From NCBI GenBank assembly GCA_002501805.1, contig DAOI01000003.1, forward strand, positions 31,261-95,260: DNA of 64,000 bases, given 5' to 3'. Positions 1-64,000 of the stretch are shown here, piece by piece. Within the stretch, counting starts at the first letter, position 1. The number at the start of each line of letters is the position of its first letter. A model generated the notes under the pieces. It ran no database searches and had not been told where the DNA came from. It was given only the letters and a program-made list of their open reading frames with translations. The position numbers and the translations under genes were made by a program. Origin of the DNA: Euryarchaeota archaeon UBA463 (lineage in GTDB: Archaea; Thermoplasmatota; Poseidoniia; Poseidoniales; Thalassarchaeaceae).

Positions 1-1583
1 TCCAAGTCATAGTACTTCAGCAGATTGATACTAGCTAGATTACAGGCAGTATCATCCAAGAACATGTACTCTGAGCAGGGGTTCGAACCATTTATTCTCC
101 CTGCTTCGGGACAGGTATGCCACTCGTTTATGGTAGTATCAAATTGGACACCGGGATCCGCACAGGCCCATGCTGTGTATGCAACTTTATCCCAAAGTTC
201 TCCAGCGTCCAGAGTTTTACATGCCTCTGGCCCCCTTCCTTCCTTGGCCGCCTTATCCAACTCTGTCCTCCAGTGGAGATCCCAAGTTTCACCATTCTTG
301 ACGGCATCCATGAATGAGTTCGGCACTCTCACGGAGTTGTTACTGTTCTGACCTGACACGGTCATGTAAGCCTCTCCTTGCCAGTCGGTATCGAATACTT
401 CGAAATCGACCCCCTTCCAACCCTGCTTTGCAAGATCAACTATTCTTTGAATATGGGGCTGAGGAACACAGTCTTTGATTGCCTTTACCATGGCTTTCTT
501 CAACTCAGCGTTTTCACTCTGTTCAAACCTATCTCCATCACTATCAGAATCCCAAATCGCCTCCATCAAGGAATTCGCATGCTTCTGAAGAATATTACTG
601 CCAATCACCAGAGCAGACACTTTTTCCTCTTCGCTGCTCTTCCAGTCAATGTACTCTTCGATGTCTGGGTGATCAAGGTCTAGAGTGACCATCTTTGCCG
701 CTCTTCGTGTGGTTCCTCCGGATTTTATGGCACCAGCCGCCCTGTCTCCAATCTTTAGGAATGACAGGAGTCCAGAAGAGCTCCCTCCTCCAGAAAGAGG
801 CTCGCCCGCTCCTCTAATCTTGGAGAAGTTAGAGCCAGTACCCGAACCATACTTGAACAGTAGAGCCTCACGATTCCATAGACCCATAATGGAATCTTTG
901 CCCCCTACCAGGGAATCCCCGACAGACTGTATGAAGCAAGCATGTGGCTGTGGATGCTCGTATGCATTAACAGAGTACTCTAGTTCGCCCGTTAATGGGT
1001 CGATGTAGGAATGACCCTGAGCAGGCCCCTCAATTCCATATGCCCAATGTAGGCCAGTGTTGAACCATTGAGGACTATTGGGCGCCGATCTCTGGCTAGC
1101 CACTAAGAAGCACATCTCATCGAAGTACGACCTAGCATCAGCTTCGCTAGCGAAGTATCCATGCTTCCATCCCCAGTACGTCCAAGTCCCAGCGAGTCTT
1201 CGGAAGAGCTCCCTTCCATCTCTCTCACCAGTGTATCTCTCTCCTGCATCGATTGACTCTAATTTCTCATGATCAGGCTCACTCCTCTGTAGCCATACTG
1301 GAACTCCGTCTTCTGGTACCTTTCTGAGATGGGCTGGCACTCCTGCCTTCCTCAGATACTTCTGTGCTAGGACCTTTCCAGGCACACCAGAGTAGCCAGA
1401 CGGTAGCCTCACGCCAGTAATCGAGTCTGCCATCGAACCGTCCGGATTTCTGATTTCCGCATCCATCTCAATCCAATCAAACTTCTCGAAAGGATCCTCA
1501 CCAGCGGATGTGAAACGTCGTTCGATTACCATGCCTTTCTCAGTATTCTTCTCATTTTTCGAACTCTTGACTTTCTGTTGCAT
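1..1583 (-). CDS. Ribonucleotide reductase, class I/II large-subunit-like catalytic core (partial; 3' end lies beyond the window start)
   Basis: Hand translation of the minus strand in one frame at three sites gives HTCPEAGRINGSNPCSEYMFLDDTACNLASINL (NxCxE active-site motif plus CNL.SINL), KSGGTTRRAAKMVTLDLDHPDIEEYI, and an N-terminus MQQKVKSSKNEKNTEKGMVIERRFTSAGEDPFEKFDWIEMD. The frame is identical at all three sites. The ORF is absent from the track only because it runs off the window edge. The start could also be the in-frame ATG at 1532. Confidence 0.8.
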   Translation of the reverse strand, partial: MQQKVKSSKNEKNTEKGMVIERRFTSAGEDPFEKFDWIEMDAEIRNPDGSMADSITGVRLPSGYSGVPGKVLAQKYLRKAGVPAHLRKVPEDGVPVWLQRSEPDHEKLESIDAGERYTGERDGRELFRRLAGTWTYWGWKHGYFASEADARSYFDEMCFLVASQRSAPNSPQWFNTGLHWAYGIEGPAQGHSYIDPLTGELEYSVNAYEHPQPHACFIQSVGDSLVGGKDSIMGLWNREALLFKYGSGTGSNFSKIRGAGEPLSGGGSSSGLLSFLKIGDRAAGAIKSGGTTRRAAKMVTLDLDHPDIEEYIDWKSSEEEKVSALVIGSNILQKHANSLMEAIWDSDSDGDRFEQSENAELKKAMVKAIKDCVPQPHIQRIVDLAKQGWKGVDFEVFDTDWQGEAYMTVSGQNSNNSVRVPNSFMDAVKNGETWDLHWRTELDKAAKEGRGPEACKTLDAGELWDKVAYTAWACADPGVQFDTTINEWHTCPEAGRINGSNPCSEYMFLDDTACNLASINLLKYYDL

Positions 1584-1746
1584 CTTCTCACTACTCCCGT
1601 TCTCTAACTCTTTGCATGCACGTCCCGTGGCGCGAGGGATTCCGTCTTCAGGATGGGGGGTGTTTAATGATTGGTATATCCAACTAGCCAGAAGGCGTAA
1701 ATGAATTATTTTTTCTAATCATGGAGGAATGGCGAACTTGATACTT

Positions 1747-2148
1747 CTATTTCTGCATCTCCAATGTCCAAGTAAGAGTTGCACCAGATCGAGTAATCAT
1801 TATTCCGACACTACAATACTTCTCATGGCTCTGCTCGATAAGCCTTCGAACCAGCTTCTCGGGAACATCCCCCTTTACAATGTAATTCATATTCACAGAT
1901 GTGAAAACTCGAGGCCTCTCATCAGATCTAACAGAGGCGATCTCTACTGTCGCGCATTCGACATTATCTGACCTATCCTTCAGTCCATCTATCACATCAA
2001 TTAGCGAGCAAGCCGCGTGGGAGTGAAGCACCATCTCCATCGGACTGGGACTAGTATCACTGTATATTCCGAATACCTTGCCTTTGGAGGTCGTACCAAC
2101 ATAACCGTCCTCTTCTGTCCACCGCACTTCCCCTTCCATGGTCACCAC
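1747..2148 (-). CDS. OsmC/Ohr-family peroxiredoxin-like protein
   Basis: 133 aa, the size and composition typical of the OsmC fold. It sits upstream of and co-oriented with the RNR gene. The assignment rests on family resemblance only. Confidence 0.55.
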
Positions 2149-2203
2149 CCAGAGTCATTCCACTTCAAGGGTTGGCTTCATGAATGTCCCTATGGTCGGA
2201 GAT

Positions 2204-3442
2204 ATGAGAAATATGACGCAGGACTCCACTATCCAACTCTTCGAAGGTCACTTGCAGGTTCCTGAAAACCCAATTATTCACTACATCGAAGGAGATGGGA
2301 TAGGAATAGATATCACTCCAGTAATGATCAAAGTCGTTGATCAGGCGGTCTCCAAGGCATATGGCGGTTCTAGAGAGATACAATGGTCCGAGGTGTTAGC
2401 AGGTCAGAAGGCCTTCGATACGACTGGTGAATGGCTACCGGAGGAGACTCTTGAGGCCATGAGAAGCGGGCTGGTCTCCATCAAGGGACCTCTTACTACA
2501 CCAGTAGGAGGGGGCATCCGAAGCCTCAATGTCGCATTACGTCAGAAATTAGACCTATTTGCATGTGTCAGGCCTGTACGGTGGTTCGATGGGACCCCAA
2601 GCCCAGTAAGGGACCCAGGGGCAGTAGATATGATAATCTTCAGAGAGAACAGCGAGGATGTATATGCTGGAATAGAATGGGAGGCGGGTACTCCCGAGGT
2701 CCAGAAGGTAATTCGATTTCTTCAGGATGAGATGGGCGTTGAAAAGATTAGATTTCCAGAAACCTCAGGAATAGGAATCAAGCCTATCAGCTCAGAGGGA
2801 ACTAATAGGATCGTTCGAGCCGCGATCAGATACGCTATTGAAAATGACAAAGACTCTGTAACTCTGGTTCACAAGGGGAACATCATGAAGTTCACAGAGG
2901 GGGGCTTCAGAGATTGGGGATATCAGCTAGCTCGTGATGAATTCGGCGCCGAGCTCCTAGACGGGGGGCCATGGTGTTCTCTAGAGAATCCAAAAACCGG
3001 CAGGACCATTACTATCAAGGATGTTATTGCAGATGCAATGTTACAACAGGTTCTCACACGGCCCAGGGAGTACGGGGTGCTCGCTACCATGAATCTGAAT
3101 GGCGATTACATCTCCGATGCTCTCGCAGCACAGGTCGGGGGAATCGGAATAGCTCCGGGTGCGAACATAAATTATGATACAGGAATAGCAATTTTTGAGG
3201 CTACTCACGGCACTGCGCCCAAATATACAGGCCAGGATAAGGTAAACCCTGGAAGCCTAATCCTTTCGGCTGAGATGATGCTTCGACACATGGGCTGGGG
3301 AGAAGCCGCCGATCTGATCATCAAAGGCATGGAAGGAGCCATATCAGCCGGAACAGTAACCTATGATTTCGAGAGACTTATGGAAGGTGCAACCCTACTC
3401 TCCTGCTCTGGTTTTGGAGATGCTCTAATCTCTCATATGTGA
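2204..3442 (+). CDS. icd: NADP-dependent isocitrate dehydrogenase (E. coli-like homodimeric type)
   Basis: Near-collinear identity to E. coli Icd motifs: [93 protein letters not shown]. The start was moved to the internal ATG at 2204 (MRNMTQDS..), which is preceded by GGAGAT. The track ORF begins at 2138. Confidence 0.9.
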
Positions 3443-3451
3443 GATGGTACA

Positions 3452-4132
3452 ATGAGAACCATGAGCGAGGAAGAAATTGCAGAGCTCAGAAGTCGAATTC
3501 TTTCAATGGCCAGAAAAGCCGAGACAGGGAAAGATCCACTAGGTTGGTTCGAAGATCTCTATGAGTCATCTAATGGGAACGAGTCTATGATTCCGTGGTC
3601 AAACGGGGAGGCACATCAATTCTTGATCGAATGGATGAGATCTGTCTCTCCCGGTGGAAAAGCACTAGTTGTCGGCTCCGGACTTGGAGAGGATGCCGCT
3701 CACCTGGCTAAAATTGGATGGGATGTGACAGCTTTCGACATATCTCCAACAGCAATAGAGTGGTCTTCAAAGATCTATGGTGATCTGAATATCCATTGGA
3801 GAGTCGAGAATCTTCTCAATCTTCCAGATGAATGGGTGGGTCACTGGGATCTGGTAGTTGAGGTACATATCCTACAAGCAATACCAGAAGGAATCAGAAA
3901 TTCCGCCTCAAAGAAGCTAGCACCTCTCTTAGCACCAGGAGGGAAACTAATCTGCATAGGTCGCTACGAATCTTCAAACGAGTATTCAGAGGGCCCGCCG
4001 TGGCCATTAGCAGAATCATTCATACATTCAATCGGAGAAGGCCTAAATCAAACCCACTTCGAAGTCAAAAGTCGAGATCATGACGAGGCTGGGCTTCTTA
4101 GGTATATTTCTGTCTGGGATCGTCAAGTCTAG
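3452..4132 (+). CDS. Class I SAM-dependent methyltransferase
   Basis: 226 aa. LVVGSGLGEDAAHLA is a glycine-rich motif I, followed by an acidic residue ending the beta2 strand (DVTAFD). Confidence 0.6.
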   Translation: MRTMSEEEIAELRSRILSMARKAETGKDPLGWFEDLYESSNGNESMIPWSNGEAHQFLIEWMRSVSPGGKALVVGSGLGEDAAHLAKIGWDVTAFDISPTAIEWSSKIYGDLNIHWRVENLLNLPDEWVGHWDLVVEVHILQAIPEGIRNSASKKLAPLLAPGGKLICIGRYESSNEYSEGPPWPLAESFIHSIGEGLNQTHFEVKSRDHDEAGLLRYISVWDRQV

Positions 4133-4140
4133 ATGACTAG

Positions 4141-4200
4141 TTTAGTAAAATAAACTCGGTGTAGTAAAAATTACCTGCAGATTTAATTATTCCAGCCGTT
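4141..4200 (+). promoter_or_regulatory. AT-rich putative promoter region of the beta-oxidation operon
   Basis: tttagtaaaataaactcggtgtagtaaaaattacc lies immediately upstream of the thiolase start and is the only AT-rich stretch in the neighbourhood. Confidence 0.25.
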
Positions 4201-4205
4201 TATGG

Positions 4206-5345
4206 ATGATTATGCCCGCAGTGATAGCCGGATACGCCAGATCCCCCTTCACCCCATCGAAGAGGGGTGCCCTAGCCAGAACGAGACCCGATGATATAGC
4301 CGCAACAGTGGTTAACGGACTGATTAGAGAAACTGGTGTGGACCCCTCATTAATTGAAGACCTAATCGTAGGTACGGCCTTTCCAGAAGCCGAACAAGGC
4401 TTCAACGTAGCTAGGATGATAACTTTCTTGACGGATCTCCCTGAAACAGTCCCCGGAGTTACCATCAATCGCTTCTGTGGCTCATCAATGCAGGCAATTC
4501 ATGATGCGGCGGGTAGAGTATCAATGGGTGCAGGAGACGCATTCATAGCAGGAGGAATCGAGTCTATGACACGGATTCCAATGACAGGATACAATCCAAT
4601 GCCTAACCCAAGGCTAGGCTCTGAGTATCCTGAAGCATTTACCTCTATGGGAATCACAGCCGAGAATCTTGCAGTGAAATACGGTATCACTAGGGAGAGT
4701 CAGGAAGAGTTCGCTGTTGAGAGCCAATCTAAGGCCTCGAAGGCGTCAGAAAGTGGGGCACTATCCGAAGAGATCATTCCCATAGAAACAGATTCCGGCA
4801 CTATCTCTGAAGACGGGTGCATAAGGCCAGGTACAGATGCCACTACTCTCGCAGGTCTCCGGCCTGCTTTCCTGTCAGAAGGAACTGTGACCGCCGGTAC
4901 TTCATCTCCTCTTACTGATGGGGCAGCTTTCGTTCTTGTATGCTCAGAGGAGTTTGCTGAGAAGAACGGACTGAAGCCACTGGCTAGGATAGTAAGTACT
5001 GCTGTTACTGGATGCGCTCCTGAAATTATGGGAATAGGGCCGGTAGAAGCCACCAAGAAAGCACTATCGAGAGCGGGACTCACCATAGACGAACTCGGCA
5101 TAGTAGAATTGAATGAGGCGTTCGCAGCACAGTCGTTAGCCGTAATCGAGGAACTTGGACTTAATCCTCAGAAAGTCAACATCGAGGGAGGGGCGATAGC
5201 TCTCGGCCATCCATTGGGCGCTAGTGGAGCCAGAATAACTGGGAAGGCCGCTCAGCTGATGAGCAAGAATGGTGCAAAGCATGCACTAGCTACGATGTGC
5301 GTTGGCGGAGGGCAAGGCATCGCCACCGTTCTAGAAAGAATCTAG
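4206..5345 (+). CDS. Acetyl-CoA C-acyltransferase / 3-ketoacyl-CoA thiolase
   Basis: 379 aa. Thiolase N-terminal active-site Cys context NRFCGSSMQAIHDAA and a C-terminal GGGQG-containing region typical of thiolases. Confidence 0.85.
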   Translation: MIMPAVIAGYARSPFTPSKRGALARTRPDDIAATVVNGLIRETGVDPSLIEDLIVGTAFPEAEQGFNVARMITFLTDLPETVPGVTINRFCGSSMQAIHDAAGRVSMGAGDAFIAGGIESMTRIPMTGYNPMPNPRLGSEYPEAFTSMGITAENLAVKYGITRESQEEFAVESQSKASKASESGALSEEIIPIETDSGTISEDGCIRPGTDATTLAGLRPAFLSEGTVTAGTSSPLTDGAAFVLVCSEEFAEKNGLKPLARIVSTAVTGCAPEIMGIGPVEATKKALSRAGLTIDELGIVELNEAFAAQSLAVIEELGLNPQKVNIEGGAIALGHPLGASGARITGKAAQLMSKNGAKHALATMCVGGGQGIATVLERI

Positions 5346-5353
5346 GTGATAAA

Positions 5354-7693
5354 ATGACAGGAACGATTGACAAAGTCGCCGTCATTGGAAGCGGGGTTAT
5401 GGGAGCAGGAATAGCTGCTCACTGCGCAAACGCTGGTTGCGAAGTACTCCTTCTTGATATTGTTCCGGAAGAAAATCAAGATAGGAGTGCGGTGGCACGT
5501 AATGCCATTCAAATGATGCATAAGTCCAATCCAGAAATGCTGATGCACAAGAGAAATGCAAAGAGAATAACTCCTGGAAATATTGAGGATGACTTACATC
5601 TCCTCGAAGACTATGATTGGGTCGTCGAGGTGATAATTGAAAATCTGGAAATAAAGAGAAATCTCTATTCGAAACTCTCAGATTACATCGGCCCAAACAC
5701 AATACTCTCATCCAATACATCGACTATCCCTAGATCCGAATTGGTTTCGGAGCTCCCCGAGGATATCTCATCCAGATTCCTAATAACTCACTTCTTCAAT
5801 CCTCCAAGGTACCTCCCACTTCTAGAAGTCGTAACCTCCTCCGAAGTTAACGATGATGTCGTATCACGATTCTGTAACTTCGCAGACCGTAGGCTGGGTA
5901 AGAGAGTAACAATGTGTAATGACAGGCCCGGCTTCATCGGAAATAGGCTAGGCGTTTATTTTGTTCAGAGAGCAATTAAGGCAACACTTGAACACGGCCT
6001 ATCAGTTGAACAAGCAGATGCAATGCTTGGGCGACCGATAGGACTCCCCAAGACAGGAGTTTTTGCTCTGATGGACTTGATCGGCATAGATCTTATTCCC
6101 AAAGTTGGAGAGAGCCTTCGATCAAGACTCGATCAAGAAGATCCATTCCACAAGATAACAGGGCCCGGCGAAGACATAATAATGTCCATGATCGAAGAAG
6201 GATATACCGGAAGAAAGGGCAAAGGAGGATTCTATCGCCTCAATCGAGATGATGGAAAGAAGGTAAAAGAGGCAAGAGATCTTTCTTCAGGAGAATATCG
6301 CAAAGCGAACCGAAGGGCTGCTTTCCCATCTGCAAAGATGGGCAAGAGAGGTCTTTCCGCCTTAATGGACTGTGATGACGATGGAGCGAGATTCGTTACG
6401 GACGTGCTCCTTGACGCTCTTGCATATGCAGCATTCATCGTCCCTGACGTAAGTGATGATATCTATTCTATTGACGGAGCCATGAAAGTAGGCTATAACT
6501 GGAAAAAAGGACCCTTTGAGATGATGGACTCAATAGGTGTTCCCTCAATGGTAAAGAGACTCCAAGAGACAGGAAGAGAGGTTCCCAAATTCCTATCCCA
6601 GGCCGAACAAAAAGGCTCGTTTTACAGTATCGAGGACGGCGAGATAATGAGACTCTCCTCATCTGGAGAAATGGTTGTTGTAGAACGCCCAAAGGAGACT
6701 CTCAATGTTGCCGATCTCAAGAGGAGAGGGAAACCACTCAAGAGGAATGGATCTGCCAGTATCTGGGATATGGGCGACGAGGTTCTTCTTGTTGAATACC
6801 ATACCAAGATGAACGCCATGGATCCAATGAACATAGAGATGCTAGTCAATGCAGTGGACATTGCTGAGTCGGATGGATTCAAGGGTATCGTTATTGGAAA
6901 TGATGCATCTAACTTTTGTGCTGGAGCTAACCTTGGTCTGGCCTTATTCGCAGCCAATCTAGGAGCTTGGAAAGATCTTGAAGATTTCATAACACTGGGT
7001 CAAGACACATATCAAACTTTGAAGTATTGTGATGTCCCAGTTGTAGCAGCTTCAGCAGGTCTCTGCCTAGGAGGTGGTGCAGAGGTTTTGATGCATTGTG
7101 ATGCAGTCCAAGCCCATGCAGAGTCCTATGTCGGTCTAGTTGAGGTCGGCGTCGGCGTCGTCCCCGCATGGGGAGGATGCAAGGAACTCTTAGGTAGGTT
7201 AGTAGAATACGGGCTAGTTACCAATGGGCCCATGGGAGCGGCAATGAAAGCGTTCGAGACAATAGGAACCGCACAAGTTGCCAAGTCCGCAGAACAGGCT
7301 AGTTCACTAGGATTTCTAGCTCCAAGCGATCAGATCACAATGAACAGGGACAGGCTACTAGCAGACGCTAAAACGAAGGTACTCGAACTTCACGAAGACT
7401 ACACTCCCCCGGAACCAAGAACCTATGCTCTACCAGGGCCTACTGGCATGGCCGCACTGAGCTTGGCATTGAACGATTTATCATTATCAGGACAAGCCAC
7501 GCCTCATGATGTGGTTGTAGCGACAAAACTGGCTAAGATACTAACTGGAGGCGACTCTGATATAACGGAGACCCTAGAAGAGGACGATATCCTTTCCATG
7601 GAAAAGGATACCTTCGCCAATCTCCTAAAGAATTTGGACACTTTAGACAGAGTTCAACACATGCTTGAAACAGGAAAGCCATTGAGAAACTGA
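5354..7693 (+). CDS. Bifunctional 3-hydroxyacyl-CoA dehydrogenase (N-terminal) / enoyl-CoA hydratase (C-terminal)
   Basis: The N-terminus KVAVIGSGVMGAGIAAHCANAGCEVLLLDI is a Rossmann 3HCDH signature. The C-terminal crotonase fold has GNDASNFCAGANLG. The start was set at the ATG at 5354, preceded by AGGTGATAAA. The track ORF starts at 5297 and overlaps the thiolase. Confidence 0.85.
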   Translation: MTGTIDKVAVIGSGVMGAGIAAHCANAGCEVLLLDIVPEENQDRSAVARNAIQMMHKSNPEMLMHKRNAKRITPGNIEDDLHLLEDYDWVVEVIIENLEIKRNLYSKLSDYIGPNTILSSNTSTIPRSELVSELPEDISSRFLITHFFNPPRYLPLLEVVTSSEVNDDVVSRFCNFADRRLGKRVTMCNDRPGFIGNRLGVYFVQRAIKATLEHGLSVEQADAMLGRPIGLPKTGVFALMDLIGIDLIPKVGESLRSRLDQEDPFHKITGPGEDIIMSMIEEGYTGRKGKGGFYRLNRDDGKKVKEARDLSSGEYRKANRRAAFPSAKMGKRGLSALMDCDDDGARFVTDVLLDALAYAAFIVPDVSDDIYSIDGAMKVGYNWKKGPFEMMDSIGVPSMVKRLQETGREVPKFLSQAEQKGSFYSIEDGEIMRLSSSGEMVVVERPKETLNVADLKRRGKPLKRNGSASIWDMGDEVLLVEYHTKMNAMDPMNIEMLVNAVDIAESDGFKGIVIGNDASNFCAGANLGLALFAANLGAWKDLEDFITLGQDTYQTLKYCDVPVVAASAGLCLGGGAEVLMHCDAVQAHAESYVGLVEVGVGVVPAWGGCKELLGRLVEYGLVTNGPMGAAMKAFETIGTAQVAKSAEQASSLGFLAPSDQITMNRDRLLADAKTKVLELHEDYTPPEPRTYALPGPTGMAALSLALNDLSLSGQATPHDVVVATKLAKILTGGDSDITETLEEDDILSMEKDTFANLLKNLDTLDRVQHMLETGKPLRN

Positions 7694-7702
7694 GGTGATA
7701 AA

Positions 7703-9505
7703 TTGGTAGAATATGAAGCCCCACTAAGAGACTACGAATTTTTGTTTAACGAGGTATTTGATGTAACCCCAACCATGGAAAGACTTGGGTACGATTTTGA
7801 TGAGGATTTCCTTTCAATGTTAGCAGAGGGATGGGCCGATCATGCCAAAGAAGTCTGGCTACCAATTAACCAGCTCGGTGACAGGGTAGGTCTGAAGTTT
7901 GAGAACGGCGAAATTACCATGCCCCAAGAGTTCAAAGATGCATACAATCAGGCCATTGAAGGAGGATGGCTTTCCACTTCCACTAAACCAGAACATGGAG
8001 GCATGGGAACCCCAATATTCTTTCAATCTGTGATTTGGGGGGAGATAGCCACATCCACTAACATGGCAATGAGCGTTCTCCCAGCTCTTACCCTAGGAGT
8101 CTACGATGTGCTAAATGAGCATGGAGATAAAACTCTGGTTGATTACTTCTCAACCCATCTTGCGCAAGGTCACTGGGCCGGTACAATGTGCTTAACAGAA
8201 CCGCATGCTGGTACAGATCTAGGTATAATATCCAGTAAGGCTATACCTCAGGACGATGGCACCTATCGAGTTACAGGAACCAAGATCTTCATAACATACG
8301 GCGAACACGATATGACTGAGAATATCGTACATTTGGTCCTAGCTAAGACTCCTGGATCACCTGAAGGAACCAAAGGGATAACGATGTTCCTAGTTCCGAA
8401 ATATCTGCCCATAGACTTGGAGTCAGGTGATTTAGGTAATGCATCTCATGACCTGATGGAAAATCACAACGGTGTAACTTGCGCAGGAAGTGAAGAAAAG
8501 ATGGGTATTCATGCTTCTCCCACATGCGTAATGAACTTCGATAATAGTATCGGTTGGAGAGTAGGGGACTTACACACAGGCATGAAACTCATGTTTCAGA
8601 TGATGAATCAGGAGCGCCTCGCAACCGGAATAATGGGACTTGGACTAGCTGAAATAGCATATCAAAATTCCTTGGCTTGGGCCAAGGATAGGCGTCAGGG
8701 TAGGGATCTAAAAGGCCCTAAAGACCCTAACGAGAGTGCTGACAATATCCTCGTGCACCCTGACGTCAGGAGAATGCTTCTCGAGTCCAAGGTAAACAAC
8801 GAGGGATGTAGAGCCCTAGCGGCCTGGACCGGAATCCTCCTCGACCAAATGCATAGCGATGACCCAGAGGAGGCGGAATATGCCTCATCCTTAGTTGCAC
8901 TGTTCACCCCTATCGTCAAGGCCCACTTTACAGATGTTGCATGTGAGACTGCTAGTACCTGTATGCAGGTAATGGGAGGGGCAGGGTACTGTACCGAATA
9001 TGGAGTAGAACAATTTTATCGTGATGTCAGAATATCTAAGATATGGGAGGGCACCAATGGCGTTCAGGCACTGGATCTCGCAGGTAGAAAAATTACACAG
9101 AATATGGGCAAAAATCTTCGCCATCTCATGTGGCCACTAACTGAATTTATCGAAGAGAACCGAGATATACCTGAAATGTCAGAATTTAACAAGCCTCTTC
9201 ACCAAGGAGTAAGAGGCCTCCAACAGCTGACACTACTGTTGATCGCAGAAGGACAAGCCAACCCTCATTTCCTAGCCGCGGGCGCTACCGACTATTGTAG
9301 GTACTTCGGTAATGTACTATTGGCATACATGTGGGCTAAGATAGCCAAGACAGCCATCAAGAAGAAAGGCGATCCTTTCTACGATGCCAAACTAGGAAGT
9401 GCACGATTCTTCTTCAAGAGAATATTCCCAGAGACGGTAAGCTTGGCAGCAAAGATTCAGTCTGGTCATAAGTCTGTGATGGAATTTCCAACGGAGATGT
9501 TTTGA
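7703..9505 (+). CDS. Acyl-CoA dehydrogenase, large (about 600 aa) family
   Basis: 600 aa with the ACAD middle and C-terminal domains (WEGTNGVQALDLAGRKI, FTDVACETASTCMQVMGGAGYCTEYGVEQFYRDVRI). TTG start preceded by GAGGTGATAAA. Confidence 0.8.
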   Translation: MVEYEAPLRDYEFLFNEVFDVTPTMERLGYDFDEDFLSMLAEGWADHAKEVWLPINQLGDRVGLKFENGEITMPQEFKDAYNQAIEGGWLSTSTKPEHGGMGTPIFFQSVIWGEIATSTNMAMSVLPALTLGVYDVLNEHGDKTLVDYFSTHLAQGHWAGTMCLTEPHAGTDLGIISSKAIPQDDGTYRVTGTKIFITYGEHDMTENIVHLVLAKTPGSPEGTKGITMFLVPKYLPIDLESGDLGNASHDLMENHNGVTCAGSEEKMGIHASPTCVMNFDNSIGWRVGDLHTGMKLMFQMMNQERLATGIMGLGLAEIAYQNSLAWAKDRRQGRDLKGPKDPNESADNILVHPDVRRMLLESKVNNEGCRALAAWTGILLDQMHSDDPEEAEYASSLVALFTPIVKAHFTDVACETASTCMQVMGGAGYCTEYGVEQFYRDVRISKIWEGTNGVQALDLAGRKITQNMGKNLRHLMWPLTEFIEENRDIPEMSEFNKPLHQGVRGLQQLTLLLIAEGQANPHFLAAGATDYCRYFGNVLLAYMWAKIAKTAIKKKGDPFYDAKLGSARFFFKRIFPETVSLAAKIQSGHKSVMEFPTEMF

Positions 9506-9771
9506 TGACGGGAAAGGCTAGCCAATCACTGAAAATAAAATTTAAAAGATCATCAAAAAAGGTATGGGATTTATCAGAAAGGCCTTCAAACAATCAACTC
9601 CTAGAATTGTATGCCCTATTCAAACAAGCTACTGATGGGGATTGCCAAGGTAGAGCAAGTGGCGGAATGAAGGAGAGGGCAAAATGGAAGGCATGGAACG
9701 CTATTTCAGGAATGTCCGAATCCGAAGCCATGGAAAGATATTGTTCCATAGTGGATGAGTTGGATGGATGA
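9505..9771 (+). CDS. Acyl-CoA-binding protein (ACBP)
   Basis: 88 aa with the ACBP signature LYALFKQATDGDC..G.......RAKWKAWNAISGMSESEAMERY. Its start overlaps the stop of the ACAD gene. Confidence 0.75.
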   Translation: MTGKASQSLKIKFKRSSKKVWDLSERPSNNQLLELYALFKQATDGDCQGRASGGMKERAKWKAWNAISGMSESEAMERYCSIVDELDG

Positions 9772-9783
9772 TGAGGTGATTAG

Positions 9784-10284
9784 GTGCCAATCGATGACAC
9801 CAAGCTAATCTCGGAATACAAATCACTAACTGGCCGGATAAAATTTAGAATATTCACAGCTCTATCTATGCCTGCAGCTTGGTTTTCTGGACTAAGAATG
9901 GACGTCCTTGACAGTGATAAATGCGTTACATCATTACCAGGTGGATGGAGATCTCAGAACCCATTCAAGACAATGTATTGGGCAGTCCAGGGGATGGGCG
10001 CAGAACTAGCAACTGGAGCAGCCCCCTTTGCCATATCAAGATCAATGGATGAGAAGCTAAGGATGTTCGTTATTAGTACAGAGGCAAAATTCGTTAAGAG
10101 GGCTAAAGGTAGAATTACATTCACTTGCTCAGATGTGTCCAAAGCTAGAGAGGCTATTGAAGAGAGTTTGGAGAAAGGTGAGGCTGTTGATGTTGATCTA
10201 ATTTCAGTAGGAAAAGACTCGTCAGGAGATGTGGTTTCAGAATGGGTCTTCAAGTGGAACCTTCTCGCTATTAACAGGAAGTGA
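9784..10284 (+). CDS. Hotdog-fold thioesterase-like protein (possibly DUF4442/PaaI-like)
   Basis: 166 aa, the size and position expected of a thioesterase inside the beta-oxidation operon. GTG start preceded by GAGGTGATTAG. Family assignment is tentative. Confidence 0.4.
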   Translation: MPIDDTKLISEYKSLTGRIKFRIFTALSMPAAWFSGLRMDVLDSDKCVTSLPGGWRSQNPFKTMYWAVQGMGAELATGAAPFAISRSMDEKLRMFVISTEAKFVKRAKGRITFTCSDVSKAREAIEESLEKGEAVDVDLISVGKDSSGDVVSEWVFKWNLLAINRK

Positions 10285-10288
10285 TTTA

Positions 10289-11284
10289 TTGGTAGAGACA
10301 CGACTTACACAAGACGCTGGAATCGAATATCCAATTATCTGTGGAGCTATGTATCCATGCTCTAACCCAGAACTAGTCGCCGCCGCTTCAGAGGGAGGAG
10401 GAATTGCAATAGTACAACCAGTGTCCCTGACTATGGTGCACGGTTACAACAAGCCAGATACCAAAGAGGGCTTGAGGTCAGCTATTCGCCATATCAGGAC
10501 CATGACAACTAATCCAATAGGATTCAATGCACTAATAGAAAAAGGTAGTGAAAAGTATCTCCAGAGAATGTCCGAATGGATCGACATAGCTCTGGAAGAA
10601 GGAATAAGATTCTTTGTCACATCATTGGGAAAGCCCGATTGGGTTTGCGAGAGGGTCCATGCAAAAGGAGGCGTTGTATACCACGATGTAACTAACAGAA
10701 CGCACGCCATAAAGGGAATTGATTGTGGTGTGGATGGATTGATTTGTGTTAATAACAGGGCAGGAGGGCATCTAGGTGATCTTTCAATGGAGCAGATGTA
10801 TGAGGATCTGTCTGATCTTGGTGTCCCGCTTATCTGCGCTGGTGGGATTGGCAGTGAAAAGGAACTCATCGTTGCTATGGAGATGGGATATGATGGAGTA
10901 CAGATGGGTACGAGGTTCATTGCTACACACGAATGTACAACTCCACAGGATTACAAAGATGCCATAGTCAATGCGAAAGAGGAAGATATAACATGGACAA
11001 CAAAACTCACTGGTGTGCCTATTGCAGTCATAGAAACAAAAGGCTCCAAAAAGCATAGTAATTGGCTTATCAGGAGACTTCTAAAGAGTAGATTCAAGCA
11101 TCGAGTCAGGGTATTGATAACAGGTATCTCATTCTGGAGAATGAGATCATTAGCTAGGGGAAAGAAATCTTCAGCGAAAGATTTGTGGTCCGCTGGAAAA
11201 AGCGTTGAGACAGTAGATGATATAGAATCGGCAACATCAATCATGAGGAGTCTGGGGCATTCTCTGGAATCAAAGGATGCTTGA
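10289..11284 (+). CDS. Nitronate monooxygenase / FabK-like FMN-dependent enoyl reductase family protein
   Basis: N-terminus IEYPIICGAMYPCSNPELVAAASEGGGIAIV plus a glycine-rich FMN-binding region ICAGGIGSEKE. The start was moved to the TTG at 10289, just after the upstream stop. The track ORF starts at 10229 and overlaps. Confidence 0.7.
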   Translation: MVETRLTQDAGIEYPIICGAMYPCSNPELVAAASEGGGIAIVQPVSLTMVHGYNKPDTKEGLRSAIRHIRTMTTNPIGFNALIEKGSEKYLQRMSEWIDIALEEGIRFFVTSLGKPDWVCERVHAKGGVVYHDVTNRTHAIKGIDCGVDGLICVNNRAGGHLGDLSMEQMYEDLSDLGVPLICAGGIGSEKELIVAMEMGYDGVQMGTRFIATHECTTPQDYKDAIVNAKEEDITWTTKLTGVPIAVIETKGSKKHSNWLIRRLLKSRFKHRVRVLITGISFWRMRSLARGKKSSAKDLWSAGKSVETVDDIESATSIMRSLGHSLESKDA

Positions 11285-14200
11285 TCAGGAGTCCAAGTAT
11301 GCCAGCTTGTTAAGCTGTTGAAGATCACCAATTACGCCAAAACCAAACTCTTCTTCTAACGCTCTTGAGACTAGTTTGAAGTCGGAGTCCCTGGTTGCAA
11401 CAACTACACTTCCAACACCCACAGAGAAAGAATCGGCAATAACGGCGGCACTCTTCATTATATCACAATCCCCCTTCTCTGGGTAAATTGACTCCCCCCC
11501 TATCTCTGTTCTTGCGGGGATATCTTCCTTATGCTCCCTCTTATGCTGATCTACTACTCTGAAAATCTCTCTATGATTGGTCAGGAAAACTTCTAGATCT
11601 ATTTCATTGGAGACACTCTCCAGATTATCTCCGTCCCAGTTGTTGAAGATTGAAATTATGGAAGATACTCTCTCTTGTAGAAACTTCTCAGAGACAACCT
11701 CGTCCCATGACGACCTTTCAATATACACGTTTTCAAATAAGTCCAGAACTATATCAGGAGATTTAACACGATTCATGAACTCTCCCATTGCGGCCCTAGG
11801 AATATTCAGTAGCACGCGATCCTCCTTGGCAAGGGACCTCAACTTCCAGTGAAATGCCCTTTGCATCGTCCAATCAAAACTACCAAGGCTATCTGGAGAT
11901 AATTCTCTTAGTAAATCATCCTTGAGGGCATCTATCAGAATATTTGTATCCACCAACACCAAAGGCTTCAGGCCCAAGCTACCAAGGGTCTTTCTTTCCC
12001 TAACTGAAATCTTTCCCGACTGTCTCGTAAACAGATTCCTCTGAGTATTCTGCAGGATTTTCTTCTCCCTACCTTCGAACTCTCCAGATTTCAAAGCTCT
12101 CTCAAACATCCTAAGAGCTCTAATCGGACTCATTTCAGCAACTTGCTCAATAACAGTAACAATTGAAAAGGTATTTTTCTCCTTGGACCTCATTTCAGAA
12201 TCAAATCTCCTCTCAAGATCAGATCTCCTAGATTGCGATGAATGGCTCATCTTCATTATAGCCGCCATTACCCTGCCCTGGAAAGGATCTATTGGGAGTC
12301 CATGCTCAACAGGATACATTTTGATCGATTCCAGAGACTCGACGATAGAGGCACTATCTCCCTCGTCATCCCCGCTGCGCTGCTCGTTGCTTACATGTTC
12401 TATTACTCTCGATGTAGCTCCCAACTGATTCTTTTCTGTATGATCTTTACAGACATTGAGATACATTTTGAATCTGTTTGTTACTGAGGCAGAGAGAGTG
12501 GGATATGCATCAATAAGGGAAACCGCCTCCTTCCATCCTCCTCCATGTGCGAACGAAATCAGAGACCATCGGAGAAATATTGCGGATCTTTCAATATCTA
12601 TTTCCATCAGCTTGGAAGCCGCATCTTTGTACGCCCATGCCGAACCAATCAAATCACCACTCCTCTCTAGTAGAGCGGCCTTAACAATCTGGCATTCGGG
12701 ACTTTTACTATCATTCTCCCTATACCAGGAATCCAATGACTCAATGCCTACAGAGTGTTCGAAAACTAGGTCAGAGGCGAACCTTATTGTTCTCATAGAA
12801 ACGCTATCCGATGAAATCACTGATTCAAGAGAGGAAATAGCTTGGTCCCTACTGGGACCCTCCCCATTTTGGAGATTTACAGCTGCCCTATTGAGAATCA
12901 GTGCAGTTATGACCGCCTCGAAAAGCCTCCTCTCTAATAATGTCAAATCTGCATCGTTAACCGAATTAACTAACTTCTCTATTCTTACTTCCTTAACTAT
13001 TCCATCCCCTTCTGGCCCCAGAGCCATCCTAACCTCTTTCAGAGTCTTCAGTCCTTCAGAATCCAACTTATCATGAACCGCCTCAAGATTGCTGCTTATT
13101 CCATCAAGGAGAGAGATCAGGCCCACACACACCTCAGAAAGTACCCCGTCCCTCTCTGCCTCTTCTATTGATGCAAGAGCTACTCTTCTTGCTTCCAACA
13201 ATTTGGATGAAATCCCTACGGAGTCTTTTGCAGTAATCAAGTGCCACGACAACATGACACGAAATGGATACGCTCTCTGTAACGAAACCTCATCAATTAG
13301 CATGTCAGTTAGCCCCTTTATTTCTGCTGACATGGTAAACGACGATATGATCTCATCAGTATACCTGATTTGATCAATTTTGGAGAGAATACTAGCCGCC
13401 ATTGTCCTAACATGGGATGGAGAATTAGGATGAGAAAGAGCCAATCTGAGACACTCTTCATTGAGTTCTGGCAGGCCAGAGACTATGGAATCAAGTGAAA
13501 TCCCCGTAGAATCACTTGATATCATAGTCAAGCATGTCTTAAGTCCTCTGAGATCATTTACTGCCTTCCCTTCAATGTAGTTTAGAGCAGTAGAGAAATC
13601 TCCAGATTCAACGAGTCCTTCTGATGCTATCCAGGCTAACTTGGATGGAATGCTCCTACCACTCTCTTCGATAATAGAAACGCCCTCCATTGCTAATTCA
13701 AGAGTCATTTCCGTAGGATAAAGATCCACTCTGAGCCATCCTTCTATTTTGATTGCAGAAGATAACTTATCCTCCTCCTTCCTCTCGACAGTCAGGCTCC
13801 AGTCACAATCCTCCTCCTCTCTCAGAGAAATTAGAACACCAAGGTCCCTAGCCACTTCAGAACAGTCTCCTTCTATACTTTCTAACACTCTTCTGGCCCT
13901 ATCAGACTGAGCCGCAGCCAACAATAGGCCCTCAAGTAGCATCGCATCTCCTTCCAAGCCCATTAACGAAGGAGACATCCAATCTTCCCAAAGTTTACGT
14001 CGAGGATTTTTCCTCAAGTCTTTCTCAATCTTCTGAATAACTTTCAATTGTGAAGCTGAAAGTTTGAACGGTGCAACCAAATTCAACCAGCTTCTGAGTG
14101 ATTCGTTATCAGAATAATCTATCCTTGACCCGAATATCCACGGATCTCTTTCTCCAAAACTAGATTCAGGCTCCACAATCGGGAAAAGACCCAGTTCTGC

Positions 14201-14653
14201 CAGAAGGGGGGACTCTCTTGCAAGCCTCTCCCATACAGGATGAACTCCATTCCTACACTCCTGCCTTATCACATCCATCTCTTGATCCCAAGACGCCTTC
14301 CACTCATCTTTACCAAGCCTATTTTTTTGTGCTATGAGTACAGCAAGTCTGTATCCACAGGAATAACCACTGGAGATAGCAGCATCCGGTGAAGCGAGTT
14401 TATCCGAAGTCGTAGTAATCTTTCCACGACCCCCTCTTCTTCCTACTCTACGTGAGCGATTCTTTCTCATATTATCATCAGAGCCGACCATATCAACGGC
14501 CTCCTTACTAGCGGCAATCAAAGCAAGAGCCTTCCAACTCGGATCTTGTAGCAATGACCACGAGGGGGCATTAGTAAGCTTCTTTCTCCGTGTTGCTTCA
14601 TGGTCACCAGACCTGCTTAGTATCTCCAAACAGTCCAGAAGGTACTCCTCCAT
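11285..14653 (-). CDS. Large (1122 aa) protein: ~870-aa helical/repeat N-terminal region of unknown function plus a C-terminal split PIN-domain nuclease
   Basis: The C-terminus has KPLVLVDTNILIDAL (PIN acidic motif 1), then DCDIMKSAAVIADSF and VVVATRDSDF (PIN distal acidic motifs), separated by a ~200-aa insertion. No Walker motifs or other recognizable catalytic signature occur in the N-terminal 850 aa. Confidence 0.6.
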   Translation of the reverse strand: MEEYLLDCLEILSRSGDHEATRRKKLTNAPSWSLLQDPSWKALALIAASKEAVDMVGSDDNMRKNRSRRVGRRGGRGKITTTSDKLASPDAAISSGYSCGYRLAVLIAQKNRLGKDEWKASWDQEMDVIRQECRNGVHPVWERLARESPLLAELGLFPIVEPESSFGERDPWIFGSRIDYSDNESLRSWLNLVAPFKLSASQLKVIQKIEKDLRKNPRRKLWEDWMSPSLMGLEGDAMLLEGLLLAAAQSDRARRVLESIEGDCSEVARDLGVLISLREEEDCDWSLTVERKEEDKLSSAIKIEGWLRVDLYPTEMTLELAMEGVSIIEESGRSIPSKLAWIASEGLVESGDFSTALNYIEGKAVNDLRGLKTCLTMISSDSTGISLDSIVSGLPELNEECLRLALSHPNSPSHVRTMAASILSKIDQIRYTDEIISSFTMSAEIKGLTDMLIDEVSLQRAYPFRVMLSWHLITAKDSVGISSKLLEARRVALASIEEAERDGVLSEVCVGLISLLDGISSNLEAVHDKLDSEGLKTLKEVRMALGPEGDGIVKEVRIEKLVNSVNDADLTLLERRLFEAVITALILNRAAVNLQNGEGPSRDQAISSLESVISSDSVSMRTIRFASDLVFEHSVGIESLDSWYRENDSKSPECQIVKAALLERSGDLIGSAWAYKDAASKLMEIDIERSAIFLRWSLISFAHGGGWKEAVSLIDAYPTLSASVTNRFKMYLNVCKDHTEKNQLGATSRVIEHVSNEQRSGDDEGDSASIVESLESIKMYPVEHGLPIDPFQGRVMAAIMKMSHSSQSRRSDLERRFDSEMRSKEKNTFSIVTVIEQVAEMSPIRALRMFERALKSGEFEGREKKILQNTQRNLFTRQSGKISVRERKTLGSLGLKPLVLVDTNILIDALKDDLLRELSPDSLGSFDWTMQRAFHWKLRSLAKEDRVLLNIPRAAMGEFMNRVKSPDIVLDLFENVYIERSSWDEVVSEKFLQERVSSIISIFNNWDGDNLESVSNEIDLEVFLTNHREIFRVVDQHKREHKEDIPARTEIGGESIYPEKGDCDIMKSAAVIADSFSVGVGSVVVATRDSDFKLVSRALEEEFGFGVIGDLQQLNKLAYLDS

Positions 14654-14756
14654 AGCACAACCCCGCCTCTCGGCCTATGCGCGCTGTACATCAACACATC
14701 GCCTTAGTAGTCTACGCGTCAGTAGAGGAAATAAGCAATCACGCCTCGGGCGATAC

Positions 14757-15233
14757 ATGGATTTTATCAGAGTGGCAATTCTGATGATTCATCCAATACT
14801 GGCTCTCGCCTTGATATGGGCATTCATGAAACAAAGGTCTTGGAGAAGAGAAAGAGAGGGCCTACGGGGAGATGAAAGGACTTCAGCTCTGAATGAACAC
14901 GAAAAATCAGGAAACAGAATAATGGCATATCTCATTTTTGTTATCTCGATCGCATTTATTGCACAGATTGTAGAGGCTATTATCTCTGGTCAAAGTAATG
15001 AACAAGCACTAAAACAACTGATTCCCAATCATTACCATGGCTGGGCTGGAATTCTAGCTCTTGCACTCATGGGGTCATTATGGTATCTGGGCAGAAAGAC
15101 CAGCTCATTGAGAAGAGAAGGAGAGAATATTGCAAAAACTCGAGACTTGCACGGAAGATTAGGAGATGTAATGGCCGTGTTGGTAATCATCCATGCATTC
15201 CTAGGATTCTTATACCTACTTCAGATAATCTGA
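14757..15233 (+). CDS. Small integral membrane protein (about 4 TM helices; DUF4079-like)
   Basis: 158 aa with four hydrophobic segments (ILMIHPILALALIWAF, AYLIFVISIAFIAQIV, AGILALALMGSLWYL, VMAVLVIIHAFLGFLYLL). Confidence 0.45.
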   Translation: MDFIRVAILMIHPILALALIWAFMKQRSWRREREGLRGDERTSALNEHEKSGNRIMAYLIFVISIAFIAQIVEAIISGQSNEQALKQLIPNHYHGWAGILALALMGSLWYLGRKTSSLRREGENIAKTRDLHGRLGDVMAVLVIIHAFLGFLYLLQII

Positions 15234-15776
15234 CTATCTCTTACCAGGCTTCCAGAATTGAAGCGGAAGTGGCAACTCTTCTTTCATTGCTCTGAAAGCT
15301 AAATGGTCAGCACGCTCATTCCACCTGTGCCCCTCATGAGCCCTTACATGCTCCGTTGAAATAATAAAAGAGGAATCCACCTCTTCCCAGAGTGAACGAA
15401 CTCTGGTTGCTAGCTCCCTGTTAGCCTTAGCCTTCCATTTACCCGTCCCTATGTTCATGGCATACTCAGAATCTCCTCTGATCACTATTTTGCCCGAATC
15501 AAGATTCTTGAGAATCCAGATAAGTGAGTGAGCGAAAGCACTCAGCTCAGCAGTATTGTTTGAACCAACACTGGCTCCGATGTACCCCTCATCAAGTGGG
15601 TTTGTGACCACTACCCCACTCTTCTCGTTAACAACCTCTCCGTGTCCCCTGCCAATCCCGTTATCCCCGCTCACTACACAGAAACCCCATCCAGCGGGAG
15701 TCTCGGAGGTTACATTCCTGTTCTCGCCACACGAACCATCGAAGTAGATGTAAGTGGACGAGCCCCTCATCTTCAT
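15234..15776 (-). CDS. rnhA: Ribonuclease HI
   Basis: RNase H type 1 signature: YFDGSC, TNNTAELSA, IRGDSEY, and the C-terminal H-x-NE-AD block (HVRAHEGHRWNERADHLA). Confidence 0.8.
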   Translation of the reverse strand: MKMRGSSTYIYFDGSCGENRNVTSETPAGWGFCVVSGDNGIGRGHGEVVNEKSGVVVTNPLDEGYIGASVGSNNTAELSAFAHSLIWILKNLDSGKIVIRGDSEYAMNIGTGKWKAKANRELATRVRSLWEEVDSSFIISTEHVRAHEGHRWNERADHLAFRAMKEELPLPLQFWKPGKR

Positions 15777-16156
15777 TCCTCTATGAGCCCACGATAAGTA
15801 GTCCCATCTAGCAAAGACGCAAGCTCGGAATTATCAGAAATAGACATTTTACAAATCCAACCCTCCCCATAAGGATCTTCATTGATCAGCTCGGGAGAGT
15901 CCTCTAAAGACTCATTGATCTCGATAACTTCACCACTTATTGGAGCGTAAATCTCACTAACCGACTTTACAGACTCCACACTAGCGAATGAGTCCATCGA
16001 ACCAACAACGGCACCCATTTCAGGTAGCTCTACCCATACAACATCAGTAAGGGCGTTCTGCGCATAGTCCGTAACCCCTATGACCACTGAATCTCCCTCG
16101 ACCCTAATCCACTCATGTTCCTTGGTATATCTTAGCTCCTCAGGTACCTCGCTCAT
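15773..16156 (-). CDS. gcvH: Glycine cleavage system H protein
   Basis: 127 aa. YTKEHEWIRVEGD, lipoyl-lysine context SVESVKSVSEIYAPISGEV, DPYGEGW. Confidence 0.85.
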   Translation of the reverse strand: MSEVPEELRYTKEHEWIRVEGDSVVIGVTDYAQNALTDVVWVELPEMGAVVGSMDSFASVESVKSVSEIYAPISGEVIEINESLEDSPELINEDPYGEGWICKMSISDNSELASLLDGTTYRGLIEE

Positions 16157-16208
16157 TCTCTCACCCGGCTTTACGAGGGCGACCTAGCAGTCAACCTTTC
16201 GTTTCTGC

Positions 16209-16589
16209 CTACTCCTCTTCGAGGCTCCTCTCTAAGTGTACTTTCTCTAATTCTGCCCAGGCTCCGCCCATTTTTTCGACACCAGCCTCGTCTTGCTCTC
16301 GTTTTAGTCTGGATACCATCTCATCTTCGGGTTCTCTACTTATCCAAGAGTCAAGAAAGAAACCCCCATGCTCTCTACCATCAGCTCTCCTCATTGCAAA
16401 AATTATCAATCCACAAATGGCCGCTAATGCAGGGAATGCAAACGATCTATTGTCCTCATTTGAAAAATCCTCATCTAGAATGACTAGGCTACCATCACCA
16501 ATCGATATTGAGGTGAGAAAAACCATGGATATCAGTACACCCAGCAAGACTCTCTTGAGTCGGATAGAGGGGGAGCTCATGATAATCAA
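16209..16589 (-). CDS. Hypothetical small membrane/secreted protein
   Basis: 126 aa with an N-terminal hydrophobic segment and a second TM segment. No recognizable domain. Confidence 0.35.
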   Translation of the reverse strand: MIIMSSPSIRLKRVLLGVLISMVFLTSISIGDGSLVILDEDFSNEDNRSFAFPALAAICGLIIFAMRRADGREHGGFFLDSWISREPEDEMVSRLKREQDEAGVEKMGGAWAELEKVHLERSLEEE

Positions 16590-16619
16590 CAGGGGGTTCA
16601 GCGAATCAACTTCTCCATC

Positions 16620-17204
16620 TCAATAGTCCTGTTGGATTAGTTTCAGTATCTTATAGGGGAGGAGCGCTCTGTTAACAGGAGTGACTTCCAGAATACGTCC
16701 ATCGTCCCTCCTCCTGATGTCTTGGAGTAGTGGATGACGACTCTTTTTGTGAAGGGTCAGAAGAGAGGGCATGTCGTACTTTAGCGCCTCACGAACCGCG
16801 GATACAAAGCCCTCGCTTTCTACGGTAAACTTCCCAACTTCGTCAATCACCAAGTATTGACAATTACCAATCGCATTCAGAATCGCGGGAACCCCAACCC
16901 TATCAATCTCACTGGGGTCAATACCGTATCCGAGTACCCTATGACGCGAGTTAATCTCCTTGTGAGCCATTATGCCCCTCTCTCCGGTTACGATATCGAC
17001 GCAAGCATAGCCAACCCTCTCGCCATTCTCAATTATTGCCTCTGATCTCATACCCGCAATCACAGGAATTCCGACAGACGCAGAACTCTCTTCTTCGATC
17101 ATTTTGACGACCTTATCGAGAACTGCTGACTTGCCCGATCTAGGCAGTCCAGTTATTCCAATCTTAGGATTGATGCCCATTAGCTCCACTCTTCCATGAC
17201 ACAC
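16620..17204 (-). CDS. Nucleoside-triphosphatase THEP1-like P-loop NTPase
   Basis: Walker A GITGLPRSGKS, Walker B-like YLVIDEVGKF, and ~190 aa overall, as in THEP1/MJ1559 NTPases. Confidence 0.6.
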   Translation of the reverse strand: MCHGRVELMGINPKIGITGLPRSGKSAVLDKVVKMIEEESSASVGIPVIAGMRSEAIIENGERVGYACVDIVTGERGIMAHKEINSRHRVLGYGIDPSEIDRVGVPAILNAIGNCQYLVIDEVGKFTVESEGFVSAVREALKYDMPSLLTLHKKSRHPLLQDIRRRDDGRILEVTPVNRALLPYKILKLIQQDY

Positions 17205-17322
17205 TTACGTGATAGTACGACTAGTGTAGGATAAGCAACGATAATAGTCTATTCGGTTAATTACGTCTAATTCTTCCCCACAACGGAAATCTATTTCCGC
17301 TTTATTGATAGTTGTGCCTTGA

Positions 17323-19299
17323 CTATATTGAAAATGCCAACTCGTCTTCCGGAACAGGGAAAGGAAGGCTCTCTATCTCGTAGTTGTTCACGTTATTATT
17401 TGCCCCCCATGCTCTTGACCAAATCTCCAAGTCCTCAGAATTCAAGACCTTACAAAGCCACTCCAAACCAACAAGTAGCGAACCCCCTCCCTTGCCAACC
17501 AAAGAATCGATTACATTCTCCGAGAACTCAAGATAGTTCACTGAGTTACCCAATACGCAGCCATCAGGGATAACCGCCCAGCGAAGACGCCTATCGTTGT
17601 TTGACCCCAATATGGCTTGGCAAGCAATCCTAGGGCCAGTTGGAGAGTTACTATCCCCATTCCAGGATGAGTGAGATCTCTGAATTGCACCCTCCTCGAC
17701 ATCATTATCAAATGCTGGATGATGAAGGCAAACTTCACCATCCATTACCATGAAGTGAGCATTTCGAATGAAAGGTATTTCTGAACTTCCGTCCGACCAG
17801 TCCCCAATAAATTCTGACCATGCACTCTGGTCAATTTCACCGACTCTAACTCTAACAGAACTTCCATCCGGATTCAGCCAGTTGCCCTCTTCCGACAGCC
17901 TAGGTTTATCTGCTAATCTACCAATCGCCTCGATAACTTTCTTTCTATCAAATGAATCTATTGGCATTCTAGGAACTGCCCAAGTAGCATCAGTCCATGA
18001 AGACCAAGAACCCCTTTCCAAATCTATAGAGGGTGAAGACCTCGAGAGGCCCACCTCAGGAGAAATATCATTCGCGGTTAAAGGTCCGTAGCTTACCATC
18101 TTCTGAGTCTTGCCGCCTACAGCCAGTCCCAACACTGCTACCCCTTGGGTTATGCCAGGGAACACTCTATTTGGATCAGGGAATGACCAAGTAGAGAACC
18201 ACTCATTGCTTTCAACCAATAGCTTTCTCAGGGGCGCACTACTTCTCTCCCTGAGCAGAGAATCTGGAACGATCATTCTAATCCTGCCCTCTTCGCCGAC
18301 GAGTTGCATCGACCTCTCGAGAAATAATCTGTACATATTCACATTTCCACGGAGTGCGGAATATCTCAGACTGCCATCGTAATCTGTTGCATTCCTTAAC
18401 TTACTGGAAAGATCCTTTCGAAGCCGACTCCCTTCTTCATGGCCCCTGAATCTATCTTTTATCCTAATCCAGGGTGGTCTACTAATCAGTAGCTTGGGGC
18501 TCTCATTCCATGGCCACTCGCCGAGAAGTGGATCCCCTTCGAGGACATTGCTTTCAAGAATCATTTCAGCCTCAGCACGACCAATCATCTGACTCCTACT
18601 ATCTCCAGACAGATCCACCAATCCAGCCTTCCCTAGAGTGATGAGTATTCTCCTTCTAGCCGCTTCCACGGCAAGTCCCGAGAAACCCATCAGCTGCAAG
18701 CCCTCTAGCAACCTCAAAGTATCAGTACATCTATTCTCAGCAGAAAGGACTTCTATTCTCTGTGCATGGAGCCTTATCAATTGTGATACAACCAACCCCG
18801 CACCACAACTAGGATCAGCGAAAGGCAGAGGGATTCCAGAGCTAGTCTTCTCCGAACTGTCAGAATAGTCATCTTCTCCTAAGATTGACGAGGCTTCGTT
18901 GTTCAATCTCTGAGCATAGTCTCTGAATGCCGGAGGAATAGCAGACAGAGACAGGGTCGGAGGAGCCTCCTTCTTCTTGCTGCGACCTCCACTGGAAAGC
19001 TCATCTGCCAGAACCGATCCAACAAGCCTAGATGGAGTTGAGTAAGCCCCCTTAGGAGAGCGTCCGTCTTTAACTGCTTCAAATCTTGCCAGTAGCTTTT
19101 CCAAAACCACGCCGGGGTCGGTCAGTAGACCTGCAGGAAGGGTTGGCCACGTGTTGGGCAGAGATGCAGCAATCGGTGTTCCCGATATCACAGAAGACTC
19201 CCAGAAATCCAACCAACATCTGATTTGCATCACTCTATCAGGACAAGCCTGATCTAGCCTTGCATACCAACCTGCTGCTTCACTAACCATTAATCTCAC
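17323..19299 (-). CDS. N6-adenine DNA methyltransferase-like protein (Eco57I/gamma-class motifs) with a non-canonical catalytic motif IV
   Basis: Motif X KGAYSTPSRLVGSVL, motif I PFADPSCGAGLVVSQL, and at the motif IV position LLISRPPWIRI (codons AGT AGA CCA CCC TGG) instead of (N/D/S)PP(Y/F/W). A ~330-aa C-terminal region of unknown function follows. No nuclease domain was recognized. Confidence 0.55.
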   Translation of the reverse strand: MRLMVSEAAGWYARLDQACPDRVMQIRCWLDFWESSVISGTPIAASLPNTWPTLPAGLLTDPGVVLEKLLARFEAVKDGRSPKGAYSTPSRLVGSVLADELSSGGRSKKKEAPPTLSLSAIPPAFRDYAQRLNNEASSILGEDDYSDSSEKTSSGIPLPFADPSCGAGLVVSQLIRLHAQRIEVLSAENRCTDTLRLLEGLQLMGFSGLAVEAARRRILITLGKAGLVDLSGDSRSQMIGRAEAEMILESNVLEGDPLLGEWPWNESPKLLISRPPWIRIKDRFRGHEEGSRLRKDLSSKLRNATDYDGSLRYSALRGNVNMYRLFLERSMQLVGEEGRIRMIVPDSLLRERSSAPLRKLLVESNEWFSTWSFPDPNRVFPGITQGVAVLGLAVGGKTQKMVSYGPLTANDISPEVGLSRSSPSIDLERGSWSSWTDATWAVPRMPIDSFDRKKVIEAIGRLADKPRLSEEGNWLNPDGSSVRVRVGEIDQSAWSEFIGDWSDGSSEIPFIRNAHFMVMDGEVCLHHPAFDNDVEEGAIQRSHSSWNGDSNSPTGPRIACQAILGSNNDRRLRWAVIPDGCVLGNSVNYLEFSENVIDSLVGKGGGSLLVGLEWLCKVLNSEDLEIWSRAWGANNNVNNYEIESLPFPVPEDELAFSI

Positions 19300-19354
19300 T
19301 CTAGGGAAATCATCAACCTGTTTTGAAAGGTTGTATATTTGTTAAGAGAATTGC

Positions 19355-19963
19355 TTATCCACTGAGAGAGAAGGAGTCCTCTTCAATCTCGATAATAAGC
19401 TCGCTCTGAAGGAGCCAAGTTATCGCTTCGTCAAGATCATCCACTCTAATGCCGAGAGGGATAAGGTTGCCCATCAAAGAGTCGAAATGGACGGGAGCTG
19501 GTCCTTCTAGTGAGCGGAGCTCTAGTAATCCTAGGACATGCTCTGAAACAATAGCCAGCAACGGATCGTCTCCTACATCTAAAGATCCGAAATGGACCGC
19601 AGCCTCCCCTTCCTGACTCGTTTCAGAATCTTTTTCTTTCGACTTACTGCTTATTTCGTAAATATCAAATAGGTTTTTTTGATGAGGATCCTCAATCCCC
19701 GTTCCAACCACTTCACGCTGCCTTTTCAGCCTCTTTACGAGAGTCTCTATTCTGTGAAGACGTTGCTCTAAACGCAACCTCTCTCTTCCCAAGTGACTCT
19801 CGACTAACTCAAGCTCTTCCAACGCTCTTTCGTCCAGCCACGAAGACAAATCCCAAGAAGGATCCAACCTCAGCATGGTCTCCCAGAGCCTAGCCACAGA
19901 TTCTGGGAGTGTCCTAACGTCTATCCGTGGACTTTCCCTACCATCTTCGGGCGCGCGCTCCAT
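19355..19963 (-). CDS. Hypothetical protein with a central coiled-coil, upstream of and co-oriented with the MTase-like gene
   Basis: 202 aa with a heptad-like stretch LEQRLHRIETLVKRLKRQ. It lies 55 bp upstream of the MTase-like ORF on the same strand. No family recognized. Confidence 0.4.
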   Translation of the reverse strand: MERAPEDGRESPRIDVRTLPESVARLWETMLRLDPSWDLSSWLDERALEELELVESHLGRERLRLEQRLHRIETLVKRLKRQREVVGTGIEDPHQKNLFDIYEISSKSKEKDSETSQEGEAAVHFGSLDVGDDPLLAIVSEHVLGLLELRSLEGPAPVHFDSLMGNLIPLGIRVDDLDEAITWLLQSELIIEIEEDSFSLSG

Positions 19964-20061
19964 TGCGCAGTCATTCTCAGTGACCGTCTATCAACTATCC
20001 TCTTCTCGAGATATCATCAGTTAGGGGTTAATTGATGAATGATGAACATTTGCCGAGACCC

Positions 20062-21246
20062 ATGGCTACCTATCGGCTAGCGGTACTGCCCGGCGACGGG
20101 ACTGGACGTGAAGTAATGAGAGAGGCACTACGAATCCTTTCAGTTTTTGAGGAAAATAGCCCCGTATCGTTCGATATAAATGAGATTCCATGTGGCGGGC
20201 AGTACTATCTTGAGACGGGTGAAGAATGGCCAAAAGGGTCTTTCGAATACTGTAGAGATGAGTCTGACGCCATTCTCCTGGGTGCTATTGGATGGCCCGA
20301 TGCCAGACTCCCGAATGGAGATATGGCCGGCGGACAGACCATTCTCGGACTTAGATCGGGCTTGGAGCTATATGCCAATGTCAGGCCAGTCAAACTTTAT
20401 CCCGGTGTCACCCACAAGGTGCATGGTGTTCACAAGCAAGTCTGGAACCCAGATTTGGTAGATATTATCATGATTCGTGAGAATACGGAGGGACTCTATC
20501 ACTCGCTCCTAAGGAGAATGGAGCAGAGGGCCTTAGGAAAGAAGGATGAACCGATCGTAATTGAAGAGTTTCCCGGGCTAGATGGAGAGGTTGCATGGGA
20601 CCCCCGTCCAATTTCGAGGGACGGCAGTGAGAGGGTAATCAGATTCGCCTTCGACTATGCCAAGCATAGACAGAGGAAAACGGGAGCATCCCAGTCCGTA
20701 ACATGCGTAGACAAGTCCAATGTCACCCGGGGTTGTCAGCTTTTCAGAAAGATATTCAGAGAGTTCGCAGAGAGAAATCAGGACATAGCGGTAAAGGAGG
20801 CGTATATCGATGCCTTCACTATGTGGCTCGTCAGGAATCCAGAAGATCTAGACGTGGTGGTCCTTCCAAACATGTTTGGCGATATCGCCACAGATTTGGC
20901 CAGTGTCCTGCAAGGAGGAATGGGAATGTCCGCAAGCGCGAATATGGGGCCGAAGCACATGCTCTTCGAACCAGTTCACGGCTCCTCTCCAAAGCACGCT
21001 GGAAAGAATGTTGTCAATCCAATAGCCATGATACAATCTGTGCAGATGATGTTCGAGGCTCTGGCATTCAGAAAGAAGGATCAGAATCTCGATATGTGTG
21101 CTGAGATTCTACAGAACGCCATTCAGAAGCATTTCGAAGAAGGAGGCATAGTGACCTATGACTTGGGGGGTACAGCAAGTACCTCCGAAGTCGGGCAAGC
21201 CATCGCTATGAGATGCGAGTCGATGCTCAAAGAGAGATTCCCCTAG
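20062..21246 (+). CDS. Isocitrate/isopropylmalate dehydrogenase-family protein (LeuB/tartrate dehydrogenase-like)
   Basis: [19 protein letters not shown]-terminus, [28 protein letters not shown], and the metal/NAD block [12 protein letters not shown]. The start was set at the in-frame ATG at 20062 on the basis of family N-terminal conservation. The track ORF starts at 20032. Confidence 0.7.
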
Positions 21247-22019
21247 CCAATCCTCAGCGATGAGCTGGACATTATATCCAAGGCGTCTCTAAGCACCGCC
21301 TCATTATTCCAATCGGTAGTAGTTGGATTCTCTAATAGCTCTTCGGCTAGCCTGCCCATAGCCCTAGTAACATCATCTACTATCGTAACAGTAGCTTTTT
21401 TGGATGTCCTAGATAGTGGATTAAGATCTATAGCAATTACCTGTTTTCCAAGTGAAATCAGGGCCTCGCAACGATCCCCGTCCTCGAGAGGGACCAGTAC
21501 AATATCGGCCTGCTCTATTCCCCGCGAAGAACACAAAGACCTAGGTCCTTCTAGCCCTAGGATTCTTCCATCTGCCACTGCCCCTAGAATCTCTACATCC
21601 ATGATAGACTCCCTGGCCATTTCTGGAGACTCCCTTCCAAGTCGATCTCTCAGTGACTCTAACTCACCTATCAGGGACTCCATTCGTTCACTGGTTCGAT
21701 AGTATATGTTCACCTCAACAGGACAGCCCAGTATCGAGGCAATCATAATCGCCTCACTACCTGCAAGGACAGTCGAGTTGCCATTCATCGAGATAACCGG
21801 ACTTTCAGCAACGAGTAGACGGGCAGCCGCCTCGCGAATCGCTAATGATGCCGAATCGCTCGTTCTCTCACCGAGAAGATAGTCAAAAGCCTCACCGCGC
21901 CCATGGGCAATCATAGCCGATTCTGCCAATAGCCCTCTCTTGGAGGCCTCTACCATCCTCAGTCGAGACATTAGGGATGCCTTCCTGGGGTGTGAATCTG
22001 GGATATCTGCCATAATCAC
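21243..22019 (-). CDS. Archaeal-type phosphopantothenate synthetase (4-phosphopantoate--beta-alanine ligase, DUF137/COG1701-like)
   Basis: 258 aa. AHGRGEAFDYLLGE and PVISMNGNSTVLAG resemble the archaeal PPS family. It overlaps nadC by 4 bp, consistent with an operon. Confidence 0.5.
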   Translation of the reverse strand: MIMADIPDSHPRKASLMSRLRMVEASKRGLLAESAMIAHGRGEAFDYLLGERTSDSASLAIREAAARLLVAESPVISMNGNSTVLAGSEAIMIASILGCPVEVNIYYRTSERMESLIGELESLRDRLGRESPEMARESIMDVEILGAVADGRILGLEGPRSLCSSRGIEQADIVLVPLEDGDRCEALISLGKQVIAIDLNPLSRTSKKATVTIVDDVTRAMGRLAEELLENPTTTDWNNEAVLRDALDIMSSSSLRIG

Positions 22020-22948
22020 TCCCCTCTGAATCTCATTGATAGATCAAGGGGCGATACCCCTCTGTTAATCGAGCTAGTTGAAATCAAATCAACCCCACAT
22101 GCACACCATTCCTTGACTTCCTCCAGAGAAATCCCCCCTGAGCCCTCGAGAATGCACCATTCACGTAGTCCCTCTTCCTCCAACCTTCTCGATACCATAG
22201 ATGACAATACAGGGCCCATATTATCAAGCAGAACAACAACTCTCTCACTACCCTCCCTTTCCGTCTGCACGCTCTTCCAAATACCAACCACAGTAAGTGC
22301 CTGCTCGATATCCCTCACCTCTATCACGGTAAAGGATGAATTAGTGTCCATGTCGATCTCCAGAACTAATCTGGCTAAGGCCTCATCCTCGGTCTCATCG
22401 CCAACTCGTGATGAGAGAACCTCGCTATCCTTGATCATCAGGGCGTCCTCCCTACTTAGTCGGTGCGTCAGTCCCCCCCCGACATGTACTGCCCACTTAT
22501 CCAGAAGCCCCCAGTCAACCTTCCTAGTACTGGCCACACCCATACTTCCAGCCTCGTTAATCCATATTGAGGAATTAGTGGAAATCCCCGAAAGCCTCCC
22601 GATGATATTCAGTAACACTCTCTCGGAGCGTAGCATTTCGACGCCATTGCCAGATATTCTGAGAACCTCGTCTCCGACTTCCACTATCGATCCCTCTGAC
22701 ACTTTCCATTCTACGGAACAGGAGGGGTAGTGTGTCTCTAGTAACCTGTCAATAACGAAAGTCCCGCATATCACACCTCTTTCCTTGGAGATGACAACAG
22801 CCTCCATAGACACGTCAGGACCTTCTCCCCCGCTCCCTTCATCAGAGACCATCGCAGTCATCCACCTATCGATGGATTCAAGCATCATCATGCTAGGTTC
22901 ACCATCACAGTATAGGAGACTAGATCTATCGTGGGGTAACGCTCTCAC
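22016..22948 (-). CDS. nadC: Nicotinate-nucleotide pyrophosphorylase (quinolinate phosphoribosyltransferase)
   Basis: ERVLLNIIGRLSGIST, TRKVDWGLLDKWAVHVGGGLTHRLSREDALMIKD, typical of NadC/ModD-family type II PRTases. Confidence 0.75.
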   Translation of the reverse strand: MRALPHDRSSLLYCDGEPSMMMLESIDRWMTAMVSDEGSGGEGPDVSMEAVVISKERGVICGTFVIDRLLETHYPSCSVEWKVSEGSIVEVGDEVLRISGNGVEMLRSERVLLNIIGRLSGISTNSSIWINEAGSMGVASTRKVDWGLLDKWAVHVGGGLTHRLSREDALMIKDSEVLSSRVGDETEDEALARLVLEIDMDTNSSFTVIEVRDIEQALTVVGIWKSVQTEREGSERVVVLLDNMGPVLSSMVSRRLEEEGLREWCILEGSGGISLEEVKEWCACGVDLISTSSINRGVSPLDLSMRFRGE

Positions 22949-22987
22949 GACACGTGCTGAAAGCTCTCAGACTTGAATGGTCCGAAT

Positions 22988-23254
22988 TCAAAGCTCCTCG
23001 CCCAGTACTTCCAAGCTACCCTCCACAGCGGATAGACAGGCTAGGATATCATCAACCGTGGCACGTAGCTCACTGAGCTCAGAAGATGAGATCAGTATAG
23101 TCAGCATCACTCCGTCCTCTGACTCAACTATCTCAGACTCGAAGGACTCAGGGTCATCGGGCATAATGGACTCTAAGAGATTCTCAGCCACCTCTCTGGA
23201 ACCCGTCCATACTACACGTGCAACCGCGTCTCCCATATCTTTAGCGGAGGACAC
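22988..23254 (-). CDS. KEOPS complex subunit Pcc1-like
   Basis: 88 aa. The pattern A..LL.SIMPD..ES.E.EIVESEDGVMLTI...S.LSELRATVDDIL matches the Pcc1 fold signature. Confidence 0.5.
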   Translation of the reverse strand: MSSAKDMGDAVARVVWTGSREVAENLLESIMPDDPESFESEIVESEDGVMLTILISSSELSELRATVDDILACLSAVEGSLEVLGEEL

Positions 23255-23327
23255 CCCGTCTTTTCAGCTCAACTATTGTTAATCGGATTCAAAAACAATC
23301 ATGTGCATCGTGCGTGCCCGATTAAGC

Positions 23328-24602
23328 ATGAGCGACTCGATTCCACCCTCAGATACGGCCGAATCAGTTACTGCAGGCCATCCCGACAAGCTTTGTGATG
23401 CTATCTCAGACTCCATTCTAGATGCATGTCTAAGGATCGATCCTAATGCCCGAGTTGCCGTTGAAACCATGGTTAAGGGAACCGAAGGAGAAGCGATAAT
23501 AGTTCTCGCGGGAGAGGTCAGTCTCAATGGACAGCCGCCAAACTATGAAGAAATTGCTCGTCTTACAGCTTCATCGATTGGATATACTGACAGTAAGATC
23601 GGGATGGATGCTTCATCAAACGATAGCTGTCAAGTGCATACTCACATAACAACCCAGTCCCAATTCATCAGCCAAGGGGTCGATGGCGATATTGAGACAC
23701 AGGGAGCAGGCGACCAGGGAGTAATGTTCGGGTACGCGTGCACGGAGACAGAGGGAACCGCAGAGCTCAGAGGCAGGTTCTTCCCACTCTCAGCAGCTCT
23801 TGCGCAAAGACTAACTAGGCGGTTGGAGATAGTACATGATGAGGGTATCATACCATGGGTTAGGCCCGATGGAAAGAGCCAGGTTACAGTACAACTAACT
23901 GATGATAAACAGTCAGTAAGTAGGGTATCTACGATAGTTATTGCATCACAGCACTCTCCGAAAGCAGGACCAAACTGGCCCGCCGAGGACGATTTATCAG
24001 ATGATGAAAGATGTCAGTATATCGAGCAGCAGATTAGGAAGCATGTGGTCGAGCACGCTATTCCTCCAAGTCTGTTAGACAATCCTGAGGTAATAGTCAA
24101 TGGAACGGGATCATTCCCTGATCCCGGGGGTCCCTACGCAGATGCCGGTCTGACAGGCAGGAAAATTATCGTGGACACATATGGCGGAGGAAGACATGGT
24201 GGTGGGGCATTCAGTGGAAAGGATCCATCGAAGGTAGACAGATCGGCCGCATATTATGCTAGGTGGGTTGCTAAGCATGTGGTCGCAGCTGGACTGGCAG
24301 AAAGGTGCGAGATTCAGGTAGCCTATGCGATTGGTAAAGCTAGCCCAGTCGGATTCAGGGTGGAAACCTTTGGAACAACTAACAGTGACTTGGGTAAAAA
24401 TCCAGACTCCACAATCTCCAGGTTGATATTGGAGAACTTTGATTGGAGGCCAGCTGCTATGATTAGAGATCTCAATCTGAAGAGGCCAATCTACAGTTCT
24501 ACTGCATCTGGTGGGCACTTTGGAAGAACTCCAACCGAAGAAGGATTATTCCCATGGGAAAGATTAGATCAGTCGAGATTAGACTCACTTAGAAGTCACT
24601 AA
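23328..24602 (+). CDS. metK: S-adenosylmethionine synthetase, bacterial/eukaryotic type
   Basis: ESVTAGHPDKLCDAISDSILDA, GAGDQGVMFGYA, GGGAFSGKDPSKVDRSAAYYARWVAK. This is not the archaeal MAT family. The start was set at the ATG at 23328; the track ORF starts at 23301. Confidence 0.9.
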   Translation: MSDSIPPSDTAESVTAGHPDKLCDAISDSILDACLRIDPNARVAVETMVKGTEGEAIIVLAGEVSLNGQPPNYEEIARLTASSIGYTDSKIGMDASSNDSCQVHTHITTQSQFISQGVDGDIETQGAGDQGVMFGYACTETEGTAELRGRFFPLSAALAQRLTRRLEIVHDEGIIPWVRPDGKSQVTVQLTDDKQSVSRVSTIVIASQHSPKAGPNWPAEDDLSDDERCQYIEQQIRKHVVEHAIPPSLLDNPEVIVNGTGSFPDPGGPYADAGLTGRKIIVDTYGGGRHGGGAFSGKDPSKVDRSAAYYARWVAKHVVAAGLAERCEIQVAYAIGKASPVGFRVETFGTTNSDLGKNPDSTISRLILENFDWRPAAMIRDLNLKRPIYSSTASGGHFGRTPTEEGLFPWERLDQSRLDSLRSH

Positions 24603-24663
24603 GAGACTGAAAAGACAAACATTTCTGGCAGGGTATTGAAAACAAACCCTTTGTGCGCCAATC

Positions 24664-25086
24664 ATGTCAAGAATACCTGCAGTCCTACTCCAGCAGTTCG
24701 TCGGCATGAGCGATTATGAGAGAACACTAGCGATAGATAGGGCCTCTAGGGAACTAGGACTGTCCAAAAGTGAGATTCTTTCGCAGTTGGAAGAATTTCA
24801 AAATGGACAGGTGAAGCCAACAAATTCTCCAACCCCCACTCAACCTACAAGAGAAAGTAATTTTTCACGGCAAGAAGTTGAGGAAGAAGGCTCTCCTAGA
24901 TTCTTGGAAAATACTCACAAGTATAGATTCACATATGACCCGAGTCACTCGGGAAAGAAGAGGCAGTCTGAAGTGAACCAAGCCATAGTCTGTCCACACT
25001 GCAACGCGGCACTGGGGATTCCATCCGTCAGGCCTATTTCGGTAAAGTGCCCTGCGTGTTTGATGGAATCCACATTTGAGAACTAG
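24664..25086 (+). CDS. Hypothetical protein with a C-terminal CxxC..CxxC zinc ribbon
   Basis: 140 aa with CPHCNAALG and CPACLME at the C-terminus. Confidence 0.4.
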   Translation: MSRIPAVLLQQFVGMSDYERTLAIDRASRELGLSKSEILSQLEEFQNGQVKPTNSPTPTQPTRESNFSRQEVEEEGSPRFLENTHKYRFTYDPSHSGKKRQSEVNQAIVCPHCNAALGIPSVRPISVKCPACLMESTFEN

Positions 25087-26267
25087 ACTCCCCAGAACTC
25101 ACTGCCCCTCCCTCCTTCCTCTTCCTCCGAAAGGGAGTCGACGATAACGCTCAGCAGGTATCTACCTAGGATCGCCATTACTGGTAGGGACCACGTTGCC
25201 GCCACCGAGTCAACCCGCAAATCAACATCCTGTCCCCCCAACATACTGAGTGAAACCTCGTTGATTGCAGAAATTACGAAGTAAGCGACGAACCCAGTAG
25301 CCAGAAGCATAATGCTCTGACCGGTGAAGGATCCTTCCTTCCACCTTAGCACCCCCAATGACAGGAATAGAGAGAAGAACGCCACAAGAATCCATGAGAG
25401 AGCGTTGTCAATCGCAATTACCCATACAGCAATGTCGCTATTAACAGCGTCCACATCAAAATTATTAGATGACGATAGAATAGAGGAAGCGTATGCTTCA
25501 ATTTCCAAGCTAGACGCATACAATACCTGTATGACTGTCACTACGGCTATTATCATAGAAACCAATGCCAATGCCCACAGCATAGAGGTCAGGAGACTTC
25601 CAGTGGCGGCGGCCCGCATATCATTTACGAGGCGGTCAAGCTGTTGCTCCAAGCCGAGCCCCCTGGAAAGAAGCCAAATCCCGATAATGAGAGGTAGCGT
25701 ACCAATAAGGGCACTTCCATAGTCAGATGGAAGGATAAGGCCGACACCCAGAATGATCATCACAGCAGCTATTGGGACGAGCAGCCTCGCTCTCCAACGA
25801 GGGTCCTCAATCGCCTTAACAACATAGTAGTAGGTACTCTCAATTCCCTTAGACTGCCTGACTATTATCTTCTCGATATGATCGACTCTGACTCTGGAAG
25901 TGATTATTGGGAGCGCCTCCTCATCATCAGCTCCATCAGTAACGAGAATCGCCTTATCAGGTTGGAACTCCTGTATCACCTCGTCTAACTGAGTGGCAAT
26001 TTCCCTATCGCTTCTGGACCCAACCCTGACATCTCCTGTAAGTAGGGCTATCTGGACCTCATCATCACCAATCGCCTCTTCAGCCAAACGGTCGTGCTGG
26101 TGCAAAGCTCCCAGTATGGCATTAGTATCCGACTCTTCTGGGTCGGCTATTCCAAGCCTCAACGCGGCGGCGAGAGTAGCTTTACGTCCCACTACCGGGC
26201 CCCTAATTCCAGCCTTGACACCCAGATCATTATCTCGGTCTACTGTCAGTACTAGAGTTCGTACCAT
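25083..26267 (-). CDS. DUF373-family archaeal membrane protein
   Basis: N-terminal LVLTVDRDNDLG soluble domain followed by ~6 TM helices, an architecture characteristic of archaeal DUF373 proteins. Confidence 0.5.
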   Translation of the reverse strand: MVRTLVLTVDRDNDLGVKAGIRGPVVGRKATLAAALRLGIADPEESDTNAILGALHQHDRLAEEAIGDDEVQIALLTGDVRVGSRSDREIATQLDEVIQEFQPDKAILVTDGADDEEALPIITSRVRVDHIEKIIVRQSKGIESTYYYVVKAIEDPRWRARLLVPIAAVMIILGVGLILPSDYGSALIGTLPLIIGIWLLSRGLGLEQQLDRLVNDMRAAATGSLLTSMLWALALVSMIIAVVTVIQVLYASSLEIEAYASSILSSSNNFDVDAVNSDIAVWVIAIDNALSWILVAFFSLFLSLGVLRWKEGSFTGQSIMLLATGFVAYFVISAINEVSLSMLGGQDVDLRVDSVAATWSLPVMAILGRYLLSVIVDSLSEEEEGGRGSEFWGV

Positions 26268-26338
26268 CTCCCCGCCTCAACCCCTGATGCACCCGGGGCG
26301 ATATGAAGAATTGCCTACAATCATGACTATAACTCCCA

Positions 26339-27406
26339 TTAGGAACTAGAGTCTGACCCGCCAGAGTCATTGTATCTCCTCCGTTGCTTGGCTCGGATAT
26401 ACTTCAGAGGATGCGTCAACCACTCTTGATCGCAAAGCGAGTCGTCCCCTGCTTGAACTGGACAGCGAGCATTGGTCTTCAAAGCCGCACACCCATGAGG
26501 GGTATACTCCCTTTCGTATATGTGAGCAACCTGATATGAAGTCGTATCTGGGCTATAGTCAGGCGCTCCAGAGAAAAATCCACAGGTTTGCTCTTGGGAA
26601 TGGCCTAGAGCCTTGGAGAAAGAAGCCAGAAAAACTCTGCCCACATGATTAACGTTGACTCCTTGGTTGAGCTCTGAAACCGCTGACTCAAAACAGGGAG
26701 GCCAATCTTCCCTAACAGCGGCTGATACAGGCATCTCTTCCTTTACCCGTAGGGCCAACATTCCGACTATCCTCTCCACCGGATCTGAGAACTGTGCGGC
26801 AAATTCATCACTCATTTTCTCCATGCGCTGTCTACAAGTCGCGTCAAGGTACCCCCTTACCCTCTCTTTCAGCAACCTAGACGTCCTCTGCCTGCTATTC
26901 TCCCCAGAGGCTGGATCCATTCGAACCCAACCGTCTCTGACTGGCCTGTTAGCCAATCTCCAATATGTTCCTGAAATTTTTGGACAAAGCTCAATGAAGT
27001 CAGAAACAGGTACCCAATAGATCATATCATCCCCCTCTTCTATTTTGATTCCAGAAAGATAACTAGAGCATATTGTTGAGAAATTAGTCACATCTCTGCC
27101 GAATAGGCCGTCTGCTCTGCTAGCCTCTCCCTCAATCCATCTTGCCAACAATCGCTCATCGAAAGAAGCACATACAACTAGCATGGCATGAAGGAATGAA
27201 AGAGTCTCAGTCATCTTACCCGCTTCACTTGAGAGATCAACCGTTGTTGCATCATCTACCCCGTCTTTGTGCATTACAGACTCCAGTAGACGCAACCTGC
27301 CCCTTGCTCTCACTTCCTCAAGCCAAGGAGCCTCAACCAAATCTCCTACTGTGACCCCATTCTCCCTCAGAACTTCTCGTATGTGGCTCCTGCCTTGAGG
27401 TAGCAT
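26339..27406 (-). CDS. priL: DNA primase large subunit PriL
   Basis: WPPCFESAV (PPC motif) and YTPHGCAALKTNARCP (YSPYSCMK-like 4Fe-4S cysteines) in the C-terminal domain. The start was chosen as the in-frame ATG at 27406. A TTG at 27499 is possible but would overlap the divergent mptE-like gene. Confidence 0.65.
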   Translation of the reverse strand: MLPQGRSHIREVLRENGVTVGDLVEAPWLEEVRARGRLRLLESVMHKDGVDDATTVDLSSEAGKMTETLSFLHAMLVVCASFDERLLARWIEGEASRADGLFGRDVTNFSTICSSYLSGIKIEEGDDMIYWVPVSDFIELCPKISGTYWRLANRPVRDGWVRMDPASGENSRQRTSRLLKERVRGYLDATCRQRMEKMSDEFAAQFSDPVERIVGMLALRVKEEMPVSAAVREDWPPCFESAVSELNQGVNVNHVGRVFLASFSKALGHSQEQTCGFFSGAPDYSPDTTSYQVAHIYEREYTPHGCAALKTNARCPVQAGDDSLCDQEWLTHPLKYIRAKQRRRYNDSGGSDSSS

Positions 27407-27453
27407 TGGGTATCTCGATAATATCACCCGATCTTCGATTATGGGTGGCTTGA

Positions 27454-28284
27454 GTGGAATGGGCACGATACCTAGAGAACCAAGAGGGTTATTCAACAAT
27501 CACCGACCCCTTCCACTGGAGAAACATGTCTAGGCCACCCACAGATTTGATACCCCCCATTGAACTTCTTGTAACAATTCAAGATGAATTCAGGAGCCAT
27601 TTCGGATGGCAAGAATCTGATGATCTTTCAAGTGCGAAAAACCTACTTTCTATCGTTGAGCAGTTAGGAGTGGAGCAATGGAGGAGGCCCAATAGGGCCG
27701 CAACAGTAGCAAATATTCAGAGAAGACTTGTTCTAAGAGAGCAAAATGTTGCTATCCTTGGCGCCGCAATAGACATAGAAGAACTAACTATTGCTCTAGA
27801 GTCACCAACTCTCCTGATCGCTGCCGATGGGGCCGCCGGAGTAATATCTCTGTTACCCGAAACGACAGCAGAGAGAGCATGGTCAAGATTGGCTTTCATA
27901 GTTTCAGATGCAGACGGAGGAGAGGGTACCATTGAGGCCGTGAATAGGGGGAAAACAGTTTTCCTACATGCACACGGGGATAATGAGAATGACTGGAGGG
28001 ACCTTTTGGAAATTGCAAAGAACGCACCCACACCACCTCCTCTGATATTGACACATCAGACAACTGGAGAGATAGCTGGTATGCATAATCCAGGTGGTTT
28101 CACAGATGGCGACAGGGCTGCATGTATAGCTATGTCATTGGGGATTCCCGTTGAGAGGATAACCATGCTAGGGACAAATACAACGGAGGTCGGTAGGTGG
28201 TCAGGAACTACCGAAAAAGAAAAGAAACTAGTCAAATTACAGTGGATGGCAACTATTTTACAGGCTCTGGGGATTCACTACTGA
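27454..28284 (+). CDS. 6-hydroxymethyl-7,8-dihydropterin pyrophosphokinase, archaeal MptE-like (DUF115)
   Basis: IAADGAAGVISLLPETTAERAWSRLAFIVSDADGG, then VFLHAHGDN and LTHQTTGE, match the DUF115/MptE pattern. GTG start at 27454; an alternative ATG is at 27526. Confidence 0.5.
   Translation: MEWARYLENQEGYSTITDPFHWRNMSRPPTDLIPPIELLVTIQDEFRSHFGWQESDDLSSAKNLLSIVEQLGVEQWRRPNRAATVANIQRRLVLREQNVAILGAAIDIEELTIALESPTLLIAADGAAGVISLLPETTAERAWSRLAFIVSDADGGEGTIEAVNRGKTVFLHAHGDNENDWRDLLEIAKNAPTPPPLILTHQTTGEIAGMHNPGGFTDGDRAACIAMSLGIPVERITMLGTNTTEVGRWSGTTEKEKKLVKLQWMATILQALGIHY
27501..27525 (-). promoter_or_regulatory. ORB-like motif (GTTTCTCCAGTGGAAGGGGTCGGTG on the minus strand) in the priL/mptE divergent start region
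   Basis: CAGTGGAA followed by a G-string is the archaeal origin-recognition-box core. The same extended motif recurs at 37202-37225. Confidence 0.3.
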
Positions 28285-31200
28285 TCATAGGAAGTCTTCC
28301 AAGGTCATCACCGTCACTCTATCATTATTGAATAAAGAGTCTACACTATCAGACATCCATCCAACACGCTGTTTGGTGTAATCATCAACTCCGTAGCTCT
28401 CCATAACTTCCTTCGTAACCTGGATATATTTCCTGACTGCCCCCTCCGAGACTGTTAGAACGACATTTCCCCCACAGGTCGCAACCCCGTCATCGGAACT
28501 CGAGAATCTTGGACCGCCCGAGATTCCCGATGCCCTCTGCACGCACTTACCAGCTAGAGGCATTCTTCGATAGGAGTGCCCACATTTTACACATCGTACT
28601 TTCTGCCTGGTGAATGCCATCATATTGCCCCTCATATCTGGGAGGAAATGGGATTCAATGACTTGCGATGCCACTCTATCCACACTGACTGACCTGAGCC
28701 TACTCCCGAGCGCTAGTTGCTCACCCATCTTGTCGGTCATACTCACAAGCGTCTTGTATGCAGAATTTACTGGCCCAGAATCCAAGTCACCGGAATCATG
28801 CGTCCATCCATATCCTCGCAGATCTCCAATACTGCCCAGCCTGTCGCTCACTAGGTCCACTAAGTCCGATGCTTCGTTGGGGTGTGGTTGTGACAATGTA
28901 GCCTCATAGAAGTCGCGAGAATAGCTCCATGAGCAATCTACGTTCAATGCCTCCTTGTCTATTTCCATCGGATTCAGCCTGGTCGTCAGAACCAGAGGAG
29001 CATCCATCCTGCCTCCCCTGCCTGCAGGTAGAATTTCCTTAGAGAAATTTAGCAAACCATCCATGAGCATCATTATGCTGTCCTCGTCTCCATCACAATT
29101 CCTTCTTTTGGCTGCGTGGAAAAGTGGGTGAGCGTATCCGGCTGACGAGGAAGTCCATCCAATTAAGCGACACAACACTCCTCCAGATGTATGCGGTGCG
29201 AGACCGATGGCTAATCTTCCGACTAAGTCTTTCTCGCTTGTCGCGTTATAGAATGGTTCCATTTGATAGAATCTAACTAGAAGCTCATCCACGAAATTAC
29301 AAGTAGCGAGAAGGTGATCCTTGGATCTAATTGACGGGATAAAGTCCTGTGGAAGTAACTCCAACATCTGACTATCAGATTTCACGATATTCCCTCGGAT
29401 ATCATGAGTATATCCCAGTTCAACAAGAGCCTCCCAAGATGTACCAATCTCTGCCGGTTTGAAGTGTGTTACTGGTACATCACTCATATCATACCTTGAG
29501 GTTCCGTCTCTGAACACAGAAACCCCGTGCTTTGCCCTCAGAATGCCCTTCTCTAATGGTTCGGGGGACTGTCCTATCGAAACTAGTCCCTTTACAGCTT
29601 TGATCTTCGAGGGAAGCTTGTCCAAGCCCAAAGCCCTTCTTTTTACTTCAAGAATCGATGAGACCGGGACTGTCGTAAACTCACCCCGGCGCCTCCTCTT
29701 GCCTCCACGGCTCTTACGGACCTCCGTTCTTCCTCCACACTCTTTGGCCACATTGGGGTCAGGTCTGACATGACACCTGATATGTGGAGACTCTGAACCA
29801 CATTTGCTACAGATTCTCGGACCCATCTGAACTCTAATACTTCCTTTGGAGGACGCCTCTCCTAGGAGCCTCTGAGGTCCCCCACTCTCAGCAATGGGAT
29901 ATAGCGAGTGAACCAATGGTTTCATCTCCCTGACTCCGGACTTTTCCGGTCTGCCCATTCTAGCCCCAATTCTACACGTTGCAGAGTCCTCCCATCTCAT
30001 CGAGGACAATTTCCTAACTAGCCACAACGAACCATCAACAATGTGATCATCTAGTAACGAAACCGATCTATTCAGAGAGGCTACATTCTCGGGCCCCGGA
30101 TCAGAGATTCCCTGTGCAGCTTCTTCTCCGATCGCTTCTGTCTCCAGTGTGCCCTTTCCTTGTTGCATAGCTAGGGTAGTTGCTTGTACTCTGGCAAGCC
30201 CCCTTCTACTCTCCAGCTCACTCTTTCTCTTTCCCTCAGCTTGGACTATCTTCTTGGCTTCTCTGACTCTGACGAGCCTATCTTCGATGTGCCCCATTGC
30301 ATCTAAGGAACTAACTACTACGCCTTCCTCGCTCATCAGTCCTAGTCCTTCCAATAGACCTTCCCAGTTAGATGAAATCACGATATCTCCAGCCTCATGA
30401 TAGTGTTGCAAACCAAGAGTCAGAAGACATGATTTTACAATTCCATGATTTCTGACAGACATCCACGAAGGCCACATGTCAAAATCCGGCTCGTGTGTCG
30501 AGTCCAAGTCCTGTAAAGAATCAGGGCTCCAATCTCTCGACGCCCCACTTATCCTCAATCCACTTTCTTCAATCTCTGACCCAGACAATGCTTGGATAAG
30601 AGGTCTAGTGATTGAAATCGGAAGGTCAGACCACCATAGATTCCAAGGAGGAGGGACCGCTGTCCCAAATGCCTCAGATATTCTCTTCGACTGTTGCCAA
30701 GTCAAATCTATATCTCTCAGAAAAAGATACCACTCTCTCTTCCGCCACTCCCTCTCAAGAGCATCCTCCCCCCCACGATTTATTGCGCCATTAAAGGGTA
30801 GCCCTTTGGGCAGAGTATCAAGCCCGACCCCCATAATCTCTGCAAAGGTTGAGACCTTCTGAGGATGATCCATAGAATCCAGAAGATCTGCGGCCCACCA
30901 ATCTCTATTGTAAGCTGAGGGAACCAGATTCTTGTTGTTCTCAAGAAACTCTCCGAAACCCATCAGAATCTCTCCATTATCCCAAACAGAAACAACCCTT
31001 TCTCGAATCAATTTCCACTCATCCAGGGTGTGTACACGTCTGAACTCACCATCGCCAAGAATTACCATTGGCCCCTCGATATCAGTACAGGGAGTAACTG
31101 CACAAGCCTTCCCAGGACGCTCAATCTTCATCTGAGTTCCAACCGATAGGAACCCACCTGCCGCCTCCATCGATACTGGATTCAAACCAGCAGCCGCCAA

Positions 31201-32259
31201 ACCAGTGGCTCTACTTCTCCCATATCTAAGTCTGAATCCCCCGGGTTCACCAGGCTCGCCAAAGATAGGCCTTCCAGCGATCACATCATCCATGTATCTT
31301 GAAATCTCAGGAATTTGCCTGCTTTTGAAGCTATCAGACTCACCCTCATCGCTCTTTCCCTTACTAGCAAACTGAGAGATAAATTCCCATCCTGGAATCT
31401 CCATTCTTTCCGTGTGCTTCACAATTTTTGGAGCCTTGAGGCACAAACCTTCACCGATAACCAACATCACTCCACCTCGAACCCTGGTCCTGAATGAACC
31501 ATTCTCATTCTGTACGTTCTTGACCTCCTTGAATCCAGCACACTCCTGCTTCTCAGTCTCCTCTCCGTTAACCATTACTGGACACGCCCTAACGATTACC
31601 TCTACTTCCTCAGGAGGAGGTTTGTACTGAAGGCCAACTCTGTATAGTCCAAACTCTTCCTTCACTCTTTCCACCTCTCTTGTGGATGGATTATATCTCC
31701 CCAGACCAAGCTCACGTCTGATCATGTCACCAATTAGTACGCACAGAGCTTGAGCAGTTCCTCCGGCGGCTCTTATTGGTCCGCAGAAATCAATAGAAAG
31801 AAACTCTGAGCCATCTGAATTATTGAGAATCCTGACCGCACCAATACCATCCAGTGGAGCTACAAGAACAGCTTCTGTAAGTACAGCTAGGCCAACTCTG
31901 AGTCCACAATCTATTGCCTCTCGGAGATCTCCGTCACGCTCATACATCCGTTTTGCCACATTAACCGCTATCTGGATGGATGCACTCTCTCTGTCAGTTT
32001 TCAGAAGTATTGCTCGAAGGTCGTCCTCTATCTCTAGACCCTTCAGATACTCCTCGAGGAGTTTCTCAGTCCTACTTGCCAAATCCGCGGCTCTTGGGAT
32101 TTCTATTTCAGTGCTGAAGTCAAGCCCCCTCGCCTTGGCCTGGAGAGCTATGTCATATACTTCCTGAGTCCTCAAATCAAGCCATTCTTGGTAGGATTCA
32201 ACTTCGGATGAAAGCCTGTCTGAATCATACTCCGACACAGATTCACGATGCTCAACCAT
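28285..32259 (-). CDS. DNA polymerase II (PolD) large subunit DP2
   Basis: 1324 aa. C-terminal zinc-finger block CVKCGHSYRRMPLAGKC..ATCGGNVVLTVSEGAVRKYI. N-terminal and central regions are typical of DP2. Confidence 0.85.
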   Translation of the reverse strand: MVEHRESVSEYDSDRLSSEVESYQEWLDLRTQEVYDIALQAKARGLDFSTEIEIPRAADLASRTEKLLEEYLKGLEIEDDLRAILLKTDRESASIQIAVNVAKRMYERDGDLREAIDCGLRVGLAVLTEAVLVAPLDGIGAVRILNNSDGSEFLSIDFCGPIRAAGGTAQALCVLIGDMIRRELGLGRYNPSTREVERVKEEFGLYRVGLQYKPPPEEVEVIVRACPVMVNGEETEKQECAGFKEVKNVQNENGSFRTRVRGGVMLVIGEGLCLKAPKIVKHTERMEIPGWEFISQFASKGKSDEGESDSFKSRQIPEISRYMDDVIAGRPIFGEPGEPGGFRLRYGRSRATGLAAAGLNPVSMEAAGGFLSVGTQMKIERPGKACAVTPCTDIEGPMVILGDGEFRRVHTLDEWKLIRERVVSVWDNGEILMGFGEFLENNKNLVPSAYNRDWWAADLLDSMDHPQKVSTFAEIMGVGLDTLPKGLPFNGAINRGGEDALEREWRKREWYLFLRDIDLTWQQSKRISEAFGTAVPPPWNLWWSDLPISITRPLIQALSGSEIEESGLRISGASRDWSPDSLQDLDSTHEPDFDMWPSWMSVRNHGIVKSCLLTLGLQHYHEAGDIVISSNWEGLLEGLGLMSEEGVVVSSLDAMGHIEDRLVRVREAKKIVQAEGKRKSELESRRGLARVQATTLAMQQGKGTLETEAIGEEAAQGISDPGPENVASLNRSVSLLDDHIVDGSLWLVRKLSSMRWEDSATCRIGARMGRPEKSGVREMKPLVHSLYPIAESGGPQRLLGEASSKGSIRVQMGPRICSKCGSESPHIRCHVRPDPNVAKECGGRTEVRKSRGGKRRRRGEFTTVPVSSILEVKRRALGLDKLPSKIKAVKGLVSIGQSPEPLEKGILRAKHGVSVFRDGTSRYDMSDVPVTHFKPAEIGTSWEALVELGYTHDIRGNIVKSDSQMLELLPQDFIPSIRSKDHLLATCNFVDELLVRFYQMEPFYNATSEKDLVGRLAIGLAPHTSGGVLCRLIGWTSSSAGYAHPLFHAAKRRNCDGDEDSIMMLMDGLLNFSKEILPAGRGGRMDAPLVLTTRLNPMEIDKEALNVDCSWSYSRDFYEATLSQPHPNEASDLVDLVSDRLGSIGDLRGYGWTHDSGDLDSGPVNSAYKTLVSMTDKMGEQLALGSRLRSVSVDRVASQVIESHFLPDMRGNMMAFTRQKVRCVKCGHSYRRMPLAGKCVQRASGISGGPRFSSSDDGVATCGGNVVLTVSEGAVRKYIQVTKEVMESYGVDDYTKQRVGWMSDSVDSLFNNDRVTVMTLEDFL

Positions 32260-32387
32260 AACTATGCCCCACGCGAATAAGTGTCCAACAGGCTAGACCG
32301 TTCAAGAACATTGACCGTATTTCCCCACTCGATGGCTATTTACCTACCGAAGCTTCATTCGATTACCATTGCTCGGATTAGTCGGAT

Positions 32388-32975
32388 ATGCAGTCGATTT
32401 CAGCCGCTCAAGCAAAGCTCCTCCTGATTGACAGGGTGAGAGATTTGGCATACCTTCACTCTCCTAATGACCTATTCACCTTAGCTAGTGGCAGGGAGAG
32501 TCCGCATTTCTTTGATATGAAACCAGTGATGATGAACCCAGAATGTGCTCATCTACTTGGAGTCCTAATTCATGATAAAATTGTCGATATAGGGGGCGTA
32601 GATGCCGTTGGTGGCTTGGAGTTAGGGGCTGTTCCCCTAACGGCCATCGCAATTGCCAAGGCAGGAAAAGGCTCAGAAATCAGAGGATTCATGGTTCGCA
32701 AGGAGCCTAAGGGTAGAGGAGGCAGAAAGACTGGAAATCCACCAGGAATAGAAGGCTCAACCATCAGATCAGGAGATAGAGTGGTATTACTCGAAGACGT
32801 CACCACAACTGGAGGATCAGCATTGAAGGCGGCTGAGATGTTGAATTCAATGGGTTGCGAAGTAGCGGCATGCATTACTATTCTTGATAGAGAGGAGGGA
32901 GGAATTGAAGCATTCAAAACTGCCGGAATACCCCTTATACCACTTTTACTGAGATCAAATATTACAGGTGATTGA
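32388..32975 (+). CDS. pyrE: Orotate phosphoribosyltransferase
   Basis: PRPP-binding motif VVLLEDVTTTGGSALKA. 195 aa. Confidence 0.85.
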   Translation: MQSISAAQAKLLLIDRVRDLAYLHSPNDLFTLASGRESPHFFDMKPVMMNPECAHLLGVLIHDKIVDIGGVDAVGGLELGAVPLTAIAIAKAGKGSEIRGFMVRKEPKGRGGRKTGNPPGIEGSTIRSGDRVVLLEDVTTTGGSALKAAEMLNSMGCEVAACITILDREEGGIEAFKTAGIPLIPLLLRSNITGD

Positions 32976-33374
32976 TTGAGCCAACATATCATAGATCCTG
33001 AAGGAACCCCATATTCTCCTGAGAAACACCCAATGAAGGATTATGTAGGGGCATCTGCCTATTTTGACCTAGATCTAAGATCAGGAGTAATAATGGATGT
33101 CCAGAAGTTCCCAGAAATGAGGAAGCCATCATACAAGATTCAAGTTGACTTTGGGCCTGCTATTGGAAAGCTCTGGAGCTCAGCACAGATAACCAACTAT
33201 CCACGACACGATCTAATTGGAAGAAAGGTAGTAGGTGCGATCAATCTCGGCGACAAGACTCTTCCAACTGGTTTCATTAGCCAGTTTCTGGTTCTTGGAG
33301 CTCTGGATCCGGACGGAACAGTCAGGCTCCTCGAGCTTCCTGAAGGCGTGTTGCCCGGTTCATTGGTCGCCTGA
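32976..33374 (+). CDS. tRNA-binding OB-fold protein (CsaA/Trbp111-like)
   Basis: IGKLWSSAQITNYPRHDLIGRKVVGAINLGDKTLPTGFISQFLVLGA matches the Myf/EMAP tRNA-binding domain. Confidence 0.6.
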   Translation: MSQHIIDPEGTPYSPEKHPMKDYVGASAYFDLDLRSGVIMDVQKFPEMRKPSYKIQVDFGPAIGKLWSSAQITNYPRHDLIGRKVVGAINLGDKTLPTGFISQFLVLGALDPDGTVRLLELPEGVLPGSLVA

Positions 33375-33376
33375 AC

Positions 33377-34264
33377 TCACTTGTGCTTCCAGCAGAATTC
33401 CCCGCCCCTGAATGACATGCCTCTGCACTTCTTATCACTCACAGGGTCTACGTAGGTGCAGTAAGCTGTCTTCAATTCCGACCTCGTTCCCACTGACTTG
33501 TCATCAATTCTACGGAACTTCTTGCCCTTCTCCTTGACCGAGGCGCTTCTCCTGATACTATCGAGCTCCCCCTTGTCGAACCAGAATGATCCGCAGTCGC
33601 CACATCCGTCAAGAACCAGGGAATCAATCTTGCCCCCCTCTTTCGGATTCTTATCCTTGGATGCCTCGTGTGCGGCTACTCCTATGACAACCACCAGCGC
33701 GAATACCAGAAGTATCGGATGATCAAAGGACATTCCCCCCAAATTTTCGAGGCCACCGCCCCCCTGTTGCCTGGGAAGCTCATAAAACACCCTTATCTCG
33801 ACCATCTTCCCTCCGCACGTCGGGCAATCGAGATCGCATGGCACCCCTTGTTCCAGTAGTGATTCGAGAGTTCCCACCTTGTCCGACTTATCCTTGAGTA
33901 TCGTCCCTATGTTCTTGGCATTTAGTACTGAACCCTTGCATTTAGAGCACTCAAAATAACCCATATCATTGACTATCTCATAGGACAGCTGACCGCATCC
34001 CCTCGGGCACTCAAGCTTCTCTAGATCGGCAATCTGCCTACGATGTGTCCTGCAGAAAAGAAGCCCCGCCATGGCACTTCGCTCGCAAGGCATTCCATTC
34101 GTCTTCTTGCCCATGCATTGAGTGACCCCTGGGTCCTGATACTGGTGCTTCCAGCAGTAATTGGATTTGTACTTGACATTCATTCTACATTGGGGGGACC
34201 CGGGTCGATTTTCGTCTACCCCCCTGCATCGACTCATAACAAGGCCATGCCATTGCACTGTCAT
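33377..34264 (-). CDS. Cys-rich membrane protein with multiple zinc-ribbon modules
   Basis: Three C-x(6-9)-C-W/R-K/T-H repeats (..YCWKHQ, ..FCRTHR, ..FCWKHK), a CPTCGG ribbon, one TM helix (ILLVFALVVVIGVAA), then CGDCGSFWFDKGELD (zf-TFIIB/PF13453-like). Confidence 0.45.
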   Translation of the reverse strand: MTVQWHGLVMSRCRGVDENRPGSPQCRMNVKYKSNYCWKHQYQDPGVTQCMGKKTNGMPCERSAMAGLLFCRTHRRQIADLEKLECPRGCGQLSYEIVNDMGYFECSKCKGSVLNAKNIGTILKDKSDKVGTLESLLEQGVPCDLDCPTCGGKMVEIRVFYELPRQQGGGGLENLGGMSFDHPILLVFALVVVIGVAAHEASKDKNPKEGGKIDSLVLDGCGDCGSFWFDKGELDSIRRSASVKEKGKKFRRIDDKSVGTRSELKTAYCTYVDPVSDKKCRGMSFRGGEFCWKHK

Positions 34265-34316
34265 TATCCTTTTTACGGCAGTTACACTATTGGACCGCTT
34301 GTCACCCGCTCAACAC

Positions 34317-34802
34317 ATGCCTACCATAGTTAGAATGACGACAAGCGCGGGACCAATAGATATCGAACTCTTCACCGAAGACTGTCCAGAGACCACAGGA
34401 AACTTCCTCAGACTTGTGGATGATGGGTTCTATGACGGACTACATTTTCACAGGGTAATCAAAGATTTCATGATTCAAGGCGGATGCCCTCACTCGAGGG
34501 ACCCACACAACGGGAGAGCTGGAACTGGAGGTCCGGGTTGGAAGATTCCTTGTGAGGCTTCAGCACTGGCAAAGAGCCACGATACTCCAGGACTCTTCTC
34601 CATGGCCAATGCTGGTCCCAACACTGGTGGCTCCCAGTTCTTCCTGACCACCGTCCCCACGCCATGGCTTGACGGTAATCATGCCGTATTTGGAAAGGTC
34701 ATCAAAGGAATGGAAAATGTTCACAAAATCGAGAACTGCGATACTCAGCCAGGAGACAGGCCATACGATCCTCAGAAGATAATCAAGGTTGAGAGATCTT
34801 AA
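34317..34802 (+). CDS. Cyclophilin-type peptidyl-prolyl cis-trans isomerase
   Basis: HFHRVIKDFMIQGGCP, GTGGPG, LFSMANAGPNTGGSQFFLTTVPTPWLDGNHAVFGKV. The start was set at the internal ATG at 34317; the track ORF begins at a TTG at 34161. Confidence 0.85.
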   Translation: MPTIVRMTTSAGPIDIELFTEDCPETTGNFLRLVDDGFYDGLHFHRVIKDFMIQGGCPHSRDPHNGRAGTGGPGWKIPCEASALAKSHDTPGLFSMANAGPNTGGSQFFLTTVPTPWLDGNHAVFGKVIKGMENVHKIENCDTQPGDRPYDPQKIIKVERS

Positions 34803-34833
34803 TAAAACGCCTTACTAATAGTCTATCACAGAG

Positions 34834-34845
34834 TTTATTAATAAG
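34834..34845 (+). promoter_or_regulatory. TATA-box-like element (TTTATTAATAAG) about 24 bp upstream of the fumC ATG
   Basis: AT-rich box at archaeal BRE/TATA spacing, implying a leaderless or near-leaderless transcript that starts at the ATG at 34863. Confidence 0.3.
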
Positions 34846-34862
34846 TAATTAATGCCGAATAT

Positions 34863-36464
34863 ATGGCAAAGCACCGTGTAGGTGATCGTAGGATAATCAG
34901 CATTAGTATTCCAGAGGAAACCGCTAGGAAGCTAGACCGTAGAGTGGGCAAGGGCAAGACAAGAGGAAGGTCCGCTACAATTTCTAAGATGATTGAAGAT
35001 GGACTATCGTCAAGAAATTCTCATCAAGAGGACATCGAAGTCTCAACCCATCAGAGATCTGCTAGGGCGAATCCAGATGAAAATAGGATCGAGATTGATA
35101 CCATGGGAGAAGTAGTCGTGCCTGCAGATAGATACTATGGAGCTCAGACAGCCAGATCTCTTGAGAACTTCGATATCGGTGACGACATAATGCCAAGAGC
35201 AGTAATCAGAGCCTTTGGGATTCTAAAGAAAGCAGCAGCAGAAACCAACTCCCAACTTGGTCAGCTGGATGGCAACATCGCCTCTCTGATTTCCTCATCA
35301 TGCGATGAGGTAATTTCAGGTAGTCTCGACGGACACTTCCCACTAAGGATTTGGCAGACAGGATCAGGAACTCAAACAAATATGAATGCAAATGAAGTCA
35401 TCGCTAATAGGGCAATAGAGCTCGCAGGAGGAGAATTGGGCAGTAAGACCCCAGTCCACCCAAATGATCACGTGAACAGGGCGCAGTCTAGTAATGACAC
35501 ATTTCCAACAGCAATGCACATATCTTCAGCCGAGCAAATCACGAATCAATTACTCCCTTCAGTTCATCATCTAAGGGACGCTTTGGAGGCCAAAGCGCAG
35601 GAGTTTTACTCTATTGTCAAGATTGGCAGGACACACCTCATGGATGCAGTGCCACTTACTCTCGGTCAAGAGTTCTCAGGATACGTGTACATGTTGGACG
35701 CTGATATTCGGAGGATAGAGTTCGCATTGGCTGATCTATTCGAACTAGCGTTAGGGGGGACCGCCGTCGGAACTGGATTGAATACCCATCCCGACTTTTC
35801 AGAAAAGGTCGCCAACAGTATTTCTCAACAAACCGGCCTGCCATTCATCAGTGCAGAGAACAAGTTCTCTCAGTTAGCAGCCCATGATGCAATTGTCTCC
35901 GCATCGGGAGCACTAAACACCCTTGCGGTTTCATTAATGAAGATTGCAAACGACATCAGATGGCTCGGTTCTGGCCCTAGATGCGGAATCGGAGAACTGT
36001 CCTTGCCTGCCAATGAACCAGGATCCAGTATTATGCCAGGAAAGGTCAATCCCACTCAGTCCGAGGCTATGACGATGGTATGCTGCCAAGTTATGGGCAA
36101 CCATGCAGCCATATCCATCGGAGGTAGCCAAGGTAATTTCGAATTGAATGTATTCAAGCCGATGATGATTCATAACCTGCTCCATTCAATCAGAATCCTG
36201 TCAGACAGCTGTCGCTCGTTCACTTCCAAGTGTGTTAACGGATTAGTCGCTAATGAAGAGAAGATTTCCGAGCATTTGGAGAACTCTCTGATGTTGGTAA
36301 CCGCACTTAATCCTCACATTGGATACGATAACGCCGCGAAGATTGCCAAGCACGCCCACCAGAATAACCTAACACTCAGGGAGAGTGCCTTGAGACTGGG
36401 GTTGGTTACCGAAGAACAGTTCGATCACTGGGTCAAGCCAGAGTCAATGACAGGAAGTAGCTAG
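34863..36464 (+). CDS. fumC: Fumarate hydratase class II with an N-terminal ribbon-helix-helix-like extension
   Basis: [47 protein letters not shown] is the fumarase C signature. FumC-like N-terminal residues ([29 protein letters not shown]) start only at about residue 75. The extra N-terminus [40 protein letters not shown] has the beta-strand / helix / loop / helix pattern of CopG/Arc/MetJ RHH domains. Confidence 0.85.
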
Positions 36465-36494
36465 CTCTCATCACGAAAAAAATTATTTTGAAAG

Positions 36495-37185
36495 GGCCAA
36501 AGGTGGGAGCAGCAGGGGGTTCTGCTTGGGGAAGCTTTCCCCCCTGCGTACTCCGCAGGGTCCGGTTCCTCATCTCCAAAGGAGATGATTTCCCGGGTAG
36601 ACGACTCTGGAACCACTAGGGTTCCTTCGCCATTTTTCTGGACGTTTGGGTAATATCCCCCCAGGGGATTGCTCCCCTGTCGCCCTCCTCGATTCACTCC
36701 ATGGCTAGTATCACCATTTTGTTTCGTCGATCGGTACCGGTCCTCCACAGGTCTCCCTGCTCTCGTTCCCGGTGCGTTTCCCTAAGTTTCCTTCCCCTTC
36801 CTTGCGTCCGGTTATCTCCACTTCGTTTCCCGCACTCGTGCTCCAAGATTGCATCCATCTCTGGATGCCTTCCCTTCCTTCGTGTACCTTTGCAGTATGG
36901 TTTTCTGGTACGGTTTATGTTTTCCCCCCGAAGGGTTCGGTTCCGTTTTCCCCAGCTTTCCCCATTGCTTCTTTCCCTTCCTTGCGTCCGATCTTCCCAC
37001 ATTGGTTCTACTGCTGCCTATTCACCCACAGGTGATTTGGCTATTCCCCGCGCTCTTTTCAGAGCACGGATCTACCGTTCCGACTTTGCGGATCAGTTGT
37101 TGTGGCCCGCGGGTTTGCCGAAGCGCGCCCACACCACTCCCCCGGAGCGGCAAAGTCAACAGGGCAAGCGGCGGCAAATAAACCT
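36495..37185. other. ORF-free, strongly strand-asymmetric, hairpin- and repeat-rich interval; candidate large structured ncRNA of unknown class
   Basis: It spans ~690 bp between convergent genes. It is pyrimidine-rich on the + strand (GA-rich on -), has no credible ORF, and holds a run of perfect hairpins: CCCTGCG-tactc-CGCAGGG, CATCTCC-aaa-GGAGATG, GGAACC-acta-GGTTCC, ATCCCC-cca-GGGGAT, GCATCCA-tctc-TGGATGC. It also has three copies of CCCTTCCTT(G)CGT(C)C-like motif at about 36796, 36870 and 36975. Confidence 0.3.
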
Positions 37186-37201
37186 TTCGTTCAGTAACAC
37201 G

Positions 37202-37247
37202 TTTACAGTGGAAATAGGGGTCAGTAAATGTTAATTTCCACTGTAAA
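37202..37247 (-). terminator. 14-bp perfect inverted repeat (TTTACAGTGGAAAT ... ATTTCCACTGTAAA, 18-nt spacer) just 3' of the beta-propeller gene; ORB-like core
   Basis: A perfect palindromic hairpin immediately after the stop of the minus-strand gene at 37251, followed on the minus strand by TTTATTT. The arms contain CAGTGGAAA, and GGGGTC follows. Confidence 0.35.
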
Positions 37248-37250
37248 TTT

Positions 37251-38300
37251 TCATTCCCTCAGTCTTCTCAAACGCTCCATAAGGAGGCTTCTTTCCCCTT
37301 CTCGATGTCTTGGCCTCATATCCTCATGGTCAAACCTATTCTCATATCTCTCTTCTACCAGGAAAACCCTTCCAGACTCGTCTCCAAAAACTATGGCCTC
37401 CTCCTTGAAATCACAAACCACAATTCTATCTGGGTGTTCGAAGACCTGTGAGTAAACCCCTCCTGGCGATATCGAAAAGAATCTTGACTTACCCTCCCAA
37501 GTCTGAACCCACAGATCAATACCATTCGGAGCAACTCCCAATGACAATACTTCGCTATCTAGATCAATTTCTTTCTCGCCCCATAGAATTCGGCCATTTC
37601 GATCACCGCTCGCCCAACCGTCATCTATGCTGATGATCGAGGTAATCAATCCACTTACCTTTCCACATAAATCTCCTTCAGAATTACAAATACTACCGTC
37701 ACTCAATCCGAACATTATCGTCTCAGGCCCATCGCAACCGATGGTAACAGGAGACACAACGTCAAGTGAATGATAATTCAGTATTCCATCCCTGCCTATT
37801 TTGATAAAGCCACAGGAAGGCCTTCCTATCCCAATCTCTATTCCATTGTTGACTCCCATATGCCACCCTTTCTCGGCGAATGACCATCTTTCAATCAGCT
37901 CGCCTTGGCTATTGAATTTCCAAAGTGTTGACTCAGTGTAGTCAGAGATATCAATTTCATAGACAGAGGATAATGCCCAAATGAAACCATCCCAGATTGT
38001 TACACTATCGCTGGAACCTTCCAGTTGCGAGCTCCACAAAACTTCACCCGTGCTTATCTTAACGGCCACCAAATTAGATGAGCAGGAGGCATAGAGCACT
38101 TCTTCTGAAACTGCTAAATCTGATATCGGTCCATCCAATTTCAGTCCCAGTATCTGCTCACCAGTCTCAATTGACCATGAGTTAATCGCACCTTCTTTTG
38201 AACCAACAATGACTGTTCCCGACTCAAATATAATGCAACTACAACAACTTCCAACGTCCCTGATGAATGATGAAGCGTCACTAAGTCTTCTGTCTCCCAC
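37251..38300 (-). CDS. Beta-propeller repeat protein (PQQ/WD40-like)
   Basis: 349 aa of repeated beta-strand-rich ~40-aa units with recurrent W/G-D motifs (LWSSQ, IWDGFIWA, ILWGEK). Confidence 0.5.
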   Translation of the reverse strand: MGDRRLSDASSFIRDVGSCCSCIIFESGTVIVGSKEGAINSWSIETGEQILGLKLDGPISDLAVSEEVLYASCSSNLVAVKISTGEVLWSSQLEGSSDSVTIWDGFIWALSSVYEIDISDYTESTLWKFNSQGELIERWSFAEKGWHMGVNNGIEIGIGRPSCGFIKIGRDGILNYHSLDVVSPVTIGCDGPETIMFGLSDGSICNSEGDLCGKVSGLITSIISIDDGWASGDRNGRILWGEKEIDLDSEVLSLGVAPNGIDLWVQTWEGKSRFFSISPGGVYSQVFEHPDRIVVCDFKEEAIVFGDESGRVFLVEERYENRFDHEDMRPRHREGERSLLMERLRRLRE

Positions 38301-38349
38301 AAATGCCCTATGGAGGAAGTGGATATCGTACTTCCGTATAATCGACAGT

Positions 38350-39873
38350 TCAAATTGAGTAAAGTAGCCTCACCTTATTAGCAAGATACTCAACAAATGC
38401 CTCTGGCGAGGGAGGCGACCCTGTAGCTTCTTCGATGAGCTCAGCAGGCTTTAGAATACTCCCTCGCTTATGCACTTTCTTCCTCATCCAATCAAGTAGC
38501 GGGGAGAAGTCACCGCCCCTAATTTGGGCGTCATGCTCTGGCAAGTCTTCTCTAGCCGCAGATAATAGTTGAGCAGAATACAGATTTCCAAGGGTATATG
38601 TCGGGAAATATCCAATCGCCCCCATCGACCAATGAATATCTTGTAGTACTCCAGACGAGCTATCTGTGGGCCTTATTCCAAGATATTCCTCATACATATC
38701 GTCCCACTTGTCAGGTAGGTCATCAACTTCCAAATCGCCCGAGATTAGTAGCTTCTCAATCTCATACCTAATCATAATGTGGATATTGTAGGTGGCCTCA
38801 TCTGCCTCAACACGAATCAGACTGGGCTCTACCAAATTAACCGCTCTCCAGAGGTCCTCTGCTTCTACACCTTGCATATTTTCTGGAAACTGCTCTTTCC
38901 AGAGTGGCAGCGACCACTGACAAAACTCTAGTGAACGACCGATTTGATTCTCCCAGAGCCTGCTCTGACTCTCATGAATTCCCAATCCATTGGCCTTCCC
39001 AGCGGGTTGAAAGTCAAGATCTCTCGGCCTTCCTTGCTCGTATGTACCATGGCCAGTCTCATGCATAGAGCCGTATAGTGAACCAAACGGATCGGTCTCG
39101 CTATATCTCGTGGTCCATCTAACATCATCCGGATTTGGACCTCCACAGAAAGGATGTGTCGAGGCATCCCTTCTACCTGCCTCGAAATCGAAACCAATCG
39201 ACTCAGAAACCTTCTGACTAAGTCTTTCCTGACCCGGCTGCTCCCATGAATTTTCAGTTACCCATGAAATATCGGGTCTCTCTCCCCTTTCTGCAACAGA
39301 TCTGATTAATGGGGCTACTTTGTTTCTCAGGCCTTCGAAAAGGGGGTCGAGACGAGACACCGTGAGTCCAGATTCATAGATATCAAGGAGAGCATCATAT
39401 CGAAGATCTTCATATCCCAAGTAGTCTGCCTTCTTCCTCGCGAAATCAATTGATTTAGCCAGATCATCTCTGAATATAGAGAAGTCATTATTCTTCCTAG
39501 CTTCAGTCCAAGATATGAGTGATTTCGAATTATGCTTAGCTAATTCAGAGACGAATTCAGTAGGTAGCCTTGTGGCCTTGTCATAGGCCTCCCTGGCCAA
39601 TCTAACGTTGGCACTCTCAATATCTCCCAGATCTACTCTTTCTTCCAGTTCATCCAATAACTCTCCAACCCTAGGAGAAGTCTTTCTTTTGTGCGACTCC
39701 CTAGAAATCCATGCTATTTGTTCCCCTCTCAATTCAGCGGCTTTCGGAGGCATCAAGACCTCTTGATCCCAGCCTAGAAGACTTCTTACTTGGTCCATCA
39801 TATCGATATCTTTGAGTATTCCAAGAAGCTCATTGTAAGCGTCCATACCATTTGAGAGAGGTGTCCCACTCAT
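38350..39873 (-). CDS. M32-family carboxypeptidase (Taq-type)
   Basis: HETGHGTYEQG (HExxH), HESQSRLWEN and IRVEADEATYNIHIMIRYE are M32 signatures. Confidence 0.85.
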   Translation of the reverse strand: MSGTPLSNGMDAYNELLGILKDIDMMDQVRSLLGWDQEVLMPPKAAELRGEQIAWISRESHKRKTSPRVGELLDELEERVDLGDIESANVRLAREAYDKATRLPTEFVSELAKHNSKSLISWTEARKNNDFSIFRDDLAKSIDFARKKADYLGYEDLRYDALLDIYESGLTVSRLDPLFEGLRNKVAPLIRSVAERGERPDISWVTENSWEQPGQERLSQKVSESIGFDFEAGRRDASTHPFCGGPNPDDVRWTTRYSETDPFGSLYGSMHETGHGTYEQGRPRDLDFQPAGKANGLGIHESQSRLWENQIGRSLEFCQWSLPLWKEQFPENMQGVEAEDLWRAVNLVEPSLIRVEADEATYNIHIMIRYEIEKLLISGDLEVDDLPDKWDDMYEEYLGIRPTDSSSGVLQDIHWSMGAIGYFPTYTLGNLYSAQLLSAAREDLPEHDAQIRGGDFSPLLDWMRKKVHKRGSILKPAELIEEATGSPPSPEAFVEYLANKVRLLYSI

Positions 39874-40063
39874 AATCTAGGCAGTTGACTATCGAACCCT
39901 TAAACAGAAAATATTTCTTACAATTATTGACTAATTGATACCTTACAACTCTACTCAGTAGATTCTGGAGGCATTCATTGGATTGGTTTAATAACTCCCA
40001 TCTTGTAGTAGTATTTGGCAAGACGGGGTAAGAAAAGTTTAGCCTAACCTAAGGGATGATATT

Positions 40064-40471
40064 GTGACAGAGCTAATCAAAAAGATGAATGAAGCCCTAG
40101 CTTGGGAACTAAGAGCGATAAATATGTATGCACATTACGCCGCAAATATAACTGGCATCAATCGGCTTCAACTTTCACCAATGTTCAATACTGAAATGAC
40201 TGAGTCAATAGAGCATGCCGATATTGTTCGTAAGGGAATTGTTCAATTGGGGGGAATTCCAGTTACAGAACGTGACCCTCGCCCAATTATACACACAACA
40301 GATTACATTGAAATGTTGAATTACTCTCTTGAGACTGAGATTAGAGCGTCAGAAGTTTATTCGGAACTCCTCCCCTTGATTGAACAAACTGACGATTTAT
40401 ACGATTCGATGGAGCAGATATATCTCGCCGAGCTAAAAAGCGTCGAGGAGATACGACTCTTGGTTCGATGA
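40064..40471 (+). CDS. Ferritin-like four-helix-bundle protein (Dps/bacterioferritin-like)
   Basis: 135 aa with a helical pattern and acidic/His residues (WELRAINMYAHY, ESIEHADIV, LETEIRASEVY) consistent with a ferritin-like di-iron site. GTG start. Confidence 0.4.
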   Translation: MTELIKKMNEALAWELRAINMYAHYAANITGINRLQLSPMFNTEMTESIEHADIVRKGIVQLGGIPVTERDPRPIIHTTDYIEMLNYSLETEIRASEVYSELLPLIEQTDDLYDSMEQIYLAELKSVEEIRLLVR

Positions 40472-40493
40472 TCCGGCCCAATGAACCGAATCT

Positions 40494-42338
40494 ATGATGA
40501 GTTCTCATACCCTCCAGAGGGACGTGCTCCCGCGAGTCGTGACCGTATTCTTGGTCCTAATATTGGTTAGCCCAACTCTATCCGGGTGCTTGGAATCAGA
40601 TTCAGGAATAGATAATTCTGTCGAGACTACACATTGGTTACCACCTGTCGAGGAACGATCAGGGAAGGAATACAGAATTGATGACGTATTCAGTAGGGTC
40701 TCAAAAAATGGTACATATGACACAGGAGAGGTCCAGTCAATCTTCGTGCCCGTACCCTCGATTACGGCTTCAGACGGAGGGGCAGGACTCACGGGCGGGG
40801 CCGAAGTTCATCTCGGATTGTGGCTTCCAGAAAAGGAAGGATGCGATTTGACAATATCTGAAGTTCTTGAAGAATGCAAGGTCCCGGTCATTGCCGAGAT
40901 AGGCCCGTACTATGATGATGGAGACGTTGATGCTCTCACTCCCGCAGATAGACTCGGAAGGTTCCTAATTGAGAATTATGTTCAACACGGGTACGGCGTA
41001 GCCCAGGTTTCAGTTTTTGGAACAGGGCAATCAAATCACTGCATGGACCTGATGGGTCATGATGAGCAAGCTGGCATCAAGGCGGCAGTAGACTGGTTAG
41101 GGACTCAATCATGGTCCAATGGAAAGGTAGGTGCAATAGGTAAATCATACGATGGAAGCACTCCTTGGAATGCGGCCGCATCAGGATCCGATTATCTAGC
41201 TACCATTGTTCCAATGTCTGGATTGATAGGTGTGCATGATTTGATGTGGAGAAATGGCAGTATGGAAGCAAGAGGGGCGATAATGCACAATGGGGTATAC
41301 GGCTCATTCGGCTTGGACGGGGATAATGGGGACATCGAGAACGCCTGTGAGGGATATGTCGAGGGATACTACGCAGGACCAGCCGCATACATGACGGGAG
41401 ACAATCTAGCATGGACCGGATCTGATTATTGGGAGGAAAGGCATTTCCTGACTAATGCTCTAGAAATTTATAATGGTTCGATATATATCATACACGGCCT
41501 ACAAGACTGGAATGTCGATCCCCATATGGCATTCCCTGCTCACCAAATGTCCATAGATGCAGGTTTCGATGTCAAGGGACTTTATGGTCAATGGGCACAT
41601 GATTATCCAGACCGAGAAAGCGGGCACTCCTCACTGTCATCAGGAAGAGGCGCTGAGGCCTTTCCATACACCCTGAGGTGGGACTGGGCCGACGATATGT
41701 TGGAGTGGTTCGATTTCTATTTGCTAGACAAGGGGCCAAAACCAAGACTAGTTGCAGAGGTGCAGGACAATATGGGTGCTTGGAGAGTTGAGCAGACCTA
41801 TCCTCCTCTTGAAGCGAATCCAATCGTTATAGGGATGAATGAATGTTCAATAGTTGGCGGTAGTGATACGATAACTACTACCTCTAGTCTGATGATTGAA
41901 TGCCCCGAATTTGAATCTCTGACTAGAATAGTTGGAACTCCCACCTTTCATGTCGAGGCTACTATTTCCCCGTTCTCCACCAGTGGGCATCTCTTCGTAG
42001 AGATGGTACAATCAAGCTCTGACATGCATCTAGGACACGCTGTAATGGATTTACGGTTTCATGAAGGAGGGAACCAAGGAAGCCCTCTAGTCCCCGGACA
42101 GACAGTTCTGGCAAAGATGGAGTTCTTTGGAATGGATGTAGTAGTACCTGAGGGAGATGGAATTCGTCTGATAATCAGTCAAACTGGCGAGGATTATGTC
42201 CCAAGTCCAGTCTCAACATTTCCCGTTTCTCTCTCATTGGGGAGCGAGAGTACTCTTTCTCTGCCATCTCTTGACAGGGGATGCTCAGATCTATTTCTCC
42301 CTCCTATGCAACAGCCATATCTGGGTTGTCTGGAATAA
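40494..42338 (+). CDS. Secreted/lipoprotein-like CocE/NonD-family (S15 X-Pro dipeptidyl-peptidase-like) hydrolase
   Basis: N-terminal signal with LSGC lipobox-like cysteine, the nucleophile motif GAIGKSYDGSTPW (GxSYxG), and a C-terminal beta-sandwich region. Confidence 0.65.
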   Translation: MMSSHTLQRDVLPRVVTVFLVLILVSPTLSGCLESDSGIDNSVETTHWLPPVEERSGKEYRIDDVFSRVSKNGTYDTGEVQSIFVPVPSITASDGGAGLTGGAEVHLGLWLPEKEGCDLTISEVLEECKVPVIAEIGPYYDDGDVDALTPADRLGRFLIENYVQHGYGVAQVSVFGTGQSNHCMDLMGHDEQAGIKAAVDWLGTQSWSNGKVGAIGKSYDGSTPWNAAASGSDYLATIVPMSGLIGVHDLMWRNGSMEARGAIMHNGVYGSFGLDGDNGDIENACEGYVEGYYAGPAAYMTGDNLAWTGSDYWEERHFLTNALEIYNGSIYIIHGLQDWNVDPHMAFPAHQMSIDAGFDVKGLYGQWAHDYPDRESGHSSLSSGRGAEAFPYTLRWDWADDMLEWFDFYLLDKGPKPRLVAEVQDNMGAWRVEQTYPPLEANPIVIGMNECSIVGGSDTITTTSSLMIECPEFESLTRIVGTPTFHVEATISPFSTSGHLFVEMVQSSSDMHLGHAVMDLRFHEGGNQGSPLVPGQTVLAKMEFFGMDVVVPEGDGIRLIISQTGEDYVPSPVSTFPVSLSLGSESTLSLPSLDRGCSDLFLPPMQQPYLGCLE

Positions 42339-42383
42339 ATCGAATTCCAAACCCTTGATGCGGGAGGGAGCTCTCGGAACACC

Positions 42384-43928
42384 ATGTCAGACGGCATCCC
42401 TCGTGTCAGTATTCCTGTCATTGACAGGATAATCCTCCACTTGTGGGAACAGGACCATCAAGCGGATCATTATATTGTAACAAGTGAAGTAACAAGAACA
42501 GGAATTTCTGAGGTATGCGCAATGCATCCTCCAAATGTTTCCCGTGCAATGAGGGAGCTCATGTCCAATGGCCTTGTCTCTGAGCATTCTAGAAGTGTCA
42601 GAGGCGAAGATCGTCGCCAGAAGACATGGCAATTAACCGAAGATGGAAGATTGGAAGCTAGGCAGAGGATTGCTAATCTAAGAACTACCACCGTTTTATT
42701 GAGGGGAAAGAAAGGTAAGCTATTGGAAATAAGGGCAGACGAGGCCGCAAAAAAACTCGAAACAAATCTCTCGCTACTACAGGTATTGATGCACGCCCAA
42801 CATGAGGGAGTCCTCAATTTCGGAGATATTAGATTTGGTGCTATTGTGTCGATGCCAGAGAGAAAAAAACCCACTCCAAACCTACTTTCTGGTGCCTATT
42901 CAACCTATCGAAACCTTCCACCTGTGACTAGAGAGATACATGGAAGACTGATGGAGAAAGACATACTCGACTCCTGGCTCTCGTCCAGAATCCCATTGTT
43001 AGCCATATCTGGAATCGCTGGCTGTGGAAAAACAACACTTACCTCACACTGGCTAAACCATACCATCTCAGTAGCTCCTGGGTATGAAGTAATGTACTAT
43101 CCTTGTCAGCCATGGGACACGCCTCTAGGGATTGCAACCAGCCTACTCCACAAGATAGGTGTCGGAGTAGATGATGGGAAGCACGATCCTTACAATATTC
43201 TAGAAGCTCTCCCACTAAGGCCCGGTGTAGAAATTGATATCGATTCCTATAGGAGAAGGCTGACGGCTCATTTACTGGACGAATCCGGTTTAGATACTAA
43301 GAAAGAAACCGAACTTCTGGTTGTTCTAGACGATGTTCACAATATAGGGCCGGATGGGAACTACCTCTTTGGCGCTCTCTTACAGGTAGCCGAGATCGCT
43401 CCATTAAGACTAATATTGATCTCAAGAAATAGACTGTCATTCTATGACACTAGAGATGTTCATACAAGAGAGAGAGTTAGAGAACTACACCTGGCTGGTC
43501 TTTCTATTGAGGAAGTTAATACTTGGATAGCTTCAATGAACCTTCCCAATGAAACAGAGGTCGAAAAAATCCATAGTATCACAGGTGGACACCCATTGGC
43601 AGTAGAGCTATTGGAACTTTATGGAAAGACCGTACACGAGGATTGGACTCGTTTTCTTGATCAGGAGATTCTAGATGTTCTCCCTCCGGATAGCAGGGAG
43701 ATTCTCTCTATTCTATCTGTTTCTGATAGACCGGTTCCATGGGAAATTATAGCTAAGGCCGCAGAACATGATGGCCCCCCTCCACTCGAGCTCATAGAAA
43801 GGGGCCTTATGCTGGAACTAGAAGATGGAATGTGGTTACATGAAGCTATCAGGGCTAGACTACTTAGGGACGTAGGAAACCCTCTAGAGGATAGATCTAT
43901 CAAACTCAGAAAAGCTTTCGAATCTTAG
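42384..43928 (+). CDS. wHTH (MarR-like) plus NB-ARC-type STAND NTPase
   Basis: N-terminal GISEVCAMHPPNVSRAMRELMSNGLV (winged helix). Walker A ISGIAGCGKTTLTSHW, Walker B LLVVLDDVHNIG (compare hhhhDDVW in NB-ARC), and ITGGHPLAVELL (GLPL-like motif). No TPR/WD sensor repeats follow. Confidence 0.6.
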   Translation: MSDGIPRVSIPVIDRIILHLWEQDHQADHYIVTSEVTRTGISEVCAMHPPNVSRAMRELMSNGLVSEHSRSVRGEDRRQKTWQLTEDGRLEARQRIANLRTTTVLLRGKKGKLLEIRADEAAKKLETNLSLLQVLMHAQHEGVLNFGDIRFGAIVSMPERKKPTPNLLSGAYSTYRNLPPVTREIHGRLMEKDILDSWLSSRIPLLAISGIAGCGKTTLTSHWLNHTISVAPGYEVMYYPCQPWDTPLGIATSLLHKIGVGVDDGKHDPYNILEALPLRPGVEIDIDSYRRRLTAHLLDESGLDTKKETELLVVLDDVHNIGPDGNYLFGALLQVAEIAPLRLILISRNRLSFYDTRDVHTRERVRELHLAGLSIEEVNTWIASMNLPNETEVEKIHSITGGHPLAVELLELYGKTVHEDWTRFLDQEILDVLPPDSREILSILSVSDRPVPWEIIAKAAEHDGPPPLELIERGLMLELEDGMWLHEAIRARLLRDVGNPLEDRSIKLRKAFES

Positions 43929-44281
43929 GACATATGTCGATTCAGCCAAGAGTCCATACCTGGCTTTGGCATAGCACCAGTCATTCTATCAACGACCTCT
44001 CCATCCTTGAATAGTATCAGTGCCGGAATCCCTCTGACTCCGAATCTTCCTGGACTTAGTGGATTAACATCGGTATTCACCTTGGCTATTGTAATCTCTC
44101 TCTCGGTCGCTATCTGACTCAATACTGGAGCAATCATTTTGCATGGACCGCACCAAGGAGCCCAGAAGTCAACTAGAACCCAACCCCCGCTTTTTGTAAC
44201 TACATCAAAGTCCGAATCACTAGCATCAATCACTTGTCCCATGGGTCCACCCAAACACCTGAGAGAGGGGCACCGTATCAA
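43925..44281 (-). CDS. trxA: Thioredoxin
   Basis: WAPWCGPCKMIAPVL active site. The true start is probably the internal ATG (MGQVIDAS..). Confidence 0.85.
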   Translation of the reverse strand: MIRCPSLRCLGGPMGQVIDASDSDFDVVTKSGGWVLVDFWAPWCGPCKMIAPVLSQIATEREITIAKVNTDVNPLSPGRFGVRGIPALILFKDGEVVDRMTGAMPKPGMDSWLNRHMS

Positions 44282-44348
44282 CCTGTGTCTTACTAATGAT
44301 ATCCAAGGGATTGAGAACCCCCCCCTCCTCGCCTAGTTCAGAGCGTAC

Positions 44349-45032
44349 ATGGATGTTACTCCCAGCATACTGACTGCGGACTTCTGTAAACTGGGTGAAA
44401 CCCTAGATGAGGCCATTGAAGCAGGGATAAATTGGATTCACATGGATGTTATGGATGGAAACTGGGTTATCAATAAGACAATAACATTCGGACCAGCAAT
44501 TATCCGTTCAGTTAGAGAAAGGTTAGGAGATGAAGTCTTCATAGATTGCCATCTTATGATTAACAATGCTGAAGAAACATGGGCCCAATATGTGGATGCA
44601 GGGGCGGACATGGTTATTGCTCATATTGAAGCGGTTCAAGACTTTCCAAACCTTATCAGAGAAATCCAGTCAACAGGAACACAAATAGGATGCGTCCTAA
44701 ATCCAGATACAGAAATCGACGAAGTTATTCCTCTATTACCAGATTTAGATCTAGTGTTAGTGATGTCTGTTGTCCCAGGCAAGGGTGGGCAGTCGTTCAT
44801 GCCTGAGGTTGAGCATAAGGTCAGAGCTTTCAGAGAGGCAATAGATAGCCAAGAGATTTCAGGGGGCAAAACTCCAATCCTAATGATTGATGGAGGCATT
44901 AAGCATCATAATGCGTCTATGGTTTCCGATTGGGGAATAGACATCGCGGTTGTAGGTAGCGGACTGATTAATGATGAAGGTACAATTTCTCAAAATCTTC
45001 TCAGAATTAACAAGGCAATAGAGAGTGAGTAA
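44349..45032 (+). CDS. rpe: Ribulose-phosphate 3-epimerase
   Basis: PSILTADF, HMDVMDG, IDCHLMI, MSVVPGKGGQSF, IDGGI. Confidence 0.85.
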   Translation: MDVTPSILTADFCKLGETLDEAIEAGINWIHMDVMDGNWVINKTITFGPAIIRSVRERLGDEVFIDCHLMINNAEETWAQYVDAGADMVIAHIEAVQDFPNLIREIQSTGTQIGCVLNPDTEIDEVIPLLPDLDLVLVMSVVPGKGGQSFMPEVEHKVRAFREAIDSQEISGGKTPILMIDGGIKHHNASMVSDWGIDIAVVGSGLINDEGTISQNLLRINKAIESE

Positions 45033-45068
45033 TCAACGCATTGAAATCATACCCCTCTATCCAGTAGC

Positions 45069-45392
45069 ATGGTTTCCGAGGAATGGGTCTCATCGGAAGT
45101 ACTGAAAGTCTACCCAACTGCTTCAGTAGAAGCTACCGATTTACATGGTTCGGGAGACCATTTTCATGTTAGAATAATATCCAAGGATTTCGAGGGTGTG
45201 AGGCCACTCCAAAGGCAGATGCCAGTTTTGAAGCATTTTAAGAAGTATATAGAGGATAATTCAGTACACGCTCTTGATTTGAAGTGCATGACTCCCGAAC
45301 AATCCTCAGCAATGGGAAATACAACGTTTGATCCCCATTCTGGAAAGCAAGAGTTCTTTGGTATCCACGTAAGGCGGCCTAACAAGAAGTGA
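45069..45392 (+). CDS. bolA: BolA-family protein
   Basis: GSGDHFHVRIISKDFEGV...RQMPVLKHF...VHALDLKCMTPEQ matches the BolA signature. It lies immediately upstream of a CGFS glutaredoxin. Confidence 0.7.
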   Translation: MVSEEWVSSEVLKVYPTASVEATDLHGSGDHFHVRIISKDFEGVRPLQRQMPVLKHFKKYIEDNSVHALDLKCMTPEQSSAMGNTTFDPHSGKQEFFGIHVRRPNKK

Positions 45393-45396
45393 TATT

Positions 45397-45738
45397 ATGA
45401 GTGGATTTAATTGGACACCGAGCGAATTGCAAGAGATAGTCGATGGCAACGATTTAGTGATTTTTATGAAAGGAACTCCTGAACAGCCACAATGCGGCTT
45501 CTCCAGTCGTGGAGCCCAGATTGTTAGTGCCTTCGCCAGGGAAGTAGGACTCGAACAATTCGCTTGCGTGAACGTTCTGTCTGATTCCAGGGCTAGAACC
45601 GCTCTCAAAGAATGGTCCGATTTCCCTACAATTCCACAAGTCTTCGTTCATGGTGAGCTGATTGGCGGTAGTGACATAGTCCTCGAGATGTTCCAAGACG
45701 GTAGCCTTCTAGAGATGTACGAAGCCGGCCGAGCGTGA
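45397..45738 (+). CDS. grxD: Monothiol (CGFS) glutaredoxin Grx4/GrxD
   Basis: VIFMKGTPEQPQCGFSSRG, FPTIPQVFVHGELIGGSDI. Confidence 0.85.
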   Translation: MSGFNWTPSELQEIVDGNDLVIFMKGTPEQPQCGFSSRGAQIVSAFAREVGLEQFACVNVLSDSRARTALKEWSDFPTIPQVFVHGELIGGSDIVLEMFQDGSLLEMYEAGRA

Positions 45739-46664
45739 GCGTCGGCACTCCGTTGACCGAAGATCGCCGTACGATGCTCATTGCATTAGCAGGCGCAGGG
45801 GCTATTTCTTTCGCCCCACTTCTGTACAAATTATCTGAAACTAACCCCGCGACGGGCGCATTCTTCCGAATGGCTTATGCCGTTCCATTACTATTCTTGA
45901 TTGTGTTTTTATCCAAAAAACAGGAGACTCGTGATACCCGATCGAGGAGACTCACTTTCTTGGCCGGTTTAATAATAGCGTTTGATTTCCTGGCATATCA
46001 TAGCGCTATAGATTACGTGGGAACGGGAATCGCCACCCTAGTAGGGAACTCCCAGGTCATCATTGTTACACTAGTAAGCTGGAAGCTCCTAGGGGAACGA
46101 CCAAATCGATCTATTCTTCTTTCTTTACCTGTTGTTGTAGTTGGTCTCGCACTCATCTCAGGAATATGGGATGGAGAGCCCTATGGAGAGGATCCGACGA
46201 GAGGGGTAATAGCTGCAGTGTTCGCGGCGTTTTTCTACTCATCATTTCTGATTGTCTACAGGTATTCTAACAAACAGATGGCTCCGGCCGCTAATGCCCA
46301 GCTGGATGCCACTCTAGGTGCAACCATCGGACTTCTATTCCTAGGATTGATTCCACTGGAATCGATAGGCGTCCAACAAATAAACTTCGAGATAACATGG
46401 CCAAGCCATGCATGGCTCCTATTACTGGCCTTTTCCTGCCAAGTTGCAGGATGGATAGCAATCACATATGCACTTCCGAGACTTCCTGGAGCGCACACTT
46501 CTTTCGCAGTACTTATTCAACCAGTTTTAACTATAATTTGGGGTATTTTCCTTCTTGACGAAACCCCCTCCACACAGCAGTCGGCAGGAATGGTTCTAAT
46601 CTTCATCGCTATTATCGCGGTCACAATGTTTGGGGATGCTAAGGCAAAGCCTGAATCTGTTTAG
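45735..46664 (+). CDS. DMT-superfamily (EamA-like) transporter
   Basis: 309 aa with ~10 TM helices in two repeated halves. GTG start overlapping the grx stop. Confidence 0.6.
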   Translation: MSVGTPLTEDRRTMLIALAGAGAISFAPLLYKLSETNPATGAFFRMAYAVPLLFLIVFLSKKQETRDTRSRRLTFLAGLIIAFDFLAYHSAIDYVGTGIATLVGNSQVIIVTLVSWKLLGERPNRSILLSLPVVVVGLALISGIWDGEPYGEDPTRGVIAAVFAAFFYSSFLIVYRYSNKQMAPAANAQLDATLGATIGLLFLGLIPLESIGVQQINFEITWPSHAWLLLLAFSCQVAGWIAITYALPRLPGAHTSFAVLIQPVLTIIWGIFLLDETPSTQQSAGMVLIFIAIIAVTMFGDAKAKPESV

Positions 46665-46812
46665 GTGTACAGGGCGAGAGATAATTGCGAAGGGATGGGA
46701 TGCACTCAGCGAGAACCAATCGGCCCCGTACATGTGACACTGAGGGTAGGGGATAGATAATCGTTGTCAGTAATAGTTGCAAAAAGTACCGATTCAGGCA
46801 TTTTTCATCAGA

Positions 46813-47826
46813 TTAAGATACAGAAAGAACCTCAGGGCCACCTTCAGTGACGTAAACAGTGTGTTCAAACTGACCAACATTGCCTCTATCCTGATCACGT
46901 AATGCAGAATAGACTTCCAAGAATCTAATCGAGGTCAACTTCTTCACCAACTGCCCCCATTTTCTTTTGAGAGACTCCTCGTCCTCTTCAGGGAAAGGTT
47001 TCTCCAAGAGAGGGAAAGCCCATCTTTCTGCAAACGGAAGGGTGCTATATCTCTCTTCAATGTAGTGTGCCAGCCTCGCACCTAGAGGCTTAAGCTTCTT
47101 CTTCGCCAGTGCCTTTCTAATATTGACATTCCCGGTTACTCTGAGTATATTCGACGAATTGTGTGGATTTACATTCTCTACTAAACCACTCTTCCCAGTA
47201 GTATTGAACGGCTCAACCGCGTATACTCCGCCTTTCTCTACTGAGCCTTTGAAACTTGGATTATTGGCCCCACAAGCATACATAGGAATCGAAACTCCAT
47301 CATGCAGACTCCATCTCTCCATTTTATGCCCGCATAAATTAGAAATTGGCAAGAATCCAGCATCCTTAGCCACCTGTTCTGCAGCAGCTCCCACGACATG
47401 CCAAGAAGTACCCGGATGCATCTTCTCTATGGCGGCGTCTCGAGCATCTTTAGCAGCTTTGATTTGGTCAGTATGATTTCCTCCATTTCCAACTTCCAGC
47501 GTCATCGCATTGTCTCCGAGAGCTCCTTTGATGTGAACTCCGATATCCAGCTTGACCAAATCCCCCTTCTCAAACACCATCTCTCTTTCCCATCCCTCTG
47601 GAGGGCTCAGTTGAGTATTGGTAGTATAATGAGCGGCCATATCATTAACAGAGATAGTTACGGGGAATGCGGCTTGACCTCCGTGTCTACGAATAAACCT
47701 CTCAGCAGAGTCAATAACATCATTCCAGCCCTTCCCTGCAACAATCTCTCCTTTGATTCCCTCCAAGGTTCTTCGAGCGACGTGACCAGCATCTTTCCAC
47801 TGCTTCAAATCTGACTCTTCAACCAA
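46813..47826 (-). CDS. map: Methionine aminopeptidase, type 2 (archaeal)
   Basis: Pita-bread fold motifs: DLVKLDIGVHIKGALGDNAMT, CGHKMERWSLHDGVSIP, and an N-terminal helix with AGHVARR. Confidence 0.75.
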   Translation of the reverse strand: MVEESDLKQWKDAGHVARRTLEGIKGEIVAGKGWNDVIDSAERFIRRHGGQAAFPVTISVNDMAAHYTTNTQLSPPEGWEREMVFEKGDLVKLDIGVHIKGALGDNAMTLEVGNGGNHTDQIKAAKDARDAAIEKMHPGTSWHVVGAAAEQVAKDAGFLPISNLCGHKMERWSLHDGVSIPMYACGANNPSFKGSVEKGGVYAVEPFNTTGKSGLVENVNPHNSSNILRVTGNVNIRKALAKKKLKPLGARLAHYIEERYSTLPFAERWAFPLLEKPFPEEDEESLKRKWGQLVKKLTSIRFLEVYSALRDQDRGNVGQFEHTVYVTEGGPEVLSVS

Positions 47827-48407
47827 TCAAAAACCTCCGTTTTTTTCACTAAACCTTCTCTCAGCACCTTGGTTCCTGTAGTATCGGGTGAGTGAGTGGA
47901 GGATTGCCACGATATCAAGGTACTGGGTACTCCACCCCCGCAGAGTCCGCTAACGAATGGTATATGTGACCCATCAGTCGAAAGAGAACGTGCAGCCATG
48001 GCTGGGTCATCCTCGGGCGGACTCCCAGAAATATTTGCACTCGTAGCTGTGATTGGACCCACTTCCTCGACCAGCCTTACTGCGGTATCATGGGATACCA
48101 CTCTTAATGCCACTCTCTCTCCTCCAAGCCTCTCATCTAGTGCGGACCTAGAGTCAAGAATCACAGTAATTGAACCAGTCGGAAAATGATCTAACATTGA
48201 CACAACGCTGTCTGGAACATGTGCGATCCTCTTTGCCTGCTCAAGATTTGCTACTGCGAGACTCACTGGCTGACTGTCCCCTCTATTTTTCAATGAATAT
48301 AGTAAATCTAGTGCCTCACTAGTTGGCAAGCATCCCAAAGCAGGCTGTGTGGATGTCGGATAAACAACACACATCCCTCTTCTCAAACTAGATACTGCAT
48401 CCTTCAT
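47805..48407 (-). CDS. tsaC: L-threonylcarbamoyladenylate synthase (TsaC/YrdC-domain)
   Basis: VVYPTSTQPALGC, SITVILD, TSANISGSPP; a YrdC-only protein of 200 aa. Confidence 0.7.
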   Translation of the reverse strand: MKDAVSSLRRGMCVVYPTSTQPALGCLPTSEALDLLYSLKNRGDSQPVSLAVANLEQAKRIAHVPDSVVSMLDHFPTGSITVILDSRSALDERLGGERVALRVVSHDTAVRLVEEVGPITATSANISGSPPEDDPAMAARSLSTDGSHIPFVSGLCGGGVPSTLISWQSSTHSPDTTGTKVLREGLVKKTEVFDWLKSQI

Positions 48408-48412
48408 GGCAT

Positions 48413-48988
48413 CTACCTGATATGTCGTCTATTAGCAGGAGGCAGGGAGTCTGCCTGTGCAACAATCGATCCAACACTTAGATCGATATTTGTCTGATGC
48501 GTGTGTCTTTGGAAAATCCTGGCCACCTCATATGACCCTACAATCAAATTTACAACAGGAATTAGGTATACTAACTTCCTGAAAGCCCTACGGTCCCACA
48601 TCTCACTGGTCATTTCGCTTCCATCGTCAACCAATACAGCTAGCCCCATCGATCTCTGACCAAGAGATCTAGAAAATCTGATTCCCGTTAGCCTCCAGTA
48701 AAGCCAGTGTGATGCCAGCAATATGAAAGTATACGCGAGAGAATGATGTGTGGAGTCTTCCCATGTCTTGAGATTCCACACATTCATCAGTTGGAACCTA
48801 GTGACAAGCATCAAAACAGTAGTAACAATAACGACGTCTATCGCGAAAGCAGTACCTCTTCTCGTCGCAGAAGCTAGAATCGTACCTTCAGGTATTTTCC
48901 AATGGTCAGTGTTCTGTTCTGCCACAATAACTCTAGCTAGTGAACCTCCAGAAGGTGAAAGTGAAATCGGTGAATCATGGTCGGCCAT
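48413..48988 (-). CDS. RDD-family membrane protein
   Basis: RRGTAFAIDVVIVTTVLMLV ... GQRSMGLAVLVDDG pattern of RDD proteins. Confidence 0.5.
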   Translation of the reverse strand: MADHDSPISLSPSGGSLARVIVAEQNTDHWKIPEGTILASATRRGTAFAIDVVIVTTVLMLVTRFQLMNVWNLKTWEDSTHHSLAYTFILLASHWLYWRLTGIRFSRSLGQRSMGLAVLVDDGSEMTSEMWDRRAFRKLVYLIPVVNLIVGSYEVARIFQRHTHQTNIDLSVGSIVAQADSLPPANRRHIR

Positions 48989-48997
48989 AGCACTCCC

Positions 48998-50992
48998 TCA
49001 AGCCATTCCGATGATGTGCCACGCCTCAAGGTTGTGTTTCCTAGCATGTTCAATCCATGAGGCCCAATTCTCATCATGCCTCAGAGTAGCGGGGTCCCCA
49101 ATGACCACCAAACCCCTCTTGGCCCTAGTTAGGGCCACATTCAATCTCCTTGGATCGGACAGGAACCCAACATTTCCCTCAGAGTTAGATCTCACACACG
49201 AGAAAATTATGATTTCCTTCTCCCTACCTTGATAACCATCCACAGTCTTCACTTCCAAATCAGTTAGGGCCTCTGGAAGTATATCTCGAATAGCCCTAAC
49301 TTGAGCCGCATAAGGAGTTATGACTCCAATTTGGTCTTGCCCTATCTCTCCAGCATTTACTAGGTCCTCCACGAGTTTTGCCACCCAAGAAGCTTCAGCC
49401 CTATTCTCCTTTGACGCCCCATCAGGTCCAGCTACTTCTCCTCCTTCAATCGGCAAGAAGGCAATCGGTCTTTCCCAATCAGGCCACAGAATCCCAGCAG
49501 GGGCTTTCCTATCGGACTCTGTCACCCCATCTTCCAATTTCCCCTCATAAAACATCTCGTTAGGGAATTCCGATATCCCCGGGTGCATCCTGTATTGTTT
49601 TGTCAACAAGAAGGGGGTAATGCCCATATCCATGATTCTCTCGAACAGTGACTTATTCAATCCCCCATCTTCAGCTCTTCTGGATATAACTGTGGGAGAT
49701 AATTGCTTGTGATCCCCGACGAGAACAATCTGTCTGGCGCCTCTGACAATTGGTACCAAAGTGGACGGCTCTGTAGCTTGAGTAGCTTCATCAATCAAAA
49801 CCTGACTAAACCTCCTCCCATCCAAAAGCTCGTGGCCGGAACCTATGCAAGTACAGCAGAGGACTTGTGCCCTATCCAAGATATCGTCTCTCATCTGGCT
49901 CTCTATCCTCCTCACTTCCTTCCATCCCCTGCCTAAATCTCTGTGAGCAAGCCCTTTCTCCTTCCCTCCTCTCATTCCCTTGATTTTACGACCCAGCTTC
50001 TCATTGAGCTCTAGATGATCTATGAGATCCTTCCTAAGTGGATGCTTTTCCATCAGAGCATCCATAGTAGCCTCCCTCAAGCCCTCTCTTACTTTCACTG
50101 GCTGTCCGAGCCTCACGGCTCTCACTCCTAGCTGGAGCAACCCTTCCAACAAATTGTCTACAGCGACATTTGAATCTGCCACCGCTAGGATAGTACCCAA
50201 ATCTTGCTGTGACCACGCCTCAATAATTCGTACTGCAGTGTGTGTTTTCCCCGTTCCAGGAGGGCCCTGTATCAGAGTCAGCCTCTGTTGTATCGCCGCG
50301 AGGGCGGCTTCCCGTTGTGGCTTATTCAACGAGCTATCCAATACAAAGCTCCTTCCTCTTGCCCCCCCGAGTTGGGGGGGTAGCGAAGAAGTGCCAGAAG
50401 GGTCATGTACAGATCCTAGAATCAGTTCCCTAAGAGGAACTCCTCCTTCTTCTTGGAATATTGAATTCAGAGAATCTCTCATTCTGTCATAAGCTATCCT
50501 ATTGGCACCTCTGTCCATTCTCCATGTATCCTTCCTGAGATCAGAAGGAGTCTCTTTGAGTACAACTCTAATCGAGTCTCTTCGACGATCACTAACTATG
50601 GCCTCGATAGGCTTCTCTGAAAGAGGATCCCCGCGACTCAGCATGACAATATCTCCCTGTCTAAATCTATGTTGCCCAAGATCAGACCTACTCTTACGCC
50701 TTAGTTTGACAATTCGCTGATCGAAAAGCCAGCCATCGGGCTTCGCAATCAAGTCGAAAAGAGCTAACCCGTTTGAGACGAGCCTCTCCCTGGGCCAGTC
50801 ACGGAGTCTCTTTTCAGTGGCGTACAGCTCATCATCAAGCTCCCAACGTATCAATTTCTGATAGAGCTCATGATGATCCTGGCTCCTTTTGAACCGACCA
50901 CGACGATCTTCAGAATCTCCTTCCACATGCCTCCGTAGTACGGGCGCTTCATCACTATTGCCGGAGAATAATGACAAATTCCCGCCGAGCAT
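48998..50992 (-). CDS. Upf1-like superfamily-1B RNA/DNA helicase
   Basis: GPPGTGKTHTAV (motif I), LIDEATQATEPSTLVPI (II), LVGDHKQLSPTV (III), LTKQYRMHPGISEFPNEMFYEGKL (IV), VDGYQGREKEIIIFSCVRSN (V), and LNVALTRAKRGLVVIG (VI), with an N-terminal 1B-barrel-like region. Confidence 0.8.
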   Translation of the reverse strand: MLGGNLSLFSGNSDEAPVLRRHVEGDSEDRRGRFKRSQDHHELYQKLIRWELDDELYATEKRLRDWPRERLVSNGLALFDLIAKPDGWLFDQRIVKLRRKSRSDLGQHRFRQGDIVMLSRGDPLSEKPIEAIVSDRRRDSIRVVLKETPSDLRKDTWRMDRGANRIAYDRMRDSLNSIFQEEGGVPLRELILGSVHDPSGTSSLPPQLGGARGRSFVLDSSLNKPQREAALAAIQQRLTLIQGPPGTGKTHTAVRIIEAWSQQDLGTILAVADSNVAVDNLLEGLLQLGVRAVRLGQPVKVREGLREATMDALMEKHPLRKDLIDHLELNEKLGRKIKGMRGGKEKGLAHRDLGRGWKEVRRIESQMRDDILDRAQVLCCTCIGSGHELLDGRRFSQVLIDEATQATEPSTLVPIVRGARQIVLVGDHKQLSPTVISRRAEDGGLNKSLFERIMDMGITPFLLTKQYRMHPGISEFPNEMFYEGKLEDGVTESDRKAPAGILWPDWERPIAFLPIEGGEVAGPDGASKENRAEASWVAKLVEDLVNAGEIGQDQIGVITPYAAQVRAIRDILPEALTDLEVKTVDGYQGREKEIIIFSCVRSNSEGNVGFLSDPRRLNVALTRAKRGLVVIGDPATLRHDENWASWIEHARKHNLEAWHIIGMA

Positions 50993-51062
50993 TATTGCTC
51001 ATATCCCCGTGAGGATTATACGATGAGTTTCTGGGAATGTACAATAGGGGGGGGATGCGTTA

Positions 51063-52130
51063 GTGTTTGATAGATTCAAATTCAATAGAAAGTCAGTCGA
51101 CAATACCATAGAATGTCCCCTATGTCAAGAGAAGAATCCTGAGGATTCAGAGATTTGTTCCAGATGCTCTTATCAGCTGAAAATGGCATCTCATCAGCAA
51201 GCAAATAATGTCGATAAGGAAGAAGCTACAGAACTTTTTGACGAGCTACTCTCAGATTTTGAGGAGGACGAAGAAGAGGACATAGTGGACTGGTCCAGAA
51301 CCACATTCACAATGGACGACGTAACAATAGATGTCAAACAGTATGGTAGCGATGATTCAGTAGTTACCAAGCAGAAACCCAGCTTCGCGTTTACTGTTGA
51401 TACACCCGAACCAGTTGAAGAGGAGGAATACGAGGATTACGAACTAACTCCTGATGACGCTCCCGAATTTGTTACAAAGTTCGAAATGCCAGAAGCGGAA
51501 GATGAGGGACTAGAAGAGATACCCATACAACAAGTGGACTTGATCAAGCCAACTTCGGAATCTTCCGAAGATGTAGAAATAGTCTCTGCCGAAGAAATAC
51601 CGGAACCCGCAGAGGTTGAGGAAGAAGAAACTCCTCCCGAGCCCTCTCAAGACATTGTTGTCGATGAGGAGATATCTGAGAATCTGGAGGTACTTCCTAG
51701 CCCCCCGACAGATCTCCCTCCTCTCAAAGAAGTGAAGATCGATCCGCCCATAGTTGACGATGACCAAGAGCCTATGCCCATACCTCCTCCTCCCGATTTG
51801 TCAATGATTGACTCTAGGCCTGTTGCCGACTCTAAGATAGAGAATATTTGGCCATGGGCTCAACAAGAAGAGTGGTCTGGAAGGGACGTGGCCCAGAAGG
51901 TGAAGTCTGCTATGGAAGCCGCCAAATCCAAAAATATCGCCCAAGCGACAGTCATACTGGATGAGGTCGGCCCACATTTAGGCGACAGAACGAAGCTAGT
52001 CTATCCAATTGGTGCGCTATTACAGAGAATGGGCAGGGCCCAAGCAGTGGATAAATTGTTAGAAGCGGCACTCAGAGTTTACCCTGAAGACGATGCAGTT
52101 TCTAGTGCCAAAGCAAAATTGAGGCCATGA
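51063..52130 (+). CDS. Hypothetical acidic protein: N-terminal zinc ribbon, long D/E-rich low-complexity linker, C-terminal TPR-like helix pair
   Basis: CPLCQEKNPEDSEICSRCSYQL, then ~200 aa extremely rich in E/D/P, then ATVILDEVGPHLGDRTKLVYPIGALLQRMGRAQAVDKLLEAALRVYPEDDAVSSAKAKL. GTG start. Confidence 0.4.
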   Translation: MFDRFKFNRKSVDNTIECPLCQEKNPEDSEICSRCSYQLKMASHQQANNVDKEEATELFDELLSDFEEDEEEDIVDWSRTTFTMDDVTIDVKQYGSDDSVVTKQKPSFAFTVDTPEPVEEEEYEDYELTPDDAPEFVTKFEMPEAEDEGLEEIPIQQVDLIKPTSESSEDVEIVSAEEIPEPAEVEEEETPPEPSQDIVVDEEISENLEVLPSPPTDLPPLKEVKIDPPIVDDDQEPMPIPPPPDLSMIDSRPVADSKIENIWPWAQQEEWSGRDVAQKVKSAMEAAKSKNIAQATVILDEVGPHLGDRTKLVYPIGALLQRMGRAQAVDKLLEAALRVYPEDDAVSSAKAKLRP

Positions 52131-52175
52131 TTCATCTCCGCAGAGATGATGCGATAGGCCCTTTTCCGATATGTT

Positions 52176-52757
52176 ATGAGGCGCGCGACTAGCTCCATTA
52201 GAGTGGGCGAAGAACTCGTTCTCAGACCAGCGTCTAATACGAGATCTAAGGACCTTTTAGAGGCATTTGAGGAGACCTGGCCAGAAGTCAATAGAGCTAT
52301 GCCTTGGATAAATCCACACGCCGATCTGGAACAGCAAATATCTGAATTCCTATCAGAAACCGAGAGAATGGGGAGAGCAGGATTATTGCATCATTGGATA
52401 ATGGTAAGGCCATGGGACGATTCTTTACTTGGGCTGATAGGTTTTGATCGTGTTACAAGATCAGGACAAGCATCATGGAATCTGGGCTATTGGGTTAGGA
52501 GCTCCGAGCAAAATCATGGTATTGCTAGCAAATCTATTGAAGCAGTATTGAGATGGATGGGAGAAGCTGAAGAGGTCTCAATAGAGCTCAAGGTCGATCC
52601 GCTAAACAAGGCGGGTAGAAGCACAGTAGCAAAGGTAGTTAGGAACTGGGATGGTGAGAGGTGTATCGATGGGGATTCATCGATTACTGTAGCAGGAGTT
52701 CGTACTATTCATGAGTGTCATGTTGTCACCGTAGGTCCAAAAGGGCCTACCAACTGA
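52176..52757 (+). CDS. GNAT-family N-acetyltransferase (RimJ/RimL-like)
   Basis: 193 aa. Acetyl-CoA-binding motif VRSSEQNHGIASKSIEAVLRWM. Confidence 0.6.
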   Translation: MRRATSSIRVGEELVLRPASNTRSKDLLEAFEETWPEVNRAMPWINPHADLEQQISEFLSETERMGRAGLLHHWIMVRPWDDSLLGLIGFDRVTRSGQASWNLGYWVRSSEQNHGIASKSIEAVLRWMGEAEEVSIELKVDPLNKAGRSTVAKVVRNWDGERCIDGDSSITVAGVRTIHECHVVTVGPKGPTN

Positions 52758-52801
52758 ACACGTTACTGTCGAACATTGAATAAACAACCAGCAGTCGGAA
52801 G

Positions 52802-52818
52802 TCTGCCCCATAGGGGCA
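52802..52818 (+). promoter_or_regulatory. Perfect 7-bp-stem hairpin (CTGCCCC-ata-GGGGCAG) about 10 bp upstream of aceE
   Basis: A GC-rich palindrome between the GNAT stop and the aceE start. It is not followed by a T-tract, so it is more likely a regulatory/operator or 5'-UTR structure than a terminator. Coordinates are +/-1. Confidence 0.25.
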
Positions 52819-52827
52819 GGTGCTCTC

Positions 52828-55488
52828 ATGCCAGGTCCGAAACCACGTCAACGTCTTCCCGATTTCGATCCCGAGGAGACAGACGAATGGTTGGAATCAA
52901 TAAGGTCGGTTGTAGAGTCTCATGGTGTTGAAAGAGCTCGAATGCTCCTACATGAACTCATGATCGAGGCAAAGGATCTCTCGATCCCGATAGAGCCACC
53001 ATCCAGAACCCCCTATCTGAATACCATCTCCTTAGATCAACAGCCACCATATCCGGGCGACTTGGAAATAGAGAAGAAGATTCAGAATTCGATACTCTGG
53101 AACGCAGCCGTTGTCGTTTCTGATACTAATAGGAGAATAGATGGAATCGGGGGGCATATCTCTACCTATGCATCTAGCTCTACACTATATGAAGTCGGTT
53201 TTAATCATATTTTCAGAGGAAAAGACTCCAATGGGATAGGCGATGCAATCTTCATCCAAGGCCACGGAAGTCCCGGTATTTACGCTCGGGCATTCCTCGA
53301 GGGTAGGATTTCTCGCGAGCAGATGATTAATTTCAGGCAAGAGGCATTCAAAGACGGCCTTTCTTCATACCCTCACCCAAGGCTCATGCCAGAATTCTGG
53401 GAATATACAACCGTATCCATGGGACTAGGCCCACTCGCTGCTGTAATGCAAGCAAGGTTCTGGAAATATCTCCATCAGAGAGGGCTTGCGGATACATCTC
53501 AAAGCCGGGTCTTTGCCTTTCTGGGAGACGGAGAAATGGATGAGCCAGAATCTATAGCATCAATAGCGATAGCCGGGCGTGAGAATCTAGATAATCTGAT
53601 TGTAGTCGTAAATTGTAATCTCCAAAGACTGGATGGCCCAGTTAGAGGCAATGCCAAAATTATTCAGGAACTAGAGGGACTATATCGAGGAGCAGGCTGG
53701 ACTGTGATCAAGGTCCTCTGGTCATCAGGATGGGATCGGATAATGAATGAAGACTCCATGGGGGTTGTACTATCAAGGATCGAGGGAATTAACGACGGCG
53801 ATTGGCAGAGGATGAGTACTCTCCAGCCATCAGAATTCAGAAAGGAATTCTTCTCCGGCAATGACCTTCTCTCCTCCTTGGGAGAATCACTCTCTGATGC
53901 TGAGATAGAGAATATGCGTAGAGGTGGGCACGACCCAAGAAAGGTCTACGCCGCCTACAAATGTGCAGAGGCTGCTGAAGGCCCCGCAGTCATCCTTTCT
54001 CATACTGTTAAAGGATGGGGGATAGACTCTTTCGAGGGAAGAAACTCAACACATCAAAAGAAGAAGATGGCTTTACAGGACCTTATCGCATACAGGGACT
54101 CCTTGGAACTACCAATAGATGACGAGACTCTCGAGGACTCCCCTCTTTATCACCCCGGGGAAGACTCAGATGAAATCGAGTATCTTAGAAGCAGAAGGGA
54201 GGCACTAGGCGGATATCTCCCATCCAGGAGATCTCCCCAGGTTGACATCAAGGTTCCAGAGGAATCTACCTTCTCGGAATTTGATGAAGGTACTAGGGAA
54301 GGTCAGCTAGTCTCAACTACAATGGTTTTTGTCAGACTATTAAGAAAACTACTGAAATCTGAGGTGGGTCCGCGGGTCGTACCTATTATCCCAGATGAGG
54401 GTAGGACCTTTGGGATGGATCCCCTATTCAGCGAGTTTGGTATTTTCTCTCAAGTAGGTCAGAACTATACTCCAGTAGACCACAAGATGCTCATGAATTA
54501 CAAGGAATCAGAGTCAGGCCAGATAATTCAGGAGGGAATTGCAGAGGCCACTTCTATGGCCACTTGGACTGCGGCGGCAACATCCTACTCCCACTCTGAT
54601 TCACCCACTCTTCCGTTCTACACCTTCTACTCCATGTTTGGATTTCAGAGAACTGCAGATCAGGTTTGGGCCGCCGCAGACTCACGAGCTAGAGGATTTC
54701 TGATGGGTGCCACCGCTGGTAGGACCACACTGAACGGAGAGGGTCTACAGCATCAGGATGGGCACAGCCTGCTAATGGCTTCAACCGTTCCTGGATGCCG
54801 TGCATGGGATCCCGCCTATGCATACGAACTAGCCACAATTATCCGACACGGTATCAATGAGATGTGGGAAGAGAACATGGATGTAATACACTATGTCATG
54901 CTATACAATGAGAATCAGCAACAACTACCAAAGCCCGAGGGGGCAGATTATGGAATTATCAAGGGAGCTTACAGGGTTCAGGAATCAGATAGTAACGACT
55001 CTCCCCATGTTAGGATACTAGGATCTGGACCAATCCTGCAGTATGCCCTGGAGGCTGCATCATTACTGAAATCCGAGCATGGAGTCTCATCCGAGGTCTG
55101 GTCCGTGACTTCATATGGGGAACTGCGCAGAGAAGGATTAGATTCTGAGAGGCACAATAGACTTAATCCGCAGGAAAAAATTTCATCATACGTTGCTGAT
55201 TGCTTTGGGAATAATACTCCAACTATTGCGGTCTCTGACTACATAGCGGCTATTCCTGAGATGATACAAAGATGGGTTGGAGGAACATTTACTGTTCTAG
55301 GAACTGACGGATTCGGACGTTCCGATACGAGAGAAAACCTGAGGAGATTCTTCGAGATAGACACCGAGAGCATCATCATCGCTTCTCTCTCTGCACTTGA
55401 GAGGGCTGGAGAGATGCCGATTGGCACAGTCAAAGAGACGTCAAAAAGAATGGGTATCAGTCTCAAAAGGGAAGACAAGGCGGAGTGA
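52828..55488 (+). CDS. aceE: Pyruvate dehydrogenase E1 component, homodimeric type
   Basis: 886 aa. N-terminus DPEETDEWLESIRSVVESHGVERARMLLHELM is collinear with E. coli AceE (DPIETRDWLQAIESVIREEGVERAQYLI). ThDP motif region GDGEMDEPES. Confidence 0.85.
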   Translation: MPGPKPRQRLPDFDPEETDEWLESIRSVVESHGVERARMLLHELMIEAKDLSIPIEPPSRTPYLNTISLDQQPPYPGDLEIEKKIQNSILWNAAVVVSDTNRRIDGIGGHISTYASSSTLYEVGFNHIFRGKDSNGIGDAIFIQGHGSPGIYARAFLEGRISREQMINFRQEAFKDGLSSYPHPRLMPEFWEYTTVSMGLGPLAAVMQARFWKYLHQRGLADTSQSRVFAFLGDGEMDEPESIASIAIAGRENLDNLIVVVNCNLQRLDGPVRGNAKIIQELEGLYRGAGWTVIKVLWSSGWDRIMNEDSMGVVLSRIEGINDGDWQRMSTLQPSEFRKEFFSGNDLLSSLGESLSDAEIENMRRGGHDPRKVYAAYKCAEAAEGPAVILSHTVKGWGIDSFEGRNSTHQKKKMALQDLIAYRDSLELPIDDETLEDSPLYHPGEDSDEIEYLRSRREALGGYLPSRRSPQVDIKVPEESTFSEFDEGTREGQLVSTTMVFVRLLRKLLKSEVGPRVVPIIPDEGRTFGMDPLFSEFGIFSQVGQNYTPVDHKMLMNYKESESGQIIQEGIAEATSMATWTAAATSYSHSDSPTLPFYTFYSMFGFQRTADQVWAAADSRARGFLMGATAGRTTLNGEGLQHQDGHSLLMASTVPGCRAWDPAYAYELATIIRHGINEMWEENMDVIHYVMLYNENQQQLPKPEGADYGIIKGAYRVQESDSNDSPHVRILGSGPILQYALEAASLLKSEHGVSSEVWSVTSYGELRREGLDSERHNRLNPQEKISSYVADCFGNNTPTIAVSDYIAAIPEMIQRWVGGTFTVLGTDGFGRSDTRENLRRFFEIDTESIIIASLSALERAGEMPIGTVKETSKRMGISLKREDKAE

Positions 55489-55606
55489 GTTTGGCGAGGG
55501 TTAGAAGTATTTTCAAAATCCTATCTTGGATATGGAGAAATAAAATCATTGTCGCCACAATTGGGTCATTAATTTCTAAGATAAGAAGAAAGAAGTAGAA
55601 CTGTGC

Positions 55607-56344
55607 TCATAAATTCCGGTTGTTCAGCGCGTAATTATGCTCTAAAGCCTCTCCGATTGTAACCCAATCAGGCGTCGTCCCATCGATCCAATCGTATCTA
55701 TGTCCAGGAATTAATCGCCAATCTTTTGGCAAATCCTCTAGAATTGATTTTGCCTTTCTGATACTCCTCCATTGCGCCTCTGGGTCACTCCCTGGCAAAT
55801 CCACCCTTCCCATTCCATTGGTGAACAGTAAATCTCCAGCATGATATACACCGTGTCCATGTAATGTAACGTGTCCCGGGGCATGACCCGGCGAGTGAGT
55901 GACTACGAGTGAGATAGAGCCCAGTCTGAACTCAACTGAAGAATCAGGATTATTCTTCCAAGTATGAGTGAAGTCAACATTTTTGAATACGGCGTGACCT
56001 AGTAGACTGAATACTTCCTTTGATGCCTTCCTACTAACTCTGGCATCCTCGTGGCCCCAAACCTCCACATTTGGTGCGAGTGAAATCATTGATGAATATC
56101 CTTCAACATGATCCCTGTGTGTATGAGTGTACAAAATATGGGTCGGATGGAGACCCTCCTCCGCTAGCCCCTCCACCCATCTTTCAGAGTCAAAAGGATC
56201 AACAATAGCGACTATTCCATTTTTCTTATCTATAAACGCCGTATTCATGTTCATGTAGCCACCCATCTGAGTTACCCACACATCCACACCGTCATTTCCT
56301 ACTTGCTTATCGAACTCACCATCTGCCAGCATGCTTGGTCGCAA
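55607..56344 (-). CDS. Metallo-beta-lactamase-fold hydrolase (glyoxalase II-like)
   Basis: THTHRDHVEG (HxHxDH), GHAPGHV, and a distal His/Asp. Confidence 0.7.
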   Translation of the reverse strand: MRPSMLADGEFDKQVGNDGVDVWVTQMGGYMNMNTAFIDKKNGIVAIVDPFDSERWVEGLAEEGLHPTHILYTHTHRDHVEGYSSMISLAPNVEVWGHEDARVSRKASKEVFSLLGHAVFKNVDFTHTWKNNPDSSVEFRLGSISLVVTHSPGHAPGHVTLHGHGVYHAGDLLFTNGMGRVDLPGSDPEAQWRSIRKAKSILEDLPKDWRLIPGHRYDWIDGTTPDWVTIGEALEHNYALNNRNL

Positions 56345-56512
56345 TCGGTCTTATCCAATAGGTATGGTGGAAGCATATTGGGGGGCAGGGTTCAAAATCG
56401 CCCCTGCTTTACGAGGTACATGGCTAGAATGTCCTGTACGGGGACTCCACCAGTGAGGAGGCTAACAGTAAACCCTCTTCAGAAAGGAGACTGATTCTCC
56501 AGGGCTACTGAG

Positions 56513-59380
56513 GTGTGTAAAATGTCATATAATCCTCACGATATTGAGAGTAAATGGCAACGAACATGGTCATTAGAAGGAGTATTCGAAGCAGAGTTAG
56601 ATCACTCCAAGCCCAAATTCTACTGCCTTGAGATGTTCCCTTACCCATCTGGAAATATGCACATGGGGCATGTTAGGAATTACTCGATTGGAGATGCAAT
56701 GGCTCGATTTCAAAGAATGAGGGGAAAGAACGTATTGTATCCAATGGGATACGACTCATTTGGAATGCCCGCCGAGAATGCGGCCAAAAAGGAATCTGGG
56801 CATCCTCACACGGTAACCGAGAGAAATATTTCGATGATTAAGGCCGATCAAGAACGTATGGGCTATTCTTACGATTGGCGTAGGATGTTTGCTACATCCA
56901 CGCCTGATTATTATCACTGGAATCAGCAGTTGTTTCTGAAATTCCACGAAGCAGGGCTTGTTGAGAGGAGATTCGCTCCTGTTAATTGGTGCAACGACTG
57001 TGACACGGTACTTGCTAACGAGCAAGTGAAAAATAATCGATGTTGGAGATGCGGTCTAGAGGTCGTACAGAAGGACATGGCTCAATGGTTTTTGAGAATG
57101 ACAGAGTATGCAGATGAGCTACTGGATGAGTTGGATGATATTGAATTTCCAGAAAATGTCAAGACCATGCAAAGGAATTGGATAGGAAGGTCTCAAGGAG
57201 CGCATATCAACTTCAAAGTAGTAGGCTCAGAATCATCTATTGGAGCCTTCACTACCCGTCCAGACACTATTTTTGGAGTGACTTTCCTAACACTGTCACC
57301 TGAACACCCCCTATGCAAAGAATTAGTCTCTGGTACGGATTATCATGATGATTGGGAGAAACTAAGGAACGAATGTGCAAGGATGACCGAGTTTGAGAGA
57401 ATCAATATGCTCAAGGAGAAAAAAGGAGTTCCATTGGGACGCTTTGCCATCAATCCACTAAATGGCGAGGAGGTTCCGATATATGCTGGAAACTTCGTAG
57501 TTGCCAGCTATGGAACAGGTGCCGTAATGGCAGTACCCGGCCACGATCAAAGGGACTATGACTTCGCCAAGAAATACGGCCTTCCAATTAGGCCGGTACT
57601 ATCCAAGACAAGAGGGGCCGAAGCGATTGAAGAGAATCCCGTATTCGATGGCATGGGATGGATGGCTAACTCTAACATAGAATCATTCGACGGCCTATAC
57701 GGAAATGAAGCCAAGGAAGCAGTAATATCCGCTCTGGAGGCCGATGAATCCGGTTATGGAACGGTGCAGTACAGGCTGAAGGATTGGCTGTTGAGTCGTC
57801 AGAGATTCTGGGGAACCCCAATCCCCATGATTCATTGCGATGATTGCGGGGTTGTACCTGTCAGCTATAGTGATCTACCAGTCAAACTTCCGCTTGATGT
57901 TAAATTCAGCTGGGAAAACAGTGGTAATCCATTGGAGGACAATGAAGAATTCCTAAATGTAGAATGTCCTAAATGCGGAGGTAAAGCGAAGCGTGAGACC
58001 GATACAATGGATACTTTCTTTGACTCATCGTGGTACTTCTTGAGATTTGCAGATTCTAGTAATAGTTTGGAACCCTTCGATTCGGACAAAGTGAATTATT
58101 GGTTAGATGGAGGAGTAGATCTCTACATCGGAGGAATTGAGCATGCCGTGATGCATCTCTTGTATGCCCGGTTCTTTACTAAGGCTACAAGAGACTTGGG
58201 AATGAACTCGGTAGGTGAGCCATTCGGACGTTTGGTATGTCAGGGCATGTTGAATGCCCCCGCTCCTTTCTGTGTAGAGTGTAACTCTGAGTACCATATC
58301 GAAAATTTTGGAGGAGACTGCCCTAATTGTGGTGCTGGTCTGACGACCCGATCTGTCAAAATGGGAAAATCCCTTGGTAATACCGTCAGTCCAGGAGAGA
58401 TGGTCACTAAGTTTGGAGCGGACACAGTGAGGCTTTTCATCCTCTTTGGGGCAAATCCAGAGGCTGGAATGGACTGGTCAGATACTGCATTAGAGTCTAG
58501 CTCACGCCAGATGAACCAAATTTTCGAGGCATTCAAATCATTGGAGAGTGCATCCCTCAACCCAAAGGACATCGACTCTTGGCTACTAGCAAGAGCACTT
58601 GATAATCAAACTAGGTGGATTGATGCGATGGAAGATGTTAGTCTAAGAGAAGGAGTAATGATTAGTCATTATGAAATGCTATCAGACTGGCAATGGTACA
58701 GGAGAAGAGGTGGATCAGATAGGGAGACAATCCAGAGATTCCTATGTATCTGGTCAGAGATGTTAGCCCCTGCTACTCCTCATATTGCTGAGGAATTCTG
58801 GTCTTCGCTAGGGGGTACAGGTATTCTCGCTAGTAACACACTTTCAGATCTTTCAGATCTTTCAGATTCAGACTGGTCACTGGTACTGGCTCGTGAAGAC
58901 TATCTAAGAGAGTTTATTGATACTGCAAGGAATCTCAGAACTCTAGCAGAAAAACACTCTGAATCACCACTATCCAGAATGGTGGTCCAGGTAGCTAGTA
59001 AATGGAAATCAGAACTTGCCAGCGATGCCATCAATCTGGCTTCTACAGATTTTGATTTCAAAAGTCAGGGCCAAGAGCATATACGAAACCTTCCAATATT
59101 CGAAAATGAAACCATGCGAGGAGAAATATTTCAGTTGTGGATGACTCTAACAACAGGCTCCAAAAAGAAGAGAGGTAGAATACATACTTGGTCAAACTCT
59201 CAGAAAATCCTCTTACTCAATTACCTAGATGAGGTGGAAATAATTAATCAGAATTCTGAATTCCTAGCTATGGCATTGGATATAGAATCGATCACATCAT
59301 ATTTTGTTGGAGATGGTGAAGATGTTGCTGGTAAGGCCAGAGTTGCCTTCCCTCTAGAGCCCGGAATAGCCTTCGTATGA
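56513..59380 (+). CDS. leuS: Leucyl-tRNA synthetase, bacterial type
   Basis: FYCLEMFPYPSGNMHMGHVRNYSIGD (HIGH region), VPGHDQRDYDFAKKYGLPI (editing/CP1), VKMGKSLGN (KMSKS), and QRNWIGRS. Collinear with E. coli LeuS. It is about 90 aa longer at the C-terminus, where it includes an SDLSDLSDSD low-complexity stretch. Confidence 0.9.
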   Translation: MCKMSYNPHDIESKWQRTWSLEGVFEAELDHSKPKFYCLEMFPYPSGNMHMGHVRNYSIGDAMARFQRMRGKNVLYPMGYDSFGMPAENAAKKESGHPHTVTERNISMIKADQERMGYSYDWRRMFATSTPDYYHWNQQLFLKFHEAGLVERRFAPVNWCNDCDTVLANEQVKNNRCWRCGLEVVQKDMAQWFLRMTEYADELLDELDDIEFPENVKTMQRNWIGRSQGAHINFKVVGSESSIGAFTTRPDTIFGVTFLTLSPEHPLCKELVSGTDYHDDWEKLRNECARMTEFERINMLKEKKGVPLGRFAINPLNGEEVPIYAGNFVVASYGTGAVMAVPGHDQRDYDFAKKYGLPIRPVLSKTRGAEAIEENPVFDGMGWMANSNIESFDGLYGNEAKEAVISALEADESGYGTVQYRLKDWLLSRQRFWGTPIPMIHCDDCGVVPVSYSDLPVKLPLDVKFSWENSGNPLEDNEEFLNVECPKCGGKAKRETDTMDTFFDSSWYFLRFADSSNSLEPFDSDKVNYWLDGGVDLYIGGIEHAVMHLLYARFFTKATRDLGMNSVGEPFGRLVCQGMLNAPAPFCVECNSEYHIENFGGDCPNCGAGLTTRSVKMGKSLGNTVSPGEMVTKFGADTVRLFILFGANPEAGMDWSDTALESSSRQMNQIFEAFKSLESASLNPKDIDSWLLARALDNQTRWIDAMEDVSLREGVMISHYEMLSDWQWYRRRGGSDRETIQRFLCIWSEMLAPATPHIAEEFWSSLGGTGILASNTLSDLSDLSDSDWSLVLAREDYLREFIDTARNLRTLAEKHSESPLSRMVVQVASKWKSELASDAINLASTDFDFKSQGQEHIRNLPIFENETMRGEIFQLWMTLTTGSKKKRGRIHTWSNSQKILLLNYLDEVEIINQNSEFLAMALDIESITSYFVGDGEDVAGKARVAFPLEPGIAFV
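58842..58868 (+). repeat. 9-bp tandem repeat (TTTCAGATC x about 3) inside leuS, encoding SDLSDLSDS
   Basis: Direct reading of ctttcagatctttcagatctttcagattcagac. Confidence 0.6.
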
Positions 59381-59416
59381 TGCTACAAAAACACTGACTA
59401 ATCACGCGGTGGGTTC

Positions 59417-60490
59417 ATGTGGCTAACTGCTCTCGGAGTTCCGTTGAGCGAAGAAAAAAGAGAGAGAAAGAGCCGTGGCCGACGCCGGCCCAAGAATCGT
59501 TTTGAGGGAAGACGAAGAAACAATCCTCCAGAGAGAGACGATCAGTCTGAGTCTATCGAGAGGGCCTTGGCTAGATTTTCAGCAGTTCCAAAGCCAATGG
59601 GATTCCCTTCTGAGATAGACCCCCCTCCAAGAACAATTGACGTGAATTGGGAGCTCAATGCAGTTTCCAAAAATACTCAGAAAAAGGCAGGAGAGATTGT
59701 GATGAGGAGGGGAGAATTCGGATTCCTGCCCCAGGAGAGAGTAGATGAGATCGCATCACAGTTAGATGGACTATCCATATCTCTGGAACAGGCACTATCC
59801 CTTAGGAATGCTCTGAACCAAGAGAAGAGTGTTTACTCTCATCACAAACTAATGCGCAGATCTAATGAGCTAAGTCGTAGGTATAACTCCGGTGAAGATG
59901 TGATTTCACTTTCGAAGAGATTTGACGCACCTCCCGTAAATACCTTCAGGGCTATTTTGACAGGTAGAGGATGGGGCAAGAACAGAATAAAGGAGTTCTT
60001 GAAGCAACCGTCAAAGATGAAAGACAGAGATAGGGAACAGTTCGAACTAGCAGAATCCATGGATAGAGTGAGCTCAGTTAATCAGGATGAGACTCACAAA
60101 GCATCAATGGTCTTCGAAGACGTCCTCTACTTATTCTTCGACTCCATTGGCGTTAGGTACAGAACTCAAGAGGACCTGATGGCAGAACAGAAAAAATCAG
60201 AAGGAAGAGCAGTGATTACCCCAGATCTATTGATGATTGATGACGTAAGAATAAATGGAGTCCCGTGCGCTTGGATAGACGCCAAACATTTCTTTGGAGC
60301 AGATCTGAAGTTTCCCCGAAAGAAAACACAGAAGCAAGTCGATCGCTATGTCGCAGAATATGGCCATGGGGCCATTGTGTATAGGCATGGATTTTGTGAC
60401 GGGCTAGTAATCAATGGAGCTGAGCAGTTGGATGCAAGTCCATTAGACTTGACACTTTTAGATAAGTTCCATGAAGAATCAAGCTCCTAG
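59417..60490 (+). CDS. Hypothetical protein with an Arg-rich N-terminal tail and a C-terminal PD-(D/E)xK nuclease-like motif
   Basis: The N-terminus KRERKSRGRRRPKNRFEGRRRNNPPER is nucleic-acid-binding-like. The C-terminus VITPDLLMIDDVRINGVPCAWIDAKHFFG has a PD ... (D)xK arrangement. It lies 36 bp downstream of leuS on the same strand. Confidence 0.4.
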   Translation: MWLTALGVPLSEEKRERKSRGRRRPKNRFEGRRRNNPPERDDQSESIERALARFSAVPKPMGFPSEIDPPPRTIDVNWELNAVSKNTQKKAGEIVMRRGEFGFLPQERVDEIASQLDGLSISLEQALSLRNALNQEKSVYSHHKLMRRSNELSRRYNSGEDVISLSKRFDAPPVNTFRAILTGRGWGKNRIKEFLKQPSKMKDRDREQFELAESMDRVSSVNQDETHKASMVFEDVLYLFFDSIGVRYRTQEDLMAEQKKSEGRAVITPDLLMIDDVRINGVPCAWIDAKHFFGADLKFPRKKTQKQVDRYVAEYGHGAIVYRHGFCDGLVINGAEQLDASPLDLTLLDKFHEESSS

Positions 60491-61461
60491 ACATCTCCAA
60501 TTCTCGTAAGGATATTTTCCAATCCACAATCATCTAGCAGACTTCTGACTTGATTCACTTCGACTAGTCCCGACTCGAGACTGTTGGGTACAATTGCCAC
60601 ACTAGTTCCCAGCATACAAAGAAGTGCAACACCGCTATGACTCATCCCTCCCTCCAACATAGCCTCCTCACACTTTCTTAGTACCTCAGAACGAGACTTC
60701 TCATTGGAAAGCCCACTCTCTACAGAGAATTTTCTAGAACTAAGAATAATATCGCTCCATCTCGACTCATTCCAATTTTTATGAGACAGTTCCTCAAGAT
60801 TCTTACTCCCAGCAGATGAGATCAATCCCCTCCACTCTGGATTATCGATATACGATGAGGTATGCTTACCCCCCTCGCCCTTCCAAGCCAGTATTATTTC
60901 TGCCTCAGCAGTCCAACCCTCTGATTTGCCAGGGCCGTTCTCCAGGAGATGGCCACTAAATGGAGAGCCAGGAATTTTCCTTATCTCTACTCCCCCGGCC
61001 GATAATGCGGTCACATCTCCCAACCCACTGGATCTTTTACGATCTACTAGATGGGCAATCATTAGAGAACGCCTGTGCCCCTGTTCGTAAGGTATCCCAA
61101 TCGCCCTCTGAATGGAATTGCAGAAAGAAACCGAACCCGCGGCAGACATTCCAAACCCCTGGCCAGTTGGTAAACCCAATTTGACAGTAGCCTCCCAGTC
61201 ATACTCCATAACTTCAGGAACTCCATCTGAGAGTAAACTCAAGGAGTCCATATACAATCTAGAATCGCCAATATGGTCAGTGAAGAAGACATCGAGATTA
61301 CCCTTCCCCTCTCTTCCCCTGCAAATAATCTCTACACCATCTTCCAGACATATTCCAACGCCTCTACTTCCTTGATTAACAGGATCTGGATCACTATCTT
61401 CAATGGTGAACATTAGAGTGACGTGTCCGCCACAATATCCTCGCCCAAGCAACTCCGGCAC
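60487..61461 (-). CDS. GHMP-kinase-family protein (candidate archaeal pantoate kinase)
   Basis: GHMP ATP-binding motif LPTGQGFGMSAAGSV and ~320 aa. The pantoate kinase call is based on the presence of an archaeal PPS in the same window, not on specific motifs. Confidence 0.5.
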   Translation of the reverse strand: MPELLGRGYCGGHVTLMFTIEDSDPDPVNQGSRGVGICLEDGVEIICRGREGKGNLDVFFTDHIGDSRLYMDSLSLLSDGVPEVMEYDWEATVKLGLPTGQGFGMSAAGSVSFCNSIQRAIGIPYEQGHRRSLMIAHLVDRKRSSGLGDVTALSAGGVEIRKIPGSPFSGHLLENGPGKSEGWTAEAEIILAWKGEGGKHTSSYIDNPEWRGLISSAGSKNLEELSHKNWNESRWSDIILSSRKFSVESGLSNEKSRSEVLRKCEEAMLEGGMSHSGVALLCMLGTSVAIVPNSLESGLVEVNQVRSLLDDCGLENILTRIGDV

Positions 61462-61499
61462 GAACGTTCCGTATGCTACAGGGAAATAATATATCCCGC

Positions 61500-62402
61500 T
61501 CAGAGAACAGCCTTGAGGTCGTCGTCAATCCCCATAAACCTTCCAGTAAGCTCTGCAACAGCCATTTCAAAGGCAACTTTAGGACTCATCGATCCATCAG
61601 TCTCGAAGGACAGTATGAACTCATTGGGAACGTCTTCCAAAACTACAGCTTCCTTGAACTCTCTGGACTCTTCGGTCCCAGAGCCAACGTGATTCAAGTC
61701 CTTTCTTAGCAGATCAACCTTATCGACATCTTCCAGCCTACCATCCTTGTTGAAATCTCCAGCTTTGATGTTAAGTCCTAAGTCCCAGAGAATCTTTGCC
61801 CTGGACTTTATATTAATGACTCCAACCTGTCTTGGATTGAAGTTCACACCGCAAACAGGTGTCCACTTCACATGGTCCCTACCTCTTCCCATGATTGCAG
61901 TGGCTGAAAACTCAATAATCTGCCCTTGGAATAGCTTAGTAATTGGTATAGATTGGTACTTCTCGGGAATGAAACCCTCCTCTTCTCCTAGAAAGTTAAG
62001 ATCACCAGCTGTTACCCATACCCCTTCTTGAGAGCCCTTCTTCTGACAGTAGTAAAGCATCGTACACAGGGCACATCCCCTGTCTTCTTCTACCATATCT
62101 CCACAGTTTGGGCACTCATCCTGGAAGTAGTACTGTTCGTGGTTTGTAGGGACAGGAATCATTGCGAGTCTCTGTGCGATGACCTCATCTGGAAGCGGTC
62201 CGTCAGTCTCCCAAACTTCTCCATCCTCCTCCTCTGTCTTCTTGATGAAGCTCACAGTCTCGATAGCCATTTTTGGAGTATCTGACATCAACGTCCTCCT
62301 TATCGAGTTAACAAAGGCTCGATCTGTTTCCTTCAAAAGAATCCTGATTTTCTCATTGTCCTCATAGAGAATTTCTGCATTGACCATATTTTCACACCTC
62401 AA
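61500..62402 (-). CDS. rpoD: DNA-directed RNA polymerase subunit D (Rpo3)
   Basis: N-terminal dimerization region ([14 protein letters not shown]), a Cys cluster CPNCGD..CALC, and its position at the end of the S13-S4-S11 alpha operon. Confidence 0.85.
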
Positions 62403-62782
62403 ACACGCCTTCCACGGCGTCCTCCCTTAGACTTTGTACCATCGGTTGGTATGGGAGTGACATCTTCTATTCTAGTAACCTGCATTCCAGCTCTTGTTAA
62501 TGCTCTGATAGCAGAGGTGGCACCAGGGGCGCTATGAGATTTATTCCCCCCAGCTCCTCTGTACTTTACGATAACCTGGTTGAAATCTTTCTCTGCAAGC
62601 ATCTCAGCCATTCTTTCAGCGGCTCTCATGGATGCGAATGAACTAGATTTTTCAGAACCGCCTTTGGTTACCATACCTCCTGATACCTTACAAATGGTCT
62701 CGGAACCAGTGAGATCAGTGGCAGTCATCAACACATTATTGTGCGTGGTAAAGATATGCAGGATAGCCTTGTGGGACATCAA
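62399..62782 (-). CDS. rps11: 30S ribosomal protein S11 (uS11)
   Basis: [57 protein letters not shown]. Confidence 0.9.
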
Positions 62783-63462
62783 TTATCACCTTCTGGAATA
62801 GTGTCCTCTACTGTAGGAGCCGTCGCCTCTCCAGCTTTGATATCTTCAACGAAGGTATCTGCAACCTTCACCGGTCCGCCGACAGTGTCTGCTTCTTCCT
62901 CGGATGTGTCTATAGTAGCCCTAATCTTTTCCAACTCCTGTCTGAAAGGATGATCGGGGTTCTCGTACTTGGAACCCGAAGTGTACCTGAGCATCTCTTC
63001 CTCTTCTCTCAGAACGTGATATCCGGGTACCGTCATCTTCTGATCCCCGATTGAAATGTGTCCGTGGACTATCAGATTCCTAGCCGCTCTCATCGATGGT
63101 GCTAGTCCTTTGTAGTAGACTTGTGACTGGAGCCTTCTAGCCAGCATCAGCTCTACATCAATCTGTAGAACGCTATCTAAAATAGAACCCTCTGAAAGTA
63201 GCCCCTTTCTGGTCAAGGAAGCGAGTAAGTCATCCTTCTCTCGGGCGTAGTGTCCTTCGGATGTGTCCACTCTACCGATTAGCTTCATAGCTTGGTTTCG
63301 ATGTCTTCTGAGAGCGGATTTCTCTCTCCAAATCTCCCTCATTCCCCCAATCTTCTTGAGGCCATACTTCGCTTTCAGAGCGTGCTCTTCCTCTATTCTT
63401 GCTTGTTTCCACGGATGAGTTGGTGTCTGAGTCTTAGGTCTTGCAAATTTTGGATCACCCAT
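62779..63462 (-). CDS. rps4: 30S ribosomal protein S4 (uS4)
   Basis: [18 protein letters not shown], the S4 RNA-binding domain [17 protein letters not shown], and an acidic C-terminal tail. Confidence 0.9.
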
Positions 63463-63471
63463 CTAATCACC

Positions 63472-63960
63472 TCACTTCTTCCTCTCGACGCCAAGAGCAG
63501 AGCCCTTTCGACCATTACTTCTAAGTCGCTGTCCTCTAACCTTGTGACCACTTCTGTGCCTCATGCCTCGGTAAGTCTTTATTCCAGCCATCCTTGCAAC
63601 ATCATCATCCCTGGTCATCTTAACTTCTAGAGCTACAATATGAGCATCTTCATTAGTTTCTAGATCTCGTTGCCTGTTCATTAGCCACCAAGGCATCTCG
63701 GTAGCGTAAGTTCCAATGGAATCTCTGAGCTTGTCCTGCTCTTCATCACTTAGATGCCCTCCTAGCTTGCTTCCATCTACTCCAGAGAGTCTGCAAATCA
63801 TCTCTGCAGTCCTCATCCCTATTCCCTTGATAGAGCATAGTCCGACGGATATTTTACGCAGACCGTCGACGTCTGTATCTGCAATTCTGATGATGTATGA
63901 GAAGTCGTCTCCAAGCTGTGTCTCATCTGTTCCTGTCATGTACGGTCCTCCCGCGTTCAC
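63472..63960 (-). CDS. rps13: 30S ribosomal protein S13 (uS13)
   Basis: IIRIADTDVDGLRKISVGLCSIKGIGMRTAEMIC and the C-terminal basic tail HRSGHKVRGQRLRSNGRKG. The true start is probably the internal ATG (MTGTDET..). Confidence 0.9.
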   Translation of the reverse strand: MNAGGPYMTGTDETQLGDDFSYIIRIADTDVDGLRKISVGLCSIKGIGMRTAEMICRLSGVDGSKLGGHLSDEEQDKLRDSIGTYATEMPWWLMNRQRDLETNEDAHIVALEVKMTRDDDVARMAGIKTYRGMRHRSGHKVRGQRLRSNGRKGSALGVERKK

Positions 63961-64000
63961 CGGTCACCCAGTGGCTGTTAAGCATCCGGGCGACCAACCA

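Follow-up and report, generated by a model that had tools for sequence, protein, structure and literature searches.

In the window, by which we mean the whole 64,000-nucleotide stretch of DNA analysed, an ORF on the reverse strand encodes the Poseidoniales (Marine Group II) orthologue of the TaqI/CamA-type gamma-class DNA amino-methyltransferases, and this homologue, which carries Arg at the first position of catalytic motif IV, may differ in function from every characterised enzyme of its class. The explanation that best accommodates the observations is that of a core orphan orthologue in which NPPW became RPPW and methyl transfer was impaired; we regard it as evenly balanced between right and wrong. 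The Poseidoniales are uncultured and among the most abundant planktonic archaea, and a conserved orphan methyltransferase of theirs is a candidate for the group's main epigenetic or replication-linked DNA mark. In addition, the natural split between Asn and Arg members amounts to a ready-made test by evolution of whether the first residue of (D/N/S)PP(Y/F/W) is as indispensable as supposed. No mention of the gene was found in Poseidoniales comparative or transcriptome papers.

The methylase ORF is intact and full-length, with 658 aa at 17323..19299(-). The start is probably the ATG at 19290, giving 655 aa, because the homologues begin at M4 (MVSEA...) of the 658-aa ORF; with this start the gap to the upstream ORF would be 64 nt and not the 55 bp first reported. 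The original prediction described an Eco57I/HsdM-like ORF of 658 aa with a motif X, a motif I and an S-RPPW sequence, all of which are present, and its assignment to the gamma-class amino-methyltransferases holds, as Pfam, NCBIfam, PADLOC, hhalign and Foldseek all point to an Eco57I/TaqI-type homologue. The Pfam Eco57I model (PF07669) scored 31 bits against a cut-off of 25.3, the model being matched over its C-terminal half only; in the relatives P0241 and P0242 the match spans the full model. PADLOC MTase_II matched with an E value of 1.5e-22, and hhalign against canonical NPPY relatives gave a probability of 100%, an E value of 3.3e-49 and 481 aligned columns, such that the match to the methyltransferase family is far above chance. 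A phmmer search of the PDB with the single-sequence catalytic domain returned nothing useful. The homologues P0001 and L004 are 97% identical to the window protein.

The protein has a Rossmann AdoMet domain set between a lineage-specific helical N-terminus and a TaqI_C-type recognition domain (Table 1). The N-terminal region is conserved within the family and does not align to the NPPY outgroup, hhalign beginning at residue 80. From there, the motifs follow in the linear order X, I, III, IV...VIII, then the target-recognition domain, in both alignments (A1 and A2) and in hhalign. The C-terminal half, previously left unassigned or as a possible effector region, is a target-recognition domain of the TaqI_C type: NCBIfam TIGR02987 matches residues 555-653, and hhalign reaches residue 651 against outgroup proteins bearing Pfam TaqI_C (PF12950), a model with no direct match in the window protein at E<=1. 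The AF2 model of the protein (pLDDT 78) retrieved CamA, M.BseCI, PglX and M.TaqI as the top Foldseek matches (E 1e-15 to 1e-10), and the alignments to CamA and M.BseCI run over about 550-650 columns and include both domains.

Table 1. Positions in the window of the methyltransferase-like gene, the upstream gene and their elements.
Feature	Position	Strand	Basis or remark
Methyltransferase-like CDS	17323..19290	(-)	655 aa from ATG 19290, or 658 aa from GTG 19299
N-terminal helical region, residues 4-80 (GWYARLD...)	19060..19290	(-)	Confined to the Poseidoniales family; AF2 helices
Motif X GAYSTPSRLV, residues 84-93	19021..19050	(-)	Aligns with outgroup G-FYTP
Motif I FADPSCGAGLV, residues 160-170, AdoMet-binding loop	18790..18822	(-)	Aligns with outgroup DPACGSG
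Motif III Asp, D256 in GDPL	18532..18534	(-)	Aligns with outgroup GDAL
Motif IV S-R-P-P-W, residues 273-277	18469..18483	(-)	Arg codon AGA at 18478-18480
Motifs V-VI region, residues 309-362, including RYSALRGNVNMYRLFLE and A315	18214..18375	(-)	HMM alignment to M.TaqI residues 130-183
Motif VIII Phe, F380 in RVFPG	18160..18162	(-)	Found in all A2 sequences and all Asn-type members
TaqI_C-type target-recognition domain, residues ~400-655	17323..18102	(-)	TIGR02987, hhalign, Foldseek
Conserved block ACAACCTTTCAAA, TATA-like box	19322..19334	(-)	Exact match in the window
202-aa coiled-coil/winged-helix CDS	19355..19963	(-)	907 homologues
Long helix/coiled coil of the 202-aa protein, residues 39-88	19700..19849	(-)	AF2 helix, pLDDT about 80; highly conserved
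DPHQKNLFDIY of the 202-aa protein, residues 92-102, in disordered linker	19658..19690	(-)	pLDDT below 50; PIP-box/clamp-binding-like
Winged-helix domain of the 202-aa protein, residues 134-200	19364..19564	(-)	AF2 secondary structure

The Arg occupies the true motif IV position, as first proposed, since in hhalign R274 falls on the Asn that is invariant among the NPPY relatives. The DNA reads AGT AGA CCA CCC TGG, with the AGA codon at 18480..18478 and not near 18461-18463. RPPW departs from the (D/N/S)-P-P-(Y/F/W) pattern, to which the NPPW orthologues conform. A canonical motif IV lying elsewhere in the ORF, which would have undone the idea of an altered enzyme, is ruled out by this placement and by a motif scan, which found no other [DNSRKH]PP[YFWH] sequence in the methylase ORF. 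Among the window's ORFs of at least 100 aa, only one other sequence of this form occurs, an RPPY whose 113-aa ORF is itself probably spurious.

Arg was found at position 274 in 63 of the 82 species loci and Asn in the remaining 19, so the question of whether homologues retain N, D or S there has a split answer. Among the matches listed, 104 proteins have Arg, 23 Asn, one Lys (P0241) and one, a fragment (P0260), His. All six Arg codons are in use (AGA 29, AGG 22, CGC 4, CGA 3, CGG 2, CGT 2). With Arg in 63 species and six codons, a sequencing error at the AGA is ruled out, and of the two options offered at the outset, a natural catalytically altered protein or a point error, the former stands and the latter falls. 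The proximity of AGA to a Ser codon is not relevant, because the ancestral residue is Asn (AAY), two steps away.

Relatives of the protein are encoded in at least 326 GTDB species genomes; the best 80 of the 326 are all Poseidoniales, and among the genomes identified none lies outside this order. The outgroup motif IV is NPPY, and all 104 members found with a basal query carry NPPW. Asn is kept in the Poseidoniaceae and in part of the Thalassarchaeaceae. These comparisons show that NPPW is the ancestral catalytic motif, that Asn gave way to Arg on one or two occasions in a large clade of Thalassarchaeaceae to which this organism belongs, that Thr315 changed to Ala concurrently, and that purifying selection has maintained the Arg since its origin. 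The neighbor-joining trees are discordant on one or two origins of Arg; the gene tree sets the named Poseidoniaceae apart from the window's Thalassarchaeaceae clade, with one Thalassarchaeaceae sequence grouping with the Poseidoniaceae. The gene is vertically inherited and single-copy in the window, and it is a syntenic orthologue of the NPPW genes of other Poseidoniales and not a paralog, as it had been called.

Conservation around the active site is strong in both types. The protein agrees with the AdoMet motif patterns (D/E-P-x-x-G-x-G for motif I, G-x-x-x-T-P for motif X), D162, G168 and G84 being found family-wide. In motif X, G84 and P89 are invariant and T88 is nearly so in alignments A1/A2; in motif I, D162 and G168 are essentially invariant in both Arg- and Asn-type members; and D256 of motif III is conserved in 99% of the Arg type and 98% of the Asn type. 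Within the Arg type, D162, G168, P275, P276, W277, N319, N321, Y323 and P345 are 100% conserved, and 207 of the 655 columns (about 32%) are at least 98% conserved. Only columns 274 and 315 (Ala vs Thr) separate all Arg- from all Asn-type members. One Arg-type subclade has the Phe of motif VIII displaced by a single residue (LFG), and the window's lineage retains it in place; one Arg subclade also has T88P in motif X, F380L in motif VIII and further fixed changes in the recognition domain, and its T88P and F380L may reflect relaxed constraint or retuning. Motif II is defined by an acidic residue that closes strand beta-2 and contacts the AdoMet ribose; at the corresponding position 205, the window has Gly, most relatives have Asp, and R, K, E, A, N, T and Q occur among NPPW members, so D205G was discarded as an added sign of decay; the nearby Q202 is invariant.

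Because motifs X, I, III and the PPW are essentially invariant in the Arg clade and the window's lineage retains the Phe of motif VIII, the Arg form would most likely still bind AdoMet, its conserved recognition domain would most likely read a fixed DNA sequence, and a base would most likely be flipped into the pocket. Arg is unable to accept the hydrogen bond of the adenine N6 amino group, and therefore N6-methyl transfer would be abolished or strongly reduced, the main role of the protein being that of a site-specific regulator that depends on AdoMet and works by DNA binding or base flipping; we place this reading a little short of an even chance. Certain observations run against impaired transfer: the intact AdoMet motifs are more readily expected of an active enzyme than of an inactive one, Arg could in principle donate to adenine N1 like the Asn of CamA, and T315A looks like accommodation of a pocket still in use.

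It is possible, and we hold it as a tentative alternative, that the Arg form is a fully active N6-adenine DNA methyltransferase whose motif IV is non-canonical, making the same lineage-wide epigenetic mark as its NPPW orthologues, with the Pro275 carbonyl holding N6 and the Arg guanidinium, instead of the Asn amide, hydrogen-bonded to adenine N1 or N7. This would fit with the strong selection on the AdoMet motifs, the PPW and the window-lineage motif VIII Phe across deep divergence, with a target-recognition domain conserved to the same degree as in NPPW members, and with the coupling of the Arg to a single compensatory-looking change, T315A. To our knowledge, however, the amino-methyltransferases characterised so far all have D, N or S as the first residue of motif IV, and activity is abolished when this residue is mutated in EcoKI, EcoRV, Dam and METTL3. 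The inability of Arg to accept the N6 hydrogen bond also counts against an active enzyme, as does a full-text literature search for RPPW, RPPY, RPPF, KPPW and KPPY, which returned no methyltransferase with such a motif. The evidence from CamA falls on both sides. Its Asn165 and the carbonyl of Pro166 hold the flipped adenine, the Asn amide donating a hydrogen bond to N1 and the Pro carbonyl contacting N6 (PMC8187626), which favours activity, but N165A, a catalytic-site mutant, failed to complement a camA deletion (bioRxiv 10.1101/398891). Also in favour, clade-wide GATC m6A was reported in marine archaeal MAGs, with 19-99% of sites modified; the available part of the text does not name the enzyme (PMC8919816). 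Should the Arg form prove active, genome annotation and REBASE-style prediction are working with too narrow a definition of motif IV; should it prove inactive, it would be a rare prokaryotic methyltransferase turned DNA-binding protein with its AdoMet site kept. The two outcomes can be told apart with existing long-read marine metagenomes.

We consider it very unlikely that the Arg form has changed its chemistry or substrate, using AdoMet on another atom or base that offers the Arg a hydrogen-bond acceptor, such as guanine O6/N7 or a ring nitrogen, or on a non-DNA substrate. The conserved AdoMet site combined with an aromatic pocket bearing a donor side chain (Arg, or Lys in P0241 and His in P0260) would suit such a change, as would the additional changes that one Arg subclade has fixed in its recognition domain and in motifs X and VIII. 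Nevertheless, that only two columns part Arg from Asn members and that the recognition domain was unchanged at the transition argue against a new substrate, double-stranded DNA is indicated by both the fold and the TaqI_C domain, and we know of no precedent. It is scarcely credible that the AGA stems from faulty sequencing or assembly, or that the gene is what remains of a decaying R-M or BREX system: AGA does lie one substitution from AGC or AGT and NCBI annotates one family member (P0451) as BREX PglX, but 63 independent species genomes encode the Arg, using six codons, and it recurs across more than 100 protein clusters, in an intact full-length ORF under the conservation given above, with housekeeping synteny in every locus and PADLOC finding a methyltransferase alone.

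Impaired transfer in a core orphan can be compared with several known systems. CamA of Clostridioides difficile (PDB 7LNI) is the best structural match (Foldseek E 1e-15, about 550-640 aligned columns); it shares with the window protein a catalytic domain followed by a target-recognition domain, and it is likewise an orphan found throughout one lineage. It differs in being bacterial, with about 12% identity, a canonical NPPY whose Asn165 sits on the flipped adenine, and a known target, CAAAAA, and it lacks the extra N-terminal helical region and the 60-aa insert between motifs X and I of the window protein. M.TaqI, M.BseCI and the enzymes with PF07669 + PF12950 share the motif order, and this architecture, together with NPPY, is also that of the nearest relatives outside the Poseidoniales (P0286 and others); the gene of P0286 adjoins a C5-methylase gene. 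M.TaqI/M.BseCI-type enzymes have NPPY and occur in R-M or mobile contexts, whereas the window protein has RPPW and belongs to the chromosomal core. PglX of BREX is also an Eco57I-type gamma-class adenine methyltransferase, with structures among the Foldseek matches, but it has about 1200 aa against 655 and is accompanied by brxA/B/C, pglZ and brxL, genes absent from the window neighbourhood and from every related locus examined; the PglX annotation of P0451 is probably wrong. METTL14 (EPPL), ciliate MTA9 and Dnmt3L belong to the MT-A70 or C5 classes and are partners of an active paralogue; all three have lost AdoMet binding, METTL14 and Dnmt3L being known pseudo-methyltransferases that lost the AdoMet-binding motifs. 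Like METTL14, MTA9 and Dnmt3L, the Arg form has a selected catalytic motif without the essential residue, which may mean nucleic-acid binding in place of catalysis. Unlike them, it has no active paralogue seen in the window, and of the two losses that define a pseudo-methyltransferase, the catalytic residue and the AdoMet motifs, only that of the Asn is found, motifs X, I and III being intact.

The genomic context is that of a housekeeping region. The neighbours in the window are Iso_dh, NTPase_1, GCV_H, RNase_H, PPS_PS, QRPTase and MetK, and the order idh - cc - mt - NTPase_1 is found in every locus long enough to show it. In the four distant relatives examined, NTPase_1 adjoins the methylase in all, followed by GCV_H and RNase_H in two. 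The description of the gene as an orphan is borne out: no nuclease, specificity subunit or helicase lies beside it in the window neighbourhood, and no adjacent or fused nuclease or specificity subunit was found in the related loci examined. PADLOC detected in the window the methyltransferase only, best with the generic MTase_II and more weakly with Type IIG and Type I methyltransferase models, and no BREX model was among its matches. With housekeeping neighbours and methyltransferase models only, a defence, R-M or BREX context was ruled out; in the absence of a nuclease partner, the methylase is therefore a core orphan in the Dam/CcrM/CamA sense and does not belong to a defence system. Neither an Rfam nor a tRNA scan gave a match in the window.

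The upstream 202-aa coiled-coil protein is, as originally described, a real ORF without a recognizable family, with no match in Pfam, NCBIfam or PADLOC. Its source-named homologues come from marine Euryarchaeota/Thermoplasmatota MAGs. The gene adjoins the methylase in all 82 loci of the window's nearest relatives and is absent upstream of it in the more distant NPPW relatives examined, and a functional link between the two proteins is possible. In the linker of the 202-aa protein, D92, P93, Q95, N97, L98, F99 and D100 are at least 95% conserved (82 species), and the sequence DPHQKNLFDIY resembles a PIP box or clamp-binding motif and may serve as one; the PIP consensus and its QLTLF variant have been described (PMC3504372). 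Extending impaired transfer in this direction, the selected change from Asn to Arg, with T315A, might have yielded either a DNA reader or regulator that senses AdoMet and flips bases or an enzyme of altered chemistry, working together with the 202-aa protein, whose invariant QxxLF-type motif would tether both to PCNA at replication forks, a scheme that we consider unlikely as a whole. The best Foldseek match of the winged helix, a weak one, is P. abyssi Rpa2 (E 1.8e-3, rmsd 1.0 A, 24% identity). A diverged TerB/DUF533-like homologue was considered for the 202-aa protein (BLAST E 0.009) and rejected, since hhalign gave a probability of 1.2%. TerB/DUF533-like genes are found upstream of the methylase in NPPW clade-B genomes.

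Co-transcription of the two genes had also been proposed. The two may be transcribed together, and their adjacency in the 82 nearest loci agrees with this, but a conserved TATA-like box in the gap between them suggests a separate promoter. TTCAAA or TTGAAA occurs 33-39 nt before the methylase ATG in nearly all of the 82 species; the box lies at 27 nt in five loci where the script took a different ATG, and reads TTCAAT in L016. Judging by its sequence and position, it is probably the methylase gene's own promoter. An RNA hairpin between both genes was set aside, as flank complementarity exists in about half of the species and the position-fixed TATA-like box fits better. As a generic promoter motif, ACAACCNTTCAAA was not enriched in the window (6 matches vs 5.3 expected); similar A/T boxes are seen ahead of other genes in the window.

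The methyltransferase-like ORF of the window carries motif X, motif I and the S-R-P-P-W string as originally predicted, and two positional details were corrected: the AGA codon, previously placed at about 18461-18463, lies at 18480..18478, and the gap to the upstream 202-aa gene, given before as 55 bp, is 64 nt when counted from the likely start, ATG 19290, which yields a protein of 655 aa. This start is favored because all homologues begin at the equivalent of M4 (MVSEA...); residue numbers are counted from the GTG at 19299. The predicted protein resembles amino-methyltransferases far above chance level: its Pfam Eco57I score exceeds the gathering threshold, it matches NCBIfam TIGR02987 (E 9e-21) and PADLOC MTase_II (E 1.5e-22, residues 269-653), and in the family profile residues 309-362 align to M.TaqI 130-183. 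In an exhaustive profile search the family consisted of just two full-length clusters at 50% identity, and the next entries below the gap were ordinary Eco57I + TaqI_C methyltransferases of 700-750 aa with NPPY.

Features of the methyltransferase-like gene and its surroundings in the window
Feature	Position	Strand	Details
Methyltransferase-like ORF	17323..19299	minus	658 aa from GTG
Motif X			GAYSTPSRLV, residues 84-93
Motif I			FADPSCGAGLV, residues 160-170
Motif IV			LLISRPPWIRIKDRF, 104 residues beyond motif I; DNA AGT AGA CCA CCC TGG
Arg codon of motif IV	18480..18478	minus	AGA
Perfect 6-bp hairpin	17284-17299	minus	CGGAAA-TAGA-TTTCCG, 24 nt past the methylase stop, not followed by a T-run
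Conserved intergenic block	19322-19334	minus	CAACC..TTCAAAGAAG..TGTCG; also between the same two genes in homologous loci L001-L083
202-aa gene	19355..19963	minus	directly upstream of the methylase gene
Linker motif of the 202-aa protein	19658-19690	minus	nearly invariant DPxQxNLFD[VI][YF]; peptide DPHQKNLFDIYE, includes Q95 and F99
S-adenosylmethionine synthetase	23301-24602	plus	Pfam S-AdoMet_synt N, M and C domains; distance to the methylase-like gene 3.3 kb
1122-aa ORF	11285-14653	minus	no Pfam, NCBIfam or PADLOC family

Alignment of the family to these NPPY relatives with hhalign (probability 100%, E 3.3e-49, 481 columns from motif X to the C-terminus) placed R274-P-P-W on their invariant N-P-P-Y, so that the RPPW occupies the true motif IV. 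A canonical motif IV elsewhere, which would have removed the ground for a pseudo-enzyme, did not appear: no second [DNSRKH]PP[YFWH] peptide was found in the ORF, and among the other window ORFs of at least 100 aa such a peptide occurs once, as an RPPY in a probably spurious ORF of 113 aa. Among the proteins listed from the first and representative searches, the motif IV residue is Arg in 104, Asn in 23, Lys in 1 and His in 1, and over 82 species-level loci 63 have Arg and 19 have Asn. Another search, the third, started from a basal member and gave 104 further members, all NPPW, some of them labelled Candidatus Poseidonia, Poseidoniaceae or Thalassarchaeaceae. Neighbor-joining trees rooted on the NPPY relatives contained two clades, one wholly NPPW and the other composed of an ICNPPW group (MGIIb-O1) and all the Arg-type members; this layout indicates that Asn is the ancestral state and Arg the derived one, which arose once or twice, the two trees differing on this point. 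The arginine is written in six codons (AGA 29, AGG 22, CGC 4, CGA 3, CGG 2, CGT 2), which excludes a point error and shows that Arg has been kept by selection through many synonymous changes. A natural alteration and a point error had both been proposed, and the former stands: the gene encodes an orphan gamma-class methyltransferase homologue with a natural, catalytically altered motif IV. That a single step separates AGA from a Ser codon, as was remarked, has no bearing here, since the ancestral codon was AAY.

A column comparison of 103 Arg-type and 122 Asn-type sequences separated the two types fully at just two columns, 274 (Arg/Asn) and 315 (Ala/Thr). Position 315 sits in RFS[A/T]L-GNVNLY and is equivalent to T135 of M.TaqI, eleven residues ahead of the AdoMet-contacting F146. 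The replacement by Arg is clade-wide, selected and coupled to T315A. No description of this methylase family or of an RPPW-type motif was found in the literature. Residues D162, G168, P275, P276, W277, N319, N321, Y323 and P345 are 100% conserved in the Arg type, D256 is conserved in 99% of it, and F380 of motif VIII is retained in the lineage of the window. In one large Arg subclade (proteins P0060-P0120, loci L058-L083) the motif VIII Phe is displaced by one residue (LFG), and fixed changes were found at positions invariant in all NPPW members, namely T88P in motif X, F380L and P381F in motif VIII, D346S, and, within the recognition domain, Q491R, R573V, N588S and W614F. The Gly at motif II position 205 in the window was discarded as a meaningful change, the position being variable family-wide, NPPW members included.

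The AlphaFold2 model of the methylase protein (mean pLDDT 78, pTM 0.74) matched CamA over its whole length (E 1e-15, 550-640 columns aligned), and whole-length matches to M.BseCI, PglX/BrxX and M.TaqI were also obtained, all of them gamma-class adenine methyltransferases with target-recognition domains. The C-terminal half, formerly left unassigned with target recognition or an effector role as options, is a diverged TaqI_C-type target-recognition domain and no effector, as shown by these fold matches, the NCBIfam match at residues 555-653 and the hhalign coverage. The parts specific to the family are the N-terminal ~80 residues and an acidic insert, modeled with low confidence, between motifs X and I.

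In motif IV the exocyclic amine donates a hydrogen bond to the D/N/S side chain, whose mutation kills activity in several enzymes; Arg cannot serve as the acceptor. In CamA, the closest solved structure, the flipped adenine is stacked between aromatic residues and is contacted at N1 by the Asn165 side chain and at N6 by the Pro166 carbonyl (PMC8187626), and N165A, a catalytic-site mutant, did not complement a camA deletion (bioRxiv 10.1101/398891). Our best reading, toward which we lean only tentatively, is that the Arg form, having kept the AdoMet motifs, the PPW and the recognition domain, would still bind AdoMet, recognize a specific DNA site and flip a base, with poor or no methyl transfer, and that its role may be site-specific DNA binding or regulation. 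The main rival, held to be somewhat less likely, is an active m6A enzyme whose Arg touches N1 or N7; it is favored by the intact AdoMet site and by T315A, which looks compensatory, both in contrast with known pseudo-methyltransferases, whose cofactor sites are decayed. Altered chemistry or an altered substrate seems improbable, and an error or pseudogene is practically out of the question. According to the main text of a marine metaepigenomic study, which does not name the enzyme responsible, GATC m6A occurs throughout archaeal MAGs (19-99% modified) except in two Euryarchaeota MAGs, other motifs being only sporadic (PMC8919816).

Homologues of the methylase are numerous; the top 120 listed share at least 54% identity across nearly the whole length, and those named by source are Marine Group II/Thermoplasmatota MAGs. 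When a single genome was scanned for each GTDB species, 326 genomes encoded a relative; the best 80 were all Poseidoniales, and every sufficiently long locus among them had the order Iso_dh (divergent), 202-aa gene, methylase, NTPase_1. The window neighbors are NTPase_1, GCV_H, RNase H, a DUF4079 membrane protein, isopropylmalate/isocitrate dehydrogenase, phosphopantothenate synthetase, QRPTase and MetK, with no nuclease, specificity subunit or helicase among them, in agreement with the orphan status first proposed; the gene is a core, vertically inherited orphan methyltransferase homologue, syntenic in Marine Group II archaea. In the distant NPPW members (clade B), NTPase_1 was directly downstream in 4/4 loci examined, followed by GCV_H and RNase_H in two of them, and TerB/DUF533-like genes replace the 202-aa gene upstream, as two paralogues of ~140 aa (L085:3019-3971, L086:3689-4917, L087:3992-4887) or one longer gene (L088:3481-4842), an arrangement constant across clade B genomes of 43-71% GC. 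These genes were rejected as homologues of the 202-aa gene (no detectable homology, hhalign probability 1.2%). The L085 and L088 members come from genomes of 70-71% GC, one of them lying on a contig of 3.0 Mb, and may belong to an undescribed lineage related to Poseidoniales; the other loci measured have 43-55% GC, and the window 43-50%. The NCBI record P0451 (Candidatus Poseidonia sp.) is labelled 'BREX-1 system adenine-specific DNA-methyltransferase PglX', probably a misannotation, since no BREX genes were found beside family members in any locus examined.

The 202-aa protein had no match in Pfam, NCBIfam or PADLOC, as anticipated, and is conserved, with the best 120 of 907 homologues at least 66% identical and 51-98% identity across the 82 loci. 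AlphaFold2 modeled a short helix, a 50-residue helix (residues 39-88), a disordered acidic linker (residues 89-133) and a C-terminal winged helix. The latter gave its best structural match, a weak one (E 1.8e-3, rmsd 1.0 Å), to the winged helix by which P. abyssi Rpa2 docks to the replisome. The motif at the start of the linker resembles a PIP box (Q-x-x-[ILM]-x-x-aromatic-aromatic) or a clamp-binding motif of QxxLF type such as the QLTLF variant (PMC3504372); PCNA tethering may be taken as a lead only. Adjacency of the two genes is not a strong argument for a functional link, because the whole neighborhood is syntenic and clade B NPPW genomes lack the 202-aa gene upstream. In nearly all of the 82 species the methylase ATG is preceded, at a distance of 33-39 nt, by a TTCAAA or TTGAAA box, and similar A/T boxes precede other window genes; complementarity between the intergenic flanks (AACCT/AGGTT, CCC/GGG, CTCC/GGAG) is confined to about half of the species. 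The methylase-like gene probably has its own promoter, which appears more likely than an RNA hairpin in this region, and co-transcription with the coiled-coil/winged-helix gene is only a possibility.

No tRNA genes or Rfam families at gathering score were found in window positions 1-64000. The S-adenosylmethionine synthetase of the window is presumably of the bacterial/eukaryotic MetK type, though the host is archaeal, and locus L001 also has a MetK gene, ~7 kb upstream of its methylase gene. In the 1122-aa ORF, the C-terminal ~150 aa (LVLVDTNILIDAL...) looks by eye like a PIN domain.

Follow-up and report, generated by a model that had tools for sequence, protein, structure and literature searches.

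The locus considered here raises the question of whether, and to what end, a central metabolic enzyme of an ocean archaeon carries its own DNA-binding fold. Among Krebs-cycle enzymes that have a further, unexplained role at DNA, class II fumarase is the best known, through its yeast, human and Bacillus representatives. The gene in question is the fumC of an archaeon of the Thalassarchaeaceae (marine group II, Poseidoniales); marine group II archaea are very abundant in the surface ocean. It lies within the stretch of 64,000 nucleotides that was analysed, hereafter the window, and the original prediction described it as a class II fumarase with an N-terminal extension resembling ribbon-helix-helix (RHH) repressors. 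The open reading frame begins with ATG and comprises 533 codons followed by a TAG stop. In its 533-residue product, referred to below as RHH-FumC, a complete class II fumarase is preceded by an N-terminal domain of 48 residues and a linker of 26. The positions of the features are collected in Table 1.

Table 1. Features of the RHH-fumC locus, with positions counted from the first nucleotide of the window.
Feature	Position	Strand	Basis
Complete gene, RHH-linker-FumC	34863..36464	+	ORF, Pfam and TIGR00979 matches, homologues, continuous frame
AT-only promoter element TTTATTAATAAGTAATTAAT, candidate operator	34834..34853	+	Conserved at a fixed distance from the ATG
Basic N-terminal arm, residues 1-10	34863..34892	+	Conservation in 34 diverse orthologues
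Predicted ribbon strand IISISI, residues 11-16	34893..34910	+	Alternation of hydrophobic and small polar residues, conservation, RHH_1 match
Predicted helix A (~17-28), G-K-G...G35-R36-S37 turn, helix B (~36-48)	34911..35006	+	AF2 model, conservation
Flexible linker, residues 49-74	35007..35084	+	Column entropy, length, pLDDT
FumC catalytic body, residues 75-533	35085..36461	+	TIGR00979, Pfam, solved structures
FumC signatures	35358-35387; HPNDHVN 35457-35477; SS loop 36021-36053	+	Sequence

The catalytic part bears out the predicted assignment. TIGR00979 is matched with 790.8 bits against a cut-off of 664.75, over residues 75-530 of the protein and positions 2-457 of the 458 in the profile, and the Pfam families Lyase_1 (PF00206, residues 82-412, E 7.9e-112) and FumaraseC_C (PF10415, E 8.8e-27) are matched as well. 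Residue 5 of E. coli FumC is aligned to residue 75 of the query; the fumarase models begin at residue 73-75, in agreement with the expected onset of FumC about 75 residues into the frame. The two protein segments quoted in the original prediction were recovered at residues 9-48 and 75-103. Solved tetrameric fumarases match at E about 1e-180 to 5e-200, and the solved human and yeast enzymes match residues 63-531 (E 1e-189 to 1e-199). The FumC signature residues, including the GSSxMPxKxN “SS loop”, are present and are invariant in 34 orthologues. By its sequence the enzyme is a catalytically intact class II fumarase, and a homotetramer with fumarate/malate hydratase activity is predicted.

No stop or frameshift separates the N-terminal segment from fumC in this open reading frame, and 14 contigs of independent samples carry the exact 533-residue protein. 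In the 120 closest protein clusters (74-96% identity), length is always 529-545 residues and the query is covered to 99-100%, so the arrangement is far from what chance would give. Comparison with orthologous fumC genes finds the extension fused: an uninterrupted frame runs from the domain into fumC in 78 of 80 species-level loci, and in the remaining two the domain again comes first and leads into fumC, which ends at a premature stop (products of 288 and 354 aa). The domain is encoded in at least 228 GTDB species genomes of Poseidoniales, in both families (Thalassarchaeaceae and Poseidoniaceae), and the fusion is older than the diversification of the order. The ratio pN/pS is 0.17 for codons 1-48 and 0.14 for the first 48 fumarase codons; the N-terminal domain is under strong purifying selection, like the enzyme core.

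A less attractive explanation of the same gene is an artefact, in which a frameshift has joined a small separate RHH gene to fumC, or in which translation truly starts at M43 or M81. Long-read contigs of a divergent lineage do show fragmented calls of the gene (81+451 aa; 147+328+57 aa). However, neighbouring genes on those contigs are also fragmented and the break points differ, and at one of these loci (L088) the homologous linker is still legible in the shifted frame, for which reason the split calls are ascribed to indel errors. The window and 75 complete species loci have an uninterrupted frame. Amino acids remain invariant while third-codon positions vary. A start at M81 would leave conserved fumarase residues, RIEID, upstream of the initiation codon, and no in-frame ATG, GTG or TTG occurs between M43 and M81. 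Since split calls come only from error-rich long-read contigs with broken neighbours, the frameshifted or split gene was rejected, and the artefact reading is essentially refuted. Gene decay in the divergent lineage was considered separately, when a 108-residue query returned only short, broken genes; this was judged to be a length bias of the search. The continuous frames, the pN/pS value, a stop codon usually 4-7 codons upstream of the ATG (80 species-level loci) and a leaderless-type promoter with a TATA-like box and a pyrimidine at -1 together support a genuine fusion that is translated as a single protein, and the extension is thus not a mis-called start.

The nature of the extension was approached through profiles, conservation and modelling. 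RHH_1 (Pfam PF01402) matches the isolated 52-residue segment with 21.0 bits, a marginal score against the gathering score of 20.5; the same model gives 19.5 bits on an 80-residue segment and 15.8 bits in the full-length protein. The match begins at residue 12. RHH_1 is the sole family matched, and 31 of 34 diverse orthologous domains match it (best E 4.5e-6). Invariant columns number 17 of 52 in the N-terminal segment. Across the 34 diverse orthologues, M1, H4, R5, G7, R9 and R10 of the arm are invariant, with conservation of at least 90% at A2, K3 and D8; the strand has an invariant I11 and S15 and a conserved S/T13; further on, G29, G31, R36 and S37 are invariant, and G35, A38, T39, I40, I44 and L48 are at least 90% conserved. 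The segment displays the RHH order of strand, helix A and helix B, with an alternating strand and a G-x-S/T/N turn that opens helix B.

The AF2 monomer model, of low confidence (pLDDT 65), places helices at residues 18-28 and 36-50; its strand is short (about residues 5-10, with DSSP bridges 5-6 and 9-10) and lies upstream of the ribbon placed at residues 11-16. The three best Foldseek matches are FitA (two chains of a single FitA-DNA entry) and E. coli apo-NikR, at TM 0.53 and E 1.7-4.8, which is not significant. NikR also provides the best RHH sequence match among solved structures, in which P. horikoshii NikR (2bj1) aligns ungapped over the strand (SISIP), helix A, loop and helix B (E 0.47, not significant). 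We also note that a truncated fragment from the divergent lineage is named “ribbon-helix-helix domain-containing protein” by NCBI. The proposed RHH-like character is therefore upheld by the profile, the orthologues and the strand-helix-helix model with FitA and NikR at the top of the structural matches, and the N-terminal segment did not fail to model as RHH. The domain is best regarded as RHH-type, with support from a marginal profile score and a low-confidence model.

The domain carries a net charge of +7 (pI 11.3), ranging from +4 to +9 over 120 homologues, in contrast to -16 (pI 5.5) for the enzyme. RHH modules of this kind would be expected to form homodimers that insert a two-stranded sheet into the DNA major groove, and the charge and basic arm are consistent with such a role. 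CopG, Arc, MetJ, Mnt and the RHH antitoxins (FitA, ParD) share with the domain the alternating strand, helix A, the G-x-S/T/N turn and helix B, and a basic N-terminal arm is also found in Arc and MetJ. The ribbon motif R-I-(I/V)-(S/T)-(I/V)-S-I-P resembles the MetJ strand KKITVSIP. Those proteins differ in being stand-alone, with 45-105 residues and often a toxin or co-repressor, whereas the present domain is covalently joined to a 459-residue enzyme. No toxin-like gene adjoins fumC, so that the gene does not form an RHH antitoxin pair with a neighbour.

An RHH-like module could also serve without DNA binding, in oligomerisation, stability or protein interaction, for example as a cross-linker or partner recruiter derived from an antitoxin. 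The marginal RHH_1 score, the antitoxin FitA as best structural neighbour and the dimerisation mediated by the RHH domain of PutA are compatible with this idea. Nevertheless, a net charge of +7, an invariant Arg/Lys/His arm and a phosphate-contacting G-x-S turn, all present here, are typical of RHH domains that bind DNA, and a toxin-like gene is absent next to RHH-fumC. FumC, moreover, is stably tetrameric without an extra domain. We consider a module of this type improbable.

Domain and enzyme are connected by a hypervariable linker, in which column entropy exceeds 2.5 bits from residue 49 onward and residues 51-59 have pLDDT below 50 in the full-length model. Its length is conserved: in 110 of 120 homologues, Met1 and the DTMG motif lie 76-77 residues apart.

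The RHH domain appears, from profile searches, to be specific to fumarase. Among 1.84 billion representatives only 44 matches were found; those inspected were RHH-FumC fragments with two exceptions, both distant stand-alone RHH proteins (E about 1e-4), and no other stand-alone ancestor or fusion partner emerged from this search. Public records label these proteins simply “class II fumarate hydratase”, and RHH is missing from their precomputed Pfam domains; the feature is consequently invisible in databases under the current annotation. No description of an RHH-fumarase fusion, or of such a domain on any fumarase, was found in the literature.

The order of parts recalls trifunctional PutA (proline utilisation A) of E. 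coli and Salmonella, which likewise has an RHH domain of about 50 residues at its N-terminus, followed by a linker and a metabolic enzyme. Through this domain PutA forms dimers and becomes an autogenous repressor of transcription (PMC5293562). PutA differs in its PRODH and P5CDH flavoenzyme domains, where RHH-FumC has a lyase of the fumarase/aspartase fold; it is also bacterial and operates through a redox-dependent membrane-binding switch, in contrast to a predicted soluble tetramer with an archaeal TBP/TFB promoter. The catalytic part of RHH-FumC contains Lyase_1 and FumaraseC_C only, and the protein is therefore an analogue of PutA and not a member of its family. NikR offers an architectural parallel, a tetrameric ligand-binding core with two flanking RHH dimers, as is predicted for RHH-FumC. 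Its C-terminal domain is a small ACT-like metal-binding domain in place of the FumC enzyme, however, and its linker is short as compared with 26 residues; with FumC as the C-terminal part and only a weak RHH resemblance, RHH-FumC does not belong to the NikR family. In BirA and other trigger enzymes, an enzyme with an N-terminal DNA-binding domain represses the genes of its own pathway. BirA combines a winged helix-turn-helix with biotin ligase and bears no sequence or fold relationship to RHH-FumC.

The region upstream of the gene supplies a candidate target. In the window, the AT-only element combines a TATA-like box at -29..-22, TTTATTAA, with a second block at -17..-10, TAATTAAT, and contains two ATTAAT hexamers 11 bp apart. 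The stretch TTTATTAATAAG at 34834-34845 extends from 29 nt (first base) to 17 nt (last base) before the ATG, which puts the TATA centre about 25-27 nt upstream and agrees with the predicted spacing of about 24 bp between the TATA-like box and the start codon. The conserved TATA-like element (-29 to -10) and a conserved pyrimidine at -1 indicate, from promoter layout, a leaderless mRNA starting at the ATG of the ORF. A bacterial promoter scan was set aside, the organism being an archaeon.

In most of 79 species loci the element stands at a fixed spacing to the ATG. Of 86 loci, 57 contain the 18-mer TTATTAATAANTNATTAA exactly once, every time at the fumC promoter position, and the element is a single site in the 64-kb window even with 3 mismatches. 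A/T-only runs of at least 11 nt are present in 69 of 70 fumC promoters, as against mostly 3-6 nt in 312 other upstream regions. The divergent lineage has TTAATAAC-N11-GTTATTAA between TATA box and ATG. AT-only sequences easily form palindromes by chance. The element overlaps the TATA box and is inseparable from basal promoter function; it may be just a strong TATA box with a promoter-proximal element. A regulon search of the 64-kb window and 80 orthologous loci (about 0.6 Mb) found no second site of the 18-nt motif or of looser versions. Among the matches listed in a metagenome motif scan were 80 unrelated loci, mostly AT-rich (16-50% GC), none adjoining RHH-fumC. Operator and reader gave no covariation signal, the ribbon and arm being invariant while the second promoter block varies; this block is missing in eight loci (two labelled Poseidonia) with identical ribbon and arm.

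The strongly conserved DNA-binding-type domain at the front end of the protein suggests that this fumarase probably also sits on DNA, and it may control genes. The explanation that we consider best, with a probability of about one half and by analogy with PutA and NikR, is that RHH-FumC acts as a “trigger enzyme” autoregulator with DNA-binding RHH dimers on the tetramer. Since a class II fumarase is a homotetramer and an RHH domain folds only in dimeric form, two RHH dimers would be expected per enzyme tetramer, in a NikR-like architecture. In binding double-stranded DNA, the very basic modules would place their two-stranded ribbon in the major groove, with the invariant KHRxGDRR arms next to it. 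The fumarase could then work as a transcription factor that, in the simplest case, represses its own leaderless promoter, with the AT-only element as candidate operator. As this candidate overlaps the TATA box and the stretch that immediately precedes the start site, binding is proposed to compete with TBP/TFB or RNA polymerase. Occupancy of the enzyme by fumarate or malate might modulate DNA binding; the fumarase tetramer would thereby take the role of the metal-binding core of NikR, the occupancy setting the binding of the RHH dimers. More tentatively, the protein can be pictured as a metabolite-sensing RHH-FumC whose ligand sets its binding to AT-rich operators or, alternatively, as a hard-wired link between fumarase and DNA.

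A rival explanation is a DNA-tethered fumarase, in which an RHH domain of low specificity would keep the enzyme on the nucleoid to produce or consume fumarate or malate locally, for example in the DNA-damage response, a role proposed for the class II fumarases of yeast, human and B. subtilis. DNA damage induces the class II enzyme of B. subtilis, which co-localises with the DNA of the bacterium, and in eukaryotes fumarase acts at double-strand breaks (PMC5711358, PMC6068284). Yeast Fum1, human FH and B. subtilis Fum-bc belong to the same enzyme family and are functionally linked to DNA; they lack a DNA-binding domain and depend on indirect recruitment or metabolite action, whereas in RHH-FumC the DNA-binding-type fold is within the polypeptide itself. 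Tethering would fit this precedent, the basic, DNA-binding-type character of the domain (conservation, RHH_1, charge) and the finding that ribbon and arm residues stay invariant across lineages with different promoter sequences. DNA-repair or replication genes near some loci (PolD DP2 in the window, an XPG/FEN-like gene in L087) are weak evidence in its favour and are not consistently linked to RHH-fumC. However, the characterised RHH proteins are, to our knowledge, sequence-specific operator binders, and tethering leaves the gene-specific AT-only promoter element unexplained beyond basal promoter function. We regard it as unlikely in comparison with the trigger-enzyme reading.

The fumC gene is flanked by a peptidyl-prolyl isomerase gene upstream and by a non-coding RNA region downstream. 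A structured RNA of about 670 nt with strong covariation lies directly downstream on the minus strand, in the region 36480-37150; it has no Rfam match, and this large RNA beside fumC is a separate lead of comparable interest. Its presence raises the thought that the domain binds RNA instead of DNA, for example this RNA encoded on the opposite strand. The domain is very basic, and fumC and the covariation-supported RNA adjoin in 54 of the 65 loci with enough downstream DNA; this adjacency may, however, be plain synteny, and some loci (several labelled Poseidonia/Poseidoniaceae) keep an identical RHH domain without the downstream RNA. RNA binding is not known to us for any characterised RHH domain, and we judge this reading highly improbable.

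A whole order of abundant ocean archaea has a DNA-binding fold fused directly to fumarase under strong purifying selection. The protein lends itself to a simple test system, the domain being 48 residues long, the candidate promoter fragment defined and both ligands cheap. If RHH-FumC is a regulator, the principle of PutA and NikR, an enzyme or ligand-binding core with RHH dimers, would extend to archaeal central metabolism, and Poseidoniales would couple flux through the TCA cycle directly to transcription. Alternatively, the fusion would hard-wire a connection between fumarase and DNA that requires recruitment in eukaryotes and Bacillus. Under either reading, this would be the first fumarase with intrinsic DNA binding, fixed across a globally abundant archaeal order.

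The reading frame of RHH-fumC opens with an ATG and encodes 533 residues, in agreement with the original prediction of an extension of ~75 residues ahead of FumC; the peptide quoted there and the upstream TTTATTAATAAG box are both found in their places. The equivalog model for class II fumarate hydratase (TIGR00979, NCBIfam; cut-off 664.75 bits) scores 790.8 bits over residues 75–530, and Pfam places Lyase_1 at residues 82–412 and FumaraseC_C at 478–531. Residue 75 aligns with residue 5 of E. coli FumC. Since fumarase models and solved fumarases align only from residue ~63–75 onward, the 74 residues preceding the fumarase are extra. The fumarase/aspartase superfamily has three signature regions; all of them are found here and do not vary among the orthologues, and the fumarase part is, judged from its sequence, intact. 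The full-length structural model is confident for the fumarase body, with pLDDT of ~60 in the N-terminal domain and <50 in the linker.

The sole family match of the extension is Pfam RHH_1 (CopG family), whose fold is ribbon-helix-helix (RHH) and which scores 15.8 bits with the full protein, 19.5 bits with the first 80 residues and 21.0 bits with the first 52, compared with a gathering score of 20.5 bits. The same family is matched by 31 of 34 diverse orthologous domains, with a best E-value of 4.5e-6. In a search of solved structures with a domain profile, the RHH of the Pyrococcus horikoshii regulator NikR aligned without gaps at an E-value of only 0.47. AlphaFold2, with a 52-residue alignment, returned a strand followed by helices at residues 18–28 and 36–50 with pLDDT 65; because the RHH fold exists only as an intertwined dimer, a low value is expected. 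Among PDB entries, Foldseek ranked highest DNA-bound FitA, an RHH antitoxin (two chains of one entry), and apo-NikR, these three matches having a TM-score of 0.53 and E-values of 1.7–4.8, which are not significant. The score of the first 52 residues and the strand-helix-helix order bear out the RHH-like character originally proposed.

Hallmarks of the fold include the alternating strand I-I-S-I-S-I-P and, at the opening of helix B, the invariant turn G35-R36-S37; the corresponding turn of RHH proteins contacts the phosphate backbone. The basic arm K-H-R-x-G-D-R-R is invariant; the domain carries a net charge of +7 (pI 11.3; +4 to +9 among 120 homologues) and the fumarase part one of −16. The domain might instead serve in oligomerisation or another interaction away from DNA, which we consider quite unlikely, and binding of RNA by it is very improbable. 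Under the NCBI pipeline one truncated fragment goes by 'ribbon-helix-helix domain-containing protein'; full-length proteins carry only the name 'class II fumarate hydratase', and RHH is absent from their precomputed Pfam domains. When 1.84 billion cluster representatives were searched exhaustively by HMMER, the domain profile matched 44 proteins, and all those inspected are RHH-FumC fragments or chimeras, save two distant stand-alone RHH proteins (E ~1e-4). An RHH of this type appears to occur on fumarase only.

Fourteen contigs from independent samples encode exactly this 533-residue protein. Its 120 nearest protein clusters (74–96% identity) all measure 529–545 residues at a query coverage of 99–100%, and their organisms, where the source names one, are Thalassarchaeaceae, Thalassarchaeum or Thermoplasmatota. 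Taking one genome per GTDB species, a scan revealed at least 228 loci encoding the N-terminal domain; the best 80 of these belong to both families of Poseidoniales (Thalassarchaeaceae and Poseidoniaceae/Poseidonia), and in 78 of the 80 the frame is continuous from the domain into fumC. Seventy-five of the continuous loci are complete at 519–592 residues (nearly all 529–536) and three end at a contig edge, while the other two loci have a premature stop further in, with ORFs of 288 and 354 residues. The extension is thus fused in related fumC genes as well, and the continuous frames and the identical protein on 14 contigs essentially exclude a frameshifted, separate upstream RHH gene, against which the original prediction had advised a check. 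That RHH-fumC is an artefact of annotation or assembly is scarcely conceivable.

The pN/pS ratio is 0.17 for codons 1–48 compared with 0.14 for the first 48 fumarase codons, and 17 of 52 columns in the domain alignment are invariant. The linker, residues 49–74, is hypervariable in sequence and near constant in length, and Met1 lies 76–77 residues from DTMG in 110 of 120 homologues. The same fusion is observed in more divergent lineages, probably also Thermoplasmatota, whose RHH sequences have diverged (MGKHNVGxSRIVSVSIPEDVAQELDRW...GRSAWIVQAIR and ARIVSVSFPSELLEKMEE...ENRSQWIVEAV). A conserved basic RHH-type domain is joined permanently, via a flexible linker of fixed length, to an intact class II fumarase, and the comparisons indicate that this fusion is real and old.

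Split RHH and fumC gene calls in the divergent lineages are indel errors of long-read contigs, in which neighbour genes are fragmented and break points vary by contig. We also note broken genes in the divergent loci L210–L213, a sample biased toward short broken genes by a 108-residue query search that gave only short proteins. Two independent short-read assemblies (L210:1252–2847 and L211:848–2443) share an in-frame TAG at codon 152 of the fumarase, a position that is Asp (GAC) in relatives; a deletion and frameshift removes the RIETDTMG...SLV segment in L212, and L213 is frameshifted after DTMG. Either pseudogenes present in the population or assembly variants could account for these cases. 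The contig NZEQ01000005.1 (L063), which bears the label 'Verrucomicrobiales bacterium ARS100', holds a typical Poseidoniales RHH-fumC with an archaeal promoter, and its label is most likely a binning error in a public MAG.

A stop codon is located 4–7 codons upstream of the fumC ATG in most species. In most of 79 species loci the element TTTATTAATAA[C/G]T[A/T]ATTAA spans the stretch from ~29–32 to 10–12 nt ahead of the ATG. The base at −1 is invariably a pyrimidine, and +1 coincides with the A of the start codon. The centre of an archaeal TATA box lies ~26 nt upstream of the start site. Since the TATA-like box sits at this distance from the ATG, a leaderless mRNA beginning at or beside the ATG is predicted, which argues for translation of the extension, as had been proposed from the box now seen conserved in most of the 79 loci. 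RHH-fumC would be expressed from a distinctive promoter of this leaderless type.

The AT-only element is unusual for these genomes. On the two strands of the 64-kb window, the 11-mer TTTATTAATAA (one mismatch allowed) has a single site, at the fumC promoter, shared with the 18-mer motif (three mismatches allowed). In 57 of 86 loci an exact copy of the 18-mer is present, one per locus and each time at the fumC promoter. A/T-only runs of at least 11 nt are present in 69 of 70 fumC promoters; in 312 other upstream regions of the same loci they are mostly 3–6 nt and never exceed 12. The window element holds two palindromic ATTAAT hexamers at a spacing of 11 bp, one turn of the helix. The element could be an operator for two RHH dimers, whose binding would block access to the TATA box and start site. 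This evidence is circumstantial: the first block is identical with the TATA box, the second is missing in a subset of loci with identical ribbon (predicted strand) and arm, and AT-only DNA readily forms palindromes. In one metagenome scan with the promoter motif, the matches listed were all unrelated, mostly AT-rich DNA.

In the divergent lineage, TTAATAAC-N11-GTTATTAA is situated between the TATA box and the ATG. The fumC promoter there reads GATTTAATAAC-N11-GTTATTAA(T/A)C-ATG, with the TATA-like heptamer repeated in inverted orientation; in L087:4940–5000, L088:4940–5000 and L212:1440–1500 the palindrome AACGGCCGTT lies within this repeat, and L210 has a direct TTTAATAA repeat instead.

Features in and around RHH-fumC (window positions unless stated otherwise)
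Feature	Position	Strand	Remark
295-aa ORF	33377-34264	-	
TATA-like box TTTATTAATAAG	34834-34845		
AT-only fumC promoter element TTTATTAATAAGTAATTAAT	-29 to -10 (from ATG)	+	
RHH-fumC	34863-36464	+	
fumC to beta-propeller interval	36465-37250		786 bp
Oligo-T tract	about 36475-36482		RNA region
Candidate large structured ncRNA	about 36480-37150	-	~670 nt; convergent with fumC
Called 177-aa ORF	36701-37234	+	probably spurious
BRE/TATA-like CGAAAGGTTTATTTG	37175-37189	-	promoter-like, for RNA
Inverted repeat TTTACAGTGGAAAT / ATTTCCACTGTAAA	37202-37247		perfect, 14 nt; 18-nt spacer

Nearly all Thalassarchaeaceae-type loci conserve the nucleotide sequence of the interval that separates fumC from the convergent beta-propeller gene, with 67–72% identity over ~770 nt in species whose FumC is ~75% identical. 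Species comparison gave no consistent reading frame and no 3-nt conservation periodicity across it. Conservation and covariation point to a candidate structured RNA, kept in 54 of 65 loci with sufficient downstream DNA. RNAalifold predicts 82 pairs on the minus strand of 27 species, of which 43 show compensatory double changes; paired cells make up 95.8%, compared with 85.4% in shuffles and 36–47% with partners slid by 1–3 columns, and the covariation score is 0.34 compared with 0.05–0.08 in the slid controls. The minus-strand hairpin loops are UUCG or GNRA (UUCG, GAAA, GAGA, GUAA), the two ends are connected through long-range helices, and a purine-rich module AACYGGACGMAAGGAAGGGGAA recurs at least twice, with clearly more copies in some species. 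No Rfam family matched the candidate at E ≤1, and it may or may not be related to Tan1, a published 229-nt Thalassoarchaea ncRNA (PMC5069720). The inverted repeat, partly conserved between species, follows closely on the stop (37251) that ends the minus-strand beta-propeller gene, upstream of the TATA-like box of the RNA, and is possibly a terminator or insulator between two minus-strand units.

Divergently upstream of the PPIase-fumC pair, the 295-residue ORF is abundant in paired cysteines, with several CxxC/CxxH zinc-ribbon-like motifs. It gave no confident Pfam family; its equivalent on one related contig has faint TFIIB-type zinc-ribbon matches.

Class II fumarases are tetramers, and the tetramer of RHH-FumC would present four RHH halves forming two RHH dimers, a layout resembling the two RHH dimers on the NikR tetramer. 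An RHH-enzyme fusion is already known in PutA (PMC5293562), as is fumarase moonlighting at DNA (PMC5711358, PMC6068284); full-text searches, which took in a systematic survey of archaeal fusions, gave no account of a fumarase that has a DNA-binding domain of its own. By analogy with the yeast, human and B. subtilis fumarases (PMC5711358, PMC6068284), the domain may tether RHH-FumC to the nucleoid for a DNA-damage or chromatin role, which seems unlikely. We favor, at a probability of about one half, a model in which RHH-FumC, in the manner of PutA (PMC5293562), would be enzyme and DNA-binding regulator in one; its own gene would be the simplest target, and fumarate or malate might tune its action.

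What the first reader, a model, noticed from the sequence alone, without database searches (positions are those of the whole stretch)
36495..37185. 690-bp ORF-free, pyrimidine/purine strand-skewed interval packed with perfect hairpins and a thrice-repeated CCCTTCCTTGCGTCCG-like motif: candidate novel large structured ncRNA
Convergent intergenic spacers elsewhere in this window are 50-190 bp. This one is about 780 bp between the fumC stop (36464) and the beta-propeller gene stop (37251). It has no credible ORF on either strand; every six-frame ORF here is low-complexity P/S/R-rich. Its composition is unlike the surrounding coding DNA: the + strand is C/T-rich, so a minus-strand transcript would be G/A-rich with many GNRA-like GAAA/GGAA segments. 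The first 130 bp contain four consecutive perfect hairpins: CCCTGCG-tactc-CGCAGGG at 36542, CATCTCC-aaa-GGAGATG at 36571, GGAACC-acta-GGTTCC at 36610, and ATCCCC-cca-GGGGAT at 36654. More lie further in, including GCATCCA-tctc-TGGATGC at 36851 and a CCGAA-ggg-TTCGG UUCG-like loop at 36929. A motif TTCCCTTCCTTGCGTCCG(G/A)T occurs at about 36796 and 36975, with a degenerate third copy at about 36870. Oligo-T tracts at both ends (about 36480-36495 on +, about 37181-37190 on -) look like terminators of the flanking genes, so the interval is an independent unit. I could not match it to RNase P RNA, SRP RNA or a group II intron.
Basis: seen in the sequence. Interest (0 to 1): 0.78.

Follow-up and report, generated by a model that had tools for sequence, protein, structure and literature searches.

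The report
New large structured RNA in marine archaea
The gap holds a roughly 675-base gene for a highly conserved, intricately folded non-coding RNA that matches no known RNA family and occurs once per genome in the abundant ocean archaea called Marine Group IIb.

Summary
The 786-nt gap between fumC and a beta-propeller gene holds one ncRNA gene on the minus strand, about 37151 to 36476. It has its own archaeal BRE/TATA promoter and an oligo-U terminator.

About 125 homologous full-length copies were collected: 114 distinct sequences in 31 clusters at 95% identity, 479-894 nt long. Every one lies in Thalassarchaeaceae / Poseidoniales (MGIIb) DNA, once per genome, in the same gene neighbourhood.

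Within sub-lineages the RNA is more conserved than the flanking coding genes (88-90% nt identity against 49-81%). It has seven near-invariant blocks. Covariation support is strong: 75 of 117 proposed pairs show compensatory double changes, against 20-31 in slid controls.

There is no coding signal and no Rfam 15 match. Published metatranscriptomics reports canonical RNase P and SRP RNAs in this lineage, so it is neither of those.

The centre carries 1-7 copies of a purine-rich, GNRA-capped hairpin module whose sequence fits a K-loop-like pattern (GA-loop-GA). My best guess is a ribonucleoprotein scaffold RNA. The function is unproven and there is no transcript evidence here. Identity with the published 229-nt "Tan1" RNA could not be tested.

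The parts
36476..37151 (-). Predicted transcript of the ncRNA, about 675 nt. Its 5' end lies at about 37151 +/- 3, the G of UUGCCGCUCC. Its 3' end lies in the U-run 36476-36482.
   Evidence: Sequence conservation across 31 clusters begins abruptly at TTGCCGC, 28 nt downstream of the TATA centre, and fades after CUCCCACC..GGCCC and the U-run. Alignments A1, A4 and A5 give the family boundaries.
37176..37189 (-). Archaeal promoter: BRE (CGAAAGG, 37183-37189) plus TATA box (TTTATTT, 37176-37182).
   Evidence: RGAAAGGTTTAW is kept at the same distance from the conserved RNA start in representatives of all 31 clusters, while the spacer between it and the start is free to vary. That this is a BRE/TATA is inferred from the known archaeal consensus.
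37202..37247 (.). Conserved palindromic element (..CAGTGGAAATTAAC..N..ATTTCCACTG..) between the propeller stop codon and the promoter. It could be an operator or an mRNA 3' hairpin.
   Evidence: A perfect 14-bp inverted repeat (I2). The GGAAAT..ATTTCC core, and loop bases too, are conserved in every lineage that has flank sequence. It is unique in the window. Its function was not tested.
36476..36482 (-). Oligo-U tract (7 U on the RNA strand), the probable archaeal terminator. It lies 12 nt from the fumC stop codon.
   Evidence: Sequence. U-runs sit at the same place in the window's sub-lineage. Other lineages instead carry an extension of about 70-80 nt with a GC hairpin and a TTTC tail.
37129..37139 (-). 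Invariant block 1, GAGUGGUGUGG.
   Evidence: At least 93% weighted conservation over 114 sequences. It is invariant in loci found through the unrelated 3' pattern. Only the very divergent L182 and L186 carry U to G at one position.
37101..37112 (-). Invariant block 2, CCGCGGGCCACA.
37016..37153 (-). 5' domain. It contains helix P1 (37148-37153 with 37072-37077), a small hairpin CUCC-GGG-GGAG, a UUCG hairpin, hairpin A (37079-37092), the GAAA-capped hairpin B (37048-37069) and hairpin C (37016-37041).
   Evidence: Compensatory changes occur in P1 (C:G to U:A), in the small hairpin (two independent C:G to U:A changes) and in hairpins A, B and C. An alternative lower pairing for the 5' end cannot be excluded.
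36962..37005 (-). Module 1: a purine-rich hairpin with the core CGGAC-GCAA-GGAAGG (36976-36991) capped by a GNRA tetraloop.
   Evidence: The basal stem covaries (helix 7). The module consensus is YY-R-GA-C-GNRA-G-GA-A-GG, with 254 instances in 107 of 114 RNAs against 17 in shuffles.
36945..36951 (-). Invariant block 3, GGAAAAC, the 3' part of CUGGGGAAAAC.
   Evidence: The flanking helices 36961-36899 covary (helices 10-12).
36892..37014 (-). Long-range helix LR1 (37009-37014 with 36892-36897), which encloses module 1 and the UUCG hairpin (36926-36935).
   Evidence: All 6 pairs show double compensatory changes and 99% of cells are paired (helix 6).
36733..36888 (-). Central domain closed by long-range helix LR2 (36884-36888 with 36733-36737). 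It contains the GAGA hairpin 36851-36868, helix LR3 (36831-36835 with 36772-36776), module 2 (36782-36825, core 36796-36811) and the GAGA-capped hairpin 36748-36759.
   Evidence: LR2 varies as GGUAC/GUACC, AGUGC/GCACU and GAUAC/GUAUC. LR3 shows 5 pair types. The hairpin at 36748-36759 has 3 of 4 pairs compensated.
36743..36748 (-). Invariant block 4, GUGGAG (GUGGAGGAC in most lineages). It may pair with GUCRUCUAC at 36597-36605.
   Evidence: The pairing was proposed by RNAalifold, but both strands are invariant, so covariation cannot test it.
36562..36730 (-). 3' domain peripheral hairpins: 36689-36730 (nested stems), 36662-36679 (GGGGA-GCAA-UCCCC), 36609-36625 and 36571-36587, plus helix LR5 (36593-36596 with 36562-36565).
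   Evidence: These are the strongest covariation signals in the family (top score, helices 22-27, helices 1-2). In some lineages these hairpins are replaced by extra modules.
36502..36556 (-). 3' core. It comprises invariant GCGGAGU (36550-36556), helix GCAGGGGG/CCCCCUGC (36512-36547) closing a loop with invariant CCCCA, and the invariant tail UGCUCCCACC (36502-36511).
   Evidence: The helix is 98-99% paired with G:C to A:U compensations. In L062 and L182 it is extended to 13-14 bp with wholly different sequence.

Best explanation
The interval encodes a single, independently transcribed, highly structured non-coding RNA. It is about 675 nt here and 479-894 nt across the family. It is specific to Marine Group IIb archaea (Thalassarchaeaceae, order Poseidoniales).

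What is shown:
- It is a conserved gene-sized element with a fixed position: M32 peptidase > beta-propeller > RNA > < fumC.
- It occurs once per genome.
- It is non-coding and lies on the minus strand.
- It has a multi-domain secondary structure supported by many compensatory base changes.
- It has seven near-invariant sequence blocks.

What is inferred from sequence:
- Transcription starts about 28 nt downstream of the centre of a conserved BRE/TATA box.
- Transcription ends at an oligo-U tract.

What is inferred about mechanism (about 0.45 likely):
- The RNA is the scaffold of a ribonucleoprotein particle.
- A conserved 5'/3' core, the invariant blocks brought together by long-range helices, carries the essential activity or partner-binding surface.
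- A variable number (1-7) of peripheral purine-rich hairpin modules act as repeated docking sites for a protein. The module reads 5'-CC-G-GA-[C-GNRA-G]-GA-A-GG-3'.
- The module sequence fits the K-loop pattern: tandem G.A/A.G next to a terminal loop, an A.G third pair, and a C-G/C-G closing stem. Archaeal L7Ae-family proteins recognise that pattern, so L7Ae or a paralogue is the most likely partner.
- The neighbouring, co-distributed beta-propeller protein is a second candidate partner.

What the particle does is unknown.
For: Conservation.
- The gap has the same length and is 90-95% identical in loci whose propeller protein is only 63-84% identical.
- At the nucleotide level the RNA is 90% and 88% identical against 70-81% and 49-70% for the flanking coding genes. 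At the deepest split it is 66% against 48-67%.

Distribution.
- A scan with the 3' block found 42 genome loci. About 37 are in Poseidoniales, Thalassarchaeaceae or Euryarchaeota MAGs, one per genome. About 5 are chance hits in bacteria.
- Each pattern's hits carry the other's blocks.
- Loci reached only through the propeller protein also have the RNA, including variants that neither pattern matches.
- A covariance model of the 3' domain hits all 64 RNA-bearing sources once each. It hits none of 6 false-positive loci and nothing else in the 64-kb window.

Structure.
- RNAalifold on 23 sequences gives 137 pairs, 41 of them with double changes.
- A curated structure on 21 diverse sequences gives 87% of cells paired, against 33-48% for slid controls.
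- In that structure 75 of 117 pairs have double changes, against 20-31 for slid controls.
- Its covariation score is 0.40, against 0.08-0.12 for slid controls, and 0 of 500 shuffles reach it.
- The 3' domain on 55 distinct sequences is 90% paired, and 0 of 500 shuffles reach its score.

Strand. 206 G.U cells against 57 A.C cells.

Non-coding.
- Variable sites are spread 53/51/60 over codon phases (p = 0.66).
- Indels are mostly 1-2 nt.
- The ORFs have no Pfam hit.

Promoter and terminator. Their positions are conserved.

Modules.
- There are 254 instances in 107 of 114 RNAs.
- The positions that would form the G.A/A.G pairs are 80-96% conserved.
- Copy number is 1-7.

Not RNase P or SRP RNA. 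No Rfam hit. Canonical RNase P and SRP RNAs were reported in MG-II Thalassoarchaea (PMC5069720).
Against: - No transcript evidence could be obtained here. Promoter, start and end are inferred from sequence only.
- The protein-scaffold role and the K-loop reading rest on sequence-pattern resemblance recalled from the K-turn literature, not on a motif-scoring tool or an experiment.
- With the C-G pair closing the GNRA loop formed, the module is a symmetric 3x3 purine loop without the 3-nt bulge of a true K-turn.
- The low-GC lineages (L062, L085 and their relatives) have a degenerate module 1 (CCAAAC-GAAA-GAAUGG) and lack module 2. The modules therefore cannot be essential to the core function.
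- Several pairings among the invariant blocks, and the pairing of the extreme 5' end, are ambiguous.
- All sequences come from MAGs and metagenomes.
- The adjacency to the propeller gene is part of a block of four syntenic genes. On its own it says little.
Confidence: 0.5

Rival explanations
1. A large ribozyme or RNA-only assembly. The invariant blocks would form a catalytic or self-assembling core, as in RNase P or group I/II introns, or in the homo-oligomeric GOLLD, ROOL and OLE particles. The modules would be tertiary-contact elements (GNRA loops and A-rich strands) rather than protein sites.
For: - There are seven near-invariant blocks, several of them unpaired or in helices that never vary.
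- There are many GNRA and UUCG caps and A-rich linkers.
- There are long-range helices and a likely pseudoknot relation between GUGGAGGAC/GUCRUCUAC and helix LR2.
- Size and ornateness are comparable to OLE, ROOL and GOLLD (PMC12286853, listed).
Against: - No resemblance to any ribozyme model in Rfam.
- No obvious substrate or processing context.
- Invariance equally fits protein or RNA partner binding.
- Nothing here tests catalysis or multimerisation.
Confidence: 0.17
2. A regulatory sponge or decoy RNA in the style of CsrB/RsmZ or 6S RNA. Its repeated purine-rich modules would titrate an RNA-binding protein or a pyrimidine-rich RNA. Expression would be controlled through the conserved palindrome upstream of the promoter.
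For: - Module copy number varies from 1 to 7 between lineages, including perfect 69-nt tandem duplications. This is typical of sponge RNAs.
- A conserved operator-like palindrome lies just upstream of the BRE/TATA.
Against: - Sponge RNAs do not usually carry a 300-400-nt invariant, covarying core.
- Some lineages have no consensus module at all.
- No candidate titrated factor is known in archaea.
Confidence: 0.15
3. A cis-acting element: a long structured 3' UTR of the beta-propeller mRNA, or a convergent antisense regulator of fumC, rather than an independent RNA gene.
For: - It has the same orientation as the propeller gene and lies only about 100 nt downstream of it in every locus.
- Its 3' end lies 12 nt from the fumC stop codon.
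Against: - A conserved BRE/TATA sits at a fixed distance from the point where conservation begins, and the segment between them is variable.
- The RNA is far better conserved than the propeller coding sequence.
- No part of the conserved RNA overlaps fumC.
Confidence: 0.06
4. Not an RNA at all. It would be a decaying or unrecognised protein gene, or a DNA-level element such as a replication origin, a repeat array or an integration site.
For: - Public gene callers have placed ORFs of 107-289 aa over it, on either strand.
- It contains repeats, and metagenome assemblies often break there.
Against: - No codon periodicity, frame-breaking indels between close relatives, and no Pfam hit.
- Compensatory changes and the G.U over A.C asymmetry are RNA-level signatures.
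- There are no ORB-like repeats, no AT-rich unwinding element and no cdc6 nearby.
Confidence: 0.02
5. A very divergent member of a universal RNA: RNase P RNA, SRP RNA or an rRNA fragment.
For: It is single-copy and slowly evolving, with 5' and 3' ends apparently brought together. A GGAGGACCGG segment vaguely recalls RNase P CR-I, and an ACGAGAG..GGAGGACCGG segment vaguely recalls the sarcin-ricin loop (sequence inspection only).
Against: - No Rfam match even at E up to 10, in the window or in 5 divergent homologues.
- The CR-I AAAGUCC motif and the CR-V motif are absent from the conserved core.
- Canonical RNase P RNA (292-306 nt) and SRP RNA (305-315 nt) are reported as expressed in MG-II Thalassoarchaea (PMC5069720).
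Confidence: 0.02

Closest known systems
OLE RNA (ornate, large, extremophilic; Rfam RF01071), with GOLLD and ROOL as the other large bacterial ncRNAs of unknown function
   Same: - Length of about 600 nt or more.
- Many covarying helices interspersed with invariant stretches.
- Restricted to one lineage.
- A stand-alone gene next to a conserved partner-candidate gene.
- OLE uses a K-turn to bind a protein partner (PMC9723947, listed), which parallels the K-loop-like modules proposed here.
   Different: - No sequence or structure match to any of these families.
- Archaeal rather than bacterial.
- Strongly purine-rich.
- Contains a hairpin module of variable copy number.
- Neighbours are unrelated to the oap genes.
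Tan1 (Thalassoarchaea ncRNA 1), an abundant 229-nt ncRNA of unknown function reported from a Red Sea metatranscriptome (Hou et al. 2016, PMC5069720)
   Same: It comes from the same lineage (MG-II / Ca. Thalassoarchaea), is described as having a complex conserved structure and an unknown function, and is not in Rfam.
   Different: - Reported length is 229 nt against about 600-900 nt here.
- Its homologues are 75-79% identical.
- Its sequence and locus could not be retrieved: Table S5 is truncated and the figure is not held. Identity, overlap or independence is therefore untested.
- I estimate about 0.2 that Tan1 is part of this RNA.
Archaeal RNase P RNA (RF00373) and archaeal SRP RNA (RF01857)
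   Same: Single-copy, slowly evolving structured RNAs with invariant cores. In archaea they bind L7Ae through K-turns (established knowledge).
   Different: - No covariance-model match.
- Defining motifs are absent.
- About twice as long.
- The lineage already has canonical versions of both.
K-loop / K-turn L7Ae-binding motifs of archaeal box C/D and H/ACA sRNAs
   Same: The module reads 5'-CC-G-GA-[6-nt loop]-GA-A-GG-3'. That is tandem G.A/A.G next to a terminal loop, an A.G third pair and a G-C closing stem. The key purines are 80-96% conserved over 254 instances.
   Different: - There are no box C/D or ACA motifs and no guide regions.
- The loop can close as C-GNRA-G, which leaves a symmetric 3x3 purine loop with no bulge.
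- Binding was not tested.
- The module is degenerate in the low-GC lineages.
CsrB/RsmZ-type multi-site sponge RNAs
   Same: Repeated short purine-rich hairpin sites whose number differs between species.
   Different: - Those RNAs are bacterial.
- They lack a large conserved core.
- They bind CsrA, which archaea lack (established knowledge).

Membership tests
Archaeal RNase P RNA (RF00373) | Match to the covariance model, with the P4 helix formed by CR-I (GAGGAAAGUCC) and CR-V. | tested here: not met
   No hit at the gathering score or at E up to 10 in the window, and none at E up to 1 in 5 divergent homologues. There is no conserved AAAGUCC; the only AAAGUCC-like string lies in a lineage-specific insertion.
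Archaeal RNase P RNA (RF00373) | It is the only RNase P RNA of the organism. | tested here: not met
   The literature reports nine canonical RNase P RNAs of 292-306 nt expressed in MG-II Euryarchaeota (PMC5069720). Whole MGIIb genomes could not be scanned here.
Archaeal SRP RNA (RF01857) | Match to the covariance model, with helix 8 loops, a GNAR tetraloop and an Alu-domain fold, at about 300 nt. | tested here: not met
   No hit. The length is 479-894 nt. A canonical SRP RNA of 305-315 nt is reported in the lineage.
Group II intron | Domain V/VI consensus, an intron-encoded protein or multiple mobile copies, and an exon context. | tested here: not met
   No hit to the Rfam intron families. It is single-copy and strictly syntenic. 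No reverse transcriptase gene is nearby.
OLE / GOLLD / ROOL / HEARO / raiA and all other Rfam 15 families | Covariance-model match. | tested here: not met
   Zero matches at the gathering score over the 64-kb window. In the region, only two chance-level hits appear (MIR774, E = 1.9; CRISPR-DR63, E = 9.1). There are zero matches in L025, L010, L034, L054 and L030.
Tan1 (Hou et al. 2016) | Sequence identity or overlap with the published 229-nt RNA. | not testable with these tools
   The sequence, coordinates and figure are not available in the held text or supplements.
Structured ncRNA gene (generic) | Conserved secondary structure supported by compensatory substitutions beyond controls. | tested here: met
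   For example, 75 of 117 pairs show double changes against 20-31 in slid controls, and 0 of 500 shuffles reach the observed score.
Structured ncRNA gene (generic) | Absence of coding signal. | tested here: met
   Phase distribution is 53/51/60 (p = 0.66). Indels are 1-2 nt. The ORFs have no Pfam hit.
Structured ncRNA gene (generic) | Own promoter and terminator, and a discrete transcript. | tested here: inconclusive
   A conserved BRE/TATA and a U-run are present at the expected places. No transcriptome data could be consulted. A look-up of an internal ORF in the assembly index found nothing.
K-loop / K-turn (L7Ae site) | Tandem trans sugar-Hoogsteen G.A/A.G pairs flanked by a non-canonical stem on one side and a 3-nt bulge or terminal loop on the other. 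| tested here: inconclusive
   The sequence pattern fits, and the critical purines are conserved (G 94%, A 96%, G 80%, A 96% over 254 instances). The geometry and protein binding cannot be tested with these tools. The alternative C-GNRA-G closure removes the bulge.

The most novel reading that the evidence does not exclude
This would be a previously unrecognised class of large archaeal RNA: the core of a lineage-specific ribonucleoprotein machine or ribozyme in one of the most abundant archaeal groups of the surface ocean. It would be the first 'OLE/GOLLD-like' ornate RNA of unknown function in Archaea, with an expandable array of K-loop-like modules.
Probability: 0.6. Interest if true: 0.88.

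Novelty: categorically new. Interest (0 to 1): 0.82.

Why it matters
Large, highly conserved, intricately folded RNAs are rare. Historically they have turned out to be central machines (ribosome, RNase P, SRP, tmRNA, self-splicing introns) or unexpected new biology (OLE, GOLLD and ROOL particles; HEARO as the guide RNA of IscB). To my knowledge, essentially all such orphan classes known so far are bacterial.

This one belongs to Marine Group IIb archaea. They are uncultured but among the most abundant planktonic archaea, and almost nothing is known about their RNA biology. The RNA evolves more slowly than the housekeeping genes beside it, which implies an important cellular role.

There are also practical consequences. 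Gene callers currently annotate spurious proteins of 107-289 aa over it, and metagenome assemblers often break contigs there. A covariance model for it would improve MGII genome annotation and give a new lineage marker. The family alignment collected here (114 distinct sequences with rich covariation) is already deep enough for 3D modelling, and it makes the question 'what does it bind or do?' directly testable.

Tried and rejected
- Rfam. Searches of the whole window, of the region at E up to 10, and of five divergent homologous loci found nothing meaningful.
- tRNA/tmRNA scan: none.
- Bacterial-type promoter and terminator scan: uninformative for an archaeon.
- Tandem Repeats Finder on the window region: no array. 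The modules are dispersed here and tandem only in L010-type RNAs.
- Viral contig scan with the 3' block: 0 hits.
- fumC protein search, meant to reach MGIIa relatives: the list was saturated with MGIIb sequences at 74% identity or more, so it said nothing about MGIIa.
- Retrieving Tan1's sequence or locus from the paper and its supplements: failed, because the table is truncated.
- Exact-product look-up of an internal 102-aa ORF, hoping to find transcript-sized contigs: nothing on record.
- Search for a covarying partner of the only variable base in invariant block 1 (U23 to G in L182 and L186): the only candidates were artefacts of a helix insertion.
- RNAalifold long-range predictions differed between parameter sets. 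I therefore kept only helices with compensatory support and left the pairings among invariant blocks open.
- Considered and rejected: RNase P RNA, SRP RNA, rRNA fragment, group II intron, CRISPR array, replication origin and pseudogene. Reasons are given under the rival explanations.
- The weak Rfam 'MIR774' hit is simply the 14-bp palindrome at 37202-37247.
Full report
**Observation**

The window has a 786-nt gap between the stop codon of a class II fumarase gene (fumC, + strand, stop at 36464) and the stop codon of a PQQ/WD40-like beta-propeller gene (- strand, stop at 37251).
- The + strand of the gap is pyrimidine-rich, with GC skew down to -0.31 and AT skew down to -0.58. The minus-strand RNA is 64% purine.
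- The ORFs that overlap the gap (177, 110, 102 and 95 aa) have no Pfam match.
- The other apparent long gaps in the window are filled by small genes.
- The minus strand folds 4.1 sd better than dinucleotide shuffles and the plus strand 2.3 sd better (20 shuffles each).
- Rfam 15 gives no match at gathering thresholds anywhere in the 64 kb. In the region at E up to 10 it gives only two chance-level hits.
- There are no tRNAs.

**Organism and conservation**

Homologues of the propeller protein are named Candidatus Thalassarchaeaceae, that is Marine Group IIb, order Poseidoniales.
- In syntenic loci whose propeller protein is only 84% or 63% identical, the gap has the same length (785 nt). Its DNA is 90-95% identical.
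- At the nucleotide level, the RNA region is 90% identical to L005, where the flanking coding genes are 70-81% identical.
- It is 88% identical to L020, where the flanking genes are 49-70% identical.
- At the deepest split (L025) it is 66% identical, against 48-67% for the flanking genes.
- The element therefore evolves more slowly than its protein-coding neighbours within sub-lineages. At depth it retains invariant blocks.

**Family collection**

- An exact scan of one genome per species with a 19-nt 3' block returned 42 loci. About 37 are in Poseidoniales, Thalassarchaeaceae or 'Euryarchaeota' MAGs, one per genome. About 5 are chance hits in bacteria, as expected for a 19-mer.
One of them, L118, is a false positive.
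- Each set carries the other pattern's blocks.
- Together this gives 125 full-length copies: 114 distinct sequences, 31 clusters at 95% identity and 6 clusters at 80%. Lengths are 479-894 nt.
- Low-GC and other divergent lineages (L062, L085, L069) are included. fumC cluster names place L062 in Thalassarchaeaceae.
- A profile search with the propeller protein reached 168 proteins. Each of the three new loci that had enough flank (L182, L185, L186) also has the RNA. These include variants that neither DNA pattern matches.
- The gene order M32 peptidase > propeller > RNA > < fumC < PPIase is kept in every locus. Conservation is therefore strictly syntenic, not synteny-independent.
- A covariance model of the 3' domain hits all 64 RNA-bearing sources exactly once (76-125 bits). 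It hits none of six false-positive loci and nothing else in the window.
- Whether Poseidoniaceae (MGIIa) have the RNA could not be tested. The fumC search saturated within MGIIb.

**It is an RNA, on the minus strand, and non-coding**

- RNAalifold on 23 sequences predicts 137 pairs, 41 of them with double compensatory changes.
- I curated 117 pairs in 29 helices, kept because they recur between predictions or show compensation. On a 21-sequence alignment of maximal diversity they give the following.

| Measure | Observed | Controls |
|---|---|---|
| Cells paired | 87.1% | 33-48% when partners are slid |
| Pairs with changes on both sides | 75 | 20-31 when slid |
| Covariation score | 0.404 | 0.08-0.12 when slid |
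| Shuffles reaching the observed score | 0 of 500 | n/a |

- The 3' domain, realigned to the model over 55 distinct sequences, is 90% paired. Sixteen of its 23 pairs are compensated, and 0 of 500 shuffles reach its score. The usual caveat applies that a model-fitted alignment leans towards its structure.
- G.U/U.G cells outnumber A.C/C.A cells 206 to 57, so the transcript is the window's minus strand.
- Variable sites show no codon periodicity (53/51/60, p = 0.66).
- Indels between close relatives are mostly 1-2 nt.

**Transcription signals (inferred from sequence)**

- On the minus strand, CGAAAGGTTTATTT (37176-37189) matches the archaeal BRE+TATA consensus.
- An equivalent RGAAAGGTTTAW lies at the same distance from the RNA in representatives of all 31 clusters.
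- The 17-20 nt after it differ between lineages. Conservation then starts abruptly at UUGCCGCUCC. This puts the start at about 37151, 28 nt from the TATA centre.
- The RNA ends ...CUGCUGCUCCCACC-UUGGCCC-UUUCAAAAUAAUUUUUUU. The U-run (36476-36482) is 12 nt from the fumC stop codon.
- Other lineages carry instead a 70-80-nt 3' extension with a conserved UAUCAAUCAUUGCGGAG and a GC hairpin.
- Between the propeller stop codon and the promoter lies a 14-bp perfect palindrome (37202-37247). Its GGAAAT..ATTTCC core and loop bases are conserved in all lineages, and it is unique in the window. It may be an operator for a regulator or the propeller mRNA's 3' hairpin.

**Anatomy**

RNA position p corresponds to window coordinate 37159 - p.

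Seven near-invariant blocks:

| Block | Sequence | Window coordinates |
|---|---|---|
| 1 | GAGUGGUGUGG | 37139-37129 |
| 2 | CCGCGGGCCACA | 37112-37101 |
| 3 | GGAAAAC | 36951-36945 |
| 4 | GUGGAG | 36748-36743 |
| 5 | CUACCCGG | 36600-36593 |
| 6 | GCGGAGU | 36556-36550 |
| 7 | UGCUCCCACC | 36511-36502 |

Well-supported helices:
- A 5' helix P1, with a C:G to U:A change.
- A small CUCC-GGG-GGAG hairpin, with two independent compensations.
- Three covarying hairpins in the 5' domain.
- Long-range helix LR1, with 6 of 6 pairs compensated. It encloses module 1 and a UUCG hairpin.
- Long-range helix LR2, which varies as GGUAC/GUACC, AGUGC/GCACU and GAUAC/GUAUC. It encloses a central domain with LR3 and module 2.
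- A series of strongly covarying GNRA-capped hairpins in the 3' half.
- Helix LR5, with a C:G to U:A change in L062 and extensions in L182 and L186.
- A terminal helix GCAGGGGG/CCCCCUGC closing a loop with invariant CCCCA. It becomes 13-14 bp of different sequence in L062 and L182.

Pairings among the invariant blocks (for example GUGGAGGAC with GUCRUCUAC, GGAG(U)G with the 3' CUCC, and GGGCC with the 3' GGCCC) are plausible. They cannot be tested by covariation.

**The repeated motif**

It is the core of a hairpin module.
- Across the family the module reads YY-R-GA-C-GNRA-G-GA-A-GG. There are 254 instances in 107 of 114 RNAs, against about 17 in shuffles.
- Copy number ranges from 1 to 7. 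Extra copies replace peripheral hairpins, and L010 has a perfect 69-nt tandem duplication.
- Low-GC lineages have a degenerate module 1 and no module 2.
- Read as 5'-CC-G-GA-[loop]-GA-A-GG-3', the module fits the K-loop/K-turn consensus: tandem G.A/A.G, an A.G third pair and a C-G closing stem. This comparison comes from my knowledge of the K-turn literature, not from a scoring tool.
- If the C-G pair closing the GNRA loop forms, the module is instead a symmetric 3x3 purine loop.

**What it is not**

- No Rfam family matches the window or five divergent homologues.
- Hou et al. 2016 (PMC5069720) found canonical RNase P RNA (292-306 nt) and SRP RNA (305-315 nt) expressed in MG-II/Thalassoarchaea, so this RNA replaces neither.
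- The same paper reports an abundant unknown 229-nt ncRNA, Tan1, from Thalassoarchaea. Its sequence and locus were not retrievable, so I could not test whether Tan1 is part of this RNA. The length difference makes me estimate about 0.2.
- Other full-text searches (Poseidoniales, Thalassarchaea or Marine Group II combined with ncRNA or structured RNA) returned nothing on such an RNA.

**Mechanism**

- Shown: a conserved, single-copy, non-coding, structured element on the minus strand.
- Inferred: independent transcription from its own promoter.
- Best guess, about 0.45-0.5: a ribonucleoprotein scaffold.
  - The conserved 5'/3' core carries the essential function.
  - The variable K-loop-like modules recruit multiple copies of an L7Ae-type protein.
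  - The co-distributed neighbouring beta-propeller protein is a second candidate partner. Its family was found only in this gene neighbourhood.
- Rivals:
  - A ribozyme or RNA-only assembly (0.17).
  - A sponge or decoy regulator (0.15).
  - A cis-acting UTR or antisense element (0.06).
  - Not an RNA (0.02).
  - A divergent universal RNA (0.02).

**Verdict**

This is a real, previously uncatalogued class of large structured RNA in an abundant marine archaeal lineage. The main uncertainties are the lack of transcript evidence, the unknown function, the untested relation to Tan1, and the unknown presence outside MGIIb.

Noticed in passing
window 37202-37247: A perfect 14-bp inverted repeat (TTTACAGTGGAAAT .. 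ATTTCCACTGTAAA) lies immediately after the propeller stop codon and upstream of the RNA's BRE/TATA. Its GGAAAT..ATTTCC core and loop bases are conserved in all lineages, and it is unique in the window. It may be an operator for a regulator of the RNA, or the propeller mRNA's 3' hairpin. It also explains the chance Rfam 'MIR774' hit.
   Followed up: partly
window 34863-35100 (N-terminus of fumC): The class II fumarase carries an N-terminal extension of about 75-80 aa ([48 protein letters not shown]..) that looks like a ribbon-helix-helix DNA-binding domain. It is conserved in all homologous loci, including the divergent ones. Pfam matches only from residue 82 onward.
   Followed up: no
L010 6128-6997, L011 5995-6636, L182 5206-5715, L183 5301-5624, L185 5284-5709: Public gene calls place hypothetical proteins of 107-289 aa, on either strand, over the RNA. 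None has a Pfam family. They are almost certainly spurious ORFs that arise because the pyrimidine-rich strand has few stop codons.
   Followed up: partly
L002-L004, L015-L019, L184 (contig ends); L011, L024, L050 (N runs): Many metagenome contigs end just after the propeller gene or inside the RNA, and some scaffolds have N-gaps within it. This fits assembly breaks at a region that is near-identical between co-occurring strains and internally repetitive, much like rRNA operons.
   Followed up: no
L026 2748-3266: One MAG has a 479-nt version that lacks everything between module 1 and module 2, about 180 nt including several conserved hairpins. It is either a natural deletion by recombination between the two modules, which share 28 identical nt, or an assembly collapse.
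   Followed up: no
L025 4073-4150, L010 6979-7060 and relatives (downstream of CUCCCACC): Several lineages have a 70-80-nt 3' extension that is absent from the window. It has a GUACC..GUAC hairpin, a conserved UAUCAAUCAUUGCGGAG and a GC-rich hairpin followed by UUUC. The 3' end of the RNA family is therefore not uniform.
   Followed up: partly
window 37251-38300 (-): The beta-propeller protein evolves fast (32-97% identity). It has a conserved basic C-terminal helix (..LMERLRRLRE) and no obvious signal peptide by eye. It was found only in this gene neighbourhood next to the RNA (38 hits with the single sequence, 168 with a profile). It is a candidate partner of the RNA, but this rests on adjacency alone.
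   Followed up: partly
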